Shown in pieces: positions 1 to 64,000 of a stretch of 64,000 bases of DNA (its first letter is position 1; each line of letters starts with the position of its first letter). The translations under genes were made by a program, and so were the position numbers. The stretch is from an uncultured Verrucomicrobiae bacterium (GTDB lineage: Bacteria; Verrucomicrobiota; Verrucomicrobiia; Limisphaerales; Palsa-1400): NCBI GenBank assembly GCA_963702845.1, contig OY969763.1, positions 1,568,001 through 1,632,000 on the forward strand, in the 5' to 3' direction. The notes below the pieces were generated by a model. It did not search any database. It saw only the letters and a list, made by a program, of their open reading frames with translations, and was not told the DNA's origin.

Positions 1-1651
1 TTATTTGGTGCGGCCTATGACGACGGTAAACCGGCAAATGCGCTTAGCGTCGCGTGGAACTATGTTTCCGGTCCTTCAACTGTGTTTTTCAGCAGCTTTA
101 CCAATGCGGTGACAACGATCACGTTCACCAACACCGGAGTCTATACATTCCAACTTTCCGCCAGTGACGGCCAATATATATCCAACGACACCGCCGTAGT
201 AACAGTCATGCCCGATCCGAGAACTCCTCCTGCGGTTGCGATCACCGGTCTGGGCAACGGGACAGCTTTTGAAGTTCCCGAGTAGCCTCATCGACGGCGA
301 CCGTTATCGTCACCGCTGCCGCTTCCGACAACGATGGCGTCGTGTCGCATGTGGATCTATTCGAAGACAATTCGCTTCTGACCACCTTAACCGCCCCGCC
401 ATACACAATGACCGTTTCAAACGTCCCTGTCGGCTCGCATACGTTTGCTGGCCGTCGCGACTGACAACGATGGCCTATCTACTACATCCGCACCGGTCTC
501 AATAATCGTTTATGTCGATGCTGCACCGGTTGCGACCATCTTCACCCCAGCGGAAGCCGCATCCATCACTGGAGCGACTGCTATCATCGGCACGGCGAGC
601 AGCCCGATCCTGCAATCGTATCAGGCGCAATATCGCTTCAAAGTCCCAGCAGATGCCCAGCCATATCCGTGGAAAGTCTTTGCCACCACCAACAGCTCGG
701 TCGTGAGCAATACCGTCGCGGCGTTCGATCCTTCGCTATTGCTCAACGGCATTTACGAAATTCAATTAACCACGACAGATATCAAAGGGCGCACGGCCTC
801 CTCTGAAATCCAAACGCTGCTCGTCAGCCAGGATGTGGATCGTTACAAACTTCCTGCTGTCGTTCTCCGACCTGACCATCCCGACGACAGGGCCTGCCGA
901 TTCAAATTATGCGCACTTACGACAGCCGCGATCATCGCACGAATGATTTCGGTATCGGTTGGTCGTTGGATATCCGCAACGTTATGTTTGCAAAAGTCCG
1001 GTAACCTCGCCACCAACTGGTTTTCCACCTTCGACAACTCGTTGTATTCGCTGGATGCCCTCCAACCGCACCGCATCATGATTACAATGGCCGGCAATAA
1101 GACCTTCGAGTTCGAGGCAGCGCTGAATCCTTCGAAGCAGTCGGCGCCGATCGCCGCGACACGGATGACATTCACGAACTTGCCAGGAACAGACGGCACA
1201 TTGGAAATTGACGGCGACAACAGGGTCAACGTCTCGGGCGTCGGCGGCACGCTCGGCTTCATCGACTTGATTGATTTTACGACCTCCCAATTCTTCAACC
1301 CCACGCGCTTCAAGTTCACCAGCGCCGAAGGCAATGTTTACATCATCGATGAAAAGGAAGGCCTGAAGAGCCTGACCGATAGCTAATGCCAATACCCTCA
1401 CGATCACCACCAACGGCATCTCCCATTCCAGCGGCGTGAGTGTGACATTCACTCCCGACAACCTGGGCCGCATTACAGCGATTACCGATTCCGTCGGCGA
1501 CCAACTCGATTACGGCTATGGCCCGAACGGCAGTCTCGCGACCTTTACCGATACCGCAGACAAATATAACGACTTTTGGCTACACCAACCAGATTCCCAA
1601 ATCTGCTCACTGAAATCACCGACACCAACGGGGTTCACGCGATCACACTGA
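1..1651 (+). pseudogene. Fragmented, 3'-truncated RHS/YD-repeat protein with PKD/Big-like domains (5' end outside window)
   Basis: Consecutive fragments in different frames (82-285, 445-1386, 1436-1651) carry PKD-like GVYTFQLSASDG, Big-like AVATDNDGLSTTS, FDPSLLLNGIY and RHS-core DNLGRITAITDSVGDQLDYGY motifs. Similarity stops near 1650, long before a full RHS core would end. Confidence 0.75.
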
Positions 1652-1757
1652 CTCCCACGCCAGCGAACGAATGATCCAGGAGACTTTTGGATCCGTGGGT
1701 ATTGCTGAACACTTAAAAGTGAATACTGCATCGGCAATCGTGCTGTTCGGCGAAATG

Positions 1758-2141
1758 CTATGAAGTGCCCCAAACGGCCCATCCGGGTTTTGAAGAGCCC
1801 ATATCTGATGGTTCCTCGAGTCGTGGATCGCGTTTGTAGCGGGAGCCGCTGGAGAAAAGTTTATCGAAGCGGGTAGGGACCCGTTGCGCATCCACGATGA
1901 AGCCGCGCGATTCCATAATCTGGCGAATCATATGACCGATCATCTGTTTAACGCGCCGTTGTTGCACTACAGTGCCGAAAGCTCGGATAAGATCATCGCC
2001 AATCGCTTCGACTGCCGGCTTGCGAAGCTTGGTGGCGATTTCGAGAGCAATAATAGTCTCGCGGCGTTGCAGGTATTCCCATAAATCCGGCGAAAACGAA
2101 GCTCGGAACAGACTGGAAAAGTTCTCCGCTTGATAGTTCAT
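1758..2141 (-). CDS. Hypothetical protein (~127 aa)
   Basis: Protein-like ORF (KQMIGHMIRQIMESRGF...LFSSGSRY); ATG at 2141 chosen; divergent from the BMC operon. Confidence 0.6.
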   Translation of the reverse strand: MNYQAENFSSLFRASFSPDLWEYLQRRETIIALEIATKLRKPAVEAIGDDLIRAFGTVVQQRRVKQMIGHMIRQIMESRGFIVDAQRVPTRFDKLFSSGSRYKRDPRLEEPSDMGSSKPGWAVWGTS

Positions 2142-2336
2142 ATGTTGTCTGTATAACACATGCTACGCGTATATGTCAATCTGGCGCCACATATGATAAA
2201 AATTTATTCTTGCTTAGTAACTCCAGTTATACCAACTATGCCGCCCATGATTGTCACTAAGACAACCGGAACGTCCGGCTCGCGACAACCAACACGGCGC
2301 TCGGCCCGTGCTCTACCTTTTTAACGGACATCCCCT

Positions 2337-3662
2337 GTGAAGAATCTCAAAATTGCTATCGGGTCGGACCACGGCGGATTAGAATTGAAGAACCAGCTTC
2401 TCGGCTATTTGCGCGACAAAGTGATGTCGATCGTCGATTGCGGAACTCACAGCAAGGATCCTGTGGACTATCCGCGCATCGCCTACACCGTCGGTCGTCT
2501 CGTAGCCAGCGGTCAGGCTGATCGTGGAATCATGATTGATGGGGCAGGGATTGGTTCGGCGATGGCGATCAACAAAGTGCGCGGCACGCGTGCGGCGGCT
2601 TGTTATAATGTGGCTCTGGCCAAGAACAGTCGCGAGCACAACGACGCAAATGTCCTGACGCTCGGTTCCGGCCAAACAAATTTCGAACTGGCGCAGCAGA
2701 TTGTGGAAGCCTTTTTGACCGGTGAATGCGTTGAGGATCGACATAAGAAACGCGTTGCGCTCATCAACGCGATTGAAAAGGGTCCGATTGAAGTGGGGCC
2801 GCATCAGGCGACGTTGCTCGGCAGCACTGGCGAACAGCCCAAGGTGATCCAGCCGGAACTGGAGAATGTCGGCGCAACCGACATGGATAAAATCACGAAG
2901 CGCGTCCAGGAATTGCTTGCCGCACAAGCGGCCACGACCGTTCCGACACCGAGCGGTCCAGCGATTTCAACCAAGGAAATCCCGAACCTGATCGATCACA
3001 CGATTTTGCGACCTGACACGAACAAGACTGATATCGAACAGCTCTGCAAAGAAGCGCGTCAGTATAAATTTTTCTCGGTGTGCGTGAACCCAACCTGGGT
3101 TACGCTCGCTCGCCAATTGCTCGATGGTTCAGGCGTTAAAGTTTGTTGTGTCGTCGGATTCCCGCTCGGTGCGCAACCTCCCGAGACAAAAGCAATGGAA
3201 GCGCGCGCGGCCATTCGCCAGGGCGCGAAGGAAATCGACATGGTCATCAACGTTGGCGCGCTGCGCAGCGGTGATGATGATTTGGTTTTGCGTGATATTC
3301 GCGCGGTGGTTGAGGCGTGCCGTGATGGCAGCGCCAAATGCAAAGTGATTTTGGAAACGTCCTTGCTCACCAATGCGGAGAAGGCGCGGGCTTGTGAGAT
3401 CGCCGTGCAAGCACGCGCGGATTTCGTCAAGACTTCCACTGGATTCAGCGGTGGGGGCGCGACCGTCGAAGACGTTTCGCTGATGAGCCGCATGGTTCGC
3501 GACAAGGGTCTGCACGTGAAGGCGTCGGGTGGCGTTCGCTCATACGCAGATTTGCGCGCGATGGTGCAAGCGGGCGCGACGCGCATCGGGACGAGCAGTG
3601 GAATCAAGATCATGCAAGAAGCCAGCGGCCAGGCTGTGACCGCACAAGCCGCAAAATATTAG
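2337..3662 (+). CDS. rpiB-deoC: RpiB (ribose-5-phosphate isomerase B)-DeoC (deoxyribose-phosphate aldolase) fusion
   Basis: N-terminal [30 protein letters not shown] (RpiB); C-terminal [50 protein letters not shown] (DeoC). Confidence 0.95.
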
Positions 3663-3674
3663 GAGACCAAAAAC

Positions 3675-4310
3675 ATGGCAGACTTACGTTCATACATTTT
3701 TCTCGACTCCCTGCAACCGCAGGTGGCGTCATTCTTCGCCACCGTGTCGCAAGGCTTTTTGCCGGTTGCCGGCCAGGCGTCGCTGTTCGTCGAAATTTCG
3801 CCCGGCATGGAAATCAATCGCATTACCGACATTGCGTTGAAGACCGTTAAAGTCACGCCCGGTATGCAGATCATCGAGCGTCTTTACGGCATGCTCGAGA
3901 TTCACTCGGAATCGCAGGCCGACGTGCGCGCTGCGGGAGAAGCGATTTTGAACGCACTTGAGCTGAAGGAAGAAGGCCGTTACAAGCCGATGATTTACAG
4001 CCAGAGCATTATTCGCCGCATCGACGATTATCACACGATGCTGATTAACCGCACGCGTCACGGCAACATGATCCTGCCCGGGCACTCGTTGTTCACGATG
4101 GAAGTCGCGCCCGCTGCCTATGCTGCGTTCGCCGCGAACGAAGCCGAGAAAGCAGCGGACGTAAATATTTTGGAAATTCGCGCCTTCGGGTCATTCGGCC
4201 GTATTTACCTCGGCGGCGAAGATAAAGATATCAATGAAGCCGCGAAAGCTGCAGAAGCGGCGATCCTGAGCATTAGTGGTCGTGAAATGAAGGGCGGCAG
4301 CGGCGGTTAG
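3675..4310 (+). CDS. BMC tandem-domain shell protein (permuted, BMC-T dp/CcmP-like)
   Basis: LRSYIFLDSLQPQ, ERLYGMLEIH, AANEAEKAA, FGRIYLGG motifs; 211 aa; operon context. Confidence 0.88.
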   Translation: MADLRSYIFLDSLQPQVASFFATVSQGFLPVAGQASLFVEISPGMEINRITDIALKTVKVTPGMQIIERLYGMLEIHSESQADVRAAGEAILNALELKEEGRYKPMIYSQSIIRRIDDYHTMLINRTRHGNMILPGHSLFTMEVAPAAYAAFAANEAEKAADVNILEIRAFGSFGRIYLGGEDKDINEAAKAAEAAILSISGREMKGGSGG

Positions 4311-4383
4311 GCCGAACGTCGGTTTAGTTTTGAAATTTAAAAGTTTTAGTTCAGTCACCTAAACAATAAACAAAGAAAAACAT

Positions 4384-4683
4384 ATGGCAGAAGCATTAGG
4401 CTTACTCGAAACACGGTCCTTTGCCGCGATGGTTGAAGGCGCCGACGCAATGGTTAAAGCCGCAAAAGTCGAACTCGTGAATTTCGAGAAGACCGGCGGC
4501 GGTTATGTCACTGCGGTCATCCGTGGCGACGTCGCAGCCGTCAAAGCAGCGACCGATGCCGGTCGTATTGCCGCGAGCCGCGTTGGTGAAGTTGTCTCCG
4601 TCCACGTCATTCCTCGCCCGCACATGGGTGTTGATGAAGTGTTGCCGGTAGTGCGCAACCTCACCAAGTCGCCGAAAAAGTAA
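4384..4683 (+). CDS. BMC hexamer shell protein (EutM/PduA-like)
   Basis: [36 protein letters not shown] motifs. Confidence 0.95.
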
Positions 4684-4691
4684 AACAATTT

Positions 4692-4765
4692 TGCCTTGTC
4701 GGGGTTCGGGACGCCGTGAAAGCTGCGTCCGGTCGGCCTTCGGGTCGATCTTACCTCGGCAGGCA
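4692..4765 (+). promoter_or_regulatory. Structured intergenic RNA element (closing stem plus two hairpins) after the BMC-H gene
   Basis: TGCCTTGTCGGGGT pairs imperfectly with ACCTCGGCAGGCA. Inside are GGACGC/GCGTCC around a GAAA-containing loop and GGTCGGCC-TTCG-GGTCGATC. Confidence 0.55.
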
Positions 4766-4773
4766 TTTAGTTT

Positions 4774-5064
4774 ATGAATCTTGGCAAAGTTGTCGGCACT
4801 CTCGTCGCCACGCGCAAGGAAAGCACGATGGACGGGCTTAAATTTATGCTCGTCAAACACGTCGATCCCGAAGGCAAAGAAACCGGCGGACACGTTGTCG
4901 CCGCTGATGCCGTCGGTGCTGGGCCTGGTGAAATGGTTCTCATTGCCACCGGTAGTTCCGCGCGCCAAACCATTGCGACCCAAAACCGCCCATGCGACGC
5001 GGTCATTATGGCCATCGTCGACCAGTGGGAAATTAACGGCGTCGACAAATACAAGAAAGACTAG
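4774..5064 (+). CDS. BMC pentamer vertex protein (EutN/CcmL family)
   Basis: [41 protein letters not shown]. Confidence 0.93.
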
Positions 5065-5071
5065 GTGATTT

Positions 5072-6514
5072 GTGGCTGGCCTTGCTGATCAAGAAATTGA
5101 AGCGATAGCTCTAAAGATTGTCGCCGGATTGAGCGGTCGCCCCGCGTCCGTTGACAAACCGCGTTCGTCCGCGCCGTCCATCGCGGGGCAGCTCGGCGTG
5201 TTCGACAGCGTCGACGAAGCTGTCCGCGCGGCGAGCACCAGCTTTTGCCAATATTCACAAATGGGTTTGGAAAAGCGCAAAGCGATCATCGCCTCCATTC
5301 GCGAATCCATGCGCGAAAACGGGAAGATGTTGGCCAAGGAAGCGCACGAAGAAACCGGTCTGGGCCGTTACGAAGACAAGATTCTCAAGAACCAACTGGT
5401 AACTGAAAAAACTCCGGGCACCGAAGATCTCATTCCGCAGACTGTCACAGGTGACGATGGTCTGACGCTGACTGAGCCGGCGCCTTACGGAGTTATCGCA
5501 GCCATTACACCAACGACAAACCCGACGTCGACCATTATTAATAATGCGATCGGGATGTTGGCGGCTGGTAATGCGGTCGTGTTCAACGTGCATCCTGGAG
5601 CCAAGCGCGTTTCGTGTCACAACGTTGCGCTAATCAATAAAGCCATCGCAGCCGCGGGTGGTCCGCAAACGCTCGTGACGTGCATTGCGAACCCAACGGT
5701 TGAATCCGCGAACACTGTCATGAAACATCCCGGCATCCGCCTGGTTGTGGTGACTGGTGGCGGTGGGGTGGTGCAAGCGGCGATGTCCAGTGGCAAGCGC
5801 GCGATTTGCGCTGGTCCTGGTAATCCGCCGGTTCTCGTTGATGAAACGGCAAACATCGACAAAGCCGCCAAGGACATCGTCCTCGGCGCATCGTTCGATA
5901 ACAATATCATCTGTGCCGACGAAAAAGAATGCATCGTCGTCAACAGTGTCGCCGAACAATTGATTCTCGCGATGACCTACAGCGGCGGCTTGCTCATCAC
6001 GAAAAGTGAATTGGCCGCACTCGAAAAAGTAATTTTCAAAAAACAATACGGCCCACGTAAAGAAGCGGACATCGACCGCACGCTCATCGGCAAAAACGCG
6101 AGCTACATTTTGAACAAGGCCGGTATCCGTTGCGATGACTCGGTTCGACTCGGCATCGTCGAAGTTGATCACGATCATCCGTTGCTCTGGACCGAGCAGA
6201 TGATGCCGATCCTGCCCATCACGCGCGTGCGCGATGCGGACGAAGGAATCGATTTCTGTCTCGCGCTCGAACATCCCCGCCGTCACACCTTCGTGATGCA
6301 TTCGGAGAATCTTTCGAATCTCAGCCGCATGGCGCGCGAATGTAACGCGAGCATCTTCGTCAAAAACGGACGGTCCCAGGCGGGACTCGGTTTTGGCGGC
6401 GAAGGCCCCACTTCATTTACAATCGCCAGTCCGACTGGTGAAGGCATGACCACCGCGCGCCATTTCTCGCGCTGGCGTCGTTGCGCGCTCGTCGGTTCAT
6501 TCCGAATTGTGTAA
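5072..6514 (+). CDS. CoA-acylating aldehyde dehydrogenase (EutE/PduP family) with N-terminal extension
   Basis: EETGLGRYEDK, TPTTNP, VTGGGGVV, AGPGNPP, SFDNNIICADEK, EQMMP, SFTIASPTGEG. Confidence 0.93.
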   Translation: MAGLADQEIEAIALKIVAGLSGRPASVDKPRSSAPSIAGQLGVFDSVDEAVRAASTSFCQYSQMGLEKRKAIIASIRESMRENGKMLAKEAHEETGLGRYEDKILKNQLVTEKTPGTEDLIPQTVTGDDGLTLTEPAPYGVIAAITPTTNPTSTIINNAIGMLAAGNAVVFNVHPGAKRVSCHNVALINKAIAAAGGPQTLVTCIANPTVESANTVMKHPGIRLVVVTGGGGVVQAAMSSGKRAICAGPGNPPVLVDETANIDKAAKDIVLGASFDNNIICADEKECIVVNSVAEQLILAMTYSGGLLITKSELAALEKVIFKKQYGPRKEADIDRTLIGKNASYILNKAGIRCDDSVRLGIVEVDHDHPLLWTEQMMPILPITRVRDADEGIDFCLALEHPRRHTFVMHSENLSNLSRMARECNASIFVKNGRSQAGLGFGGEGPTSFTIASPTGEGMTTARHFSRWRRCALVGSFRIV

Positions 6515-7129
6515 GTGAGAAGTTATTCAACCATCGCCGTGATTGAGTTCGCCAGCATGGCTGATGGAATTTTCTGCACCGACGCGCTGCTCAAGAAAGC
6601 CCCAATCGGAATGCTCAAAGCCGGCACCGTCAGCGGCGGCCGCTATCTTATTATCATCGGCGGTTCGACTGCAGCAGTTGAAGAATCCCTCAACGAAGCT
6701 ATTGCAGTCAGTGAAGGCAGTGTGCTCGATCACATTTTGCTGCCCGACCTTCACCAGCGTGTGCACGATTCCATTCTCGGAAAACGTGGGCGTGTCACGA
6801 CTGACCCGATTGCAATTCTCGAAACCGATACCGTTTCCGCTAACATCCGCGCTGCAGAATTGGCGTTGAAAGGCACCGACGTCCGGCTTATTGAAATTCG
6901 CATCGCTGATTACGAAATGTCCGGCAAAGCCATCAGCATCTTCAACGGCAACCTTTACGAAGTGGAAGCCGCGATGGATCTCGCGACTGCATTTTTGCGT
7001 GGCCGCAAAGAATACGTGAAACATCGGATCATTCCGAACCCGCACGAACATCTCACCGCGCAATTGGCGAGCGGTACACGTTTTGCCACCAACGCACCGC
7101 GCGAATTGGAAGGGGAGGAAGTCTCGTAA
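6515..7129 (+). CDS. BMC tandem-domain shell protein (BMC-T, PduT-like)
   Basis: Two BMC-like halves (IAVIEF...DALLKKA...GGSTAAVEES; IAILET...IIPNPH). Confidence 0.82.
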   Translation: MRSYSTIAVIEFASMADGIFCTDALLKKAPIGMLKAGTVSGGRYLIIIGGSTAAVEESLNEAIAVSEGSVLDHILLPDLHQRVHDSILGKRGRVTTDPIAILETDTVSANIRAAELALKGTDVRLIEIRIADYEMSGKAISIFNGNLYEVEAAMDLATAFLRGRKEYVKHRIIPNPHEHLTAQLASGTRFATNAPRELEGEEVS

Positions 7130-7407
7130 TGCTACTCGGCAAAGTCATCGGAACATTAGTTACGTGCGTTGCTTACCAAGGCCTCGAAGGAATGCCGATG
7201 TTGTGGGTGCAACCGCTCGATAAAAACGGCAATCCCAAAGGCGAACCGGTCGTTGCCTGCGATTCGACCCGCGCCGCAGGGCGTGGTGAATTAGTTTACT
7301 ACGAAGGCGGTCGCGAGGCCGCGATGGCTTTGGAGACGACCTTTGTCCCGGTTGATCACACGATCATAGGTATTGTTGATGATTTGAATATTCCGACTGG
7401 TTATTGA
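7129..7407 (+). CDS. BMC pentamer vertex protein (EutN/CcmL family)
   Basis: GKVIGTLV, VACD..AGRGELV, GREAA, PVDHTIIGIVD. Confidence 0.9.
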   Translation: MLLGKVIGTLVTCVAYQGLEGMPMLWVQPLDKNGNPKGEPVVACDSTRAAGRGELVYYEGGREAAMALETTFVPVDHTIIGIVDDLNIPTGY

Positions 7408-7416
7408 TTTTGGCCG

Positions 7417-7457
7417 GAATCTGAGATTTCAAATTTCAAATTTGAAATTTCAAATCA
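7417..7457 (+). repeat. 7-bp-period array (ATTTCAA-type), left flank of the four-helix-bundle gene
   Basis: GAATCTGAGATTTCAAATTTCAAATTTGAAATTTCAAATCA. Confidence 0.85.
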
Positions 7458-7486
7458 GAAAAAGCGAAGAACCAAGTGGCGATGTC

Positions 7487-7993
7487 ATGACATATCAAAA
7501 CTTTGAAGATTTACCGGTTTGGAATGAGGCGGTTCGCCTTGCCGAACAAATATACGGTTTGACTGAAGGCAGCAACCTCCGTGGCTATGGCAGTCTGCGC
7601 GACCAACTGGAGCGCGCCGGATTATCCGTTTCGAATAATATTGCTGAAGGGTTTGAACGAGGGACGACATCGGATTTGTTGAAATTCATTTACATCGCTC
7701 GTGGTTCTGCAGGTGAAGTCCGTTCTATCCTACGTGTAATGAGCCGAATTTCTGTATTTAAGAATTTTAAAGCTGAAATTTCAAATTTGATATCGCTGGC
7801 GCTTAGCTGCTCGCGACAACTTCGCGGTTGGGCGGAATCTTTGCAAAATACAGACATCAAAGGCCAGCGGTATAAAACCGCCAAAGACAAAGCCGGCGCT
7901 GAACAGAAAGAACGGGCGAAAGCCTTAACGAAGAAACTTCGTGAGATGTTACCTGCCGAGCATCCGTTGCGGCAACAGGACTCGCGACTTTGA
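7487..7993 (+). CDS. Four-helix-bundle protein (23S rRNA intervening-sequence protein family, Avd-like fold)
   Basis: FEDLPVW, LRDQLERAGLSVSNNIAEGFERG, FIYIARGSAGEVRS; ATG at 7487. Confidence 0.9.
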   Translation: MTYQNFEDLPVWNEAVRLAEQIYGLTEGSNLRGYGSLRDQLERAGLSVSNNIAEGFERGTTSDLLKFIYIARGSAGEVRSILRVMSRISVFKNFKAEISNLISLALSCSRQLRGWAESLQNTDIKGQRYKTAKDKAGAEQKERAKALTKKLREMLPAEHPLRQQDSRL

Positions 7994-8024
7994 TTTGAAA
8001 TTTGAAATCTGAAATTTGAGATTC
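7991..8024 (+). repeat. 7-bp-period array (TTTGAAA-type), inverted relative to the left flank
   Basis: TGATTTGAAATTTGAAATCTGAAATTTGAGATTC; its reverse complement matches both ends of 7417-7457. Confidence 0.85.
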
Positions 8025-8029
8025 TTGTT

Positions 8030-8302
8030 ATGATCATCGGCACCGTCAAAGGCGACATCGTTTCCACAATCAATCATCCGTTCTACACCGGCAAAAGAAT
8101 GTTGGTCGTGGAGAAGGAAGATTTCGCGGGTAAAGCCGGTGGCTACATCATCGCTATCGATGGCGGGGTAGGGGCAGGCGTTGGTGATCGCGTGCTCATC
8201 GTTGATGAAGGCACTGGTGCCCGGCAGATCGTTGGCGATCCAAAAGCCCCTCTGCGTTCGATCATCGTTGGTGTCATTGACCACATAGAAACCGAAGCTT
8301 AA
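8030..8302 (+). CDS. BMC pentamer vertex protein (EutN/CcmL family)
   Basis: GTVKGDIVST, IAID..GAGVGDRVL, EGTGAR, IIVGVID. Confidence 0.9.
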   Translation: MIIGTVKGDIVSTINHPFYTGKRMLVVEKEDFAGKAGGYIIAIDGGVGAGVGDRVLIVDEGTGARQIVGDPKAPLRSIIVGVIDHIETEA

Positions 8303-8310
8303 GTTTCTAC

Positions 8311-8514
8311 GTGAGATTCGAAGTCACCGTCCAGGCTGATAGCAGCGGCGGTTACACCGCCAGTTGCGAAGACCCGCAATGCATCGGCCACGGTCTCTCT
8401 CCCTCCAACGCCCTTGATCAAATTCGCGAAGAAATCCGCTACCGGATGGAGCTTTGTCCGTGTACCACAGTGAACGATCAGTTCGTGGAGTTGGACGTCA
8501 TTTCCGCGTTGTAA
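8311..8514 (+). CDS. Small protein, HicB-N-terminal-like fold, Cys-containing
   Basis: 8 bp after the last BMC-P gene; GGYTASC..CIGHG....ALDQIREEI pattern; CPC motif. Confidence 0.6.
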   Translation: MRFEVTVQADSSGGYTASCEDPQCIGHGLSPSNALDQIREEIRYRMELCPCTTVNDQFVELDVISAL

Positions 8515-8704
8515 CCACAAGCCGCTCAGGTTTGTGAGGTCTGGCCTCACAGCAAGTAAGATGTGTTACCTTCGTGTATCCGCTTGACTCCCACACCGTC
8601 CCTAAGTCATAACAAGCGGAAATCCTGATTGACCCTTGAGCCAGAGTACCGTCTTCGCTAAAAATGGCTTCGGCTCACCGTTCACAACAGAGTCCAGAAA
8701 AACC

Positions 8705-11700
8705 ATGCTTATGACTAAACCAAATTCCATCCGATTCCGTATTGCTCTCGGTGTGTTCTCTCTGCTATTTGCGCTTGTTGGGGAACGTGCGAAAGCCGCG
8801 AATCAATTTTGGGATCCGAGTGGTGTTTCTGTTCCCAACACATCGACTAATACCTGGGAAACCACGAAGTGGACTTCTTCGGCAACGCCCACCGCAAGCA
8901 CAGTGGCCTGGGTTGAAGGTAATCCGGCGATGTTTGCAGTTGGTGCGACGACGGTCACCAATGGAAACTACACTGTCATCGCCAACGCGAACCACACCGT
9001 CGCCGGCATCTTCAATGGAGACGTTTCCGATGCGACAAGTTCTAACTTGCAAATCAAGGGCACCGGCAGCCTTACGATTGCATCCGGTGCTCAAGGTTTT
9101 GATACCCAAACCGGTGGCAACACTACAATCCGCAATGTAGTCACCGGCCCCGGCGCGGTGCAGACGCAAGGCGGGGGCAGCTTGTTTTTGTGGGGAACGA
9201 ATACCTTCACTGGCGGTGTTCAACTCAACACCACCAGCGGTTTGAATTGGAACAATAGCAGCGCGCTAGGAATCGGTCTGATCACGAACATGAAAACGTC
9301 GGTAATTTGGGCCAATCCACCGAACGACGGTGGTCCCGGTGCCACGGACTACGCCACGACGCCGCTTACGATGGTAAATGAAGTTTGGCCGTACGGCGCC
9401 GCAAGTTCGACGATCATTTGGGTTGGTACTTCGCTTCAGCCAATCGACTGGACCGGTGATTGGCACTTAACGAGTGGTGCGGGAACTACGCTCACGTTGG
9501 ATACCCGGTCAGCGACGATGACTATTTCTGGCGTGATCAGTGGTGCCGCGAACATCCTCAAAAAGACCACCACAGGGACATTGGTGCTTTCCGGAGCCAA
9601 TACTTATTCAGGTTCGACGACGATTGTGGGGCCTGTGAAAGTGTTTTCCTTCAATAAAGTAAGCGGCGGAACTGCTTCGAGCAGTTTGGGACACCCTACA
9701 ACCGTGGCAAACGGGACGATTTCGATCACGACTAATACTTCCTTGATCTACGCGGGCACGGGTGAAACGACGGATCGCATAATTGATCTCGGCAGCACGA
9801 CGGGAGGTCCCACAATTCAAGCCGACGGCACGGGAACCGCCACCGGCCCACTCGTTTTCACCTCGGCGATTACGGTAACCGGCGCGGGTGCCAAGACGTT
9901 AACGCTGCAGGGCACAAACACAGCCCAAAATTCAATCGCGAAAATCATCGATAGCACCGGCGGCGCGACTACCGTCACCAAAGCTCAGGCAGGGACGTGG
10001 ACGCTTACTGGCGCAAACACGCATACTGGGGGTACGACGCTGAGCGGTGGCGTGCTCGATATTGGAAATGCGAGCGCGCTGGGAACTGGCACTTTCAGTA
10101 TCACCGGTACAAGTTCGTACGATAATACTACTGGGTCAGATTTAACCGTGGCTAATAATTTGAGCCTTGGCGGTACTGGTACGTATGTTGGCAGCGCCAA
10201 CAACATGACCGTCAACGGCACCACGACCTTGACCGCAGCCCGGACAGTGACTGTGTCGGCCAAAACTTTAACGCTCGGTGTCGTTGCCGGCGCCGGGTTT
10301 ACGCTGACGAAAAGTGGCAATGGCACGTTGGCCCTGAAATCGGCCAACACTCATGGTGGCACGACAATTACCGCTGGTACATCTGATTGTCAGCAACGCA
10401 GCGGCTCTCGGAACAAATACCTTTACCTGGAGCGGCGCGTCTTTTGACAACCTGACTGCCGGCGATCTCACCGTGACAAACGCTGTCACGTTCGGTGGTA
10501 ATCCCACATACGTTGGCAGTGCTCATAACCTGACGTTGAGCGGAACGGTGACGTTGAATGCTGCGCGAACGCTCACAGTTTCCTCTGGCACCGTAACGAT
10601 CAACACCGTTGCGCAGGATGCGACCACGGCACGTAATTTCATCAAATCGGGCAACGGCACGGTCGTCATTACCAACGCTTGCATGTATACCGGCACAACG
10701 ACAGTGAACGCGGGCGGCGCTTTTAAATTGTCCAATGTGGCAACTTTGATGGGTGGACTCTGCACCAACACGGTGACTGCGAACGGCACATTTGATTATA
10801 GCAGCAGCTTGGCACAAACACTCGCAGCAGTGGTCGCGGGGACAAATTCAATCGTCCAAAACGGCCCCGGAGAACTCACCTTCGCTGGCACGAGCAATAC
10901 ATTCAGCGGGACGATTACGGTGAACGCCGGCGCAGTCGGTGTCGGCGCGTTGAATGCGTTACCAACGAATTCAACGGTCAATCTTAGCGGCGGCACGTTG
11001 GATATGGCGAACGATGCAACTGTCAAAGTTTTGAAACTCGCCGGTGTCATTAAGGCAGCTGGAACTTACGGTTCCTCCACTTCTGGTGCCGTACATCAAA
11101 GCGCTGATTTCACAGGCTCTGGAATCTTGACGGTCACCGGCGGCGGTCTATCCACAACTACGGTTTCCTCCGACATCAATCCTTCGATTTCCGGCCAGTT
11201 GGTAACATTCACCGTGACCGTAACTGGCACAGGTGACGGCAGTGTACCTGGCGGCTCGGTCACGTTGTTTGACAACAGTGTCTCGGCTGGAACGTTTGCT
11301 CTAACTCCGACAACTGGAAGCAGTGCAGCAGCTACCTACCAGACCAGTGGACTGTCTCTTGGTGCTCACCCGATGACTGCGACCTGGGCTGGCAACACCA
11401 GCTACAGCAGCGGCACCTCAAGCACCTATACGCACAATGTGGTTCAGCCGCCGGTAATCACCAGCCCTGTGGCAGCCTCAACTGTCACTGCCGATGCCGG
11501 CACCAATCTTGTTCTTGCTGTAACTCTCCAGGACCCAGCAGGCATCACGTTTCAATGGAAAAAAGGTGGTGTGAATCTTAGTAACGGCCCGTTTAACAAT
11601 GCCGGGACGGTGATCGGTTCAACCTCGGCAGCGCTGACTTTGGCCGGCGTAAAAGCTGCCGATGCGAGCCCTGGTGATTATACTTGCTTCGTCACAAACG

Positions 11701-14700
11701 CTGCCGGAACTGCGACGAGTCCGACTATCACCCTCGTGGTCAATGACCCGGCGATTTCGGTGCAGCCTACTAACACGGCGATCGAATGCGGTGCGAATGG
11801 TTGCTTGAGCGTGACTGCGGCTGGAACGACCAATGCCAATGGTTTGTTGCTCTATCAGTGGTTTACTCCAAACGCCTCTGGTACCGCTATTATTGACGCA
11901 ACAAACTCCACCTTGTGCTTCACCAACGTTCATGCGAATCAAGGTTCCTACGCTGTGGTCGTCAGCAACGCCTTTGGAAACTCCATCACCAGTCAGGTGG
12001 CTGTCGTGACCGTGCAAGATACAACTGGCCCTGTCATTACGATCAATGGCGCGGCTTCCGTCACGGTGGAATGCCACGGTTCTTTCTCCGACCCCGGTGC
12101 CACCGCGACCGATGCTTGCCAGGGAGTCAGCGCTATTTCTTCCGCCACGGGCGGCAGCGTGAACTTGAATGTCGTTGGCGATTATACTCTCAGCTACACC
12201 GCCAGCGATTCCTTCAGCAATCCCGGCAACGTTGTTACTCGCGTCGTCCATGTTCACGATACGACCGTGCCAACGGTTACTCTCACTGGCGCGCCTAGCG
12301 TCAATGTCGAATGTCATACAGCCTTCAGCGATCCTGGCGCGACTGCCACTGACGTTTGCGATGCCAGTCCGGGTGTAGCTACCTCTGGCAGTGTTGACGT
12401 AAACACCCTCGGCACTTATACCGTTACTTACACCGCGACTGACGCTTCCGGCAACCATAGCGCGACCACCCGTCAGGTCGTCGTGGTAGACACAACAGTG
12501 CCAGTTGTCACGCTTACCGGTGCCGCATCCGTAACCGTGGAATGCCATGGCAGTTTCAGTGACCCCGGCGCGTCGGCCAGCGACACGTGCGCGGGCAGTT
12601 TGAGCGTATCGACCTCCGGCACTGTAGACCTCAATGCTCTTGGCACCTACACGCGCACTTTCACAGCAACCGATCCCTCGAATAACTCCGGCACAGCTAC
12701 CCGAGTGGTTCACGTCACCGACTCAACCGGTCCTAGCCTCGTTGGCGTCCCAGCCGATACCACGGCCGAATGCAGTTCAATTCCTTCCGCTGCCAGCGTG
12801 ACCGCCACCGACACGTGCGATTCAAATCCGGGCGTCGGCGTCGCGGACACCACCATCGCCGGAGCATGCGCGCAAAGTTACACGCTCGTGCGCACCTGGA
12901 CTGCGACCGACGCCAGCGGTAACACTGCAACCGCAGCCCAGCACATCACCGTACAAGACACCACCGCGCCCGTCATCACATTGACCGGCGGCGCATCAAT
13001 TACCTCTGAGTGCCATATCGCCTTCGCCGATCCCGGTGCGAGCGCCAATGATGCATGTGCGGGCTCTGTCGGCGTCTCTTCGAGCGGATCAGTCAACGCG
13101 AATGCGACTGGCGATTATACCCTGACCTATTCCGCAACCGATCCTTGCGGCAACACAGGTTCGACCACGCGCGTGGTGCACGTTGTTGACACGATCCCGC
13201 CGGTCGTGACAGTAACAGGTCCAAATCCTGACACTGTCTGTGGGACGGCTATCTACAACGATCCCGGCGCGACCGCCGCTGATGCCTGCACGGGTTCGGT
13301 GACCCCTAGCACCTCTGGCTCGGTCGATACGAGCACGGTTGGAAGTTACACATTGACCTACATCGCAACTGACTCGAGCGCCAACAGTTCATCTGCGACG
13401 CGCGTTGTCACTGTCGTTTCCTGTGCGGGGGCGATCACAACCCAGCCGCAATCGCAAACAATCCCTGCCAGTGGCACGCTTAACCTGAGCGTCGTCGCAA
13501 CCGGTGTTGGCATTACTTACCAATGGAACTTTAATGGCACCCCGATTCTGAATGCGACGAACTCGACATTCACCAGGACAAACATGACTCCAGCCGACGC
13601 CGGTCCTTACAATGTTGACGTCACAACGAGCGTGACCGTCTCCAGCGACACGGCGACCATTACAGTGGTTGATCCAGGAATCAGCGTCCAGCCAGTCAAC
13701 GTGATCGCCACCACCAAGAGCAACATTACCTTCAGCATTACTGCTGGCGGCACTGGCCCGTTGAAGTATCAGTGGTATTTCATCAAACACGGGACGACGA
13801 CGGTCAAGAAGTTGGCCCACAGCGCCGTTTACCCGGCCGTAACCAACGCCACCCTCTCGGTCGTGAAGGTCAGTGGTACAGCTGATGCGGGCAGTTACTA
13901 CTGCCTCGTGACCAACAGCATTGGCAGCGTGACCAGCACCAGCGCGACTTTGACGGTCTACGACGCGCCTTTGGTGAAGATCGCTCCGCCGAGCAAGACC
14001 TTGCTGGCTGGTTTCAACTACACCATGGTTGCCAAAGTGACCAAGGGCGCGGTTGGTCAGACCCTGAGCTATCAATGGAAAAAGGGCGGCACTGCCATCG
14101 GTGGTGCAACCACCTCGACCTACTCGCTGGTGGATGTTCAGACTCCCGACACAGCGGTCTACTCCTGCGTGGTGAGCAACAACTCGCCGACAGGTGGCAC
14201 AGCCAGTCTCTCCCTGACGGTCACTCAAGACACTGAAGTTCCCAAAGTGGTGCTCTTGTTGAAGCCAACGGACATGGCAGCCAAACACGCGTTGACCACT
14301 AATGACGTTCCAGTTGATCCGACCGGAACCAATCACGCGCCTGATGTCGACTTCCTCGGCAAGGCAGTGGATAAAGGTTTGATCGTGTCAGCCTGGGTCA
14401 GCAACGCCGTCAATCAGGCGGTGTTCCCGGCGACATTCGTGAAGAAGGTGACCGACCTGACGGCAACGAACACCGCAGCCGGCAAGCCGGCATTCTTCCT
14501 CTCGCACGTGAGCATGGTAGATGGAACCAACATCTTCTGGGGCCTGGCGACGGACTCGGACGGCAACACGAGCACGACCACGAAGGGCACGCACATGTTC
14601 TTCATTGCCAATCCACAAGCGCTGACCCTGGCGACCAGCGGGACTGGCCGGATCACCTCGGTGACCGATGCGACCTCGAAGAACTGGGGCAACCCGACCA

Positions 14701-14888
14701 ACACAGCGGTGCTGGCGGTGGGCCACAATTACACAATAAAGGCCACGCCAATCGGCAGAGGCATAACCTTCCAGAAATGGACCGTGTCAGACAGCACTGG
14801 CCCATTGGCTGATCAACTGGCCAATCCATTGACCTTCACCATGTCGCTTGGACGGACCAATACGGCTGTGTTCTCAAACCACCCGTAA
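8705..14888 (+). CDS. Giant secreted surface protein: passenger-associated beta-strand repeats, Big/Ig and DUF5011/HYR-like domains (one frameshift near 10382)
   Basis: Signal peptide; repeated K.G.GTL.L.GANT.TGGT units; DPGATATD.C..G repeats; Ig YQW...GSY.C units. ORFs 8636-10447 and 10353-14888 join inside one repeat (GGTTITAGT|LIVS). Confidence 0.85.
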
Positions 14889-14936
14889 TTAGAAATTGAT
14901 TCACAAGGCGTCCCGCAAAAACGGGACGCCTTTTTT
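13690..14936 (+). repeat. ~1.2 kb direct repeat, copy 1 (C-terminal module plus terminator)
   Basis: Long stretches nearly identical to ~21462-22718, continuing past the stop codon; left boundary approximate. Confidence 0.85.
14905..14936 (+). terminator. Rho-independent terminator
   Basis: AAGGCGTCCCG-CAAAAA-CGGGACGCC-TTTTTT. Confidence 0.9.
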
Positions 14937-15050
14937 GTTCCCGCCTTTACAAAGTAGAACAGGGTGGAGCTTTCGAACGGGTCAACAAACCAACGAACCG
15001 CGTGCTAATGTTTTGACCATTATTGCGGACCTTTCTATCCTACAGTCTCC

Positions 15051-17219
15051 ATGAGTGTGCCCGCATTCGAGTCCAAGGCCCCAGCTGACTTGCGTCTTTG
15101 TCGCAAAGATTTGCTCGCCTGCTTTGGGCTGGTCCTGGCAGTGGCGGCGGTGTTTGGCGGTTTATACCACGCTGACTTTATCAACCTCGACGACTTCGAT
15201 TACGTAAAATACAACGTGCATCTCGCACAAGGATTCACGTGGGCCAACCTGAAGTGGGCATTCACTCCGGGCTATGCAAGCAACTGGCATCCGTTGACAT
15301 GGATGTTGCACATATTGGATTATAAATTGTTCGGGCTCAACCCGGCAGGGCATCACTTGATGAATGTCGGTTTTCATGCGGCCAATGCGGTGGTGCTCTT
15401 TCTGTTGTTGCGCTCGCTGACGAGACGATTTTGGGAATGCCTATTGGTCGCGGCGCTTTTTGCGATTCACCCGCTGCGAGTTGAATCGGTCGCGTGGGTC
15501 GCCGAGCGTAAAGACGTTTTAAGCACGCTTTTGATTCTGCTGTGCATCGCCAGTTATGCGCGATATGCGCGTGCGAGAAGTTCGGAGCCGGGGCAGGGAA
15601 CAGGTAGTTACGCACTGTCGCTTGTGTTTTTTGCGTTGGCTCTGATGGCAAAGCCAATGGCGGTCACCGTACCTTTTTTATTGCTGTTGTTGGATTTTTG
15701 GCCGCTGAGCAGATGGTCAGCAAGCCAGGAGCAGGGTGGGCTTTTCAAGCAGCCCTTGCGATTGGTTGTCGAGAAAGCACCGTTTTTTGTTTTAACAGTC
15801 ATCGCATGCGCACTGACTCTCAAAGCCCAAACGCACGCGATGATTTCATTGGATGTGGAACCACTTTCCGCGAGGTTCGGAAATGCCATCATCGCATACG
15901 TCACTTACATCCGAAAAGCCATTTGGCCAACCGATCTTGCAGTCATCTACCCGCTGGCCTGGCCCGATGTCCGGATCGTGGTTGTTTCAGCGTTGACGCT
16001 GTTGGCCATTTCGATTGCGGCATTGTGTCAGTGGCGGAGACGTCCCTGGATGCTGGTTGGCTGGTTGTGGTTCGTGGGAATGTTGGTTCCGACAATCGGC
16101 ATTGTTCAGGTGGGCAATCAAAGGCTTGCGGACAGGTACACTTATTTACCAATTGTCGGGCTTCTGGTAGCGGTTGTGTTTTGGTTGAGCGACCTCCTCC
16201 CGACTAAGTTATTGCGCCGTTATGCGTGGTCGGCTGGATTAATCGTTGCGACGTGCTTTGCGTATTGTTCGCATGATGTTTGTCGCTACTGGCGAAATTC
16301 GCTGACGCTGTTTGATTACGGATTAACGCAAACCAGCCCGAATTGGGCGTTATATTATGGCTTGGGAGGCATTATAGATAATCTTCAGATTCCCAATATG
16401 TCGGCGCAAGCGGAGCGGTGTTTCAAGCGTGCGTTGGCATTGGATGCTCAGAATCCCGAACTGTGCCGCAATTACGGCAACTTCTTTGCCCGGCGTGGCA
16501 AATATGCGGAAGCCCTGATCTACTATGACAAAGCGCTCGCCATCCGACCCGACGATGCACCCTCGCTCTTACAGAAAGGAAATGTGCTTGCGATTCTCGG
16601 TCGTTGGCAAGATGCGGAAGACGTTTTTCTCGAAGTGCTCGCATCTGACCCTGGCAATGTCATTGCTGAAGTGAATGTGGCTGGTCTTTACGCGATCGAA
16701 CGGCAATTCGACAAAGCCGTGCCTCGTTACGAACACGTTTTGCAACTATTGCCAACATATGCCGACGCGCAGCATTTTTTCGGTGTCACCCTCGCGCAGA
16801 TGGGTAGAATGGGGGAAGCTGTGGTTCATTTCCGATTGGCGATCAAATATTCGGCCATTTCTGACCCTGCGGTTTTGAATGACCTCGCCTGGTTGCTGGC
16901 TGCGGTGCAGACGCCATCCGTTCACAATCCTGCCGAGGCCATACAAATTGCAGAACAAGCGTGCAAACTCACTGACTATTCCGATATCGCCATGCTGGAC
17001 ACGCTTGCGGTTTCTTATGCTGAAGCCGGCAGGTTTGCCGATGCGAGCAGTATGGCAGATAAGACGATTGCCATCGCCCGAACGAAAGATCGGCCGGAGT
17101 TACTAACCGAAATGGAACGAAGGAAAAAGTTGTATCTAAGTCAGACGTCATATCGGCCTGCCTCACTTACGGAGGATCGGCCTGTCAAATCCATGATGGA
17201 CCTCACTCCGCGCCAGTAA
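15051..17219 (+). CDS. TMTC-like GT-C membrane glycosyltransferase with C-terminal TPR repeats
   Basis: FINLDDFDYV, NWHPLTW, HPLRVESVAWVAERKDVL, ADRYTYLP motifs; many TM helices; TPR repeats in the C-terminal third. Confidence 0.88.
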   Translation: MSVPAFESKAPADLRLCRKDLLACFGLVLAVAAVFGGLYHADFINLDDFDYVKYNVHLAQGFTWANLKWAFTPGYASNWHPLTWMLHILDYKLFGLNPAGHHLMNVGFHAANAVVLFLLLRSLTRRFWECLLVAALFAIHPLRVESVAWVAERKDVLSTLLILLCIASYARYARARSSEPGQGTGSYALSLVFFALALMAKPMAVTVPFLLLLLDFWPLSRWSASQEQGGLFKQPLRLVVEKAPFFVLTVIACALTLKAQTHAMISLDVEPLSARFGNAIIAYVTYIRKAIWPTDLAVIYPLAWPDVRIVVVSALTLLAISIAALCQWRRRPWMLVGWLWFVGMLVPTIGIVQVGNQRLADRYTYLPIVGLLVAVVFWLSDLLPTKLLRRYAWSAGLIVATCFAYCSHDVCRYWRNSLTLFDYGLTQTSPNWALYYGLGGIIDNLQIPNMSAQAERCFKRALALDAQNPELCRNYGNFFARRGKYAEALIYYDKALAIRPDDAPSLLQKGNVLAILGRWQDAEDVFLEVLASDPGNVIAEVNVAGLYAIERQFDKAVPRYEHVLQLLPTYADAQHFFGVTLAQMGRMGEAVVHFRLAIKYSAISDPAVLNDLAWLLAAVQTPSVHNPAEAIQIAEQACKLTDYSDIAMLDTLAVSYAEAGRFADASSMADKTIAIARTKDRPELLTEMERRKKLYLSQTSYRPASLTEDRPVKSMMDLTPRQ

Positions 17220-17375
17220 GTTTTTCTAGGGGGCTCGCAGTTATCGGGGATTCACCGATGAATATGTCGCATTTCTATTGACGTACCATCCTTACTTTTA
17301 TAGTGTCGCCTCAGCCCAGACCCAAACAGCATTCGTTGCCCAATGTATCAGTCCGTAAACACGCCCAGTTCCCTT

Positions 17376-20300
17376 ATGAAAACAAAAGCCCTATATCCAA
17401 TCATCGCGGGGTTCATGCTCGCCAGCATGAACTCTCTATTAGCCTTTCCTAGCTTCGATCCGATGTCAGATGCAAGTTATACCGCCGGAAGCAGTGTGGC
17501 CGGAAAAACCGACCAGGGCGGCGATACCTGGATTGGAGTGGCGACCACCACAACAGCGGGTAGCGCTCCGAAGCTCGAAAGTTTTACGTTTGCTCCCGTT
17601 ACAGGTTTGCCCGCACCCACGGGGACGGTTGCGGCGCACGTTACTAAGCCATCTGCCGCCGCTGGTGGCCCTGGTATCCGCATGGATATTTCCGCGGGCG
17701 GAATCACCACTGGCACCGTTTATGCCTCAATGTTTTTGAAGTGTACTAACATCGCCAACTTGGCATCGAGCACTACCGCCGTCACCGGTGGTGGTATTTT
17801 CTGCGCGGCACTGACAGCCGACAGCGGCACCACCACCGGACAGCCCGCCCAAACTGCGGCGCGCCTGGTGTTTCGAAAATCCGCCAATTACAGTACTGCA
17901 ATTCCTGTTTACAATATTGGCGTCGCCAAGAATCGCGGCACTAACGCTGCAAGTGGTAATCCGGCTGCCGTCTACAGCAGCGCCGATTTTGGGACCAATG
18001 ACCTGCTGTTTGTAGTTTTGGCGTACACATTCAACAGTCCCGCAACGAACGACGACGTCGTTAAACTTTGGATTAACCCAAGCTCCTCTAGTTTTGGCCA
18101 GGCTACCGAGCCGGCGACCGCCATCCAGGCAGGAACAGCTGCAGTTTGCACCGCGGCTAACCAGCCCAGCTCTGGCGCAGTTGCCGCAGGCGTTTTGGAC
18201 GATGCGGATGCCGCCAAGGTCGGGAGTTTCACCGTGTGGGCCCGCAGCACAACCCAACCTGACGATATGTTGATTGATGAAGTTCGTCTCGGGACGACTT
18301 GGGCCTTCGTTACCGGAGCCCCGGAAATATCAACACAACCTGCGGCTACGGCTACGGCTGGCGCTGGAGATAATTTAACGAACAGTGTTGTGGCACGTTC
18401 CGGCAGCACCGCCACTGGGTCAGAGTTGACATATCAGTGGTTCAAGGGCGCAACGCTGTTGAGCAACGGCAGCAGTGGCAACGGTTCGACTTATTCCGGC
18501 GCAACTACAGCGAGTTTGACGATTTCCACCGCGGCGACCACCGACAGCGACACTTATAAATGCGTTGTCGCCAACACAATGGGTAGCGTAACCAGTAGCA
18601 GTAGTGTTGTCACGGTTACCGGAGCTGATCCGGTGATCACAACCCAGCCTCCGGCAGCCACCGCTCTTACGGTCAATGGCACATTGAATCTGAGTGTTGT
18701 CGCGTCGACTTCCAATGGCCCTCTGACCTACAAATGGCAGAAAGACGGTGCCAATGTGGTCACTGACGGAACTCGCATTTTCGGGAGCACGACGTCTTCG
18801 CTGACCATCAATAATCTGACTGCGGCGGACGCTGGTAACTACCTCTGCAGCGTCACGAATGCGTTGACCGCCGGCACGAATAGCACTACGTGCGTGGTTA
18901 CTGTTTCTGATCCGATCATTACAACCCAGCCGTCGAATGTAACAACCAACTACGGCACGACTGCCACGTTCCACGTCGTTGGCTCAGGCTCCGGTACCTT
19001 GACCTATCAATGGCGTAAAGCGGGCGTGAATCTCAGCAACGGAGCATCCGGAAGCGGCTCCACCTATGGGAACTCGCAAACCGACACCCTCACCATCGCC
19101 AACGTTTCTTTCGCCGACCAATCCGCGAGTTATACAGTTGTCGTGACAGGCGCAGGAACGGCGACGAGCAATAATAAAAGTTTGATTGTCAAAGACCCCA
19201 TTATCAACACCCCGCCAGCTGACGCGTCTGCCACGGTTGGAGGTTCCGCCAACTTCTCTGTTGTTGCAGTTGGTTCTGGACCGATCACTTACCAATGGTT
19301 GCACATTACTGCGACGACCACCAACAACGTTGGCGCCGGAGCAGCCACTTTGACTCTGGCCAGTATTACCGCTGCCGATGCTGGCAGTTACCGTTGTAAT
19401 GTCTCTGGGGCCGATGGAGCAATTTATCCCAGCGCGAATGCGGTTTTGACGGTGTTGACCCCCGTATCAATTAGTGAAGGTCCCGCAAGCCGCGAACTGA
19501 AAGTCGGTGACCATGCCGCTTTCACAGTTGTTGCCGCCGGCACACCGCCTTTCTCCTATGGTTGGAGCAAGGACGGCAGCCCGATTTCAGGAGCAACAGA
19601 TTCGATCCTGGCGTTTAGCAGCTTGGCAACCGGCGACGCCGGTAGTTATACCGTCAGTGTCACCAATCTTTCCGGGACGGCTAGTGCCAGCGCTTCGGCG
19701 GTATTGGCTGTCCGTGCAGGTTTGCACCACCTGAGCACGACGAACCTCGTCGTGACACGCGTCGGCGATGGTGCCGAACCTTTAATCGTGACCAATGGCA
19801 ATACAATCTATATCGACCAATACGGAACGAATGGCACTTACGTCAGCTCAATGATGATTCCGGATACTGGCAGTGGCGCATTGGTCGTCGCTGGACAGGA
19901 CAACACCGGTGGCGCACTCGGTCTCGGCGAGGCCTGTTTGTCTCCGTCTCCCGATGGAACGGTGCTAACGTTGTCCGGGTACAACGTGGCTCGCCCCTAC
20001 AATTCTTTATCTTCTATTTCAACCGACAACGCCTCCGTCGCTCCGCGTGGCGTGGGGTTGATAACTGGCTCCGGCAATTACCAACTCGGCATGCGCGTAA
20101 CGAATAGCCTGATTACCGGCGGTTACCGCGCCGTTTTGACTGATAATACCCAAACCAACTTCTGGCTCGTTGGCGGCAACATGGGGGTCCGCTATTTCAA
20201 TACGGGCAGCACTGGCGCTGGAGTAGTTATTGCCACAGGTGGGACCGGTGGTAACAACCGTTTCATCGGTACATTCAACGGTGATATCTTCATGGCCTCC

Positions 20301-22670
20301 GCGGCGACGAACGGCGGTGTCTACAACATCACTGGCTTGCCAAAAACGGCCACTGCCGCAACCCAGGTCATCACGTATCCCACAATGAACCTCGTCAACG
20401 AATTCGCGGTCAGTTCTGACGGAAACACCATCTACCTCGCAACTGGAGGTATCAATAACAGCACCGGGAACGGAATCGAACGCTGGGACAAGAGCGGCGC
20501 GACCTGGACCAGCAACGCCGTGTTCTCCACAGGCGTCGGTGCCCGCGGATTGGTCGTTGATTGGAGCGGATTTTCCGGTGGTGGCGCTACTGGTACCGGA
20601 GCGGTGGTTTATTTCACAACCGCTGAAACGAACGACAACAAGCTGGTGAAACTGGTTGATGCAGGGACGCCAACGATTACAACGCTGCAGAGTGCCGGCC
20701 CTAACCAAATCTTCCGTAGCGTCAAATTTGGTCCGGCGTCAATAGCTCCGACCATCACATGCCCGGCGCCTGTTTCTGTTCAATGCGACGGTGATGTGCC
20801 TGCGGCGGACTTCGCTGGCGGCAGCTCGACGGTCAGCTGTGGCACGGCGACTGTGACTCAAGTGGGTAGCGATTCCGTCTCCGGCTTCAACCCGAAGACG
20901 ATCACTCGCACGTATCAAGTCACAGACGGATGCGGCAACACCGCAACCTGCGCCCAGACCATCACGGTACAGGACACCACTCCTCCTGTCGTAACTCTTA
21001 ACGGCGCATCGGACGTGACGGTGGAATGTCACGACGCCTACGTTGATCCTGGCGCGGGTGCTAGCGACGCATGCGATGCAACAGTTGCTTCGACATCTCA
21101 GAGCGGCACAGTGAACCTGAATGCTGTGGGTGATTACACCCGCACCTATTCCGCCACTGACGTTGCGGGTAACACCGGCACGGCCACGCGGGCCATTCAC
21201 GTCGTTGACACAACCGCACCGGTTATCACGCTCAACGGCAGCAGCCCTGATACCGCTTGCCTCAACGGCGGTGCTTATGTTGATCCAGGCGCCACAGCGA
21301 ACGACGCCTGCCTCGGCTCGCTCGCTCCGGCTGCTGGCGGCGTAGTTGACACCACCACTGCGGGTTCATACACGCTGACCTACTTCGCAACCGATGGTGT
21401 TAATTCTTCTACCGCGACTCGCGTCGTAACTGTCGGAACCTGTGCGCCGTTCATCACTGCGCAACCGGTCAACCTGATCGTCACCACCAAGGGCTCCGCA
21501 ACGAACAGCGTCACTGCTGGCGGAACCGGACCGTTCGGCTATCAGTGGTACTTCATCAAGAACGGCACCACGACGCCGAAGAAGATGGTCAAGAGCTCGA
21601 CAATCCCGGCTGTGACCAACGCCACGCTTATCATCAACAACGTAGCTGGCCCGGCCAATAACGGCTCCTACTACTGTGTTGTCACCAACACCACCCTCCA
21701 CCTTGGTGCGCAGAGCGCCAATGGAACGCTGACGGTTTACGACGGACCGACGGTAACAATCGCTCCGCCGAGCAAGACGTTGCTGGCTGGTTTCAACTAC
21801 ACCATGGTTGCCAAAGTGACCAAGGGTGCGGTTGGTCAGACCCTGAGCTATCAATGGAAGAAAGAGGGAAACCCCATCCTTGGCGCAACCACCTCGACCT
21901 ACTCGCTGGTGAACATTCAGAACCCTCCTGATGCTGGGGTTTACTCCTGCACGGTGAGCAACAACTCGCCAACAAGTGGTACGGCCACCTTCACGCTGAC
22001 GGTCACTCAAGACACCGAAGTTCCCAAAGTGGTGCTCTTGTTGAAGCCGACAGACATGGCGGCCAAACACGCGTTGACGACCAACGACGTCCCACTCGAT
22101 GCGACCGGAACCAATCACGCGCCTGATGTCGACTTCATCGGCAAGGCAGTGGATAAAGGTCTAATCGTCTCAGCCTGGGTCAGCAACTCCGTCAATCAGG
22201 CGGTGTTCCCGGCGACATTCGTGAAGAAGATAACCGATCTGACGGGAACGAACACCTCGGCTGGCAAGCCGGCGTTCTTCCTCTCGCACGTGAGCCTGGT
22301 AGATGGAACCAACATCTTCTGGGGTTTGGCGACTGACTCGGATGGTAACACGACCAACACCGCGAAGGGCACCAAAGTGTTCTTCATTGCCAATCCGCAA
22401 GCGCTGACCTTGGCGAAGAGTGGAACTGGCAATATCACCTCGGTGACTGACACGACCACGAAGAACTGGGGCAACCCGACGAACACAGCAGTGCTCGCGG
22501 CTGGCCACAACTACACGATCAAGGCGACGCCAATCGGTCACCTCGTTACCTTCCAGAAATGGACCGTGTCAGATAGCACCGGGCCATTGGCTGATCAACT
22601 GGCCAATCCGTTGACCTTCACCATGACTCCTGGACGGACCAATACGGCTGTGTTTTCGAACCACCCGTAA
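17376..22670 (+). CDS. Giant secreted surface protein with Ig-like, propeller-like and DUF5011/HYR-like domains
   Basis: 1775-aa ORF; signal peptide from MKTKAL; many Ig units (ITTQP...YQW.K...DAG.Y.C); C-terminus shared with 8705-14888. Confidence 0.9.
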   Translation: MKTKALYPIIAGFMLASMNSLLAFPSFDPMSDASYTAGSSVAGKTDQGGDTWIGVATTTTAGSAPKLESFTFAPVTGLPAPTGTVAAHVTKPSAAAGGPGIRMDISAGGITTGTVYASMFLKCTNIANLASSTTAVTGGGIFCAALTADSGTTTGQPAQTAARLVFRKSANYSTAIPVYNIGVAKNRGTNAASGNPAAVYSSADFGTNDLLFVVLAYTFNSPATNDDVVKLWINPSSSSFGQATEPATAIQAGTAAVCTAANQPSSGAVAAGVLDDADAAKVGSFTVWARSTTQPDDMLIDEVRLGTTWAFVTGAPEISTQPAATATAGAGDNLTNSVVARSGSTATGSELTYQWFKGATLLSNGSSGNGSTYSGATTASLTISTAATTDSDTYKCVVANTMGSVTSSSSVVTVTGADPVITTQPPAATALTVNGTLNLSVVASTSNGPLTYKWQKDGANVVTDGTRIFGSTTSSLTINNLTAADAGNYLCSVTNALTAGTNSTTCVVTVSDPIITTQPSNVTTNYGTTATFHVVGSGSGTLTYQWRKAGVNLSNGASGSGSTYGNSQTDTLTIANVSFADQSASYTVVVTGAGTATSNNKSLIVKDPIINTPPADASATVGGSANFSVVAVGSGPITYQWLHITATTTNNVGAGAATLTLASITAADAGSYRCNVSGADGAIYPSANAVLTVLTPVSISEGPASRELKVGDHAAFTVVAAGTPPFSYGWSKDGSPISGATDSILAFSSLATGDAGSYTVSVTNLSGTASASASAVLAVRAGLHHLSTTNLVVTRVGDGAEPLIVTNGNTIYIDQYGTNGTYVSSMMIPDTGSGALVVAGQDNTGGALGLGEACLSPSPDGTVLTLSGYNVARPYNSLSSISTDNASVAPRGVGLITGSGNYQLGMRVTNSLITGGYRAVLTDNTQTNFWLVGGNMGVRYFNTGSTGAGVVIATGGTGGNNRFIGTFNGDIFMASAATNGGVYNITGLPKTATAATQVITYPTMNLVNEFAVSSDGNTIYLATGGINNSTGNGIERWDKSGATWTSNAVFSTGVGARGLVVDWSGFSGGGATGTGAVVYFTTAETNDNKLVKLVDAGTPTITTLQSAGPNQIFRSVKFGPASIAPTITCPAPVSVQCDGDVPAADFAGGSSTVSCGTATVTQVGSDSVSGFNPKTITRTYQVTDGCGNTATCAQTITVQDTTPPVVTLNGASDVTVECHDAYVDPGAGASDACDATVASTSQSGTVNLNAVGDYTRTYSATDVAGNTGTATRAIHVVDTTAPVITLNGSSPDTACLNGGAYVDPGATANDACLGSLAPAAGGVVDTTTAGSYTLTYFATDGVNSSTATRVVTVGTCAPFITAQPVNLIVTTKGSATNSVTAGGTGPFGYQWYFIKNGTTTPKKMVKSSTIPAVTNATLIINNVAGPANNGSYYCVVTNTTLHLGAQSANGTLTVYDGPTVTIAPPSKTLLAGFNYTMVAKVTKGAVGQTLSYQWKKEGNPILGATTSTYSLVNIQNPPDAGVYSCTVSNNSPTSGTATFTLTVTQDTEVPKVVLLLKPTDMAAKHALTTNDVPLDATGTNHAPDVDFIGKAVDKGLIVSAWVSNSVNQAVFPATFVKKITDLTGTNTSAGKPAFFLSHVSLVDGTNIFWGLATDSDGNTTNTAKGTKVFFIANPQALTLAKSGTGNITSVTDTTTKNWGNPTNTAVLAAGHNYTIKATPIGHLVTFQKWTVSDSTGPLADQLANPLTFTMTPGRTNTAVFSNHP

Positions 22671-22718
22671 TTGGAAATTGATTCACAAGGCGTCCTGCTT
22701 CGGCAGGACGCCTTTTTT
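21462..22718 (+). repeat. ~1.2 kb direct repeat, copy 2 (C-terminal module plus terminator)
   Basis: Matches ~13690-14936; left boundary approximate. Confidence 0.85.
22687..22718 (+). terminator. Rho-independent terminator
   Basis: AAGGCGTCCTGC-TTCG-GCAGGACGCC-TTTTTT. Confidence 0.9.
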
Positions 22719-22780
22719 GTTTGGAAGGCGGTCGTTCGTTTCACCTTTGCACTTTAGACACTTGCGGCTACCTTGCTCCC

Positions 22781-23605
22781 GTGTTCTGGAATACCGGTAA
22801 AAACTATTTCCTGCTCGCCGTAATCGCTTACGGCTTGAGCATGATTTACTCCGTGTTCCTCTGGCGCAAGGGCTTGCGGCGCGATGACCGCATCAATTAC
22901 GGCCTCCTGTTAGCAGGCCTCGGACTGCACACCTACTCAATGGTTTTGCGCGGTGCCAGCCTTCAACATTGCCCGGTCAACAACATCTACGAAGCAATTT
23001 CCTTTGTAATTTGGACCATCGTCGCCGTCTACGCCGTAGCCGGCGTGATGCCGCGCTTGCGCTTCATTGGAGTGTTCGCGTCGCCCATCGTTTTCGTTAT
23101 GGGCGTCTTCGCGCTCATGCCTGGACTCGACCCCATTTACAAAGACAAACCGGTTTTCCAAAGCGACCTTTCCAGCATTCACGGCGCTCTCAGTTTGCTC
23201 TCGTATGGCGCTTTCGGTTTGGCGTGTGTCGCCGGGCTCATGTATCTCAGCCAGGAGCACGATCTTAAGTTCAACAAATTCCGCGCCGTCTTCTCGATCA
23301 TGCCGGCTATCGATCGCCTGGAAAAAATTATGAACGGCCTTCTCATCGCTGGCTTCGTCCTGTTCACGTGCGGGTTTGCGATTAGCCTGGTATTGCTCAA
23401 CCAACAGTTCCACACCTGGTTCAATCTCGACATCAAATTGATCTGGTCCTGCATCGTCTGGGTGATTTACCTCGCGCTGCTCCTGATGCGTGGGCCGTTT
23501 GCCCAGACTGGACGTCGCTTCGCGTGGGGCGCCGTTGCCAGTTTTGTTTTCATTTCCCTGACGTTCTGGGGAATTAACCCAATGTCGGCAGCTCATCGAT
23601 TCTAG
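22781..23605 (+). CDS. Cytochrome c assembly family membrane protein (CcsA/HemX-like)
   Basis: About 8 TM helices, IH..LSLLSYGAF, DIKLIWS..VW..Y; directly upstream of hemA; GTG start chosen. Confidence 0.85.
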   Translation: MFWNTGKNYFLLAVIAYGLSMIYSVFLWRKGLRRDDRINYGLLLAGLGLHTYSMVLRGASLQHCPVNNIYEAISFVIWTIVAVYAVAGVMPRLRFIGVFASPIVFVMGVFALMPGLDPIYKDKPVFQSDLSSIHGALSLLSYGAFGLACVAGLMYLSQEHDLKFNKFRAVFSIMPAIDRLEKIMNGLLIAGFVLFTCGFAISLVLLNQQFHTWFNLDIKLIWSCIVWVIYLALLLMRGPFAQTGRRFAWGAVASFVFISLTFWGINPMSAAHRF

Positions 23606-23607
23606 CC

Positions 23608-24687
23608 GTGTCCATCATCGTCATCGGATTAAGCCACCGTTCTTCGCCCGTATCCGTGCGCGAACGGTTTGCGTTTGCCGACGCCATCGTGCCGCAGGTT
23701 CTCGAAAAAATCCGCAACGAAGGCATCGCCACCGAAGCCGTCATTCTATCGACCTGCAATCGCGTCGAAATTTACGCCGCCACGCAGCTGTCGCAAATGG
23801 ACGCCATTTGCGCGCTACGCAAATTTTTGGTCGACCACCACAAATACGACGGCTCGCTGACCACCGAAATTTACGCGCACGGCCAACCGCACAGCGTCGA
23901 GCATCTTTTTAAAGTTGCCTGCGGCCTTGATTCCATGGTCCTCGGCGAGACCGAAATTCTCGGCCAACTCAAGAAAGCCTATCAACTCGCACTCGAAGCC
24001 AAATCCACCGGCGCGCGCCTGAACAAAGCCTTTCAAAAAGCCTTCAACGTCGCCAAGCAAGTCCGCACCGACACCAACATTCAACGCGGCAGCATTTCCG
24101 TTGGCTCCGTCGCCGTCGAACTCGCCGAAAAGATTTTCAGCCATCTCGACGAACGCCACGTCATGATCATCGGGGCAGGGGACACCGGCGAAAAAACCGC
24201 GCGCGCGCTCCTGAGCCGCGGTGCCAAGAGCATCATTGTTTCCAATCGCTCTTACGATCGCGCCGTCACATTGGCGCAGGAGTTCAACGGTCGCGCCGTC
24301 CACTTCGACGATTGGGCCAGCGAGTTCGCCGGCGTCGACATTATCATCAGCAGCACCGCCGCGCCCCATTGCATTTTGAATCGCGCCAAACTCGAGCCGC
24401 TGATGAAGCTGCGCAAAAACCGTTCGCTGCTCCTCATCGATATCGCCGTCCCGCGCGACATCGATCCTGACGTGAATTACCTGCAGAACGTCTACCTCTA
24501 CAACATCGACGACCTGCAGACCATGGCCGAGGGTTACCTCAATCTACGTCGCGAAGAAATCGCCCGCTGCGAAACCATCATTCGCGAAAAAGCCGCCTCA
24601 CTCATTCCCAACACGATTCCGCAATCGACAGCGAACCACGGCACCGGCATTCTCGCGCCAGTCCGGCTTCTGACCAGTGACAACTGA
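23608..24687 (+). CDS. hemA: Glutamyl-tRNA reductase
   Basis: STCNRVEIY, GLDSMVLGETEILGQ, IGAG, DIAVPRDI. Confidence 0.97.
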   Translation: MSIIVIGLSHRSSPVSVRERFAFADAIVPQVLEKIRNEGIATEAVILSTCNRVEIYAATQLSQMDAICALRKFLVDHHKYDGSLTTEIYAHGQPHSVEHLFKVACGLDSMVLGETEILGQLKKAYQLALEAKSTGARLNKAFQKAFNVAKQVRTDTNIQRGSISVGSVAVELAEKIFSHLDERHVMIIGAGDTGEKTARALLSRGAKSIIVSNRSYDRAVTLAQEFNGRAVHFDDWASEFAGVDIIISSTAAPHCILNRAKLEPLMKLRKNRSLLLIDIAVPRDIDPDVNYLQNVYLYNIDDLQTMAEGYLNLRREEIARCETIIREKAASLIPNTIPQSTANHGTGILAPVRLLTSDN

Positions 24688-24709
24688 CCACTGATACCGC
24701 ACAACTGAC
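24668..24709 (+). repeat. Six degenerate heptamers at the hemA-hemC junction
   Basis: TTCTGAC CAGTGAC AACTGAC CACTGAT ACCGCAC AACTGAC, ending at the hemC ATG. Confidence 0.65.
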
Positions 24710-25690
24710 ATGCCCGAAAAACCAATCATCATCGCGACCCGTGGCAGCGCTCTCGCCCTCGCGCAAGCGAACAAAGTCCTCGCCGATTGCCGGGAAAAAT
24801 TTCCGAAGCTCACCTTCGAAATCAAAATCATCAAAACCACTGGCGATAAATTGCAAACGGCCTCGATGGCGCGCATCGATGCCAACTTACCACGCGGTTT
24901 GTTCACCAAAGAACTCGAAGTCGCGCTCCTCAACGGTGAGGCCGATTTCGCCGTGCACAGTCTCAAAGATCTGCCGACCGAACTTCCCCCCGGCCTGACG
25001 CTTGGCGCCGTCGGCGGCAAACGTGCCGACGTCCGCGACGTGTTAATTTATCGCGAAGCTTCCGCAACCCAAACCGCCAGTCGCGGTTTCAAACCCGGAA
25101 CGACGCTAAAAGATTTTCCTGCTAGCACAGTCGTCGCTACAAGCAGCACCCGTCGCAAAGCGCAACTGCTCGCGCTCAAGCCCGACCTTAAAGTTGTCGA
25201 AATTCGCGGCAACGTTGCCACGCGCCTGCAAAAACTCGCTGACAACGCCGAGATCGACGCCACCGTCCTCGCCGCCGCTGGCCTCGGCCGCCTCAATTTC
25301 ACCATCACACCCGAAGGCTGTCTCATCGGCGATGCTGTCCCGGACGGCACGCTCGCAGTATTACTCGACGTCGACAAAATGCTCCCGTGCGTGGGGCAGG
25401 GCGCCATTGGTCTCGAAACGCGCGAAAACGACGCACGCATCAGCGCCATCGTCGCTGGCCTCGACGATTTCAACACCTTCCACTGCGTCACCGCCGAACG
25501 TGCCTTGCTTCGCGGCATGGGCGGCGGTTGCCAAACTCCCATCGGCGCTTACGCCGAAGTGGTGAACCAAAATATTTTTCTGCGCGCCGTGAGTTTCATG
25601 GAAGCCACCGTCAAACGCGTCGAAGGCACCCGTCCCATCGCCGAAGCCGCCGCACTCGGCCAGGAACTAGCCGCAAAACTGAAGTCTTAA
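24710..25690 (+). CDS. hemC: Hydroxymethylbilane synthase
   Basis: ATRGSALALAQA, GLFTKELE, AVHSLKDLP, GGCQTPIG. Confidence 0.97.
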   Translation: MPEKPIIIATRGSALALAQANKVLADCREKFPKLTFEIKIIKTTGDKLQTASMARIDANLPRGLFTKELEVALLNGEADFAVHSLKDLPTELPPGLTLGAVGGKRADVRDVLIYREASATQTASRGFKPGTTLKDFPASTVVATSSTRRKAQLLALKPDLKVVEIRGNVATRLQKLADNAEIDATVLAAAGLGRLNFTITPEGCLIGDAVPDGTLAVLLDVDKMLPCVGQGAIGLETRENDARISAIVAGLDDFNTFHCVTAERALLRGMGGGCQTPIGAYAEVVNQNIFLRAVSFMEATVKRVEGTRPIAEAAALGQELAAKLKS

Positions 25691-25821
25691 GCATTCCGGA
25701 GTGCGGGTGTCCACTCCCGCAGCAACATCAATCGCCGGACACGCTCCCCACATCGCGAAGCATCTTGGACTGCGGCTGCGACGCCGACGTTCGGCCCCTC
25801 TTTCGCTTTTGCATTTACCAC

Positions 25822-26574
25822 TTACTTCCGCGAACTCCGCATCACAAAATCCCGCGTGCGCTGAAACTGCGGATTATCAAAAACTTTTTCCGGCGGCCCG
25901 GACTCCGCGATGCGCCCGCCATCAAAAAACAAAACCTCATCGGCCATATCGCGCGCGAACTGCATCTCGTGCGTGACCACGATCATCGTCATTCCTTCCT
26001 CGCACAAATCGCGCATCACCTTCAACACTTCATTGCGCAGCTCGGGATCGAGCGAGCTCGTCGGTTCGTCGAACAACATCACCTGCGGCCGCATCGCCAG
26101 CGCCCGCGCAATCGCCACTCGCTGTTGTTGCCCGCCGGAAAGCTGCATCGGATACGCATCCGCTTTGTGTTCCAGGCCGATCTTTTGCAAAAGCATCCGC
26201 GCCCGCGTCTCGGCTTCCTCTTTCGATTCGCCTTTCACCACCATCGGCGCTTCCGTGATGTTGCGCAGCACCGTGAGATGCGGGAATAAATTGAAACTTT
26301 GAAACACCATGCCGGCGCGCAAACGCAACTGCCGTTGCTGCTCGCGCTCGATGGAATTCTGCGGCGCACGCCCGCCTTCAATCGTCACGCCATCAATCGT
26401 GATCCGACCCGAGTCCGCGATTTCCAATTGGTTCAAGCACCGCAAGAACGTGCTCTTGCCGCAACCGCTCGGCCCGATCAACACGACCGCTTCGCCGAGT
26501 TTCTGCTCGTGATTCACGCCGTGCAGCACGCGAGTTGCCTTATACGATTTGACCAATTGCTCAACGACAATCAT
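25822..26574 (-). CDS. Polar amino-acid ABC transporter ATP-binding protein
   Basis: GPSGCGKST, LSGGQQQRVAIARALA, FDEPTS. Confidence 0.95.
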   Translation of the reverse strand: MIVVEQLVKSYKATRVLHGVNHEQKLGEAVVLIGPSGCGKSTFLRCLNQLEIADSGRITIDGVTIEGGRAPQNSIEREQQRQLRLRAGMVFQSFNLFPHLTVLRNITEAPMVVKGESKEEAETRARMLLQKIGLEHKADAYPMQLSGGQQQRVAIARALAMRPQVMLFDEPTSSLDPELRNEVLKVMRDLCEEGMTMIVVTHEMQFARDMADEVLFFDGGRIAESGPPEKVFDNPQFQRTRDFVMRSSRK

Positions 26575-26585
26575 ATACGTTCAAT

Positions 26586-26662
26586 GGTTGGGCGCGTCGC
26601 TCCGCGCGCACCGCTTGTTTCCATTTTCCGCTCTCTTCGTTCCCTTCGTTTCCTTCTGTTCA
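26586..26662. repeat. REP-like palindrome followed by a 9-bp-period pyrimidine repeat
   Basis: GGTTGGGCGCGTCGCTCCGCGCGCACC, then CTCTCTTCG TTCCCTTCG TTTCCTTCT GTTCA. Confidence 0.5.
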
Positions 26663-26668
26663 CGTTTG

Positions 26669-28267
26669 TTATCTCCGCTCATACGCCAGTCTCCGTTCCA
26701 AATAGTTGGCAAAAATCGACGCCGGATAACTCAGCGCGAAATAAATTGCCGCCGTCATTAAACCCAACCCGATATAATCGTAAGTGGACATTGCCAGCAT
26801 GCCGTAGACCTTCGTCAGTTCGACCATGGTGATGACCGAGACGATAGACGAATCCTTGAACATCGCGATGAAATCGTTCGTCACTGGCGGGATGATCATT
26901 CGCATTGCCTGCGGCAAAATGATATGGCGCACATATTGTTTGCGCGTCATCCCGAGCGCTTGCGCCGCTTCCGTTTGCCCGTGTGGAATCGCCTGGATAC
27001 CGGCGCGATAATTCTCCGCTTCATTCGCCGCGTAATTCAAACCCAGCCCGATGATCGCCGCGAAAAACGCGTTCAACCGAATCCCGACCTGCGGCAGCCC
27101 GTAATAAATCAAAAACAACTGAATCAACAACGGCGTCCCGCGCATCACCTCCACATACGCCCTGGCGAACCAGCGCAAGGGCGCGACCCCATACAACCGC
27201 ATCAACACAATGATCAAGCCAACGACCACCGCCAACGCCATCGCCAGTACCGAAATCTCCACCGTCACCACCGCGCCGCGCAAGAGTAGGGGAAGATACT
27301 TCGACCATTGGCGAATCGTTGAAACGTTCGTTGGCGTAACGTTCGCTTCTGCTTTGTCGCTTGCTGCTTGAGCAGGCGTAGGTTCGACTTTTTTCCGGTG
27401 CTGCAGCGCTATCTGTCTTGCATCCCAAACATCGTATTTGCTGTAGATGCGCTCATAAGTTCCATCGTTTGCGAGTTCTGTCAGCGCCTTGTTGATCGCT
27501 GCTAACAAGTTCGTGTCTGCCTTCCGTACGCCGGCAGCGTAATATCCAGGCGCGAACGACTTGCCGGCAAACTGCACCTCCACGTCCGGCTTCGCATAGA
27601 ACTGCGCCGTTGGCAGGTCCATTACGGCTGCGTCGATTCGGTGCGCTTTTAAGTCTCGCAAGGTCTCGACGTTGCCTGGATAGGACATCAAATTGATCCC
27701 GCCGGTCTTATCAAGCAGCTTCCACGAAACCGAGGACGACAAGACGCCAACGGTAAGTCCCTTTAATTCCTCCAACGAATCCATCCGCCTCGTGCGCTTG
27801 AGCACAACGATCTGCTGCGCATACACGAAGTAAGGAATCGACATCGCAATGTGCCGCTGATTCTGCTGCGTGAGTTCGAGGCCGTTCAGGATGATATCGA
27901 ATCCGCCGCGGTCCAGTGCGGGGATGAGTTGGTCCCATTGATTTTGGACGAACTTTGCTTTCACCCCGAGCTTCGCGGCCAGGGCATCGGCCAACTCCTT
28001 CTCAAACCCGATCAATTCATCCGGCCTATCGGGATTTGGATACACGTAGGGTGCACCGCCTTCGGCATCGCCGCCCCACGCAAGAACACCGGACTCTTTT
28101 ATTTTCGCGAAAGTATCCTGAGAAAAAGCAGACGAAATTCCGGCTGCGACCAGTAGAACAACTAAGAAACTGCAAAACGTAACGCGCGATAAACGCGATG
28201 CGCAACTCACGAGTGCGACAATAGCACGTCTGTGTACAATGCAAGTAATGTTTAAAACCTTTTTCAA
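26669..28267 (-). CDS. Amino-acid ABC transporter, fused substrate-binding domain and permease
   Basis: SBP family 3 domain (GGAPY, WDQLIPALDRG) followed by RGTPLLIQLF and EAA loop; start uncertain. Confidence 0.92.
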   Translation of the reverse strand: MKKVLNITCIVHRRAIVALVSCASRLSRVTFCSFLVVLLVAAGISSAFSQDTFAKIKESGVLAWGGDAEGGAPYVYPNPDRPDELIGFEKELADALAAKLGVKAKFVQNQWDQLIPALDRGGFDIILNGLELTQQNQRHIAMSIPYFVYAQQIVVLKRTRRMDSLEELKGLTVGVLSSSVSWKLLDKTGGINLMSYPGNVETLRDLKAHRIDAAVMDLPTAQFYAKPDVEVQFAGKSFAPGYYAAGVRKADTNLLAAINKALTELANDGTYERIYSKYDVWDARQIALQHRKKVEPTPAQAASDKAEANVTPTNVSTIRQWSKYLPLLLRGAVVTVEISVLAMALAVVVGLIIVLMRLYGVAPLRWFARAYVEVMRGTPLLIQLFLIYYGLPQVGIRLNAFFAAIIGLGLNYAANEAENYRAGIQAIPHGQTEAAQALGMTRKQYVRHIILPQAMRMIIPPVTNDFIAMFKDSSIVSVITMVELTKVYGMLAMSTYDYIGLGLMTAAIYFALSYPASIFANYLERRLAYERR

Positions 28268-28448
28268 AATTCATGTGTGGGAGACGAAGTGATGAGTCTC
28301 AAACCTGGGTCTGGATGCAGGAGACGAAGGTTATTCAGTGAGACCGGCGTAACCCACAATCCGGAATTTCGGAAACGAATCACCAAAACCGAGTTCCTCA
28401 CCTGTTTCATTTTCCTGAGTTCCTGAACGCTGAACACTTTCAGCATCT

Positions 28449-29026
28449 TTAGTCTCGAAACCATACCCAGTAATTACCTGGATCAAGGAAGATGACCCCG
28501 AGGTAGCAGCCCACGGAAAGCGCAGCGAGCCCCATGAGAAGCCACCAGCGAAAGTGCCGATCCTCGCCTCGACGCAGAATGCCCAGCCCAACTGCTGCGA
28601 CTCATGTGGCAGCACCTGCAATGTGTAGGTCTCGACGACAACGTCGAACGCTCCAATCCAATGCTGGGGAGCGGAAAACAGGTCAGCTACGACGTAAGCC
28701 ACACTCGAAACTGGGAAACGCTGATGGCACTGGGCTATGGCGGTAGGAGAGATGTCAAAGGCCGTGGTCTCCCAACCTCTACTGGCCATCCACTCAGAGT
28801 CATCACCAAGGCCGCATCCGACCTTCAGAGCGGAACCACTCTGTGGAAGCGGTGCAATCCGAGACGTCAAATCAATCAGATTCGGGTTTGGGCGAAGGTC
28901 TGCCCAAGGAATGGGAGTGCCAGCATGAAGTGCCTCCTGATAAAGCTCCTCAAACCAAGCGAGCGGCTCACCGCGACCCAAGGCGGCCTGCGCGAGTTCT
29001 CTGGCTCTGGCTCTCTTTGTGGACAC
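28449..29026 (-). pseudogene. Last integron cassette: 3'-truncated SAM-dependent methyltransferase abutting the 3' remnant of another membrane-protein gene
   Basis: VGCGLGDD, FDISPTAI, FDVVVETYTLQVLP, then similarity ends near 28605. Another frame reads ...RWWLLMGLAALSVGCYLGVIFLDPGNYWVWFRD* (stop 28449-28451). No clear downstream attC. Confidence 0.65.
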
Positions 29027-29044
29027 GGGTGATCCTATTGGCTG

Positions 29045-29167
29045 GGCGAACAATTAGCTCAGCCACAGCCGCCGAAGCGCGAGGTGGCCGAAGCCGGTGA
29101 CAACAGAATACTCATTGCGATAGAAATGCCAAGTGCGGCGGCTGTTGGCTGCAGCGCATGGTTAGGC
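29045..29167 (-). other. attC site 1
   Basis: Minus strand: GCCTAAC-CATGC-GCTGCAGC...GCTGAGC-TAATT-GTTCGCC. Confidence 0.9.
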
Positions 29168-29173
29168 AATAAG

Positions 29174-29476
29174 TCATAGGTCATCAGCGGAGCCACCGAT
29201 CATCCGAATGAAGACGCGAGTAATGGCGACTAGGGCTAACGGGATCAATGGATAAAACCACCTCAGGTTGGGGTAATGAGGTCGCAGCATGATCATCGCA
29301 ATGATGCCGCTCGCAACGAGAATGACTTCGAGCCAAATCAGATGCCGCCAGTTGTATTCCAACCGGAGACTTTCCAACGCCTCATCCGGAAAAATGATCA
29401 GTACGGCAACGCCAAGAAACATGTAGCCGTAGCAAGGCGTGTGATTCGAGCTTCCGAGTAATGCAAACGCAATCAT
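29174..29476 (-). CDS. Cassette-borne small membrane protein
   Basis: Hydrophobic ~100-aa ORF filling the interval between attC2 and attC1; start may lie a few codons upstream. Confidence 0.7.
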   Translation of the reverse strand: MIAFALLGSSNHTPCYGYMFLGVAVLIIFPDEALESLRLEYNWRHLIWLEVILVASGIIAMIMLRPHYPNLRWFYPLIPLALVAITRVFIRMIGGSADDL

Positions 29477-29505
29477 CTTGTAATTGGTGTGCGCATGGTG
29501 GTAGT

Positions 29506-29596
29506 GCCTAACGAAATCAGCTCAGCCAGCCCGTGTCAACAAACGTGAACCGCGAAGCGGAATGGAGAGCGGCTTGGCTGCAGCGCATGGTTAGAG
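29506..29596 (-). other. attC site 2
   Basis: Minus strand: CTCTAAC-CATGC-GCTGCAGC...GCTGAGC-TGATTTC-GTTAGGC. Confidence 0.9.
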
Positions 29597-29710
29597 CTTG
29601 GAACTGGCTCCATAAGCTTGGTCGTAGGCAGCATACCAAAGAACAAACATCGCTATGAAAGCGACTGTGTCTCGGATGAGCAGCAGGCGTAACTTTTTAG
29701 ATGATGTCAT
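29591..29710 (-). CDS. Cassette-borne 39-aa peptide
   Basis: MTSSKKLRLLLIRDTVAFIAMFVLWYAAYDQAYGASSKL*; ATG 3 nt after R', TAA inside R''; below the ORF-track cutoff. Confidence 0.65.
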   Translation of the reverse strand: MTSSKKLRLLLIRDTVAFIAMFVLWYAAYDQAYGASSKL

Positions 29711-30164
29711 GGGTTCTAACGTAAAGGTCAGCGATCGGAGCCAGACGCCGCTGATGTTCGATTTCTCCCTGAGCGAATCGGCTGGCTCCGATTCGCTGCA
29801 CCGTTTGGTTCGGTGAAATTCCGTTCAATGGCGCGGCGCTTGGACTGAGCAACCTCAAACAACGCTCACGACTCGGCGATGGCTTCTGCTTCTGGGCGCT
29901 CTCAATCTGACGGTCAATCTCCTGGAGCTTCGTTTGTCCGATACTACGCCGGCGTGGGAGCCACTCCCTGGCGTCATGTGCCACCTTGGCCTCTAGCACC
30001 CGCCATCCCTTGTCGTCGTTTTTGCGCGGGATGCGCCAACGCCACTCAAGCTCCCAGAGGCGTCCTCCACACTGCGAACAACGGAGGTTCGTGTTCAAAC
30101 CGTAGGCTGCTTCCGCTCGACGGGAAGTTCGACAGGAAATGCAAATGTAGGTGCGACTGGACAT
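29697..30164 (-). CDS. Cassette-borne Zn-ribbon-like protein (frame reads through attC3; 3' end possibly frameshifted)
   Basis: CISC...CSQC, WRIPRKNDDKGW. Confidence 0.65.
   Translation of the reverse strand: MSSRTYICISCRTSRRAEAAYGLNTNLRCSQCGGRLWELEWRWRIPRKNDDKGWRVLEAKVAHDAREWLPRRRSIGQTKLQEIDRQIESAQKQKPSPSRERCLRLLSPSAAPLNGISPNQTVQRIGASRFAQGEIEHQRRLAPIADLYVRTHDII
29714..29814 (-). other. attC site 3
   Basis: Minus strand: ACCGAAC-CAAAC-GGTGCAGC...GCTGACC-TTTAC-GTTAGAA. Confidence 0.9.
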
Positions 30165-30178
30165 TCGCGCGCTATTTC

Positions 30179-30269
30179 ACCGAACGTGAAGCGCAGCCAC
30201 GCCGGGCCAGTGGCGCTGAAATGCAACCGTAACGCTCAGCCCGCGTTGGCTGACGCGACTGGGTTACGC
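30179..30269 (-). other. attC site 4
   Basis: Minus strand: GCGTAAC...GCTGCGC-TTCAC-GTTCGGT with imperfect dyad symmetry. Confidence 0.85.
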
Positions 30270-30272
30270 TGC

Positions 30273-30527
30273 TCATTTTGTTTGCTTCTCTCGCTGTCTC
30301 CGGCGGCGTGTCAATATTGTGCCCACAATCATCCAGACCGTGACCATGGCGGAAACGATGATCGCACCGCCCAAGTAATGCAAGGTGGGTGCTTGGTTTC
30401 CGTCGTAGTCGTGGATCGGGCCGATGCCAAAGGCAACTCGAACGACATACAACGCCCAAACGAACACAACGAACATCGCCCCAACCGTTGCGCGGAGCTT
30501 TGGTTGGTCTCTAAAGAAATCAGGCAT
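30273..30527 (-). CDS. Cassette-borne two-TM membrane protein (84 aa)
   Basis: ATG lies within the R' box GTTATGC; two hydrophobic helices and a basic tail. Confidence 0.7.
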   Translation of the reverse strand: MPDFFRDQPKLRATVGAMFVVFVWALYVVRVAFGIGPIHDYDGNQAPTLHYLGGAIIVSAMVTVWMIVGTILTRRRRQREKQTK

Positions 30528-30622
30528 AACGCCAGAACTCACACACGCCGGGTCGATAAGCGCTGTCCGCGAAGCGGAGCTGCGATGGCCATTCGGCGTT
30601 GTGTGCAGTGATTTTGTTAGGC
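30524..30622 (-). other. attC site 5
   Basis: Minus strand: GCCTAAC-AAAAT-CACTGCAC...GTGAGTTCTGGC-GTTATGC. Confidence 0.85.
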
Positions 30623-30623
30623 G

Positions 30624-30989
30624 TCATGATCGTAATCCTCCCGGCTCGTGAATCTCAATACGATTGCCAAACGGGTCGCGCACAAAGAAACGCTTCCACG
30701 GTGCGGGACGGCCATCATCCGTCTCCACGCCTGCTGCCTTCAATCTGGCTCTCAACCCATCAACGTCGACACACTCGAGGCCAAAGTGCCGCTGCACGTC
30801 TGGACCAAAACGCTGCTCCTCTGCTGATAAGTGAATATCAAGTCCACCGGCATCAAACCACACGCCGCCGCGAACCCGAAGCGGCTCAGGCTTTGGAATC
30901 TCACGTAAGCCAAGGTGTCCGCCATAGAACGAACGAGCAATCTCCTCACTGCCATTTGGTATGGTGACGTTGATGTGTGAGAGGTGCAT
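30624..30989 (-). CDS. Cassette-borne glyoxalase/VOC family protein
   Basis: LSHINV, FYG..LGLREIPKP, HFGL, RFFVRDPFGNRIEI. Confidence 0.9.
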   Translation of the reverse strand: MHLSHINVTIPNGSEEIARSFYGGHLGLREIPKPEPLRVRGGVWFDAGGLDIHLSAEEQRFGPDVQRHFGLECVDVDGLRARLKAAGVETDDGRPAPWKRFFVRDPFGNRIEIHEPGGLRS

Positions 30990-31000
30990 GAGTGTAAGAT

Positions 31001-31093
31001 GCCGAACGCCCCAAGCTCAGCGACGGCGGCCACAAGTCGCGCCGATTGCAACCGCGACGGCCCGCCGACATTCGCTGCAGCGCATGGTTAGGC
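31001..31093 (-). other. attC site 6
   Basis: Minus strand: GCCTAAC-CATGC-GCTGCAGC...GCTGAGC-TTGGGGC-GTTCGGC. Confidence 0.92.
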
Positions 31094-31729
31094 CGCATTT
31101 TGTTTTCGTTGCAAAATCCTAAAACCCATTAAACCTGCTACCGCTAAAAAATAAATGCTCGCACTCGCAGGCTCCGGAACACTTGTTACCAGCCAACTCC
31201 CCACTCCTGGAAAACTGGTGTTAACACCATAAGTAAGCGCGTCCCCTGGAACTCCGCTAACGCGGTAAGTTGGAACACCAGATGCGTAGAAGAAATCCAA
31301 GGATGAAACTACTTGTCCGCCGGAGTACGAAGTTCCTGTAATGCCAATCGTTTGGGGATGACCATCCTGAGAGGACGTGGCTCCAACCAGAGAAATGAGC
31401 GACTGTATTGAGGGATCAGCCGCTGGATAATCGCCCGTGCCAGGGATTCCCGCTGATGTGTAAAGACCGAGAACTTCCTGAGCTGTGGCAAATCTAAACC
31501 CGTTAAAAATTCCTCCAGATTGGGTCCCGGCAATCACCTGCTGATATGACAAGCCTGCGCTCGCGGTGAGATCAAGCCAGCTAAGTCCGGTGGACGTGTC
31601 TGTCGTCACAGAGTTTAGCCCAAAGCTTGGATTGCTTGCCTGAATTAAGTTTGCATTTGCCGGAAGACATGACAGACAAAGCGAAATGATCGCAGCAAAA
31701 GCGACATTGTGGATGTTTTTCATCTTCAC
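31088..31729 (-). CDS. Cassette-borne PEP-CTERM sorting-domain protein
   Basis: Signal peptide; C-terminal VPEP + TM helix + QRK; stop inside the attC6 R'' box. Confidence 0.88.
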   Translation of the reverse strand: MKMKNIHNVAFAAIISLCLSCLPANANLIQASNPSFGLNSVTTDTSTGLSWLDLTASAGLSYQQVIAGTQSGGIFNGFRFATAQEVLGLYTSAGIPGTGDYPAADPSIQSLISLVGATSSQDGHPQTIGITGTSYSGGQVVSSLDFFYASGVPTYRVSGVPGDALTYGVNTSFPGVGSWLVTSVPEPASASIYFLAVAGLMGFRILQRKQNAA

Positions 31730-31771
31730 CTCTTGTTGGTTGTTTTATGTGTAAGCGGCCTAGACCATATG

Positions 31772-31790
31772 GCTTAACGAGAAAGTCAGA
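31772..31790 (-). other. attC site 7, R' fragment (left of the IS)
   Basis: Minus strand: TCTGAC-TTTCTC-GTTAAGC, resembling the attC3 end GCTGACC-TTTAC-GTTAGAA. Confidence 0.75.
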
Positions 31791-31907
31791 TGGGTGTTTG
31801 ATCTCGGTGTTACGCGGGTTATCGGCGTGTGCCGACCTATCCGCAATATGAGAGTCCCGACGGCGGGTCGGGGCTGATTCAGCATCAATGAAAGAAACCA
31901 AACACCC

Positions 31908-33089
31908 ATGAATAAAATCGTGCATTACCTCGGTCTGGACGTCCACAAAGAAACTATTGCCGTGGCCATCGCGCCGCAGGATACCACCGAGGTCCGTTCC
32001 TACGGCATCATCGGCGGAGCCCTTGAAGCCGTCGAAAAGCTCGTCAAAAAACTATCTGCACAAAACATTGAACTGCGTTTTGTTTACGAAGCGGGTCCCT
32101 GCGGCTTTGTCATTCATCGCTATCTTAAAAGCAAAGGCATCCAATGCGATGTGGTGTCGCCTTCGCTCATTCCCAAAAAGGCTTCCGACCGGGTGAAGAC
32201 TGATCGGCGTGATGCCGAGCAACTGGCCCGTCTTTATCGGGCGGGAGAACTGAGGGCCATCTACGTGCCTGATCAGGAGGATGAAGCTATCCGCGATTTG
32301 ATCCGGGCCCGCACTGCGGCGGTGTGTGACCAGCGCCAGGCCCGAAATCGTTTGAAAGGCTTTTTGTTGCGACTGGGTTTTCGTTACAGCGGCAAGACCA
32401 GTTGGAACGATGCGCACAAGCGTTATCTCTCCGGCTTGCTCATGCCGCAACCGGCGCAGCAAATCGTCTTTCAGGAATGCATTCATACGATCGACGACGC
32501 CAGCCAGCGACTGGAACGACTGACTCAAGCAGTGGAAAACTCTTTGTCGGGCTGGAAATGGGAACCGGTGGTGCGCGGGCTGATGAGCTTGCGTGGGGTG
32601 CAAGTGCTCAACGGGATGACTTTGGTGGCTGAGGCTGGGGACATGACCCGCTTTACTGAGCCGCGGCAGCTGATGAGTTTTTTTGGACTGACTTCCTGCG
32701 AGCACAGCAGCGGCGGAAAACGCAGCCAAGGTGGGATTACTAAATGCGGCAACACCCACTGCCGGCGCGTCCTGACCGAAGCGTCCTGGCATTACCGTCT
32801 CAAACCGCAGGTCAGCGAGGTCATGCAAAAATGACAGGAAAAACAAAGCAAAGAAGTCCGCTTGATCGCATGGAAAGCTCAACAGCGACTGCATAAACGG
32901 TTCCGCTTCCTATCGGTTCGTAAAAAGAGCGTCGTGGTGGTCACTGCCATTGCGCGTGAACTGACCGGCTTTGTCTGGGCCATCGCCTGCCAGATCAAAG
33001 CGCCGCAAAAACCAGCTGCGCCGGAAATTATCCGGACCTGCCGCGGCCGCGTTTACAAACTGAATCCAACCCGAACTTATAAAAAATAA
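31908..33089 (+). pseudogene. IS110-family DEDD transposase/recombinase with in-frame TGA at 32832-32834
   Basis: GLDVHK, YEAGPCGF, KTDRRDA, EHSSGG...GGITKCGN; the same frame continues after the stop (IAWKAQQRL...TAIAREL.GFVWAI). Confidence 0.9.
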
Positions 33090-33247
33090 CATTTAAGAAT
33101 GAAGTGGCACGAACCGATTATCAGCAAACCAACTGCTGATGAGCACGTGAGCCGAAGCGCTATCGCGCCAGCTCTCGCTACGCTGCCGCTGCGCTCACCC
33201 GGTCGAATCGCTGGGCAAAACCGAACAAATAAAAAAACTTTAACTTT

Positions 33248-33472
33248 GCAGTGGATTGATGAGTTGGCAGAGAGCAGCTCGGTTAGGCGAACCCTCGTGA
33301 GTGTTAAGAGGAAGTTCCTTGCGAACGAACCCTCGTGCCTAGAGAGAGGAAGCGCCGCGACTCGAACCGTGGTCAGGTCGATAAGTCAGGTCTTCAGACC
33401 CGATGAACTCACGCATATCAGCAGGATCAACCGTCGTTGATTGCTGCTTCTGCCAACTCAACAGTCCATTGC
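33248..33472 (+). ncRNA. Candidate bridge/seek-type RNA in the IS110 right end
   Basis: 33248-33278 and 33443-33472 form a ~30-bp stem with two G-U pairs, one mismatch and one bulge; location fits known IS110-family ncRNAs. Confidence 0.6.
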
Positions 33473-33483
33473 TCAATGTCAGA

Positions 33484-33564
33484 CGGTGAGTGGCGCCGGG
33501 CCACAGACGTCCGATATGCAAACAGAGCGCGCCACCGGCGTCCACTCCACTGCGCTCGTTAGGC
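33484..33564 (-). other. attC site 7, main body (right of the IS)
   Basis: Minus strand: GCCTAAC-GAGCG-CAGTGGAG-TGGACGCCGG...CCGGCGCCA-CTCACCG. Confidence 0.85.
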
Positions 33565-34107
33565 CAATGGTCCGCCTCTGTATCCAAAATACTCAAAACA
33601 ATTCGTCTCCTCTGAAGTCTCGACCTCATCGTCCTGAAATGCGTTCAGACGCTCATCGGGATTCTTCAACAATCTACGGGCAGCAACGACTTCGGGGTGT
33701 TGAAGAAATCGCTGTACCGCGGCGTGAACAAGCCGGTCAGCCTCCTCAGTAAACATGCCGAACTGCTGCGGCAGCCTATAAGCTCTCACTGGCATTAAGA
33801 AGCTCTTGAGAATCGCAGCATATAGCCTGTCTCGAACTGCTGTATCTCCCAGTTCCCCATGCTTTGCATAGGTCTTATCCAGCGCCGTCAAAAACTGTTT
33901 CAACGCGCTTCTGATAATCCGAGTCTTTTTATCGTAAGCAACGCGCTCCTTATCGCGTCGCTTCTTGAGAGGCTTTTCAGCAATCTCAATCGACAATTTC
34001 ATACTGAAAAGCAGTTTGAGTTTCTCATCGTCGGTCTTAGCCTTCGACAATCGCTCAAGCAATTCACCTAGTTCCGTTATGCGCTTCCTGAGGGGCTTAG
34101 CGCTCAT
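33559..34107 (-). CDS. First-cassette hypothetical protein (182 aa, helical)
   Basis: ATG 3 nt after GTTAGGC; TAA inside R'' of attC7. Confidence 0.8.
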   Translation of the reverse strand: MSAKPLRKRITELGELLERLSKAKTDDEKLKLLFSMKLSIEIAEKPLKKRRDKERVAYDKKTRIIRSALKQFLTALDKTYAKHGELGDTAVRDRLYAAILKSFLMPVRAYRLPQQFGMFTEEADRLVHAAVQRFLQHPEVVAARRLLKNPDERLNAFQDDEVETSEETNCFEYFGYRGGPLA

Positions 34108-34110
34108 GTG

Positions 34111-34129
34111 GCCTAACTATGATTATGCG
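34111..34129 (-). other. attI-like simple site at the head of the array
   Basis: Minus strand CGCATAAT-CATA-GTTAGGC: R box preceded by a close inverted L-like box, with no attC hairpin upstream. Confidence 0.55.
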
Positions 34130-34347
34130 ACGAGGTGTCGCGGTAATTTTGATATACGAACGGTTGGTTCATATCGGTTGAGGAGACTATTGTTCTGCTG
34201 CCGTTGCCGATCAAGCGCAACAAAACGCATCTCTTCGCCGACGTGATCGACCGCCTGCCGCACGAAAAAGTAAATACCACGGTAAGTGTCCGCGCTTGGT
34301 TAAGGATGTGGATATGTGTAGGACGTGATACCTGCTTCGAATGCAAA

Positions 34348-34842
34348 CTATTTCCTTGCTGACAGCGGCAAGGCCGATTCCTGCAAGAGTGCGCAGAGTT
34401 CAAACGGCTCGGGAGCGGCCATCAGATTGGCCAGGTCGTAGAACCAAATTGTGACCATATTTTTGAGAGCAGCCGGCTGGTAATCCCCACCTATTTTTCC
34501 CGTCACGAACCTCACTGATGCGAAGATGGACCAGCCGCCTTCTTTGGAGTCGAACTCCTCGCGGTTCAAAACAAATTTTGCGAGGTTTGCCTGTCTGTTG
34601 ATCTTGCTCAGGTAAGCGTGTATGGCGCTGGCTTTTTTATCGCGCCGGTTCATCGGTTTCGCCGCGAGCATCGTGCCCAGTTGCAGGTAATATGGATTTA
34701 CCAAAACGTGACTGCGCAACGGCATCTCCGCATGAAAAATCTCGAACTCTGTGCCTTTAAGATCTCGAACCGTGCAATCGGCGGCGCGAATAGTGGACTT
34801 GAGGCGCGCAAGTTGGTTGGGACTCAGCTTCGGTTTTGGCAT
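34348..34842 (-). CDS. Hypothetical protein, possibly YbjN/T3SS-chaperone-like fold
   Basis: 164-aa ORF; AYLSKINRQANLAKF pattern; the fold call is weak. Confidence 0.6.
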   Translation of the reverse strand: MPKPKLSPNQLARLKSTIRAADCTVRDLKGTEFEIFHAEMPLRSHVLVNPYYLQLGTMLAAKPMNRRDKKASAIHAYLSKINRQANLAKFVLNREEFDSKEGGWSIFASVRFVTGKIGGDYQPAALKNMVTIWFYDLANLMAAPEPFELCALLQESALPLSARK

Positions 34843-35010
34843 AGATTGGATTCAGCATGAATCAGTCTCTCCTGCGTTTTCAACTCATTCTGATTCGGTT
34901 ATAATCGGTAGCGGGAGGTCAGAGTCGCCGGGGGAGGATGCCGATGAAGAAATAGATGAACTTTTTGACTCCTGCGTCGCGCTGTCGTGAAACTTCGTTT
35001 GAGGGCTTTG

Positions 35011-35179
35011 ACCCAGGGTAGCGCCCCGCTGCCCTCCGCAACCGTGGGCTGGAGGCTGCAACTCCTTTGGAGTTGTGAAAATGGACGGGGTTCAATCGTC
35101 GCTACGCGACGAAAATTCTTTTGGCTTTCACGGTCCCTGGGATGAATCCCACGGCTGCCTTCGGGAACCGCTACGCGGT
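35011..35179. repeat. Cluster of REP-like palindromes
   Basis: CCCAGGG...CCGTGGG, CAACTCC-TTT-GGAGTTG, TCGTCGC-TAC-GCGACGA, TGGGAT-GA-ATCCCA, ACCGC-TAC-GCGGT. Confidence 0.65.
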
Positions 35180-35198
35180 GCTCCATCGGAACCCTTTC

Positions 35199-36278
35199 TT
35201 ATTGGGGCAGCTTGCCCTGCTTAAAACTCTCCAGCGCTTGCGCGAGCTGGTCTTTGATCCCTGGCTCAGCCCCGCCCAAGGCCTCGGTCTCCAGTTGGAT
35301 GGCTCTCTCTTTTTTGCCTTGTAGGAACGCGAGGCGAGCTTGGGTGTGGAGGAATTCAGGCTCTGGTGCTTTCAATAGGGTGACGGCGCGTTCCATGAGC
35401 AAATTTGCCGTGTTGAGAATAACGTTATTGGTGGGGTTCCGATTGGCTATGGTCCGCGCTATGCGGTTCTGCACATACGGATTATCGCTGTTTTCATCGC
35501 TGAGCTGCATCGCCACCTTGCTGGCAGCGTCGAAGTCTTTCTTGCCCATGAGGACGGTGATGCGAAGGCATTGGGTGACGGGTTTTTTTTGAGGAAAAAT
35601 TTTGTCCAACTCGTCGATTTCCTTCATCGCCTTGTCCCACTGCTTGGTTTTCCAGGCTTGTTTGCCCAATTCATTGTGTGTTTCCCATGCTTCGGATTTG
35701 GTTGGTAACGCTTCCTTCTCGAGTGCCCGCTTCTTTGGGTCGAAGGTGTCTGCGAGAAGATGATCGATGATTTTCTCGTCCAGGTCATTGGGGTGACCGA
35801 TGAAGGCGATTTTTCCCTGTTTATCGATGACGAATGCTATTGGAATACCTTCTTCCGCGGGATTCAGCCAGGTTTCCACCATCTTTCCAAAAAACTTGTT
35901 GGTCACACCGGTACCATCATCAAGCGCAACGCGGTAGGTCATTAAGTCGCCCATTTGTTTTATGAAGGGTTCAACGCGTTTCACGTCTCCCTGCTTGGTG
36001 TTCTGGCCGATGACAACGACTCCCTTGTCCTTGTATTTATTATGGAGTCGATTCAGGTGTGAAATGGCCTCTTTGCAAGGAGCCCACCACGTGGCCCAGA
36101 ATTCGACGATGTAAATTGTCCCTGGTTTGAATTCCTTGACCGGTTCGCCCTGCACCCATTTTGAAACGTAAAGTTTCGGAGCTGCGTCTCCTTCACGGAG
36201 CGTGGCCGCATTGGTCGAAAGAATGGTGGCGGTGAGTGCCGTCAGGGCGGCACACCGGATTATGGCTTTTAGCTTCAT
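35199..36278 (-). CDS. Secreted TlpA/redoxin-family protein with C-terminal TPR-like helices
   Basis: Signal peptide; VEFWATWWAPC (first Cys of WCxPC replaced by Trp); GIPIAFVIDKQGKI. Confidence 0.85.
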   Translation of the reverse strand: MKLKAIIRCAALTALTATILSTNAATLREGDAAPKLYVSKWVQGEPVKEFKPGTIYIVEFWATWWAPCKEAISHLNRLHNKYKDKGVVVIGQNTKQGDVKRVEPFIKQMGDLMTYRVALDDGTGVTNKFFGKMVETWLNPAEEGIPIAFVIDKQGKIAFIGHPNDLDEKIIDHLLADTFDPKKRALEKEALPTKSEAWETHNELGKQAWKTKQWDKAMKEIDELDKIFPQKKPVTQCLRITVLMGKKDFDAASKVAMQLSDENSDNPYVQNRIARTIANRNPTNNVILNTANLLMERAVTLLKAPEPEFLHTQARLAFLQGKKERAIQLETEALGGAEPGIKDQLAQALESFKQGKLPQ

Positions 36279-36455
36279 TGGGCAAACAGGGAATTGGTTG
36301 GTATTATCATGCATCTGGCATCGCTGTGTAACACCCTAGATTGAGGGTGTATGAACGTGGTCGTGCCGCTGTTATGGTGACAGTGTTCCACCCGTTATAA
36401 CCTTATAACTAAATCACAGCGGCACTGTGCCGTTAAGCGAAAACCAAACTACATT

Positions 36456-37388
36456 ATGAAAAACGTTCTAGCTCTGGCATCAGCCACATTGTCCTTGCTG
36501 GTCGCAACACCGGCTGTTTACGCCGGGTCTACCGGATTCTTGCGAATCCACATGGTCGCCAGCTCCGACCCAAACCGTCCGCAGGGTTCGCGGGCTGATT
36601 GTTGGATCATCGAGCTTCCTGACAACACCAGAATGGTCGTCGATATTGGCGATGATGGCTATTACGGAGCCGTGACCAGCAGGCTTACGGCGTTGGGGAT
36701 TTCCCAGGTCAAATACCTGGTCGGCACCCATGATCACGTCGATCATATCGGCGATATGAATGCGTTCGTGAGCAACGGGTGGGTCAACAACACGACGATG
36801 TGGTTTCCCAAAGGCGCTATCAATACGCAGACGACTTACTACAGCGACCTGGTGAATGCTTTGAACAACAAAGGCATGTCGATGACGAAGATCGTGGCCG
36901 GCACCTATATCATCAACACGACCTATAGCGGCAAGGCGTTTAAAATTCGCTGCCTCAGCCCGGAGAATTCTAAAGTAGATGGTGGCGCCGATGATTGGGG
37001 TTCCGAAAACGAGGCTTCATTGGTCCTCAAAATCACCTATGGCGCCAAGTCGATCCTGATGCAGGCCGATGCCTATGGAAATGTTGAAGACAGTATTCTT
37101 GCTGGCCCGTATGGGAGCGAAATCAACCTTTGCCAGGTTCTCAAGGTCGGACACCATGGTGTCAACGCCAATGGCGCTATTTCCTGCCGCGAAGCATATC
37201 TGGATGCCGCCGGAGTGAACAAAGCGCTGATCAGCAATGGTAATTTGGCGATCGACCCCACGATCAAAGCCAGACTGCAGGCGAGAAACATCCATTATTT
37301 CTCTACGGGTTTTGGCGACGGCTATTGCTACCTCGAAACCGATGGCTCGTCCAATTGGGTGGAAAGCGAAGCTCCGCAATGGCCTTAA
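36456..37388 (+). CDS. Secreted metallo-beta-lactamase-fold hydrolase (ComEC/Rec2 MBL-like)
   Basis: Signal peptide; THDHVDHIG, ENEASLV, VLKVGHHG. Confidence 0.85.
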   Translation: MKNVLALASATLSLLVATPAVYAGSTGFLRIHMVASSDPNRPQGSRADCWIIELPDNTRMVVDIGDDGYYGAVTSRLTALGISQVKYLVGTHDHVDHIGDMNAFVSNGWVNNTTMWFPKGAINTQTTYYSDLVNALNNKGMSMTKIVAGTYIINTTYSGKAFKIRCLSPENSKVDGGADDWGSENEASLVLKITYGAKSILMQADAYGNVEDSILAGPYGSEINLCQVLKVGHHGVNANGAISCREAYLDAAGVNKALISNGNLAIDPTIKARLQARNIHYFSTGFGDGYCYLETDGSSNWVESEAPQWP

Positions 37389-37595
37389 GCCATTGAAGGG
37401 GGCACACAGGGGCGTCATTCAATACCTGGATATTTCGGACATCGGGTGGTTCGTCGAGTCCAACGTCCAATTCTGAACGAGGGATAATTCGGAGGGGGGG
37501 CGGCGCGCGCGGAGCCGGAAAGACGGAACAACAGGACTTGATGCACCGCTCAGCGGATGCTGTCCGGTTCGCCAACGCGCCCTACCTGGCACGGC

Positions 37596-38813
37596 TTAGA
37601 GTTCGTCGACGGCGATGACGCGGACGATTTCTTCGAGGGTGGTTTGGCCTGATAATGCGCGGTTTAATCCGCGTTGCCACATGGTGTGCATGCCTTGGCC
37701 GGTCGCGACTTGTTGCAAGGTTTTGGTCGGGAGCTTTTGCATGACGGCGTCACGAACGGGTTGATCGACGGTGAGTAGTTCGACGACGGAAGTTCGTCCG
37801 GAAAAACCTGTGCCGGAGCATTGTTCGCAGCCGGCACCTTTGCGCAAGGTGGCGTTTTCGAGGTCGGCAGTCGGCACGAGTTTGGCAAGGTGCGGGTCGG
37901 GTTCGTAAGGTTGCGCACAATAGGTGCAGTTGGTGCGGATAAGTCGCAGGCCAAGAACACCGCTGATGCTGGAGGAAAGCAGGAATGGTTCGATGTCCAT
38001 ATTGATGAGACGCGCGAAGACGCCGGCGGTGCTGCCCGAGTGAATGGTGCTGATGACCAAGTGTCCGGTGAGGCCGGCCTGAACGGCGATGGCGGCGGTT
38101 TCGGGATCGCGAATTTCGCCGACCATGATGACTTGTGGATCCTGACGCATCAATGAGCGCAATGCTTTTGGATAGGTGAATTCCTGGGCGAGGTTGACCT
38201 GCGCCTGGGCGATCATGGGCAGGTTGAATTCGACGGGGTCTTCGACGGTGGCGATGCTGATGCTGGGGCCGGAGCGTTGGACCAATGTGTAAAGCGCGGA
38301 ATAAATGGCGGTGGTTTTTCCGGAACCGGTCGGGCCGGTGAGGAGAATGAGACCGCTTGGTTTGTTCAGCAGTTTGAGAAATGGCTGGAGGATGTCGTCG
38401 TCGAATCCGAGCGAAGCAAGATCGAAGCTGCGATTGCTGGGGTCGAAGATACGGACGACGATTTTTTCGCCGCGTGTGGTCGGGAAAATGGAAATACGTT
38501 GCTCGACACCGCCGAGCTCGGGGTCGGCGGGCGCATGGCCCTCTTGCGGAAGGCCGTTCTGATAGGTGATGAGGTTGGCCATTACTTTGAAACGGCCGGA
38601 GATTTTTTCCATCAAATCGAGCGGGAGATGGACGAGTTCGGTAAGGACGCCATTAAGACGGATGCGCACGGCGAGGGTGCTTTCCCACGGTTCGATGTGG
38701 ATGTCGCTCGCGCCTGCTTTGACTGCATCGAGCAGGAGATATTTGACGAGTACCGCGATTTCGACACCTTTGTCGGCGGATTCCGATTGGAGATAACGTA
38801 GGGTTTCGCTCAT
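37596..38813 (-). CDS. GspE/PilB-family secretion/pilus ATPase (lacking N-terminal domain)
   Basis: ASDIHIEP, GPTGSGKTT, VEDPVE, RQDPQVIMVGEIRD, tetracysteine motif. Confidence 0.92.
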   Translation of the reverse strand: MSETLRYLQSESADKGVEIAVLVKYLLLDAVKAGASDIHIEPWESTLAVRIRLNGVLTELVHLPLDLMEKISGRFKVMANLITYQNGLPQEGHAPADPELGGVEQRISIFPTTRGEKIVVRIFDPSNRSFDLASLGFDDDILQPFLKLLNKPSGLILLTGPTGSGKTTAIYSALYTLVQRSGPSISIATVEDPVEFNLPMIAQAQVNLAQEFTYPKALRSLMRQDPQVIMVGEIRDPETAAIAVQAGLTGHLVISTIHSGSTAGVFARLINMDIEPFLLSSSISGVLGLRLIRTNCTYCAQPYEPDPHLAKLVPTADLENATLRKGAGCEQCSGTGFSGRTSVVELLTVDQPVRDAVMQKLPTKTLQQVATGQGMHTMWQRGLNRALSGQTTLEEIVRVIAVDEL

Positions 38814-38924
38814 GTTGTTGCCGTCCTTCTTTACTTTGGTATGCCGGTTTTTGGGGCGTGTCACGGGGAAAGTTTCACGATTTACGGTTGAGGGAGTTTG
38901 GAGCGGTCGGAGATTTCGACGGCT

Positions 38925-38967
38925 GCCGACTTGGAAGTCGGCGATACGGCAGGTTTGGAAACCTGCG
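38925..38967. repeat. REP-like twin hairpins
   Basis: GCCGACTTGGAAGTCGGC and GCAGGTTTGGAAACCTGC. Confidence 0.7.
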
Positions 38968-39023
38968 ATACGAGCTGATAAACTTCTCGACGTTGTGGGT
39001 GCTTGTCATTTAAATCGCGGGCA

Positions 39024-41282
39024 ATGAAAGCTCTCGTAAGGTCGTTGAGTTGTTTACTTGTCACGAGCACGTTGGTCTTTGCGGCCAAATCGGATTGGCA
39101 TATCGCGAAGGGTCCGCTGATGACGGAGTGGTCGGAGGACGTCTCGTCAACGCATCCGTGGCCGGAATATCCGCGTCCGCAAATGGAACGTAAGGATTGG
39201 ATGAATCTTAATGGGCTTTGGGACTACGCGATTCTCGAAAAGAAAAACGGGGTGCAAGGACCGTTCGACGGAAAAATTCTCGTGCCGTATCCGATTGAGT
39301 CGGCGCTTTCGGGCGTGATGAAGCGGGTCGGTGAGAATCAGGTGATCGTCTATCATCGCACGTTTCGGCTGCCATCTTCGTGGAAAAATGAGCGCGTGTT
39401 GTTGCACTTTGGCGCGGTCGATTGGGAGACGGTGGTGGTGGTGAATGGCAAGCGCGTGGGCGAACATCGTGGTGGGTTTGATCCGTTTTCGTTTGATATT
39501 ACCGATGTGCTCGCGACTAACGCGCTGCAGCATGTTGAAGTCACTGTTTTTGATCCGACAGACGCAGGTGGCCAACCGCGCGGCAAGCAGGTGAATAAGC
39601 CAGGTGGGATTTACTACACACCGAGTTCAGGGATTTGGCAGACGGTGTGGTTGGAGCCGGTGCCGCGTGCTTACATCGCGGATTTCAAGGTGACGCCTGA
39701 CGTCGATGGCGAAGCGTTGCGTATTACGGTGAATGCGACTGGTGGCGATCTGGTTGAAGCGATCGCGTATTCGCATGGACACGAAGTTGGCCGCGCCACC
39801 GGTGATGCTGGAAAAGAGTTTCGTGTGCCGGTGCCGAAGCCGCGACTTTGGTCGCCGGACAAGCCTCACCTCTACGATCTAAAAATCAATTTGATGAAAG
39901 GATTCGTTCCGCATGAGCGCAAGGGCGATCCAAAATGGGGGCACAACTTCCGCAAGATTGATTCTGTCTCGAGCTATTTTGCGATGCGCAAAGTTTCGCT
40001 GGGCAAAGATGCCAATGGAATTATGCGGCCGATGTTAAACGGAAAATTTATTTTCCAGGCTGGCCCGTTGGATCAAGGGTTTTGGCCGGATGGTTTGTAT
40101 ACGCCGCCGACGGATGAAGCGATGTTGTACGATCTGGAGATGACGAAGGACCTTGGTTTCAACATGACGCGCAAGCACGTGAAGGTTGAACCGGATCGTT
40201 GGTATTACTATTGCGACAAGCTCGGATTGTTGGTCTGGCAGGACATGCCGAGCGGTAACAATAAGACTCCGGAGGACAAGGCAGAGTTTGAACGCGAACT
40301 GAAACAACTCGTCGCGACGCATTACAATCATCCGTCCATATATATGTGGGTGGTGTTCAATGAAGGCTGGGGGCAATACGATACGGAACGCCTGACAGGT
40401 TGGGCGAAGAAAATGGATCCGTCGCGGCTGGTGGATAATGCGACTGGTTGGACCGATATGAAGGTTGGGGACGTCATCGATATGCATAATTATCCCGGGC
40501 CGGGTTCTCCGATGCCGGAAGCGAATCGAGCGGCGGTTTTGGGTGAGTTTGGCGGGCTTGGATTGGGAATCGACGGACACACGTGGACGCAGAAGACGTG
40601 GGGATATCAAGGAATGTCTGATCGCGCGGCGTTGACGCGCCGGTATGTGAGTCTGTTGCGCAAGGCGTGGGCGTTGGAGAAGTCACCGGGATTGAGCGCG
40701 ATTGTTTACACGCAAATCACGGATGTGGAGACGGAATGTAACGGGTTGATGACTTACGATCGAGCCGTGACTAAGCCGGACGTTCGACGCGTTGCGGAAG
40801 CAAATCGCGGCCATGTTCCACCGGAACCGAAGCACACGGTGCTGGTGCCGACTTCAAAGGAAGTTGCGGCGACCTGGAAATATACTTTCAAGAAACCGGC
40901 GGATGATTGGACGAAAACGCACTTTGACGATTCGTCGTGGCACGCAGGACCCGGCGGGTTTGGGACGAAAGGAACTCCGGCTTCGGTGGTGCGAACGGAA
41001 TGGAACACTGGCGATATTTGGCTGCGTCGGACGTTTGAATTGCCGGCGGGCAAGTACGACGAGACGGAACTGGTCGTGCACCACGATGAAGATGCGGAGA
41101 TTTATATCAACGGCGCGCTGGCAACGAAGCTGAGCAGTTTTACGAGCGACTACGGCAGTGAGGGGATTCGCTCGCGCGCGCTGAATTCGTTGCATGCTGG
41201 CGCCAATGTAATGGCGGTGCATTGCCGGAACACGAGCGGTGGCCAATACATCGACGTGGGCCTGGAGAGCGTTGGCCAATAG
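39024..41282 (+). CDS. Secreted glycoside hydrolase family 2 with C-terminal galactose-binding-like domain
   Basis: EYPRPQ, LHFGAVDW, LDQGFWPDG, RKHVKVEP, WVVFNEGWGQ, GEFGG. Confidence 0.92.
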   Translation: MKALVRSLSCLLVTSTLVFAAKSDWHIAKGPLMTEWSEDVSSTHPWPEYPRPQMERKDWMNLNGLWDYAILEKKNGVQGPFDGKILVPYPIESALSGVMKRVGENQVIVYHRTFRLPSSWKNERVLLHFGAVDWETVVVVNGKRVGEHRGGFDPFSFDITDVLATNALQHVEVTVFDPTDAGGQPRGKQVNKPGGIYYTPSSGIWQTVWLEPVPRAYIADFKVTPDVDGEALRITVNATGGDLVEAIAYSHGHEVGRATGDAGKEFRVPVPKPRLWSPDKPHLYDLKINLMKGFVPHERKGDPKWGHNFRKIDSVSSYFAMRKVSLGKDANGIMRPMLNGKFIFQAGPLDQGFWPDGLYTPPTDEAMLYDLEMTKDLGFNMTRKHVKVEPDRWYYYCDKLGLLVWQDMPSGNNKTPEDKAEFERELKQLVATHYNHPSIYMWVVFNEGWGQYDTERLTGWAKKMDPSRLVDNATGWTDMKVGDVIDMHNYPGPGSPMPEANRAAVLGEFGGLGLGIDGHTWTQKTWGYQGMSDRAALTRRYVSLLRKAWALEKSPGLSAIVYTQITDVETECNGLMTYDRAVTKPDVRRVAEANRGHVPPEPKHTVLVPTSKEVAATWKYTFKKPADDWTKTHFDDSSWHAGPGGFGTKGTPASVVRTEWNTGDIWLRRTFELPAGKYDETELVVHHDEDAEIYINGALATKLSSFTSDYGSEGIRSRALNSLHAGANVMAVHCRNTSGGQYIDVGLESVGQ

Positions 41283-41348
41283 ACGTTCAGGGAAAACCGG
41301 ATTGACAGTTTTTTGTGGTGGCAGTTGAGTTGAGCTCTTGTTTGCCCT

Positions 41349-42236
41349 GTGGATCAGACTGCACACATTTCATTTACCGGTGTTCCGGTGCCGAAACGAT
41401 TGCCGTATCGGCGCTCTGTGAAATCACTCGGTGCGGCAGCTCGCCGCGATGAAGAGGGCGAACCGATTTCGCCTTTTATTTGGTGGGTTTTCGAACGGGC
41501 GAAACTCAATTCCTCGGTCTATCGACCTACGTGCTTGAACCGACGGTTAAATGCGTGTTTGCGGCGGTTGCGTGCAGCGACGCCTGATGCGGCGAAAAGA
41601 ATTATAGAGTCCCGGCCGGAACTGCGTAACGCGGCGCTCGATACGTTGCTCTTGGGTGTATCGGAATTTTTTCGTGACCCTGAGGTGTTCCAAAATTTGC
41701 GCGACCAGGTGCTTCCGAGGATGTTGGAACGCGGCGGGCGTTTGCGGATCTTGAGCATGGGAGTTTCAGAGGGGCATGAGTTGTACTCGATTGCAATCCT
41801 GTTGGCGGAAATGGGGGTGTTGGAGAGATGCGAGTTGATAGGAATGGATTGTCGACCGGAGGCAATCAGGCGCGCAGGGCAGGGGCGGTTTAATGATGGC
41901 GATATTGAGGGCGTCGATGATTCGTTGCGGGAGCGGTATTTTTCTTCGGAAGAGAACTGGTGGGTGGTCAAAGAAAGTGTTCGCCAGGCAATCCAGTGGA
42001 GTGTTGGGAATGTTTTGAGTCTTGACGGCTTTGCTCCGAGGGACATTATCTTTTTTCGCAACGTCGCCCTTTATTTGACGGCACGACACGCTGAGTGTGC
42101 GTGGAGTGCGTTGTATGGGCGTTTGAAACCAAATGGGATGCTCGTCGCCGGCAACGCAGACAAACCCCCGGCATCCCTCAAGCTTATTCGCGTTGCGCGG
42201 TGCATTTACGAAAAGCCAGGCCGATTAGCGTTATGA
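41349..42236 (+). CDS. cheR: CheR-type protein-glutamate methyltransferase
   Basis: VSEFFRD, RILSMGVSEGHELYSIA, DIIFFRNVALY. Confidence 0.85.
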   Translation: MDQTAHISFTGVPVPKRLPYRRSVKSLGAAARRDEEGEPISPFIWWVFERAKLNSSVYRPTCLNRRLNACLRRLRAATPDAAKRIIESRPELRNAALDTLLLGVSEFFRDPEVFQNLRDQVLPRMLERGGRLRILSMGVSEGHELYSIAILLAEMGVLERCELIGMDCRPEAIRRAGQGRFNDGDIEGVDDSLRERYFSSEENWWVVKESVRQAIQWSVGNVLSLDGFAPRDIIFFRNVALYLTARHAECAWSALYGRLKPNGMLVAGNADKPPASLKLIRVARCIYEKPGRLAL

Positions 42237-44033
42237 CTGTTGGCGAGAAGACATCCAACGGGAAATGGTTCGGGTTGATTTCGATAGCGATCTTTGTCGT
42301 GGCGGTTGCCGCGATGGTGACGTTGCGCTTCGTTGTTTTTCCGCGGGAGTTCCTGACGTTGAGTTATTCGTTGCCGCTGTTGGTTTGTCTGTGGCACCGC
42401 GATCGGCGTTTGCTGTGGAGCATGGCGGCAGTGTTTACCGTGATGGCGATTCTCAAAGGAACGTTTCTTGGACCTGATCCGCAGACAGTAACCGGGTGGG
42501 ACGTGTTGATGTCGTTGATGCATGTTGTGAATATCGCGGCCGTTGGCGGAACTATTCACGCGGTGATCGCTTTGACGGACCGGCTTCGTCGGAAGAACGC
42601 CGAATTGGCGGATGCGAATGATGAGCTTGCGGGGCGAGCGGAAGAAATCGGGCGACAGAATGAGGAGTTGCAACAGCAAGCTGAGGAGCTAGCGCAACAG
42701 AACGAGGAGATTCAAGCGCAAGCGGAGGAGTTCAACCGACAGAACGAAGAACTCAACCAGCAATCGGAAGAATTGCACGCGCAGACTGATGAACTGCAGA
42801 TCACCAATACGGAGTTGGCGGAGCGCGAAGTGATGTTGCAGACGTTGATCGAGTGCGCGCGGGCGCCTGGGTCGGACCGGGATTTTCTCGACCGGATTTG
42901 TCAGTCGGTGGTGAGGCTGTGCGGCAATCGCGCGGCGGGTGCGGCGGTGGTGGAGAAGCAGGAAAATGAATTGTTGGTTCGCGCTTGTTCTGGTGTGGCG
43001 TCGTCGCGCGAGTTGCAATGGCCTTTTGACCAAACGCTGACGGCGATTGTGATGCAGGAGCGGCGCACGGCATTTATTGAGGATGTCGCGAGACGTCCGG
43101 ACATCGTCCTGCCGCCCGGGACGAATGTGAAGTTTCAGTCGGTGATTGCAGCGCCGCTGTTTATCAGTGGTGCGGCGGCCGGCGCTGTGACGGCGTATTC
43201 GCCTGAACCGCAGAAATGGACGACGCGTGATTTTGAATTGTTGGAATGGGTGGCGACGCAGTGTTCGTTTGTCCTGGAAGCACGGCGTTTACGCGAAGCA
43301 ATGGCGCAGGCGAATGCAAATCTTGAATCAATGATTAAAGAGCGGACGACGAAGTTGCAGGAAATGATCAATGAGCTGGAGCATTTCTCGGTACACGATC
43401 ACGCACGATATGCGCGCGCCGCTTCGCGCCATGCAAGGGTTTGCGGTGATTTTAAAAGAGGAGTGCCCGAACCTCGGGACGGAAGCGTCCGAGTATGTTG
43501 ATAATATTATCAACTCGGCGCGCCGAATGGATCGGTTGGTGACGGATGCTTTGAATTATAACAAAGCGGTGCGGCAAGAGATTGCGGCGACGCCGGTGGA
43601 TGTGCGGAAGCTGGTCGATGAAATGTTACCGGCGTATCCGTTGTTTCAGGAGCCGCATGCGCGGGTGGAGATCGCGGGTGAGCTGCCGCACGTCCTGGGA
43701 AATGAAGCGGGTTTGACGCAATGTGTTTCGAATTTTTTGGACAACGCGGTGAAGTTTGCAAAACCGGGGGAACAGCCACGGATCAGAATTTGGGCCGAGA
43801 CGAACGACGATAACGCGAAGATTTGGTTTGAAGATAATGGGATAGGAATTCCTGAAGATTTTCAGCCGCGCGTTTTTGAAATGTTTCAACGCGGCAGCAA
43901 AGCGCATGAAGGCACTGGCATTGGCCTGGCGCTTGTGCGAAAGGTGGTCGAACGAATGGGCGGTAAAGCGGGTTGTGAATCGAAAGTTGGCGAGGGCAGC
44001 CGGTTTTGGATCGAGTTAAAACGTAGTTCATGA
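42233..44033 (+). CDS. Membrane sensor histidine kinase with Q/E coiled coil and GAF domain (frameshift near 43390)
   Basis: TM helices, (Q)NEEL heptads, GAF; H-box ELEHFS|YTITHDMRAPL split across frames; NAVKF, DNGIGI, GTGIGL. Confidence 0.88.
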
Positions 44034-44509
44034 GCGCGCGACAGGACAGTCCAGTGATGCTTTACGTCGAAGACGAGGTTTCTGACGTGTACTTTATGCG
44101 CCGCGCGTTCAAGGTCATGTCGGTGGGCTGGCATTTGCAGACGGTGGCGGACGGAAGTGAGGCGATTGCTTACTTAAATGGCGAAGGGAAGTATGCAGAC
44201 CGGCCCCTGTATCCGCAGCCGCAATTTGTGCTGCTGGATTTGAACCTGCCGCTGGTATCTGGATTTGATGTGCTCGCGACAATTCGGCGTCATGCGGATT
44301 ATGTGAATTTGCCTGTAGTCGTGTTTTCTTCGTCGGGCCGGCCTGAAGATCGCCAGCGCGCCAGCCAATTGGGTGCAAACGGCTACATTTTGAAACCTTC
44401 ATCCGGTGCTGATTTTGGCCATACGGTCTCGGAACTTCAGTCCTTCTACGTTGCTTGCGACCGAATTGCGACAGTAGAAGCGCGCCGTGGGTCGATAATC
44501 CGAATTTAG
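44030..44509 (+). CDS. Single-domain response regulator
   Basis: YVED, LLDLNLP..SG, FSSS, YILKP. Confidence 0.92.
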   Translation: MSARQDSPVMLYVEDEVSDVYFMRRAFKVMSVGWHLQTVADGSEAIAYLNGEGKYADRPLYPQPQFVLLDLNLPLVSGFDVLATIRRHADYVNLPVVVFSSSGRPEDRQRASQLGANGYILKPSSGADFGHTVSELQSFYVACDRIATVEARRGSIIRI

Positions 44510-44561
44510 TTCCCACCTCATGCTGGACGGCTGCATTGTCCCGCGTCTACAATGTCTCGCC

Positions 44562-45689
44562 ATGACGCAGCCTGAGAAACTTTTACGGGAATTGATCGCT
44601 TTGCCGAGCGTCAACCCTGCGTTTTTGCCGGCCGGTGATGCCCGGGCGGGGGAGCGGCGCGTCACTGAATTTCTCGCGGCCACGGCTTGTCGGGCGGGGC
44701 TTGATGTGGATTTGCATAAGGTGCTGCCGGGACGTTCGAATTTTTTTGCACGATTGACTCCTGCTGGAACTGCGACACACCGAATTGTTCTCGCGCCGCA
44801 CATGGATACCGTTCCGCCGGTCACGGATAAGCAATTGGTTCCTGTTCGTGAGAATGACCGTTTGTTCGGGCGCGGAGCGTGTGATACGAAGGGTTCGATT
44901 GCAGCGATGCTGAGTGCGTTGATGCATTTGGCTCGTGACAAAAAACGGCCAAAGAAAACGGAAATCGTTTTTGTTGGACTAATCGACGAGGAGAACGCGC
45001 AAGCGGGTTCGCGTGCTTTTGCGGCCAGTGGATTTAAAGCAGACCTGGCGATTGTTGGTGAGCCAACGCGCAATCAGATTGTAACGGCGCACAAAGGAAG
45101 TCTTTGGTTGCTGTTCGAGACAACTGGCAAAGCAGCGCATGGCGCGCGGCCGGAGTTGGGAGTTAATGCAGTGCACGAGATGGCGTGCATTGTCGATATG
45201 TTGCAAACGGACTACGCCAAGATGTTGCGCGGGAGAAAGCATAGGTTGCTTGGGCATCCCACAATTAGTGTTGGTTCGATTCACGGAGGAACTCAGCCGA
45301 ACATTGTTCCGGCGAAATGCGTGGCGAGCGCGGATCGGCGGTTGTTGCCGGGTGAGACGCAGGCGTCAGTATTTGCGGAGATTCAGGCGTTGCTGCGTAA
45401 ACGCGGACTTCGGGCGACTATCGGATGCGCCAAGAATCCCGGGTTGCCGATGGAAGCGGATTTGCGGTTACCGATGGTGCAGCAGTTTCTGAAAACGGCG
45501 CGACAAGCGAAACCGGCGGGGGTTGATTATTTTTGTGACGCTTCGGTGCTTGCCCATGGCGGCATTCCGAGCGTTGTCTTTGGGCCGGGAGACATCGCGC
45601 AGGCGCATACGTCGAATGAATGGATTTCAATTCGGTCGCTTGAGCAGGCCACGGGCTTATTGCTGAAATTTTTGCAGTCGCTCGCTTAG
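44562..45689 (+). CDS. M20 family metallohydrolase (ArgE/DapE-like)
   Basis: HMDTV, GRGACDTKG, DEE, GEPT, GPGDIAQAH. Confidence 0.92.
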   Translation: MTQPEKLLRELIALPSVNPAFLPAGDARAGERRVTEFLAATACRAGLDVDLHKVLPGRSNFFARLTPAGTATHRIVLAPHMDTVPPVTDKQLVPVRENDRLFGRGACDTKGSIAAMLSALMHLARDKKRPKKTEIVFVGLIDEENAQAGSRAFAASGFKADLAIVGEPTRNQIVTAHKGSLWLLFETTGKAAHGARPELGVNAVHEMACIVDMLQTDYAKMLRGRKHRLLGHPTISVGSIHGGTQPNIVPAKCVASADRRLLPGETQASVFAEIQALLRKRGLRATIGCAKNPGLPMEADLRLPMVQQFLKTARQAKPAGVDYFCDASVLAHGGIPSVVFGPGDIAQAHTSNEWISIRSLEQATGLLLKFLQSLA

Positions 45690-45702
45690 TCGCTTTCCCG
45701 CC

Positions 45703-47016
45703 ATGACGACAAATCCTCCTGCCGCAGCCAAGAGTTACGACGCGAAAACGGCGAGTTCTCACCGTTGGGCTTTTTTTAAGCAAAGCGGCTGGATGGTGAT
45801 TGCGACTGTCGGCGGCGGATTGTTCATGACGGCGGTACACACGGTTGCCGGTAAAAAAATGCTGCCCGATGAATACAGCGGGTTTTATGCGTTGCTGCGG
45901 TTTTTTATTTGGATGGGAATTCCTGCCGCTGGTTTGCAGAACGTGTTTGCGCAGCAATCAGCAGCGGCGCTGACGGATGATAAGGAGCACCAGTTAGCTG
46001 GCACGACCCGGGCGATTTTGCGCGCGATGTTTATTCTGTGGCTGGTTACGTCGGTAATTATTTTTGCAGCCAACCGCCAAATTCTTTCGGTATTGAAGGT
46101 CAGTAATCCGGCGGCATTGTGGTTTGCCATTGTGCTTGGGCTGACAACGCTTTGGGTTCCGATTTTCAAGGGACTTCTGCAAGGTAAGCATCACTTCGCC
46201 GGATTTGGTTGGTTGCAAATTGTCGACGGCGTCGGGAGATTCGCGGGTGTGGCTGTGTTGTTACTGGCGTTCGGCGGACAGGCGGCGAGCGGGATGGCTG
46301 GCTGTGTGTCGGGACAAATTGCAACGTTGGCGCTTGGGTTTTGGCTGACGCGCGGAATTTGGACGACTGAAGGCGCGGCGTTCAAATGGCGGCCGTGGTT
46401 GGCTCGAGTGATTCCGCTGACATTTGGTTTGGGCGCAATCCTGTTTATCACCGCGACTGACGCGTTGTTTGTGCAAAGCACGTTTGGTGCGGACACTCGC
46501 CAGTTATATATGGGGGCGAACTTGACTGGTTTTGCGGTGATGCAATTCGTTTCGCCAATCGCAATGGTGATGTTCCCGCGGGTCGTGCGCAGCGTGGCGA
46601 AATCGGAAACGACTGATGCGTTGCGGTTAACGGTTTTGCTGACGGCCGGCGTTGGGATTATGGCGGCGCTCGTCTGCACGGTGATGCCAACGTTGCCGTT
46701 GCGCATCATTTACGCGACATCGCCAAAAATGTTGGGTGCCGCGCCGTTGGTGCCGTGGTTCGCGTGGTCGCTATTGCCTCTAACGGTGAGCAACGTGCTT
46801 CTTACGAACCTGCTCGCACATGAGCGATATCGCGTCGTGCCGTTTGCGGTGGTGATCGCGGTGGCGTATCTCAGCACGTTATTTGCATTCGGCAATCATT
46901 TGGTGCACATGGAGCAGATGCAGGCATTCACGTCGGTCGTTCAACTGCTTGGGGTGTTCAGCCTGGTGCTGGTGGTCGTGTGCGCGTGGTTTACCTGGGG
47001 AGCTTCTCGGAAGTAG
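45703..47016 (+). CDS. Polysaccharide flippase-like (MOP superfamily) membrane protein
   Basis: About 12 TM helices; VMFPRV motif; adjacent GT2. Confidence 0.7.
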   Translation: MTTNPPAAAKSYDAKTASSHRWAFFKQSGWMVIATVGGGLFMTAVHTVAGKKMLPDEYSGFYALLRFFIWMGIPAAGLQNVFAQQSAAALTDDKEHQLAGTTRAILRAMFILWLVTSVIIFAANRQILSVLKVSNPAALWFAIVLGLTTLWVPIFKGLLQGKHHFAGFGWLQIVDGVGRFAGVAVLLLAFGGQAASGMAGCVSGQIATLALGFWLTRGIWTTEGAAFKWRPWLARVIPLTFGLGAILFITATDALFVQSTFGADTRQLYMGANLTGFAVMQFVSPIAMVMFPRVVRSVAKSETTDALRLTVLLTAGVGIMAALVCTVMPTLPLRIIYATSPKMLGAAPLVPWFAWSLLPLTVSNVLLTNLLAHERYRVVPFAVVIAVAYLSTLFAFGNHLVHMEQMQAFTSVVQLLGVFSLVLVVVCAWFTWGASRK

Positions 47017-47839
47017 CGTCAATTTGCGTTTTCGGGTCCGGTGCCGGCGGCGGAGCGTTGAGTTTGCGATAAGCCCAGTTTTCCGCGGGAGCGAAAAATT
47101 TACGCAAAAACGCGAAGGGCGAATAGATCCAGCGCAGGCGAATGACTGATAGCAGCATCGTCAATGACGTTTTTCCCAGTGAAACTTTTGAGCCCACCTT
47201 GTCAGTCCATTCTGTCGGGACTTCGAGGATTTTGTAACCGGCGCGCTTAATCAGGTAGAGAAGATTGATGTCGAACGCCATGTCGGCGATGCAGAGCGAT
47301 GAATGGATACCGTCAACAACCTCTCGGTGCAGAAGCTTAGCGCCGCATTGGGTGTCGCGAATGTTCATCCAAAAGAGTGATTGGACAATGGCGTGAAACA
47401 CGCGACTGGCGAATTGTCGGCGGCCGGTTTGCGATTGGTGGAGAATGGCGCCCTTGATCCAGCGCGAGCCGATGATGCAGTCGGCCTGCGCGGAGTGGTT
47501 CACCAGATCGAGAAAGGCGGCTGGACCAGTGGCACCGTCGGCATCGACGTAGCCGATCAGGTCCGCTCGTGGGGCGAGCTTTAGGCCTTCAATCAGCGCG
47601 CCGCCTTTGCCGATGGGTGCGGGATAATCAAGCACGCTCACTTCGGGGTATTCGGCGTGGACTTTGTTGATGATTCCGACGGTATTGTCGCGACAGCCGT
47701 TTGTTACAACGAGTAGCTGGAAGTTGCCTTTGTAATTTTTGCGAAAGAATTGAGCGAAGTCCCGCAATACAGGCTCAATCCGGCGTTCTTCGTTGTACGC
47801 CGGAATCAGCAATAGCACACTGGGGGATGCCTGACTCAC
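46991..47839 (-). CDS. GT2 glycosyltransferase (polyprenol-phosphate glycosyltransferase-like)
   Basis: IPAYNEE, GKGGA, DADG, DTQCGAK; GTG start chosen. Confidence 0.9.
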   Translation of the reverse strand: MSQASPSVLLLIPAYNEERRIEPVLRDFAQFFRKNYKGNFQLLVVTNGCRDNTVGIINKVHAEYPEVSVLDYPAPIGKGGALIEGLKLAPRADLIGYVDADGATGPAAFLDLVNHSAQADCIIGSRWIKGAILHQSQTGRRQFASRVFHAIVQSLFWMNIRDTQCGAKLLHREVVDGIHSSLCIADMAFDINLLYLIKRAGYKILEVPTEWTDKVGSKVSLGKTSLTMLLSVIRLRWIYSPFAFLRKFFAPAENWAYRKLNAPPPAPDPKTQIDATSEKLPR

Positions 47840-47980
47840 CTTATTTCGATAGCAGGATACTGCATAAGTGTCGAGGTTTGTAGTCTCACACAACTGGTTT
47901 TTAGGTCTGATGGAAATGAGATGATTCGCGGGGCATTGGACGGGGCGGGTGGGCGCAGGTACGTTACGGCGGAGGTTCAA

Positions 47981-48947
47981 ATGCACGATGTCGTGATTGT
48001 GGGAGCGGGGCCGGCGGGGTTATCGGGGGCAATTTATTTGGGGCGAGCCCTCCGAAGCGTGCTGGTTGTCGATGCGAATAAAACGATGTGCCGATGGGAG
48101 CCTCATGTGGAGAACTATCTTGGGTTTGCCAACGGGATTTCTGGAGATGAATTGTTGCAACGCGGGCGCAAGCAGACAGAACATTACAAAGTTGAATTTG
48201 TCGGAGATGCAGTGGAGACGGCGCATGGCGAGTTGGATAAATTTATTATCGAAGGCAAAAAGGGTGAGTACCCGGGCGCGACGAATACTTTTGGCAACGG
48301 GAATATTTCACATCCCGCCAGCGATTCCCGAACTGGATAGTTGCCTTGGGCACAGCATGTTCTTTTGCAAAGACTGCGATGGGTTCCGAGTGCAAGGGAA
48401 GAAGATTGGAATCGTCGGGACTAACAACGCCACCGTGGAATATGCGCTTGGAATGTTAGCCTATTCACCGTGTGCGTTTGTGCTGACCAATGGGTTTCGA
48501 CCGACCTGGGACAAGCAACACGGCGAATGGCTTACGGAATACAGCATCCGTGTATTCGACGCGCGCATTGATGCGGTACAGCACGAGGAAGGGAAAATTC
48601 GTAGTATCACGTTTGATAAGGGACAGGAGTTGTTGCTCGATACACTTTTCACCACCCGCGGTGATGTTGTTCACAATCGTCTCGCTGACGAACTCGGGGC
48701 GGAACTGGATGATAGCGGCGAGGTCATTGTAGATAGCTGCATGATGACATCGGTGAAAGGGGTGTATGCGGCTGGTTGTATCACACCGGCAAATTGCCAG
48801 ATCATTATTGCGGCCGGACAGGGCGCGATCGCGGCGCAATCTATCAATCGGAATTTGTTTGAGCAGAGTTTAAAGGATCATTCGCTCCTGCGCGTTCGGG
48901 AAGGGCAACTGCAACACGCGTGTACAGAGCCACAGCTTATCCACTAG
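47981..48947 (+). CDS. Thioredoxin-reductase-like FAD/NAD(P) oxidoreductase (frameshift near 48270)
   Basis: VGAGPAGLSGA in one frame; ILLATG, CKDCDG, TSVKGVYAAG in the next. Confidence 0.85.
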
Positions 48948-49017
48948 TTTTTGGTCAAATCGTTCCCCAGTTGAAAAAACGGTTGTTCGCTGTTCTGTTG
49001 GAACAGGAGGATGCGCA

Positions 49018-49929
49018 ATGCGACAACTGTCAGTAGTAACCGTCGAAGGGAAGCACCTCCGGGTTTCCAACCTGGACAAAGTTTTGTATCCGCGCGCCGG
49101 GTTCACCAAGGCTCAAGTCATCGATTACTATATTCGGGTTGCGCCGGTGCTGTTGCCGCATTTGAAAGACCGGCCGCTGACGTTGAAGCGTTACCCGGAA
49201 GGCGTTGATCACGAGTTTTTTTACGAGAAACAATGCCCAAGTTATCGACCGGGATGGGTAAAAACCGCGCGAGTTGAGGGCACGCAAAAGGTCATTCACT
49301 ATTGTTTAGCCAATAATCTTTCCACGCTTGTTTGGGCGGCGAATCTCGCCGATCTGGAGATGCACACGTCGTTGTCGCGCGCGCCCGATACTGAGACGCC
49401 CACAATGGTGGTGTTTGATTTGGACCCGGGTTTGCCGGCCGATATCGTTCAATGCTGCAAAGTAGCGTTTTGGCTGAAAGAGAAACTTGAAAAAATTCAG
49501 CTGCAATCTTTTCCCAAGACTTCCGGTTCGAAAGGTTTGCAAATCTATATCCCGCTTAATACGAAGACCAATTACGAAACAACGAAGACGTTCGCCAAGA
49601 ACATGGCTGAGGCGCTGGAGCGCGAGCATCCGCATGACGTTGTTTCGAAAATGGCGAAAGTTTTGCGCGCGGGAAAGGTGTTAGTGGATTGGAGCCAGAA
49701 CGACGTGCATAAGACGACGGTTTGCGTTTATTCCTTGCGAGCTAAAGAACAGCCGACGGTTTCCACGCCTGTCACATGGGACGAAGTTGGAATGGCGTTG
49801 AAAAAGAAGGATCCGAAGCGGCTGACCTTCGTGACTGAAGACACTCTGACGCGTGTCGAGGAGCATGGAGATCTTTTCGAACCAGTCCTCAAGCTCAAGC
49901 AGAAACTCAAATCGGTTGAGGTTGAATGA
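49018..49929 (+). CDS. ligD: LigD polymerase/primase domain protein
   Basis: SNLDKVLYP, RYPEG, FDLDPG, KTSGSKG, YSLRA. Confidence 0.92.
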   Translation: MRQLSVVTVEGKHLRVSNLDKVLYPRAGFTKAQVIDYYIRVAPVLLPHLKDRPLTLKRYPEGVDHEFFYEKQCPSYRPGWVKTARVEGTQKVIHYCLANNLSTLVWAANLADLEMHTSLSRAPDTETPTMVVFDLDPGLPADIVQCCKVAFWLKEKLEKIQLQSFPKTSGSKGLQIYIPLNTKTNYETTKTFAKNMAEALEREHPHDVVSKMAKVLRAGKVLVDWSQNDVHKTTVCVYSLRAKEQPTVSTPVTWDEVGMALKKKDPKRLTFVTEDTLTRVEEHGDLFEPVLKLKQKLKSVEVE

Positions 49930-51623
49930 AACGAAATCCGTTGGAGGAATATGCAGGGAAGCGCGATTTTAAACACACTCGCGAACCGGGTCCTCGCGTC
50001 AAAAAGGCTGCGCCTCAAAAGGCCGGTAATTTGTTCGTAATTCAAAAACACGCAGCGAGTCATCTGCATTATGACTTTCGACTTGAAATGAATGGCGTGC
50101 TGAAATCGTGGGCTGTTCCGAAAGGATTGCCCATGCGCCGCGGCGATAAACGGCTGGCAATGCAGGTGGAAGATCACCCCCTCGATTACGCAGGCTTCGA
50201 AGGCATCATCGCTCCAGGAAATTATGGCGCCGGCACGGTGATGGTTTGGGATACCGGCACGTATGAGGTGAAGGACGCAGAGCCACTGAAGGCGCTGGAA
50301 TCGGGAAAGATTCATTTCATATTACGTGGCAAAAAACTCAAAGGCGAATGGGCCATCATTAAGATCCGTAACCCGAACGAGAAAGGAAAACAGCCGTGGC
50401 TGATTTTCAAAGCCGGGGAAGATTTTCCGGAACTGTCAGCAAAGAAGGAAAACGAATCAGCGGTTTCCGGGCGGACGATGGAGAAGATCGCCAAAGCGCA
50501 AGACGCAGAATGGGAGAGCAACCGAGCGGCTGCTGTTCCAGGGAACGACAGCGTTAAAGCGCGAATCCGTCGTGCTGTTGCACGCGCGAACAAGGAACAT
50601 GAACCCGAAGCTAAAGTTGAAACGTCGCTAAAAAATTTACGTGCGGGAAAGATTGGTTTCGTCGAACCGATGAAGTGCAAATTGCTCGAGGAAATTCCAG
50701 CAGGGGAGGATTGGATTTACGAAATCAAGTTCGACGGTATCAGAGCGCTAACGCTGAAGGACGATGATGAAGTCGAACTGTATTCCCGGCTCAAAAACAA
50801 AATGAGTCACCGCTTTGGTGGTATCGCTGAAGCGATTAAATCGCTTCATTGTAAATCGGCGATTCTCGACGGCGAAATCGTTGCTTTGGAAGAAAGCGGG
50901 CGATCATCATTCCAACTGCTGCAGATGTCACGAATGCCGGGGCAGGCACCGTCGATTTGCTACTACCTTTTCGATATTTTAAACCTTAACGGAAAAGACC
51001 TGAAGAATCTGCCTTTGCACGAGCGGAAAAGGATTTTGCAGAAAGTAGTTCCAGAAGGGAACGATCTATTGCGAATTTCAGATCATCTGGGTGGCCGACC
51101 GGAGCAGTTGTGGACGGAAGTTTGCCATCGCGGACTTGAAGGATTGATTGGAAAACAACGGAATTCCAAATACGAACCGGGGAAGCGGAGCGGAGCGTGG
51201 ATCAAGGTGAAGTGTACCTGTGCGCAGGAATTCGTGATTGGAGGCTACACCGAACCGCAGGGTAGCCGTGAAAAATTTGGTGCGATCATCGTAGGCTACT
51301 ACGAAGGCGGCAGGTTGATGTTCGCGTCAAAGGTCGGATCGGGATTTGACCGGCGCGTGCTCGAATCGCTTTACAAACAATTTCAAAAGCTAAAACAACC
51401 AGAGTGTCCTTTTGCCAATTTGCCTGAAAAACGCCCAGGACGTTGGGGGCAGGGCATAACAGCCAGTCAAATGAAACGTTGCACGTGGGTGAAGCCGCAG
51501 TTGGTGGCACAGGTGCGGTTCACCGAGTGGACGATGGACGGCGGTTTGCGTCATCCCGTCTTCATGGGTTTGCGCGAAGACAAACAACCCAGCGAAGTCG
51601 TAAGAGAAAAATCAGAGCATTAG
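49926..51623 (+). CDS. ligD: LigD phosphoesterase plus ATP-dependent ligase domains
   Basis: QKHAASHLHYDFRLE, EIKFDG, EGLIGK, WIKVK, LRHPVF.GLREDK. Confidence 0.93.
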   Translation: MKRNPLEEYAGKRDFKHTREPGPRVKKAAPQKAGNLFVIQKHAASHLHYDFRLEMNGVLKSWAVPKGLPMRRGDKRLAMQVEDHPLDYAGFEGIIAPGNYGAGTVMVWDTGTYEVKDAEPLKALESGKIHFILRGKKLKGEWAIIKIRNPNEKGKQPWLIFKAGEDFPELSAKKENESAVSGRTMEKIAKAQDAEWESNRAAAVPGNDSVKARIRRAVARANKEHEPEAKVETSLKNLRAGKIGFVEPMKCKLLEEIPAGEDWIYEIKFDGIRALTLKDDDEVELYSRLKNKMSHRFGGIAEAIKSLHCKSAILDGEIVALEESGRSSFQLLQMSRMPGQAPSICYYLFDILNLNGKDLKNLPLHERKRILQKVVPEGNDLLRISDHLGGRPEQLWTEVCHRGLEGLIGKQRNSKYEPGKRSGAWIKVKCTCAQEFVIGGYTEPQGSREKFGAIIVGYYEGGRLMFASKVGSGFDRRVLESLYKQFQKLKQPECPFANLPEKRPGRWGQGITASQMKRCTWVKPQLVAQVRFTEWTMDGGLRHPVFMGLREDKQPSEVVREKSEH

Positions 51624-51638
51624 CCAAAGGAGGATTCT

Positions 51639-52085
51639 ATGTCGAAGAAGAATGAAAAGGCGAAGAATAGTTTGAACGACACCTTTCACAATTTTGCGCA
51701 TAGCATCTCGGTTGCTGTGGGACACCCATTGGCTTTTTTAGCGGCGATTCTATTGATTCTCGGTTGGGCGGTGACCGGTCCGATGTTCCATTTCTCCGAT
51801 ACGTGGCAGTTGGTGATTAATACCGGGACGACAATCGTCACCTTTCTAATGGTTTTCCTGATTCAAAACACGCAAAACCGCGATGCACGTGCAATCCATC
51901 TGAAGGTTGACGAATTACTCAGAACCGGCGAAAAAGCCAGGAACTATTTGATTGACTTGCAAAACATGTCGGACGAGGAACTTGATGAACTGGAACGCCA
52001 ATTTGAAATTTGCCGAAAAAAGCGGGACCCTGTGCCCGAACCGCCGAGAAATGGTGCTCAACGAACCGAAACGGCGAAGCACTAG
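51639..52085 (+). CDS. Low-affinity iron permease family protein
   Basis: FSDTWQLVINTGTTIVTFLMVFLIQNTQNRD. Confidence 0.9.
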   Translation: MSKKNEKAKNSLNDTFHNFAHSISVAVGHPLAFLAAILLILGWAVTGPMFHFSDTWQLVINTGTTIVTFLMVFLIQNTQNRDARAIHLKVDELLRTGEKARNYLIDLQNMSDEELDELERQFEICRKKRDPVPEPPRNGAQRTETAKH

Positions 52086-52757
52086 TCGACGGACTTCGGC
52101 AAGTTGGGTGGCGATCACGATCGTAGCTTTCGCTCTCCAAGTGACGGAGACCCTCGCAGACTCAACATCTGATTCGAGTCAGGGGAAAGGCTCGAAGTTC
52201 AACTTCGATTCGGTCCGCAACTGCGTTTGGGATACAGACGTAGGAAATGGCTTTCGTAAACATGCGACTGAAGCGGGAATTCTTGTCGGCGGGGGATTTG
52301 GAATGCGCGTTTTTGGCGGGACCGAGGATCATAACATGGTGCTCGGGACAGTTCATGTCGGCACGATGTTGTCCGGCCTGGTCGCAAGGGAGCATTTCTG
52401 GCGTGGCAACTTCGAATTGCTTGGTGATTTCTTCGGTGGCGAGCAGTACAATTCCCACACCTCGTTTGTCATCGGTCTTGCGCCAATTCTTCGGTATAAT
52501 TTCGCAACGGGCAGTCCATTCGTGCCGTATATTGGAGGTGGCGCCGGTGCATCTCTTACTGATATTCGTCATCCCGAACTCGGTACCGACTTCAACTTCA
52601 ACGTGCAGGTTTAGCCGGGGTGCATTGGTTTTTCAAACCTAATGTAGCAGCGACACTCGAAGGTCGATGGTTGCATCTTTCCAACGCAGGCATCAAGGAT
52701 CCGAACAAAGGGGTCAACACAGGTTTAATTCTCATCGGCGCGAACTGGTTTTTTTAA
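52051..52757 (+). CDS. PagL-like outer-membrane acyl hydrolase (frameshift near 52612)
   Basis: Beta-barrel pattern; after the shift reads ...RWLHLSNAGIKDPNKGVN...NWFF*; start uncertain. Confidence 0.75.
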
Positions 52758-52772
52758 CAGTTTGTTGTGCCG

Positions 52773-52850
52773 AGTAATCGGTAAACAGCAATCAGGTTCA
52801 ATCGTTGGCGCTTTGTTACTGTTTACTGTTTCCGGCATACTGTTTACAGT
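52773..52850. repeat. Inverted pair of degenerate heptamer arrays with no gene between them
   Basis: AGTAATC GGTAAAC AGCAATC, ~22 bp spacer, then TTACTGT TTACTGT TTCCGGC ATACTGT TTACAGT. Confidence 0.55.
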
Positions 52851-52856
52851 GCTCCA

Positions 52857-53640
52857 GTGAACGTTCTCTTCATCGGCGACATCGTTGGCGAGCCTGGGCG
52901 CCGCGCCGTCAAGGAACTGGTTCCGAAGCTTCGTCGCGAGCACGAACTCGATATCGTCATCGCCAATGGCGAAAATTCAGCCGGGGGGTCTGGCATAACT
53001 CCCAACACGGCTCGTGAAATTTTCGATGCGGGCGTCGACGTCATTACCACAGGCGACCATTTGTTCGACCAAAGGGAAGTGATGACACTGTTACAAAACG
53101 AACCGCGTTTTTTACGGCCATTGAACTACCCTACGGGGACAGCTGGTCAAGGCAGTGCGATATTCCGTTTTGAAAAATTGCCGCCTATCGCTGTGATGAA
53201 TTTGCAGGGCCGATCATTCATGGCTGCGCTCGAAAATCCCTTTACGATGGCGCGAGCGGAAGTGGACCGGCTGCGTCAGCATACGCATATTATTTTTATC
53301 GACATGCACGCGGAAGCGACATCGGAAAAAATTGCGATCGCGCGCATGTTGGACGGGCAGGTGAGTGCGGTCGTCGGGACACATACCCATGTCCAAACCG
53401 GCGACGAACAGATTTTCCCGGGCGGGACGGCGTATCCTTTGTGACGCCGGATTTACTGGCCCGCACGAAAGCGTTCTTGGTCGCGAGATCCAGCCGATCA
53501 TTCAACGATTCATGACCAATATGCCGCAGAAATTCGGAGTCGCTTCCGAACGTATCCTGCTTCAGGGCGCATTGATCGACATCGATCCAAATACCGGCCG
53601 AGCGGTCAGCATCAAGCGCATTTCTGAGCCGCTGAAGTAA
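52857..53640 (+). CDS. ymdB: YmdB-family metallophosphoesterase (frameshift near 53438)
   Basis: GDIVG, NGEN, DMHAEATSEK, GTHTHV, then CDAGFTGP in the next frame. Confidence 0.9.
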
Positions 53641-56083
53641 CTAGGATTCGCGCACCGTGGCTTGCAGCGTCTGCTTCAGATTTTGCACAACTTTTTCGTG
53701 CGCGCTGTTTACTTCGACATCGGTCAGTGTCTTCTCAGCGCTACGATAGGTAAACGCGTAAGCCAGGCTTTTCTGACCTGCGGGAATGTTTTTACCGCGG
53801 AAGACGTCGAAGACTTCAACCGATTCGAGGTTTGCCGGTTTGGTCTGACGAACGACATTGAGCACCGCATCGTGCGTTGCCGATTCGGGAACGATCATGG
53901 CGACGTCGCGACGAATGGATGGGAAGGCCGGTAGCGATTTGAAAGATTTTTCGCGGTTACGACGCGCGAGCAGAAGGTCGAAATTGAGCTCGGCCAAAAA
54001 CGCGGCGTGACGGAGGTCGTATCGTTTAGCGAGGGCAGGGGTGACCTGGCCGATTTCGCCAAGGGTCATTTTGCCGAGTTGCACACCGGCTGATTCGAGG
54101 AAAAACGTATTCGCGTTTTCGCGGCGGACGTAAGTCATTCCTTTGAGGCCGAATTGTTGAAGGAAATCTTCGAGCATGCCTTTGAGATCGTAGGCGTCGA
54201 AGGTGGCTTCGCGATCGTCGCCGCTCCAGAAGCCGGCCAATCTGCGGCCGGTGAGCGCGATGCCAAGGCGGCGTTCTTCTTTGGTCTTTCCGTCAACCAA
54301 CGAAAATACGCGGCCGATTTCAAATAATGCAACGTCGTCGTTTTTGTGGCTGACGTTGTGTCGTAAAGCGTCGAGCAGGCCGGGCAGAACACTCGGACGA
54401 AGAACGTTCATGTCGCTGCTGAGCGGGTTTTCCAGATAGACGAGATTTTCCGCCGTGACCCCGCTGATGAACTTGGCGGCGGCGTCGGAAATGAGAGTTT
54501 GACCTTGAGCTTCGCTGAGCCCGAGACCAGCGAGAATTTGTCGTGATTCGGTGAGTTGATCGTGAATCGAGTCGTAAGCGTTCGTGCCAATCGCCCCGCG
54601 CGGCGGAGTGGAAGGAATCTTGTCGATTCCGTAAAGGCGGACGATTTCTTCAATCAGATCGACTTCACGTTTGATATCGACGCGGAAAGTGGGGATTCGG
54701 AAAATGGGCTGATCGCCAGCAACGGACCAATCGGTTAGCAGTCCGAGACGACGGAGCGACTCGATTTGCTGCTCGTGCGGAATTTGCAATCCGACGAGTT
54801 CTTCAGTCTTGTCCAAACGAAGAGTGATTTCCTTCGCCGTTGGCGGGTTTGGAAATACGTCGATGGATTGTTCGAGCACATTTCCGCCCGCGGTTTCGAC
54901 GATCAGTTGCGCAGCGCGCCGGCTGGCCCAATCACAAATTCCAATGTCGCCGCCGCGTTCGAATCGATAGGACGAGTCGGTGCGCAGTTCCAATTTCTTG
55001 GATGTCGCACGGATGTTTTGAGGTTTGAAGTAGGCGCTCTCGATCAAGAACGTCCGAAGTATTCGGATTAATCTCACTATTCTGACCGCCCATGACGCCG
55101 GCCAATGCAACCGCCTTTGTTTCGTCGGCGATGAGGAGCACGTTGTTGGTCAGCGTGTGTTTCTTGTCGTCCAGCGTGGTGAACGATTCGCCTTCACTCG
55201 CGCGACGAACGACAATCGTGGGCGGCTTGCCTGAAAGCAGGTGGTGATCAAACGCGTGCAGCGGTTGGCCGATTTCGAGCATGACGTAGTTTGTTACATC
55301 GACAACGTTGTTGATGCTACGAAGACCGACGCTTTCCAGAATTTGGCGCATCCAGTCGGGGCTTGGACCGATCTTCACGCCGCGAACAACTCGCGCAGTG
55401 TAACGGGGACAAAGCTCTGGATCATCCAGGCGAACGCGTGCCAGTGAATCAATAGGCTCGGTGCTGACGTTTGCTTGCGAAACGGAAACGTCAGGCATGC
55501 GCAATGGATTGCCCGTTAGTGCGCTGATATCGCGAGCAATGCCGATGACGCTATTCCAGTCAGGGCGGTTCGGCGTAATTTCCAAATCGTAAACGACATC
55601 GCCTGATTTGCGTCCGAGATATTCAGCGAACGGTTGGCCAGCTTTTGCGTCCTCGCGCAAAATCAACAGGCCATCGATTTGATCGGGTAACCCAAGTTCT
55701 TGAGGCGAGCACAGCATGCCGTGTGATTCCACACCCATGACCTTGCGTACTTTTATCGTGAAAGGTTCCTTTTCGCCGGGCTTCAACGGCAGTGACGCGC
55801 CTGGGATGACCAATGGAACTTTGTCGCCTGCTTTGTAATTTTGTGCACCGCAGATAACCTGACGTTCGCCTTTGCCATCTGCAACCTTGCAGACGGAGAG
55901 CTTGTCGGACCCGGCGACTTTATCACGCGTGAGCACTTGCCCAACGACGATTCCCTCGAACTCGCCGCTGACCTTGTGCACGCCTTCGACTTCCAGGCCG
56001 AGCATGGTGAGGCGCTCGGACAACTCGTCCGGTGACCAGTCGAAGTCGACGTATTGTTTGAGCCAATTATAAGTAAGCTTCAT
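53641..56083 (-). CDS. pheT: Phenylalanine-tRNA ligase beta subunit (frameshift near 55045)
   Basis: MKLTYNWL, EITPNRPD, NNVVDVTNYV, SSYRFERG, FDX-ACB C-terminus. Confidence 0.95.
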
Positions 56084-56670
56084 TTCTCGCTGTGATATTG
56101 CGTCCGCAGAAAATTCTCGCACAAAGCGGCCATCTCGACCGCAAAACGTTCGACTTTTTTATTGTAGTAGCTCCAGGCAATCAACGACGGAATGGCTGTG
56201 AGCAAGCCGAGAAGGGTTGAGTTGAGCGCGATGGCGATGCCTTTTGCGACTTCTTTGCTATCGCCCAGACCCGCATCGCTCATACCGCCGAACAGAATGA
56301 TCAGGCCGTAAATAGTGCCGACCAATCCGAGCAATGGCGCGACGCCGACGACGATCTCGAGGATGACAAGACCTCGCTCGAGTTTTGAGACTTCGTGACG
56401 TGCACTGGTTTCCAGTGCACCGATGTTTTCGGCCCGTGGCCAGCTACGGTGTTTCTCGGCAAGTAAGAGTAGACGGCTTAAGGGCGAGGGGTGTTGCTCG
56501 CAAAGCCGGTGCAGCATTGGCACATCCGCTTCGGTGCGGCAGGTTTCTAGGGCGGCCTCAACTTGAGCCGGAATGACTTTCTGCGACCGTAATGCGAGGC
56601 CGCGTTCGACGATAAACGTCAAGCCGACGACCGACGCAAGAATCAGAACGGCAATGATGAACAGTTCCAT
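56080..56670 (-). CDS. MotA/TolQ/ExbB proton channel protein
   Basis: APLLGLVGTIYG, GIAIAL.ST..GL..AIP. Confidence 0.92.
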   Translation of the reverse strand: MELFIIAVLILASVVGLTFIVERGLALRSQKVIPAQVEAALETCRTEADVPMLHRLCEQHPSPLSRLLLLAEKHRSWPRAENIGALETSARHEVSKLERGLVILEIVVGVAPLLGLVGTIYGLIILFGGMSDAGLGDSKEVAKGIAIALNSTLLGLLTAIPSLIAWSYYNKKVERFAVEMAALCENFLRTQYHSEK

Positions 56671-56691
56671 TAGGTGTATTGTTACGAGGAA

Positions 56692-57705
56692 TTACTCGTA
56701 AAAAAAAGTAAAAGTGACATCTCTCGTGTCTCCCGCAAGTTCTCGCCGCATCTCCGTTGTCCAACGCGGATAGGGGGAGTTGTCGAGAATTGCTTTTTGG
56801 CAGAGCAAGGAAAAGAAAGAATCGACGGTGTTGCGGATTATTTTCACGTCGGTGACTCGACCGTCGAAGTGCAGCTTAAATTCCAGCCGAACTTCGCCTT
56901 GCGGAGTTGGCTGTTGGTTTTGCAGAAGAAAATCCCAGCGAGCCTGCACGGCATTGACGAACAACCGGTCATAATCACCGGTCAAAGTGCGGCGCACATC
57001 GAGGCTTGAGGATAATCCGACGTGCGACCCGCCACCGTTGTGTTTCATCTTGTCGCCGGTGATACCCTGGAGCGCCTTAGCTTCTTCGACGCTTGCCGGG
57101 CGGCGATGGGGTTGAACTTCTGGCTGCTCGGATTTGCTGTCGTTTGCTTTGTTGCTGGGTTTCGCAATCGCGAGGTCGCCGGGCGTGTAGGATTTTGGCG
57201 CTGGTGAAGGTTTTTTCTCTTCGACCTTTTGCTCAGGCGTGGGCTGAAGTGGTTTTGCCTCGGGTTTCGGACGGCTGTTCTCAGTGGTCTTTAGAACCTT
57301 TTGTTGTTTCCCAGTCAGTTCGGGCAACTCGGATTCAGCTTTCTTAGTGCTGGACGCAACCGTGTTGGCAGAACTTGTGAACTTTGCGTTTTTCGGCGGT
57401 TCAACGACCGCGAGTGTGGGATCGACATCGACAAATGTGAGCGTGATGGGCTGCTGTGGCTGTGTTCGCGGCGGAATTGTTTTAGCAATTCGTTTAATGA
57501 GGCTGCTGCGGGCGGTTTGTAGCCAATTTGGCAAATGCGATTCCTTCCACCAGCCGTGCGTCTGCCCGAATTTCCAGCCGCCAAAAGCAACCAGATGGAG
57601 GACAAGGGAAATCACCAATGCTCGAACGAGCAAATCCAAACTGGTGTCCTTGGCCACGACGTCTCTCACGGGTTGAGGATGCGCGATTTCAGGCGACGGT
57701 GACAA
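56692..57705 (-). CDS. TonB/TolA-like energy transducer
   Basis: N-terminal TM with S...H, Pro/Lys-rich linker, TonB-C-like domain. Confidence 0.75.
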   Translation of the reverse strand: MSPSPEIAHPQPVRDVVAKDTSLDLLVRALVISLVLHLVAFGGWKFGQTHGWWKESHLPNWLQTARSSLIKRIAKTIPPRTQPQQPITLTFVDVDPTLAVVEPPKNAKFTSSANTVASSTKKAESELPELTGKQQKVLKTTENSRPKPEAKPLQPTPEQKVEEKKPSPAPKSYTPGDLAIAKPSNKANDSKSEQPEVQPHRRPASVEEAKALQGITGDKMKHNGGGSHVGLSSSLDVRRTLTGDYDRLFVNAVQARWDFLLQNQQPTPQGEVRLEFKLHFDGRVTDVKIIRNTVDSFFSLLCQKAILDNSPYPRWTTEMRRELAGDTRDVTFTFFYE

Positions 57706-57718
57706 GGATTGATCGGTG

Positions 57719-58993
57719 TTACTCGTCGCCCGCGTTGTTGGCGATGTTGAATTTGCGCGGGCTGTGATTGGTGATGCGGACGGTGCCTTTCATCACGTTG
57801 TCGGAAATGACGGCGCGAGCGACGTTTGTGCCGAGTTCAATCTGGGCTTTGTTCTCTTGAAACTCACAACCGCGCACCAACAAAGTCCCGCTTTCGCATT
57901 GGATAGCATGGCGCTTTTCGTTTTTGCGATCCCATTGGCAGAACGTGCAATCGGAAAAACCAATCGTGCCTTTACCTGCGATTTTGGCGATTTGAAAGCA
58001 AGGTCCCCAGAACGCGGAGTTCACAAATCGAACGCTCCCGGAGTTTGTTGCGCCAACTTCGACCATGGTTGGGTTCGGGCCTTCGAAGGACGTGAATTCG
58101 CCATTCGATATCAGGATTCCAAATGGCGCAGAATTTTCTACGAGGACTGAGGTGTAGCACGCATCGGCGCCAATGCCGAGGAAGTTGCCGTTACAAACGC
58201 CGCCGTGAGTTTGGATGAATTTGTATCCGACATTGTAGCCAAAACAAAACGTGTTGAACACATATTGCCAATCGCTGCGGCCGAAGATGAAGGCTTCACC
58301 GTGCTCCTTCTGCCATTTGTAGAGTTTGGGTTTCATGCTCCACCATGGGTTGAAATGCACATTTTCAATGCGGCCGATATCATAAATTACATCGACATAA
58401 ATGCCGCGTCGCAGCGGTTGGCCTTGAACGTTGCGGATCAGGTGACGCTCGTTTTTTGACGCGTCGATTCCGTTATATGAATTGAGCAGTTCCACATCCA
58501 ACACCGCTGGGTTTTGTCCACGCATCGCGATCGTCCATGGGAAAGGCTTAGGCTCGCCATCGTCGTTTTGGTTGGGATAGTAAATGACGATACCCTTCAA
58601 CGTGCTATTCGCGTTCAGGGTAATGAACGGTGGTCCATTTTCGTCTCCGGCGTCGGCGTTTACGATGAAAGTCGTGCCATCATCGGTGGGTTTTGGGGGG
58701 CCTTCGCTCCGCAAGCCGATGTGGGACGGCACCGATTCCCATACACCCTTCAACGTCACCCCGCTCGGCACATTTAAATGGCGGGCGAGAAAATAATTTC
58801 CGCACGGGGCATAAACAATGCCACCTCCGGCTTTGCCAACGGCATCCAACGCCCGTTGAATCGCAGAGGTGTCATCGGTTTTGCCATCGCCTTTTGCGCC
58901 GAATGCCGTCACGGCGTAGACGTCGTTTGTTGTAGCCCGGGCCGAAATTGCGTAGCCGAGCAGAAGCGCGCACAAAAGTAGTTTTCGATTCAT
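57719..58993 (-). CDS. Secreted right-handed beta-helix protein (pectate lyase superfamily / GH55-like N-terminus)
   Basis: Signal peptide; FGAKGDGKTDDTSAIQRALD. Confidence 0.85.
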   Translation of the reverse strand: MNRKLLLCALLLGYAISARATTNDVYAVTAFGAKGDGKTDDTSAIQRALDAVGKAGGGIVYAPCGNYFLARHLNVPSGVTLKGVWESVPSHIGLRSEGPPKPTDDGTTFIVNADAGDENGPPFITLNANSTLKGIVIYYPNQNDDGEPKPFPWTIAMRGQNPAVLDVELLNSYNGIDASKNERHLIRNVQGQPLRRGIYVDVIYDIGRIENVHFNPWWSMKPKLYKWQKEHGEAFIFGRSDWQYVFNTFCFGYNVGYKFIQTHGGVCNGNFLGIGADACYTSVLVENSAPFGILISNGEFTSFEGPNPTMVEVGATNSGSVRFVNSAFWGPCFQIAKIAGKGTIGFSDCTFCQWDRKNEKRHAIQCESGTLLVRGCEFQENKAQIELGTNVARAVISDNVMKGTVRITNHSPRKFNIANNAGDE

Positions 58994-58995
58994 AA

Positions 58996-60423
58996 TTATT
59001 TCAAAGGCAGCAAAAGTGAGAACACGAATGTTGTTACAAATCCAATTACGGAGATAGCCGCCAAAAGAACTGACCAACTGGACAAGGTTTCGCGCTCGGT
59101 AAATCCAGTTAATTTGCTGACGACCCAAAATCCGCTGTCATTCATCCAGGACACGCCCATCGCACCAAAGCCGATCGACAGGAATAGATAGATGGGATGA
59201 TACGGCAACGGGCTTGCTGTCATGATTGGGTAGATCATCGAACTGGTCGCCAACATGGCCACGGTCGCTGACCCTTGTGCGATACGAAGGACCAAAGCAA
59301 TTGCGTAGGAAAGGACGACGAGGTTGATGTGATGGTCTTTGGTCATGAACTGAATGGCATCACCGACTCCAGCGTTTTTCAGCATCAACCCAAATGCGCC
59401 CCCAGCGCTCGTAATGAGGATAACGACGCCAGCAGTTTGCAAAGGCGGATCGAGGAGTTCGCCGATTTGGCGGAGCGACATTTTTTTGAAGCGTGCCAGA
59501 ACGATCACGGCTATGACTGCTCCGACGAGCAGCGCGATATTTTTGTTCCCGATGAATTCCATAAAATGCCAAGGAGAATTCAAAGGGGCGATTACCTTTA
59601 CCAGAGATGCTCCGCCTATAAGCAGAATCGGAAGTATAACGGGAAGAATTGATGGGATGAATCCGGGCAGTTCCGATTCCGGGCGCGCGATACTTTTATG
59701 CAGGTCTTTCCACGGAAATCCGGGAGTTTCACGTAATTGAAAGTTGAGCCTTTTGTTCAGTCGCCGGGCGACCAGCCAGCCCCCAAAAGCCGGGACGATG
59801 CCGACAAGAAGTCCTGCAACGACCGAGAAGCCGACATCAATTTTTAAATTGTCGACCATCGCCATGGGCCCGGGGTGCGGGACGATCATCGAATGTGTCA
59901 CAACGCCGCCCGCGCAAATCGCGAGGACATAGAGCAAATAATCTTTGCCCGTGCGCAGCGCCAACGTCATTGCCAGCGGCAACATCAGCAAAAACATGGT
60001 ATCGAAGAAAATCGGGATCGAGAGAACGTAAGTGCTCAATAAAAGCGCAAGGCTTGCCTGGTTTTCACCGAACACTGCAAGAAACCTGCGCACGACTTTA
60101 TCGGCGGCACCACTTTCCATCAGGCACACGGCGATAACACACGCCAAGCCGATAGCGATCCCTATCGCGCCAGCAGTGCGTCCGAATTCGGTGGTAGTCA
60201 GTTCCACAGCGCGAACGCAGTGTTCAACGACCGAATGTCCGGTCTCGTCCGGTAGACGGCTGGACAGAATTCCGGCAATCAGCGCAGCCGCAATCAGCGC
60301 CAGGAACGCATGGATGCGCAACACAGAAATTGCCGTGATGACGAACACCAACGATACAATCAAAACGACAAATGGCCAAAGCGCCCCGTGCTCAAGAGGT
60401 GTCACTGCCAGTTCAGAAAACAT
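58996..60423 (-). CDS. GntP-family permease
   Basis: IPIFFD, VPHPGP, RIAQGSATVA, WMNDSGFW. Confidence 0.92.
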   Translation of the reverse strand: MFSELAVTPLEHGALWPFVVLIVSLVFVITAISVLRIHAFLALIAAALIAGILSSRLPDETGHSVVEHCVRAVELTTTEFGRTAGAIGIAIGLACVIAVCLMESGAADKVVRRFLAVFGENQASLALLLSTYVLSIPIFFDTMFLLMLPLAMTLALRTGKDYLLYVLAICAGGVVTHSMIVPHPGPMAMVDNLKIDVGFSVVAGLLVGIVPAFGGWLVARRLNKRLNFQLRETPGFPWKDLHKSIARPESELPGFIPSILPVILPILLIGGASLVKVIAPLNSPWHFMEFIGNKNIALLVGAVIAVIVLARFKKMSLRQIGELLDPPLQTAGVVILITSAGGAFGLMLKNAGVGDAIQFMTKDHHINLVVLSYAIALVLRIAQGSATVAMLATSSMIYPIMTASPLPYHPIYLFLSIGFGAMGVSWMNDSGFWVVSKLTGFTERETLSSWSVLLAAISVIGFVTTFVFSLLLPLK

Positions 60424-60650
60424 CGATGGCTGAGTATGACCAGACTGCCTCTGGTTTTGCCAATGCCGTTTTAGCGTGCGGGACAGGCGTGATTCGTCAT
60501 CAGGTTTTTCTCGGACGGTGTAATCGGACAAACTACTTATTGAACGCAGTAGAGGAGCGCCTAGGTTCGTACTAGGAAAAGGTGAAAATGATAGTCAGAG
60601 GAACCTTCCGCCGAGGACCTTCCTTTGGCGCATATGAAAGGAGTAAGTAT

Positions 60651-61295
60651 ATGGCTATCGAAACTAACAGAGTTGCTTACGAAGATGAAATTGCATCAAA
60701 AACTTCATCTCTACGTGAGCCGGAACATCACGGAACTTACGAATCGGAGCGCACAGAGCATAAAATTGCAGCGGGAGGGATTGGATTGGCGGCCCTGCTG
60801 GGGTTGGTGTCCGTTGTGCTAGCGATCGTTGGGTTGGTGAATGTTGCGCCATTCTATATGGCTGGCATCAGCGCGGTCGCGTTAGGGGTCGCTTGGTTGT
60901 TGGCGGGGGGATTCAGCAGGGAATGGTTTACCTCGCCGCGCGAACACTTCTTCTATGAAGGCGAAGGTGCGATGAGCACAGAGGTGATGGCGGGCGTGGC
61001 CGGAATCGTTCTGGGAATCCTCGCGTTAATGGGAGTGGTTCCTGGCATCTTGCTGCCAGTCGCAGTGTTGGCATTTGGCATATCGTTGTTTATGTCCAGC
61101 TGGGTGAGTGCAACTCAGTTCTCTGGCATCAAATGTCTGACCGGCTTGTCTGGAATTGTGCTTGGTATTCTTGCGCTCACTGTTGCGTCGCCCCTGGCTT
61201 TGATCCTTGTGGGCTTTTTGACACTTGGATTTGGCACGTTGTTTAGCGGCTCAATGATGAGCAGCAGATATATGTTCGCCGCACACGGCGCATAA
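60651..61295 (+). CDS. Multi-pass membrane protein with internal repeats
   Basis: AAGGAG RBS; repeated G..GIVLGILAL helices. Confidence 0.8.
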   Translation: MAIETNRVAYEDEIASKTSSLREPEHHGTYESERTEHKIAAGGIGLAALLGLVSVVLAIVGLVNVAPFYMAGISAVALGVAWLLAGGFSREWFTSPREHFFYEGEGAMSTEVMAGVAGIVLGILALMGVVPGILLPVAVLAFGISLFMSSWVSATQFSGIKCLTGLSGIVLGILALTVASPLALILVGFLTLGFGTLFSGSMMSSRYMFAAHGA

Positions 61296-61314
61296 TTACT
61301 GAAAAGTTCCTCGC

Positions 61315-61352
61315 AACCCCTTTCGCCTCGACGGCGAAAGGGGTTTTTATTT
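61315..61352 (+). terminator. Rho-independent terminator
   Basis: AACCCCTTTCGCC-TCGAC-GGCGAAAGGGG-TTTTTATTT. Confidence 0.88.
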
Positions 61353-61388
61353 GCTTCCAACCTTCCGCCTGAGCCAACATCGGCCGCC

Positions 61389-63071
61389 ATGTTGAGACTC
61401 GTTGCTGTTGTTGTAATAACATTCGTTTGCATTGTCTGCTCGTTTGCCTCAGACCTCGCGAGCGGCACTAATGGCATTGTAGCCAGTGTAAACGACGTTG
61501 CGACGCTCGCCGGAATCGATGCGATGAAACGCGGTGGCAATGCTGTGGATGCGGCGGTAGCGACGGCGCTGACGTTGGGCGTGGTCGACGGTTTTAATTC
61601 GGGTATCGGCGGTGGATGTTTCATGCTCATCCGCCGCAGCAATGGTAAAATCCTGGCGATTGACGGTCGCGAAATGGCGCCTTCCGCAGCAACACGTGAC
61701 ATGTTCGTCCGCAATGGCACAGGCGACACTGAGTTGAGTCAGATAGGGCCATTGGCCAGCGGTGTTCCCGGCGCGTTGGCGGCCTACGATTTAGCTTTGC
61801 GGAAAGCGGGAAAACTCAGTCTTCGCGATCACTTGCTTCACGCAGCGCAACTCGCGGAAGATGGTTTTCGGATTGATCGCGGATATGCCAGCACGTTGCA
61901 GCACACGACAAATGAGCTGGTTAAATTCGATGGATCTCGCGCGGTATTTTTCAAACCTGATGGGACAACTTATGCAAAGGGCGATCTGTTCCGGCAGCCG
62001 GATCTGGCCAACACTTACCGACAGGTTGCAACGCATGGATTAAAATGGTTCTACGGTGGACCCTTCGCGCAGTCGACAGAAGCCTGGATGAAACGTAATG
62101 GCGGGATCATGACGGCGCGCGATCTTTCGAATTACAAGGCTATCATTCGTGAGCCGATTTCAACGACGTATCGCGGGTATGAAGTTGTCTCTTTTCCACC
62201 GCCCAGTTCGGGCGGAGTCCATCTGTTGGAGATGCTAAACATCCTTGAAACGAAAAACGTAAAAGCGTTGGGGTCCGAAACGGTCGACAGCCTGCACCTG
62301 ATTGCTGAATCGATGAAGCTGGCATTTGCGGATCGCGCCTACTGGTTAGGGGACCCGGATTTTACAAAGGTTCCGCGCGGTTTAGTTGCGAAGGACTACG
62401 CGCACAAACTTGCTGCAAAAATCGACATGCAACACGCGATCACCGTTGCAGGTCATAGTACTCCGGACGATGCGAGTGAGAACGTGTTTCGAAAGCACAC
62501 CACCCATTTTTCGACCGCCGATCGCGAAGGCAATTGGGTCGCTTGCACGGCGACGGTGAATACGAGCTTCGGTTCGAAAGTGGTCATCCCTGGCACTGGC
62601 GTCGTGTTGAATAACGAAATGGATGACTTTTCGGTTCAGCCCGGCGTTGCCAATTTCTTTGGTTTGGTGGGCAACGAAGCTAACGCGGTCGCTCCGGGAA
62701 AACGTCCACTCTCCAGCATGACTCCAACGATCGTGCTGAAGGACAGCCAGCCTATCATGTCGGTTGGAGCCGCTGGCGGCCCGACGATTATTAGCCAGAC
62801 GTTGTTGAACATCGTCAACGTGCTCGATTTTGGCATGCCTCTCGACAAAGCCCTCGCTGCGCCGCGAATTCATCATCAATGGAGTCCTGATGAACTGCGC
62901 GTTGAAAAAAGCGTCAGCACAATCGCGGTAGATGGACTTGAGGAACGCGGCCACAAAGTGAAAGTGGTGTCAGGCCTGGGGGTTTCCCAAGCGGTGATGA
63001 GAGCAGCAGATGGGAAGACGTTCGTGGGTGTGGCGGATCCGAGGGCAGGGGGAACAGCTCGCGGTTGGTAG
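61389..63071 (+). CDS. ggt: Gamma-glutamyltransferase
   Basis: GGNAVDAAVA, IDGREMAP, HTTHFS, LNNEMDDF, PGKRPLSSM. Confidence 0.96.
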   Translation: MLRLVAVVVITFVCIVCSFASDLASGTNGIVASVNDVATLAGIDAMKRGGNAVDAAVATALTLGVVDGFNSGIGGGCFMLIRRSNGKILAIDGREMAPSAATRDMFVRNGTGDTELSQIGPLASGVPGALAAYDLALRKAGKLSLRDHLLHAAQLAEDGFRIDRGYASTLQHTTNELVKFDGSRAVFFKPDGTTYAKGDLFRQPDLANTYRQVATHGLKWFYGGPFAQSTEAWMKRNGGIMTARDLSNYKAIIREPISTTYRGYEVVSFPPPSSGGVHLLEMLNILETKNVKALGSETVDSLHLIAESMKLAFADRAYWLGDPDFTKVPRGLVAKDYAHKLAAKIDMQHAITVAGHSTPDDASENVFRKHTTHFSTADREGNWVACTATVNTSFGSKVVIPGTGVVLNNEMDDFSVQPGVANFFGLVGNEANAVAPGKRPLSSMTPTIVLKDSQPIMSVGAAGGPTIISQTLLNIVNVLDFGMPLDKALAAPRIHHQWSPDELRVEKSVSTIAVDGLEERGHKVKVVSGLGVSQAVMRAADGKTFVGVADPRAGGTARGW

Positions 63072-63094
63072 CTACCAATAGCGTTTTTTGCTAA

Positions 63095-63598
63095 CTACTT
63101 CGCCGGAAGGCCATGCTTCCTCACGATGGCCTGAACGGCTTCGTGCAGGATGTGCATTTTGAACGGCTTCCAGAGGATCATTCCGCGTACTTCACGGATG
63201 AACTCGGTAACCTTGGTATCGTTATGGTTGCCGGTCATGAAAATGAACCGTTTGCAGAGCTGCGGCTTAACCCGCTCAACGGCTTTGTAAAACATGTCGC
63301 CGGCGAGGTTCGGCATGAGCATGTCGCAAAGGACGATTGAAAAGTCTTCGTGGATAACTCGTTTAATCCCTTCGACGCCATCTTTCGCATAAACTACCGA
63401 AAAGCCCCAATCTTCGAAATATTCACGCACGATACTGGCGAAGTCAAAATCGTCCTCGAGAATCAGAACCTTATGCAAACCCGACGTGCGCGCAAATTTC
63501 TCAAGGTCATGGCGTTGCTCGCCAAAAATCTTGATAACGTGCCGTTGGCCAGATTTTTTCTCGTCCATCCCTCTATTTGTGGTGTTTTCGGTCGGCAT
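63095..63598 (-). CDS. Response regulator receiver protein
   Basis: LILEDD, LCDMLMP, FMTG, KPF; start uncertain. Confidence 0.88.
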
Positions 63599-63672
63599 GT
63601 CAATTCTGCGAATTATGCCTAAAAGCAATTTTTCTGCCTACCTGCTCGGGTTTTCGCTATCGTAGATTATTT

Positions 63673-64000
63673 ATGAGGCCGCGCGTTATTTTGCATTTGG
63701 ATATGGACGCGTTCTATGCCTCCGTCGAGCAGCGGGACAATCCGGAACTGCGTGGCAAGCCGGTTATTGTGGGCAGCCCTCCAACCCAACGCGGTGTTGT
63801 CGCTGCGGCAAGCTACGAAGCACGCAAGTTTGGCGTTCGATCGGCTCTCCCAAGCGTCACAGCCGGACGCCTTTGCCCTAACGGTGTTTTCATTCGGCCG
63901 CGAATGGAGCATTATCGTGCTGAATCGCACCACATCATGGCGATTTTGGCGGATTGTGGCGCCGATGTGGAACGGACGTCGATCGATGAAGCGTATCTGG
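63673..64000 (+). CDS. dinB: DNA polymerase IV (partial, runs off the window)
   Basis: [44 protein letters not shown]. Confidence 0.95.

Follow-up and report, generated by a model that had tools for sequence, protein, structure and literature searches.

An insertion sequence within a gene-cassette array

We analysed a window of 64,000 nucleotides from the genome of an uncultured Verrucomicrobiae bacterium (assembly GCA_963702845.1, contig OY969763.1, positions 1,568,001 to 1,632,000). The source genome is assembled as a single contig (C1), and positions refer to the window unless preceded by C1 or a locus number. The window carries a gene-cassette array on its minus strand, with six intact attC sites (29045-29167, 29506-29596, 29714-29814, 30179-30269, 30524-30622 and 31001-31093) in which the spacer between L' and R' measures 5-7 nt. 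A seventh site, attC7, survives as a remnant on the same strand (33484-33564): it keeps R'' (33558-33564), L'', the central stem and L', and has lost the L'-R' spacer and the GTT/AAC triplet. An attC covariance model built from 18 uninterrupted sites of the source genome alone gives a match of 39 bits at 33467-33568. The remnant belongs to an upstream cassette gene of 182 aa (33559-34107, minus strand), and the downstream cassette contains a gene of 213 aa (31088-31729, minus strand) whose product has a C-terminal VPEP motif; neither protein has a Pfam match. We take the VPEP motif to be PEP-CTERM-like. In the source genome, which is 89.8% complete, no protein passes the TIGR02249 cut-off for integron integrases.

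Between the two cassette genes lies an IS110-group insertion sequence, hereafter copy A (31762-33483, plus strand). Its DEDD transposase/recombinase gene, of the YEAGPCG type found in ISSfr2, ISSso6 and ISEc45, spans 393 codons (31908-33089, plus strand) and runs antisense to the cassettes of the array. The product matches DEDD_Tnp_IS110 (PF01548) and Transposase_20 (PF02371), both above cut-off. The first-pass annotation, made from the letters of the window, had placed an IS110-family transposase within an attC array, and the two domains, the antisense orientation, the six intact sites and the 39-bit match bear this out. It did not mention that the gene is broken by a premature TGA at 32832-32834 (codon 309), the frame of copy A ending after codon 308. 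A second, distant IS110 family (∼27% identity) is present in six copies in the source genome, for example at L133:1016-2167.

Copies and ends of the element

The source genome contains two further full copies, B (C1:98459-96673; 1787 bp) and C (C1:2836284-2834488; 1797 bp). The three copies share their sequence from position 31762 on and occupy unrelated sites, and the true left junction of copy A is at 31761/31762. Because the copies share this sequence and the bases preceding 31762 differ, the fragment at 31772-31791, previously read as the end of an attC3-type site, is the element's own left end in all three. This left end of 146 nt (31762-31907, plus strand) is common to copies A, B and C and to the relatives described below. 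It is preceded by the left target flank GCGGCCT (31755-31761, plus strand), which is the RYYY part of an attC R' box on the bottom strand and the start of the downstream cassette; the sequence of this flank differs among the three copies.

On the right, copies B and C extend 65 nt past the point at which copy A meets attC7 and terminate in GCCATATC followed by AAC. A public contig that matches 33238-33483 with two differences also goes on into the complete right end instead of into attC7. Copy A retains 1722 of 1787 bp and lacks the terminal 65 nt on the right, and the extent of 1.7 kb originally assigned to the element has to be revised. Rejoining the flanks at GTCAGA does yield a spacer of 12 nt against 5-7 nt in the intact sites, as first described; the poor fit is explained by the loss from copy A of these 65 nt together with the AAC and the spacer of attC7. 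GTCAGA itself is present at both places (31786-31791 and 33478-33483) but is not the core of the junction. Copy C reads GCCGGA at the right-hand position, and the motif occurs in 5/88 left ends and 5/70 right ends of relatives. We reject GTCAGA as a core or target duplication, and the circle junction CTCAAT-GTCAGA-TGGGTG is not supported.

Sub-terminal inverted repeats, thought at first not to be clear, are found just inside the ends: in the source genome they form an 8-bp repeat, ATATGGCT/AGCCATAT, whose left arm lies at 31767-31774. A repeat of at least 6 bp is present in all 57 relatives for which both ends are available, and in 48 of these it consists of 6 bp running inward from offsets of 7 and 3. 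The non-coding sequence of the full copies amounts to 146 nt upstream of the transposase gene and ∼460 nt downstream, and the long downstream region is an IS1111-like feature.

Copies A and B differ at one position (33396) over the 1722 bases they share. Since both have the same stop codon and are one base apart, while the frame of copy C is open, a dead element was probably copied in trans, giving A and B. Copy C is inserted in a complete attC, copy A in attC7, and copy B beside only an attC-like L' arm.

Several further traces of integron-related sequence were seen in the genome. The head of the array (34110-34200) bears a short hairpin that resembles attC but has an atypical R'' side; it is also present beside copy C (C1 ∼2836500-2836560) and is matched by public contigs. 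Two stumps consist of the left end of a related element: stump D (C1:1159666-1159761; 86% identical), at the start of a cassette-like gene directly after GAGCCTA, and stump E (C1:1644564-1644647; 79% identical). Between two genes at C1:2292984-2293062 stands a single attC7-like site whose R' box is degenerate.

Phylogenetic position of the transposase

The protein combines a DEDD RuvC-like domain with a C-terminal Tnp domain, as expected of the IS110 family in the broad ISfinder sense, and the SG motif of the C-terminal domain reads GLTSCEHSS at residues 260-268. The intact protein of copy C is 52.6% identical to that of ISSfr2, 47.5% to ISSso6 and 46.8% to ISEc45 over ∼360 aa. Against IS1492, IS4321 and ISEc11 the alignments cover partial lengths at 22-29% identity, and no full-length kinship to IS1111-type transposases was found. 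A search for ISEc11 in 301 genomes of the class returned one weak match.

In a quick tree of 42 proteins the element falls in a clade with ISSfr2, ISSso6 and ISEc45 (SH-aLRT 95), and a long branch with a support of 99 parts it from the IS1111 proteins. The tree contained no member of the IS1111-attC group (ISKpn4, ISPa21, ISPst6, ISPa25), and the relative at locus L014, which has no intact frame, was left out. Elements targeting AAC were not resolved as one clade among the 42 proteins. Judged by full-length similarity and the common clade, the transposase belongs to the ISSfr2/ISSso6/ISEc45 branch and not to IS1111, with ISKpn4 and ISPa21 standing outside the tree comparison.

The target consensus matches the R' box of attC

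Relatives of the element were gathered from three sources: genome contigs, which gave 18 loci; 401 genomes of the class, of which 16 had a match, the source included; and metagenomes (the best 80 of 138). The named ones are mostly Verrucomicrobiota. Flanks were counted after leaving out the copies of the source genome and three duplicate loci. All 66 distinct right flanks begin with A; 59 of them begin with AAC and seven do not. Among 83 distinct left flanks, C occupies position -2 in 79 and T position -1 in 73. The resulting consensus, GCCT^AACG, corresponds to the R' box of attC read on the bottom strand. Integron integrases cross over at G^TT on the top strand of attC. The insertion lies 1-2 nt beyond this crossover, at GTT^RRRY of the top strand. 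The junction is fixed at T^AAC with at most one shared base, so that insertion is site-specific and makes no target duplication, as is usual in the IS110 family.

A heuristic attC score of 12 or more was reached by 24 of 56 long flanks compared with 2 of 1000 random genomic AAC sites. Scoring homologue flanks with the attC covariance model, as had been proposed, gave a divided answer: a match adjoins the junction at 34 of 62 loci and none at 28, among them copy B of the source genome. By eye, several of the loci missed by the model look like attC (L016, L019, L020) and others do not. In all 34 matches the R' end adjoins the junction and the orientation relative to the cassettes is antisense, as in the IS1111-attC group. 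Taken together, the flanks, the attC model, the protein identities and the tree support the existence of an attC-targeting IS110 lineage outside IS1111, as had been suggested from the window, the separation being drawn in a tree that included no IS1111-attC protein.

Two loci from one assembly, L011 and L023, contain different alleles of the element with the same right flank, a minimal site (AAC, 6 nt, GTTAGGC), and different left flanks. Shuffling of a cassette together with its element, strain variation or chimeric contigs could account for them.

A predicted guide RNA downstream of the transposase gene

The non-coding region of the right end contains a predicted bridge/seek RNA (33248-33472, plus strand). 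The consensus fold of an alignment of 26 sequences consists of a long outer stem around an internal loop. Two-sided changes were detected in 11 of 53 pairs, all in the outer stem, a number matched by none of 500 shuffles; in the inner helices that flank the guides no two-sided change was seen, and they have no covariation support. Rfam contains no match for the predicted RNA. Between the transposase stop and the predicted RNA, a GC-rich stretch (33140-33215) is conserved in close relatives.

Both sides of the internal loop appear to read the target. A putative right-target guide on its 5' side (33298-33306, plus strand) is complementary to T^AAC and the 5 nt that follow, and changes with the target across relatives. 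On the 3' side, a putative left-target guide (33335-33342, plus strand) contains GCCTA and matches the left-flank consensus; being almost invariant, it lends itself to no covariation test. Two other invariant stretches fit the joined ends and probably serve as donor guides: one candidate (33369-33378, plus strand) has complementarity to the beginning of the left end, and the other (33414-33422, plus strand) matches the end of the right end, absent in copy A, and the first bases of the left end. A structured RNA with guides is a feature of the IS110 family, and here the target guides are indicated by fold and covariation and the donor guides by sequence match.

We compared guide and target at target positions +4 to +8 in 50 distinct pairs, copies B and C of the source genome included. 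The pairs contain 145 matches, the mean after shuffling being 118.9, and none of 20,000 shuffles scores as high, a contrast that the relatedness of the elements causes the shuffle test to overstate. Of 42 positions at which a guide deviates from the consensus, the target agrees with its own guide at 22 and with the consensus at 8. Individual loci illustrate this by eye: L016, L017 and L022 carry a guide that fits G^AAC, the base at -1 being G in both of those with an available left flank, and the guide of L040 matches its own target over 9 nt. At L021 a different guide accompanies a non-attC site, guide and target having changed together. An exception is L044, where a guide of the AAC type is found at a different site.

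A scan of 31650-33650 returned no sigma-70-type promoter, and by eye no good second hexamer stands at canonical distance from the TTGACA of the full right end once the ends are joined at the predicted junction. The one RNA run consulted covers bits of the gene and is uninformative on the guide RNA.

The agreement of guides and targets also bears on how the site is recognised. Conceivably the lineage reads a short motif like GCCTAACG, its enrichment at attC being secondary and the attC structure playing no role. The guides would account for the target sequence without any structure, and the 28 junctions without a model match fit such a reading as well, to which we give somewhat less than an even chance. 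Against it, all 34 model matches lie at the R' end, though R'' has a similar GCCTAAC on the other strand; this restriction to R' suggests that the bases after AAC, or the structure, act as selector. Recognition of a short motif is compatible with the guide-directed insertion at attC that we favour, the difference being how the site is chosen.

Origin of the truncated right end of copy A

Among eight relative loci, L142 and L148 have intact attC7-like sites with a readable R' end, and both read AAC, 5 nt and L'. With the true ends of the element in place, only the AAC and the spacer of attC7 are missing at the window site, and a single deletion of ∼73 bp therefore explains the junction. Most likely this was an ordinary illegitimate deletion. 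A search for the empty allele, suggested as a check on the original reading, found none for this site, and no read across 33483/33484 was found (the best run contains 0.19 of the words). The closest attC7-like site of another genome, L142:1484-1500 (G413), has GCCATATC before its AAC with no element there, likely an 8-nt scar of a right end.

The recombinase itself might have made the loss by using an imperfect internal right-end motif (∼33474-33483) as a donor half-site in a half-match recombination. The stretch 33474-33483 matches a candidate donor guide at 6 of 8 positions, half-match recombination has been reported for IS621 (10.64898/2026.08.31.748434), and at L018 (2598-2735) a relative is truncated precisely at its own left-target guide, where it abuts the AAC of an attC. 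Such an event would require a native attC7 spacer ending in AGA, however, and the spacers of attC7-like sites end in CG (L142, L148, one site of the source genome and one public contig); moreover, no second copy with the same truncation was seen. We regard a loss made by the recombinase as unlikely. The join at L018 looks as if guide-coding DNA had been the target half-site.

An assembly error at the repeat formed by the nearly identical copies A and B (1 difference in 1722 bases) is an improbable source of the truncation: although no sequencing run containing the locus was found, the best again with 0.19 of the words, the genome is in a single contig, copies B and C were assembled with full ends, attC bases were lost besides those of the insertion sequence, and truncated relics are common (stumps D and E, L018). 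The original interpretation, in which a GTCAGA-bounded element joins halves of two attC sites after cassettes were lost through the insertion sequence, drew on the motif at both places and the 12-nt rejoin, and cassettes might in principle have gone with a deletion that began within the right end and reached attC7, but its argument rested on a left half that is insertion sequence in copies A, B, C and relatives, GTCAGA is not conserved and the corrected ends leave only AAC and ∼5 nt missing, which makes it very improbable.

Two other routes to the deletion are disfavoured. A microhomology deletion between two copies of GTCAGA, suggested by AAC GTCAGA at L008, is at odds with attC7-type spacers of 5 nt ending in CG. 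An integrase-mediated deletion would not fit a junction that lies off the AAC crossover, nor a genome with no integrase over cut-off at 89.8% completeness.

Relation to known attC-targeting elements

That IS1111 elements target attC is already known. The IS1111-attC group comprises ISKpn4, ISPst6, ISPa21 and ISPa25 (Tetu & Holmes 2008 and Post & Hall 2009, as cited by others) and is described as a monophyletic subset of IS1111 (PMC3001079). Like the present lineage, its members insert at a fixed position of attC, antisense to the cassettes, and have the guide RNA downstream of the transposase gene (PMC11187229, PMC3001079). They are described as inserting near the 5' end of attC (PMC3001079), whereas the present lineage uses the 3' R' box. 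The sub-terminal inverted repeats of IS1111 measure 7-17 bp (PMC11208160) and those here 6-8 bp. The transposases of ISKpn4 and ISPa25 are of the DLAK/MEACG type with IS1111-type motifs, as printed in the supplement of PMC11187229, and the table of Durrant places them in a cluster other than that of ISEc45 and ISSfr2 (PMC11208160). IS110-family members with a downstream non-coding region were noted by Siddiquee 2024 (PMC11187229).

Within its own branch, the element resembles ISSfr2 in having, by eye, a similar RNA scaffold downstream of the gene. The copies of ISSfr2 and ISSso6 that we examined differ from the present lineage in their guide sequences and in right flanks that by eye do not start with AAC. 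The openly accessible literature that we searched contained no report of attC targeting by the ISSfr2/ISSso6/ISEc45 branch, and no characterised guide RNA or target for this branch was found there.

The bridge-RNA elements of the IS621 type also have a DEDD recombinase and separate target and donor loops (PMC11208160). Supplementary file 5 of Durrant 2024 contains 11 occurrences of GCCTAACG, of which the 10 listed are all target rows resembling attC R', and the donors of the three rows checked are all unlike the ends of the present element (PMC11208160). The RNA of IS621 is located in the left end, in contrast to the position downstream of the gene seen here. The donors of those three rows are presumably of the IS621 type, to judge by their resemblance. 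Many GT-centred target rows of the same file resemble the top strand of attC (…TTGTTAG/TTGTTAT…) and have a single donor type in common (PMC11208160). They apparently represent a further attC-targeting lineage, unremarked in the main text, where attC occurs only in the reference list (PMC11208160). Group IIC-attC introns likewise enter the bottom strand of attC antisense to the cassettes (PMC3001079). They differ in being retroelements with an unrelated chemistry, and in that they part a gene from its attC and do not insert past the crossover.

Proposed mechanism and implications

We consider it very probable that this lineage, found across Verrucomicrobiae, inserts under the guidance of a bridge/seek RNA, encoded downstream of the transposase gene, whose target loop reads GCCT^AAC(G), and that copy A was damaged later. 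By analogy with IS621 and ISEc11, excision would yield a circle that joins the right end of the element to its left end. This circle junction would be read by the donor loop of the RNA and GCCT^AAC by the target loop, and the DEDD recombinase would place the circle into T^AAC, the two having a single base (A) in common as core. Since insertion falls 1-2 nt past the crossover, the GTT of the upstream attC is preserved and the element forms the 5' portion of the cassette that follows. Copy A would have entered attC7 in this way and then lost ∼73 bp, made up of 65 nt of the right end, the AAC and the 5-nt spacer. With a nonsense codon and without its right end copy A is dead; attC7 is now without its GTT, and the copy in the window is in itself ordinary debris.

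What the lineage offers is a natural bridge-RNA system from the ISSfr2/ISEc45 branch that can be read, with dozens of natural guide-target pairs, and an IS110-type protein combined with an IS1111-like architecture and an apparent core of one base. Because the crossover triplet and both arms of attC are spared, we tentatively suggest that the lineage may hitch-hike on cassettes, the integrase providing a second route of spreading. If this is true, the element would not block cassette shuffling. Together with the targets of the IS621 type and the IS1111-attC group, attC would then have been reached independently by at least three branches of RNA-guided recombinases through the rewriting of guides. 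Elements that target attC are usually assumed to freeze cassettes (PMC11616780). Insertion at R' may instead leave the cassettes mobile, which is a testable claim about integrons.
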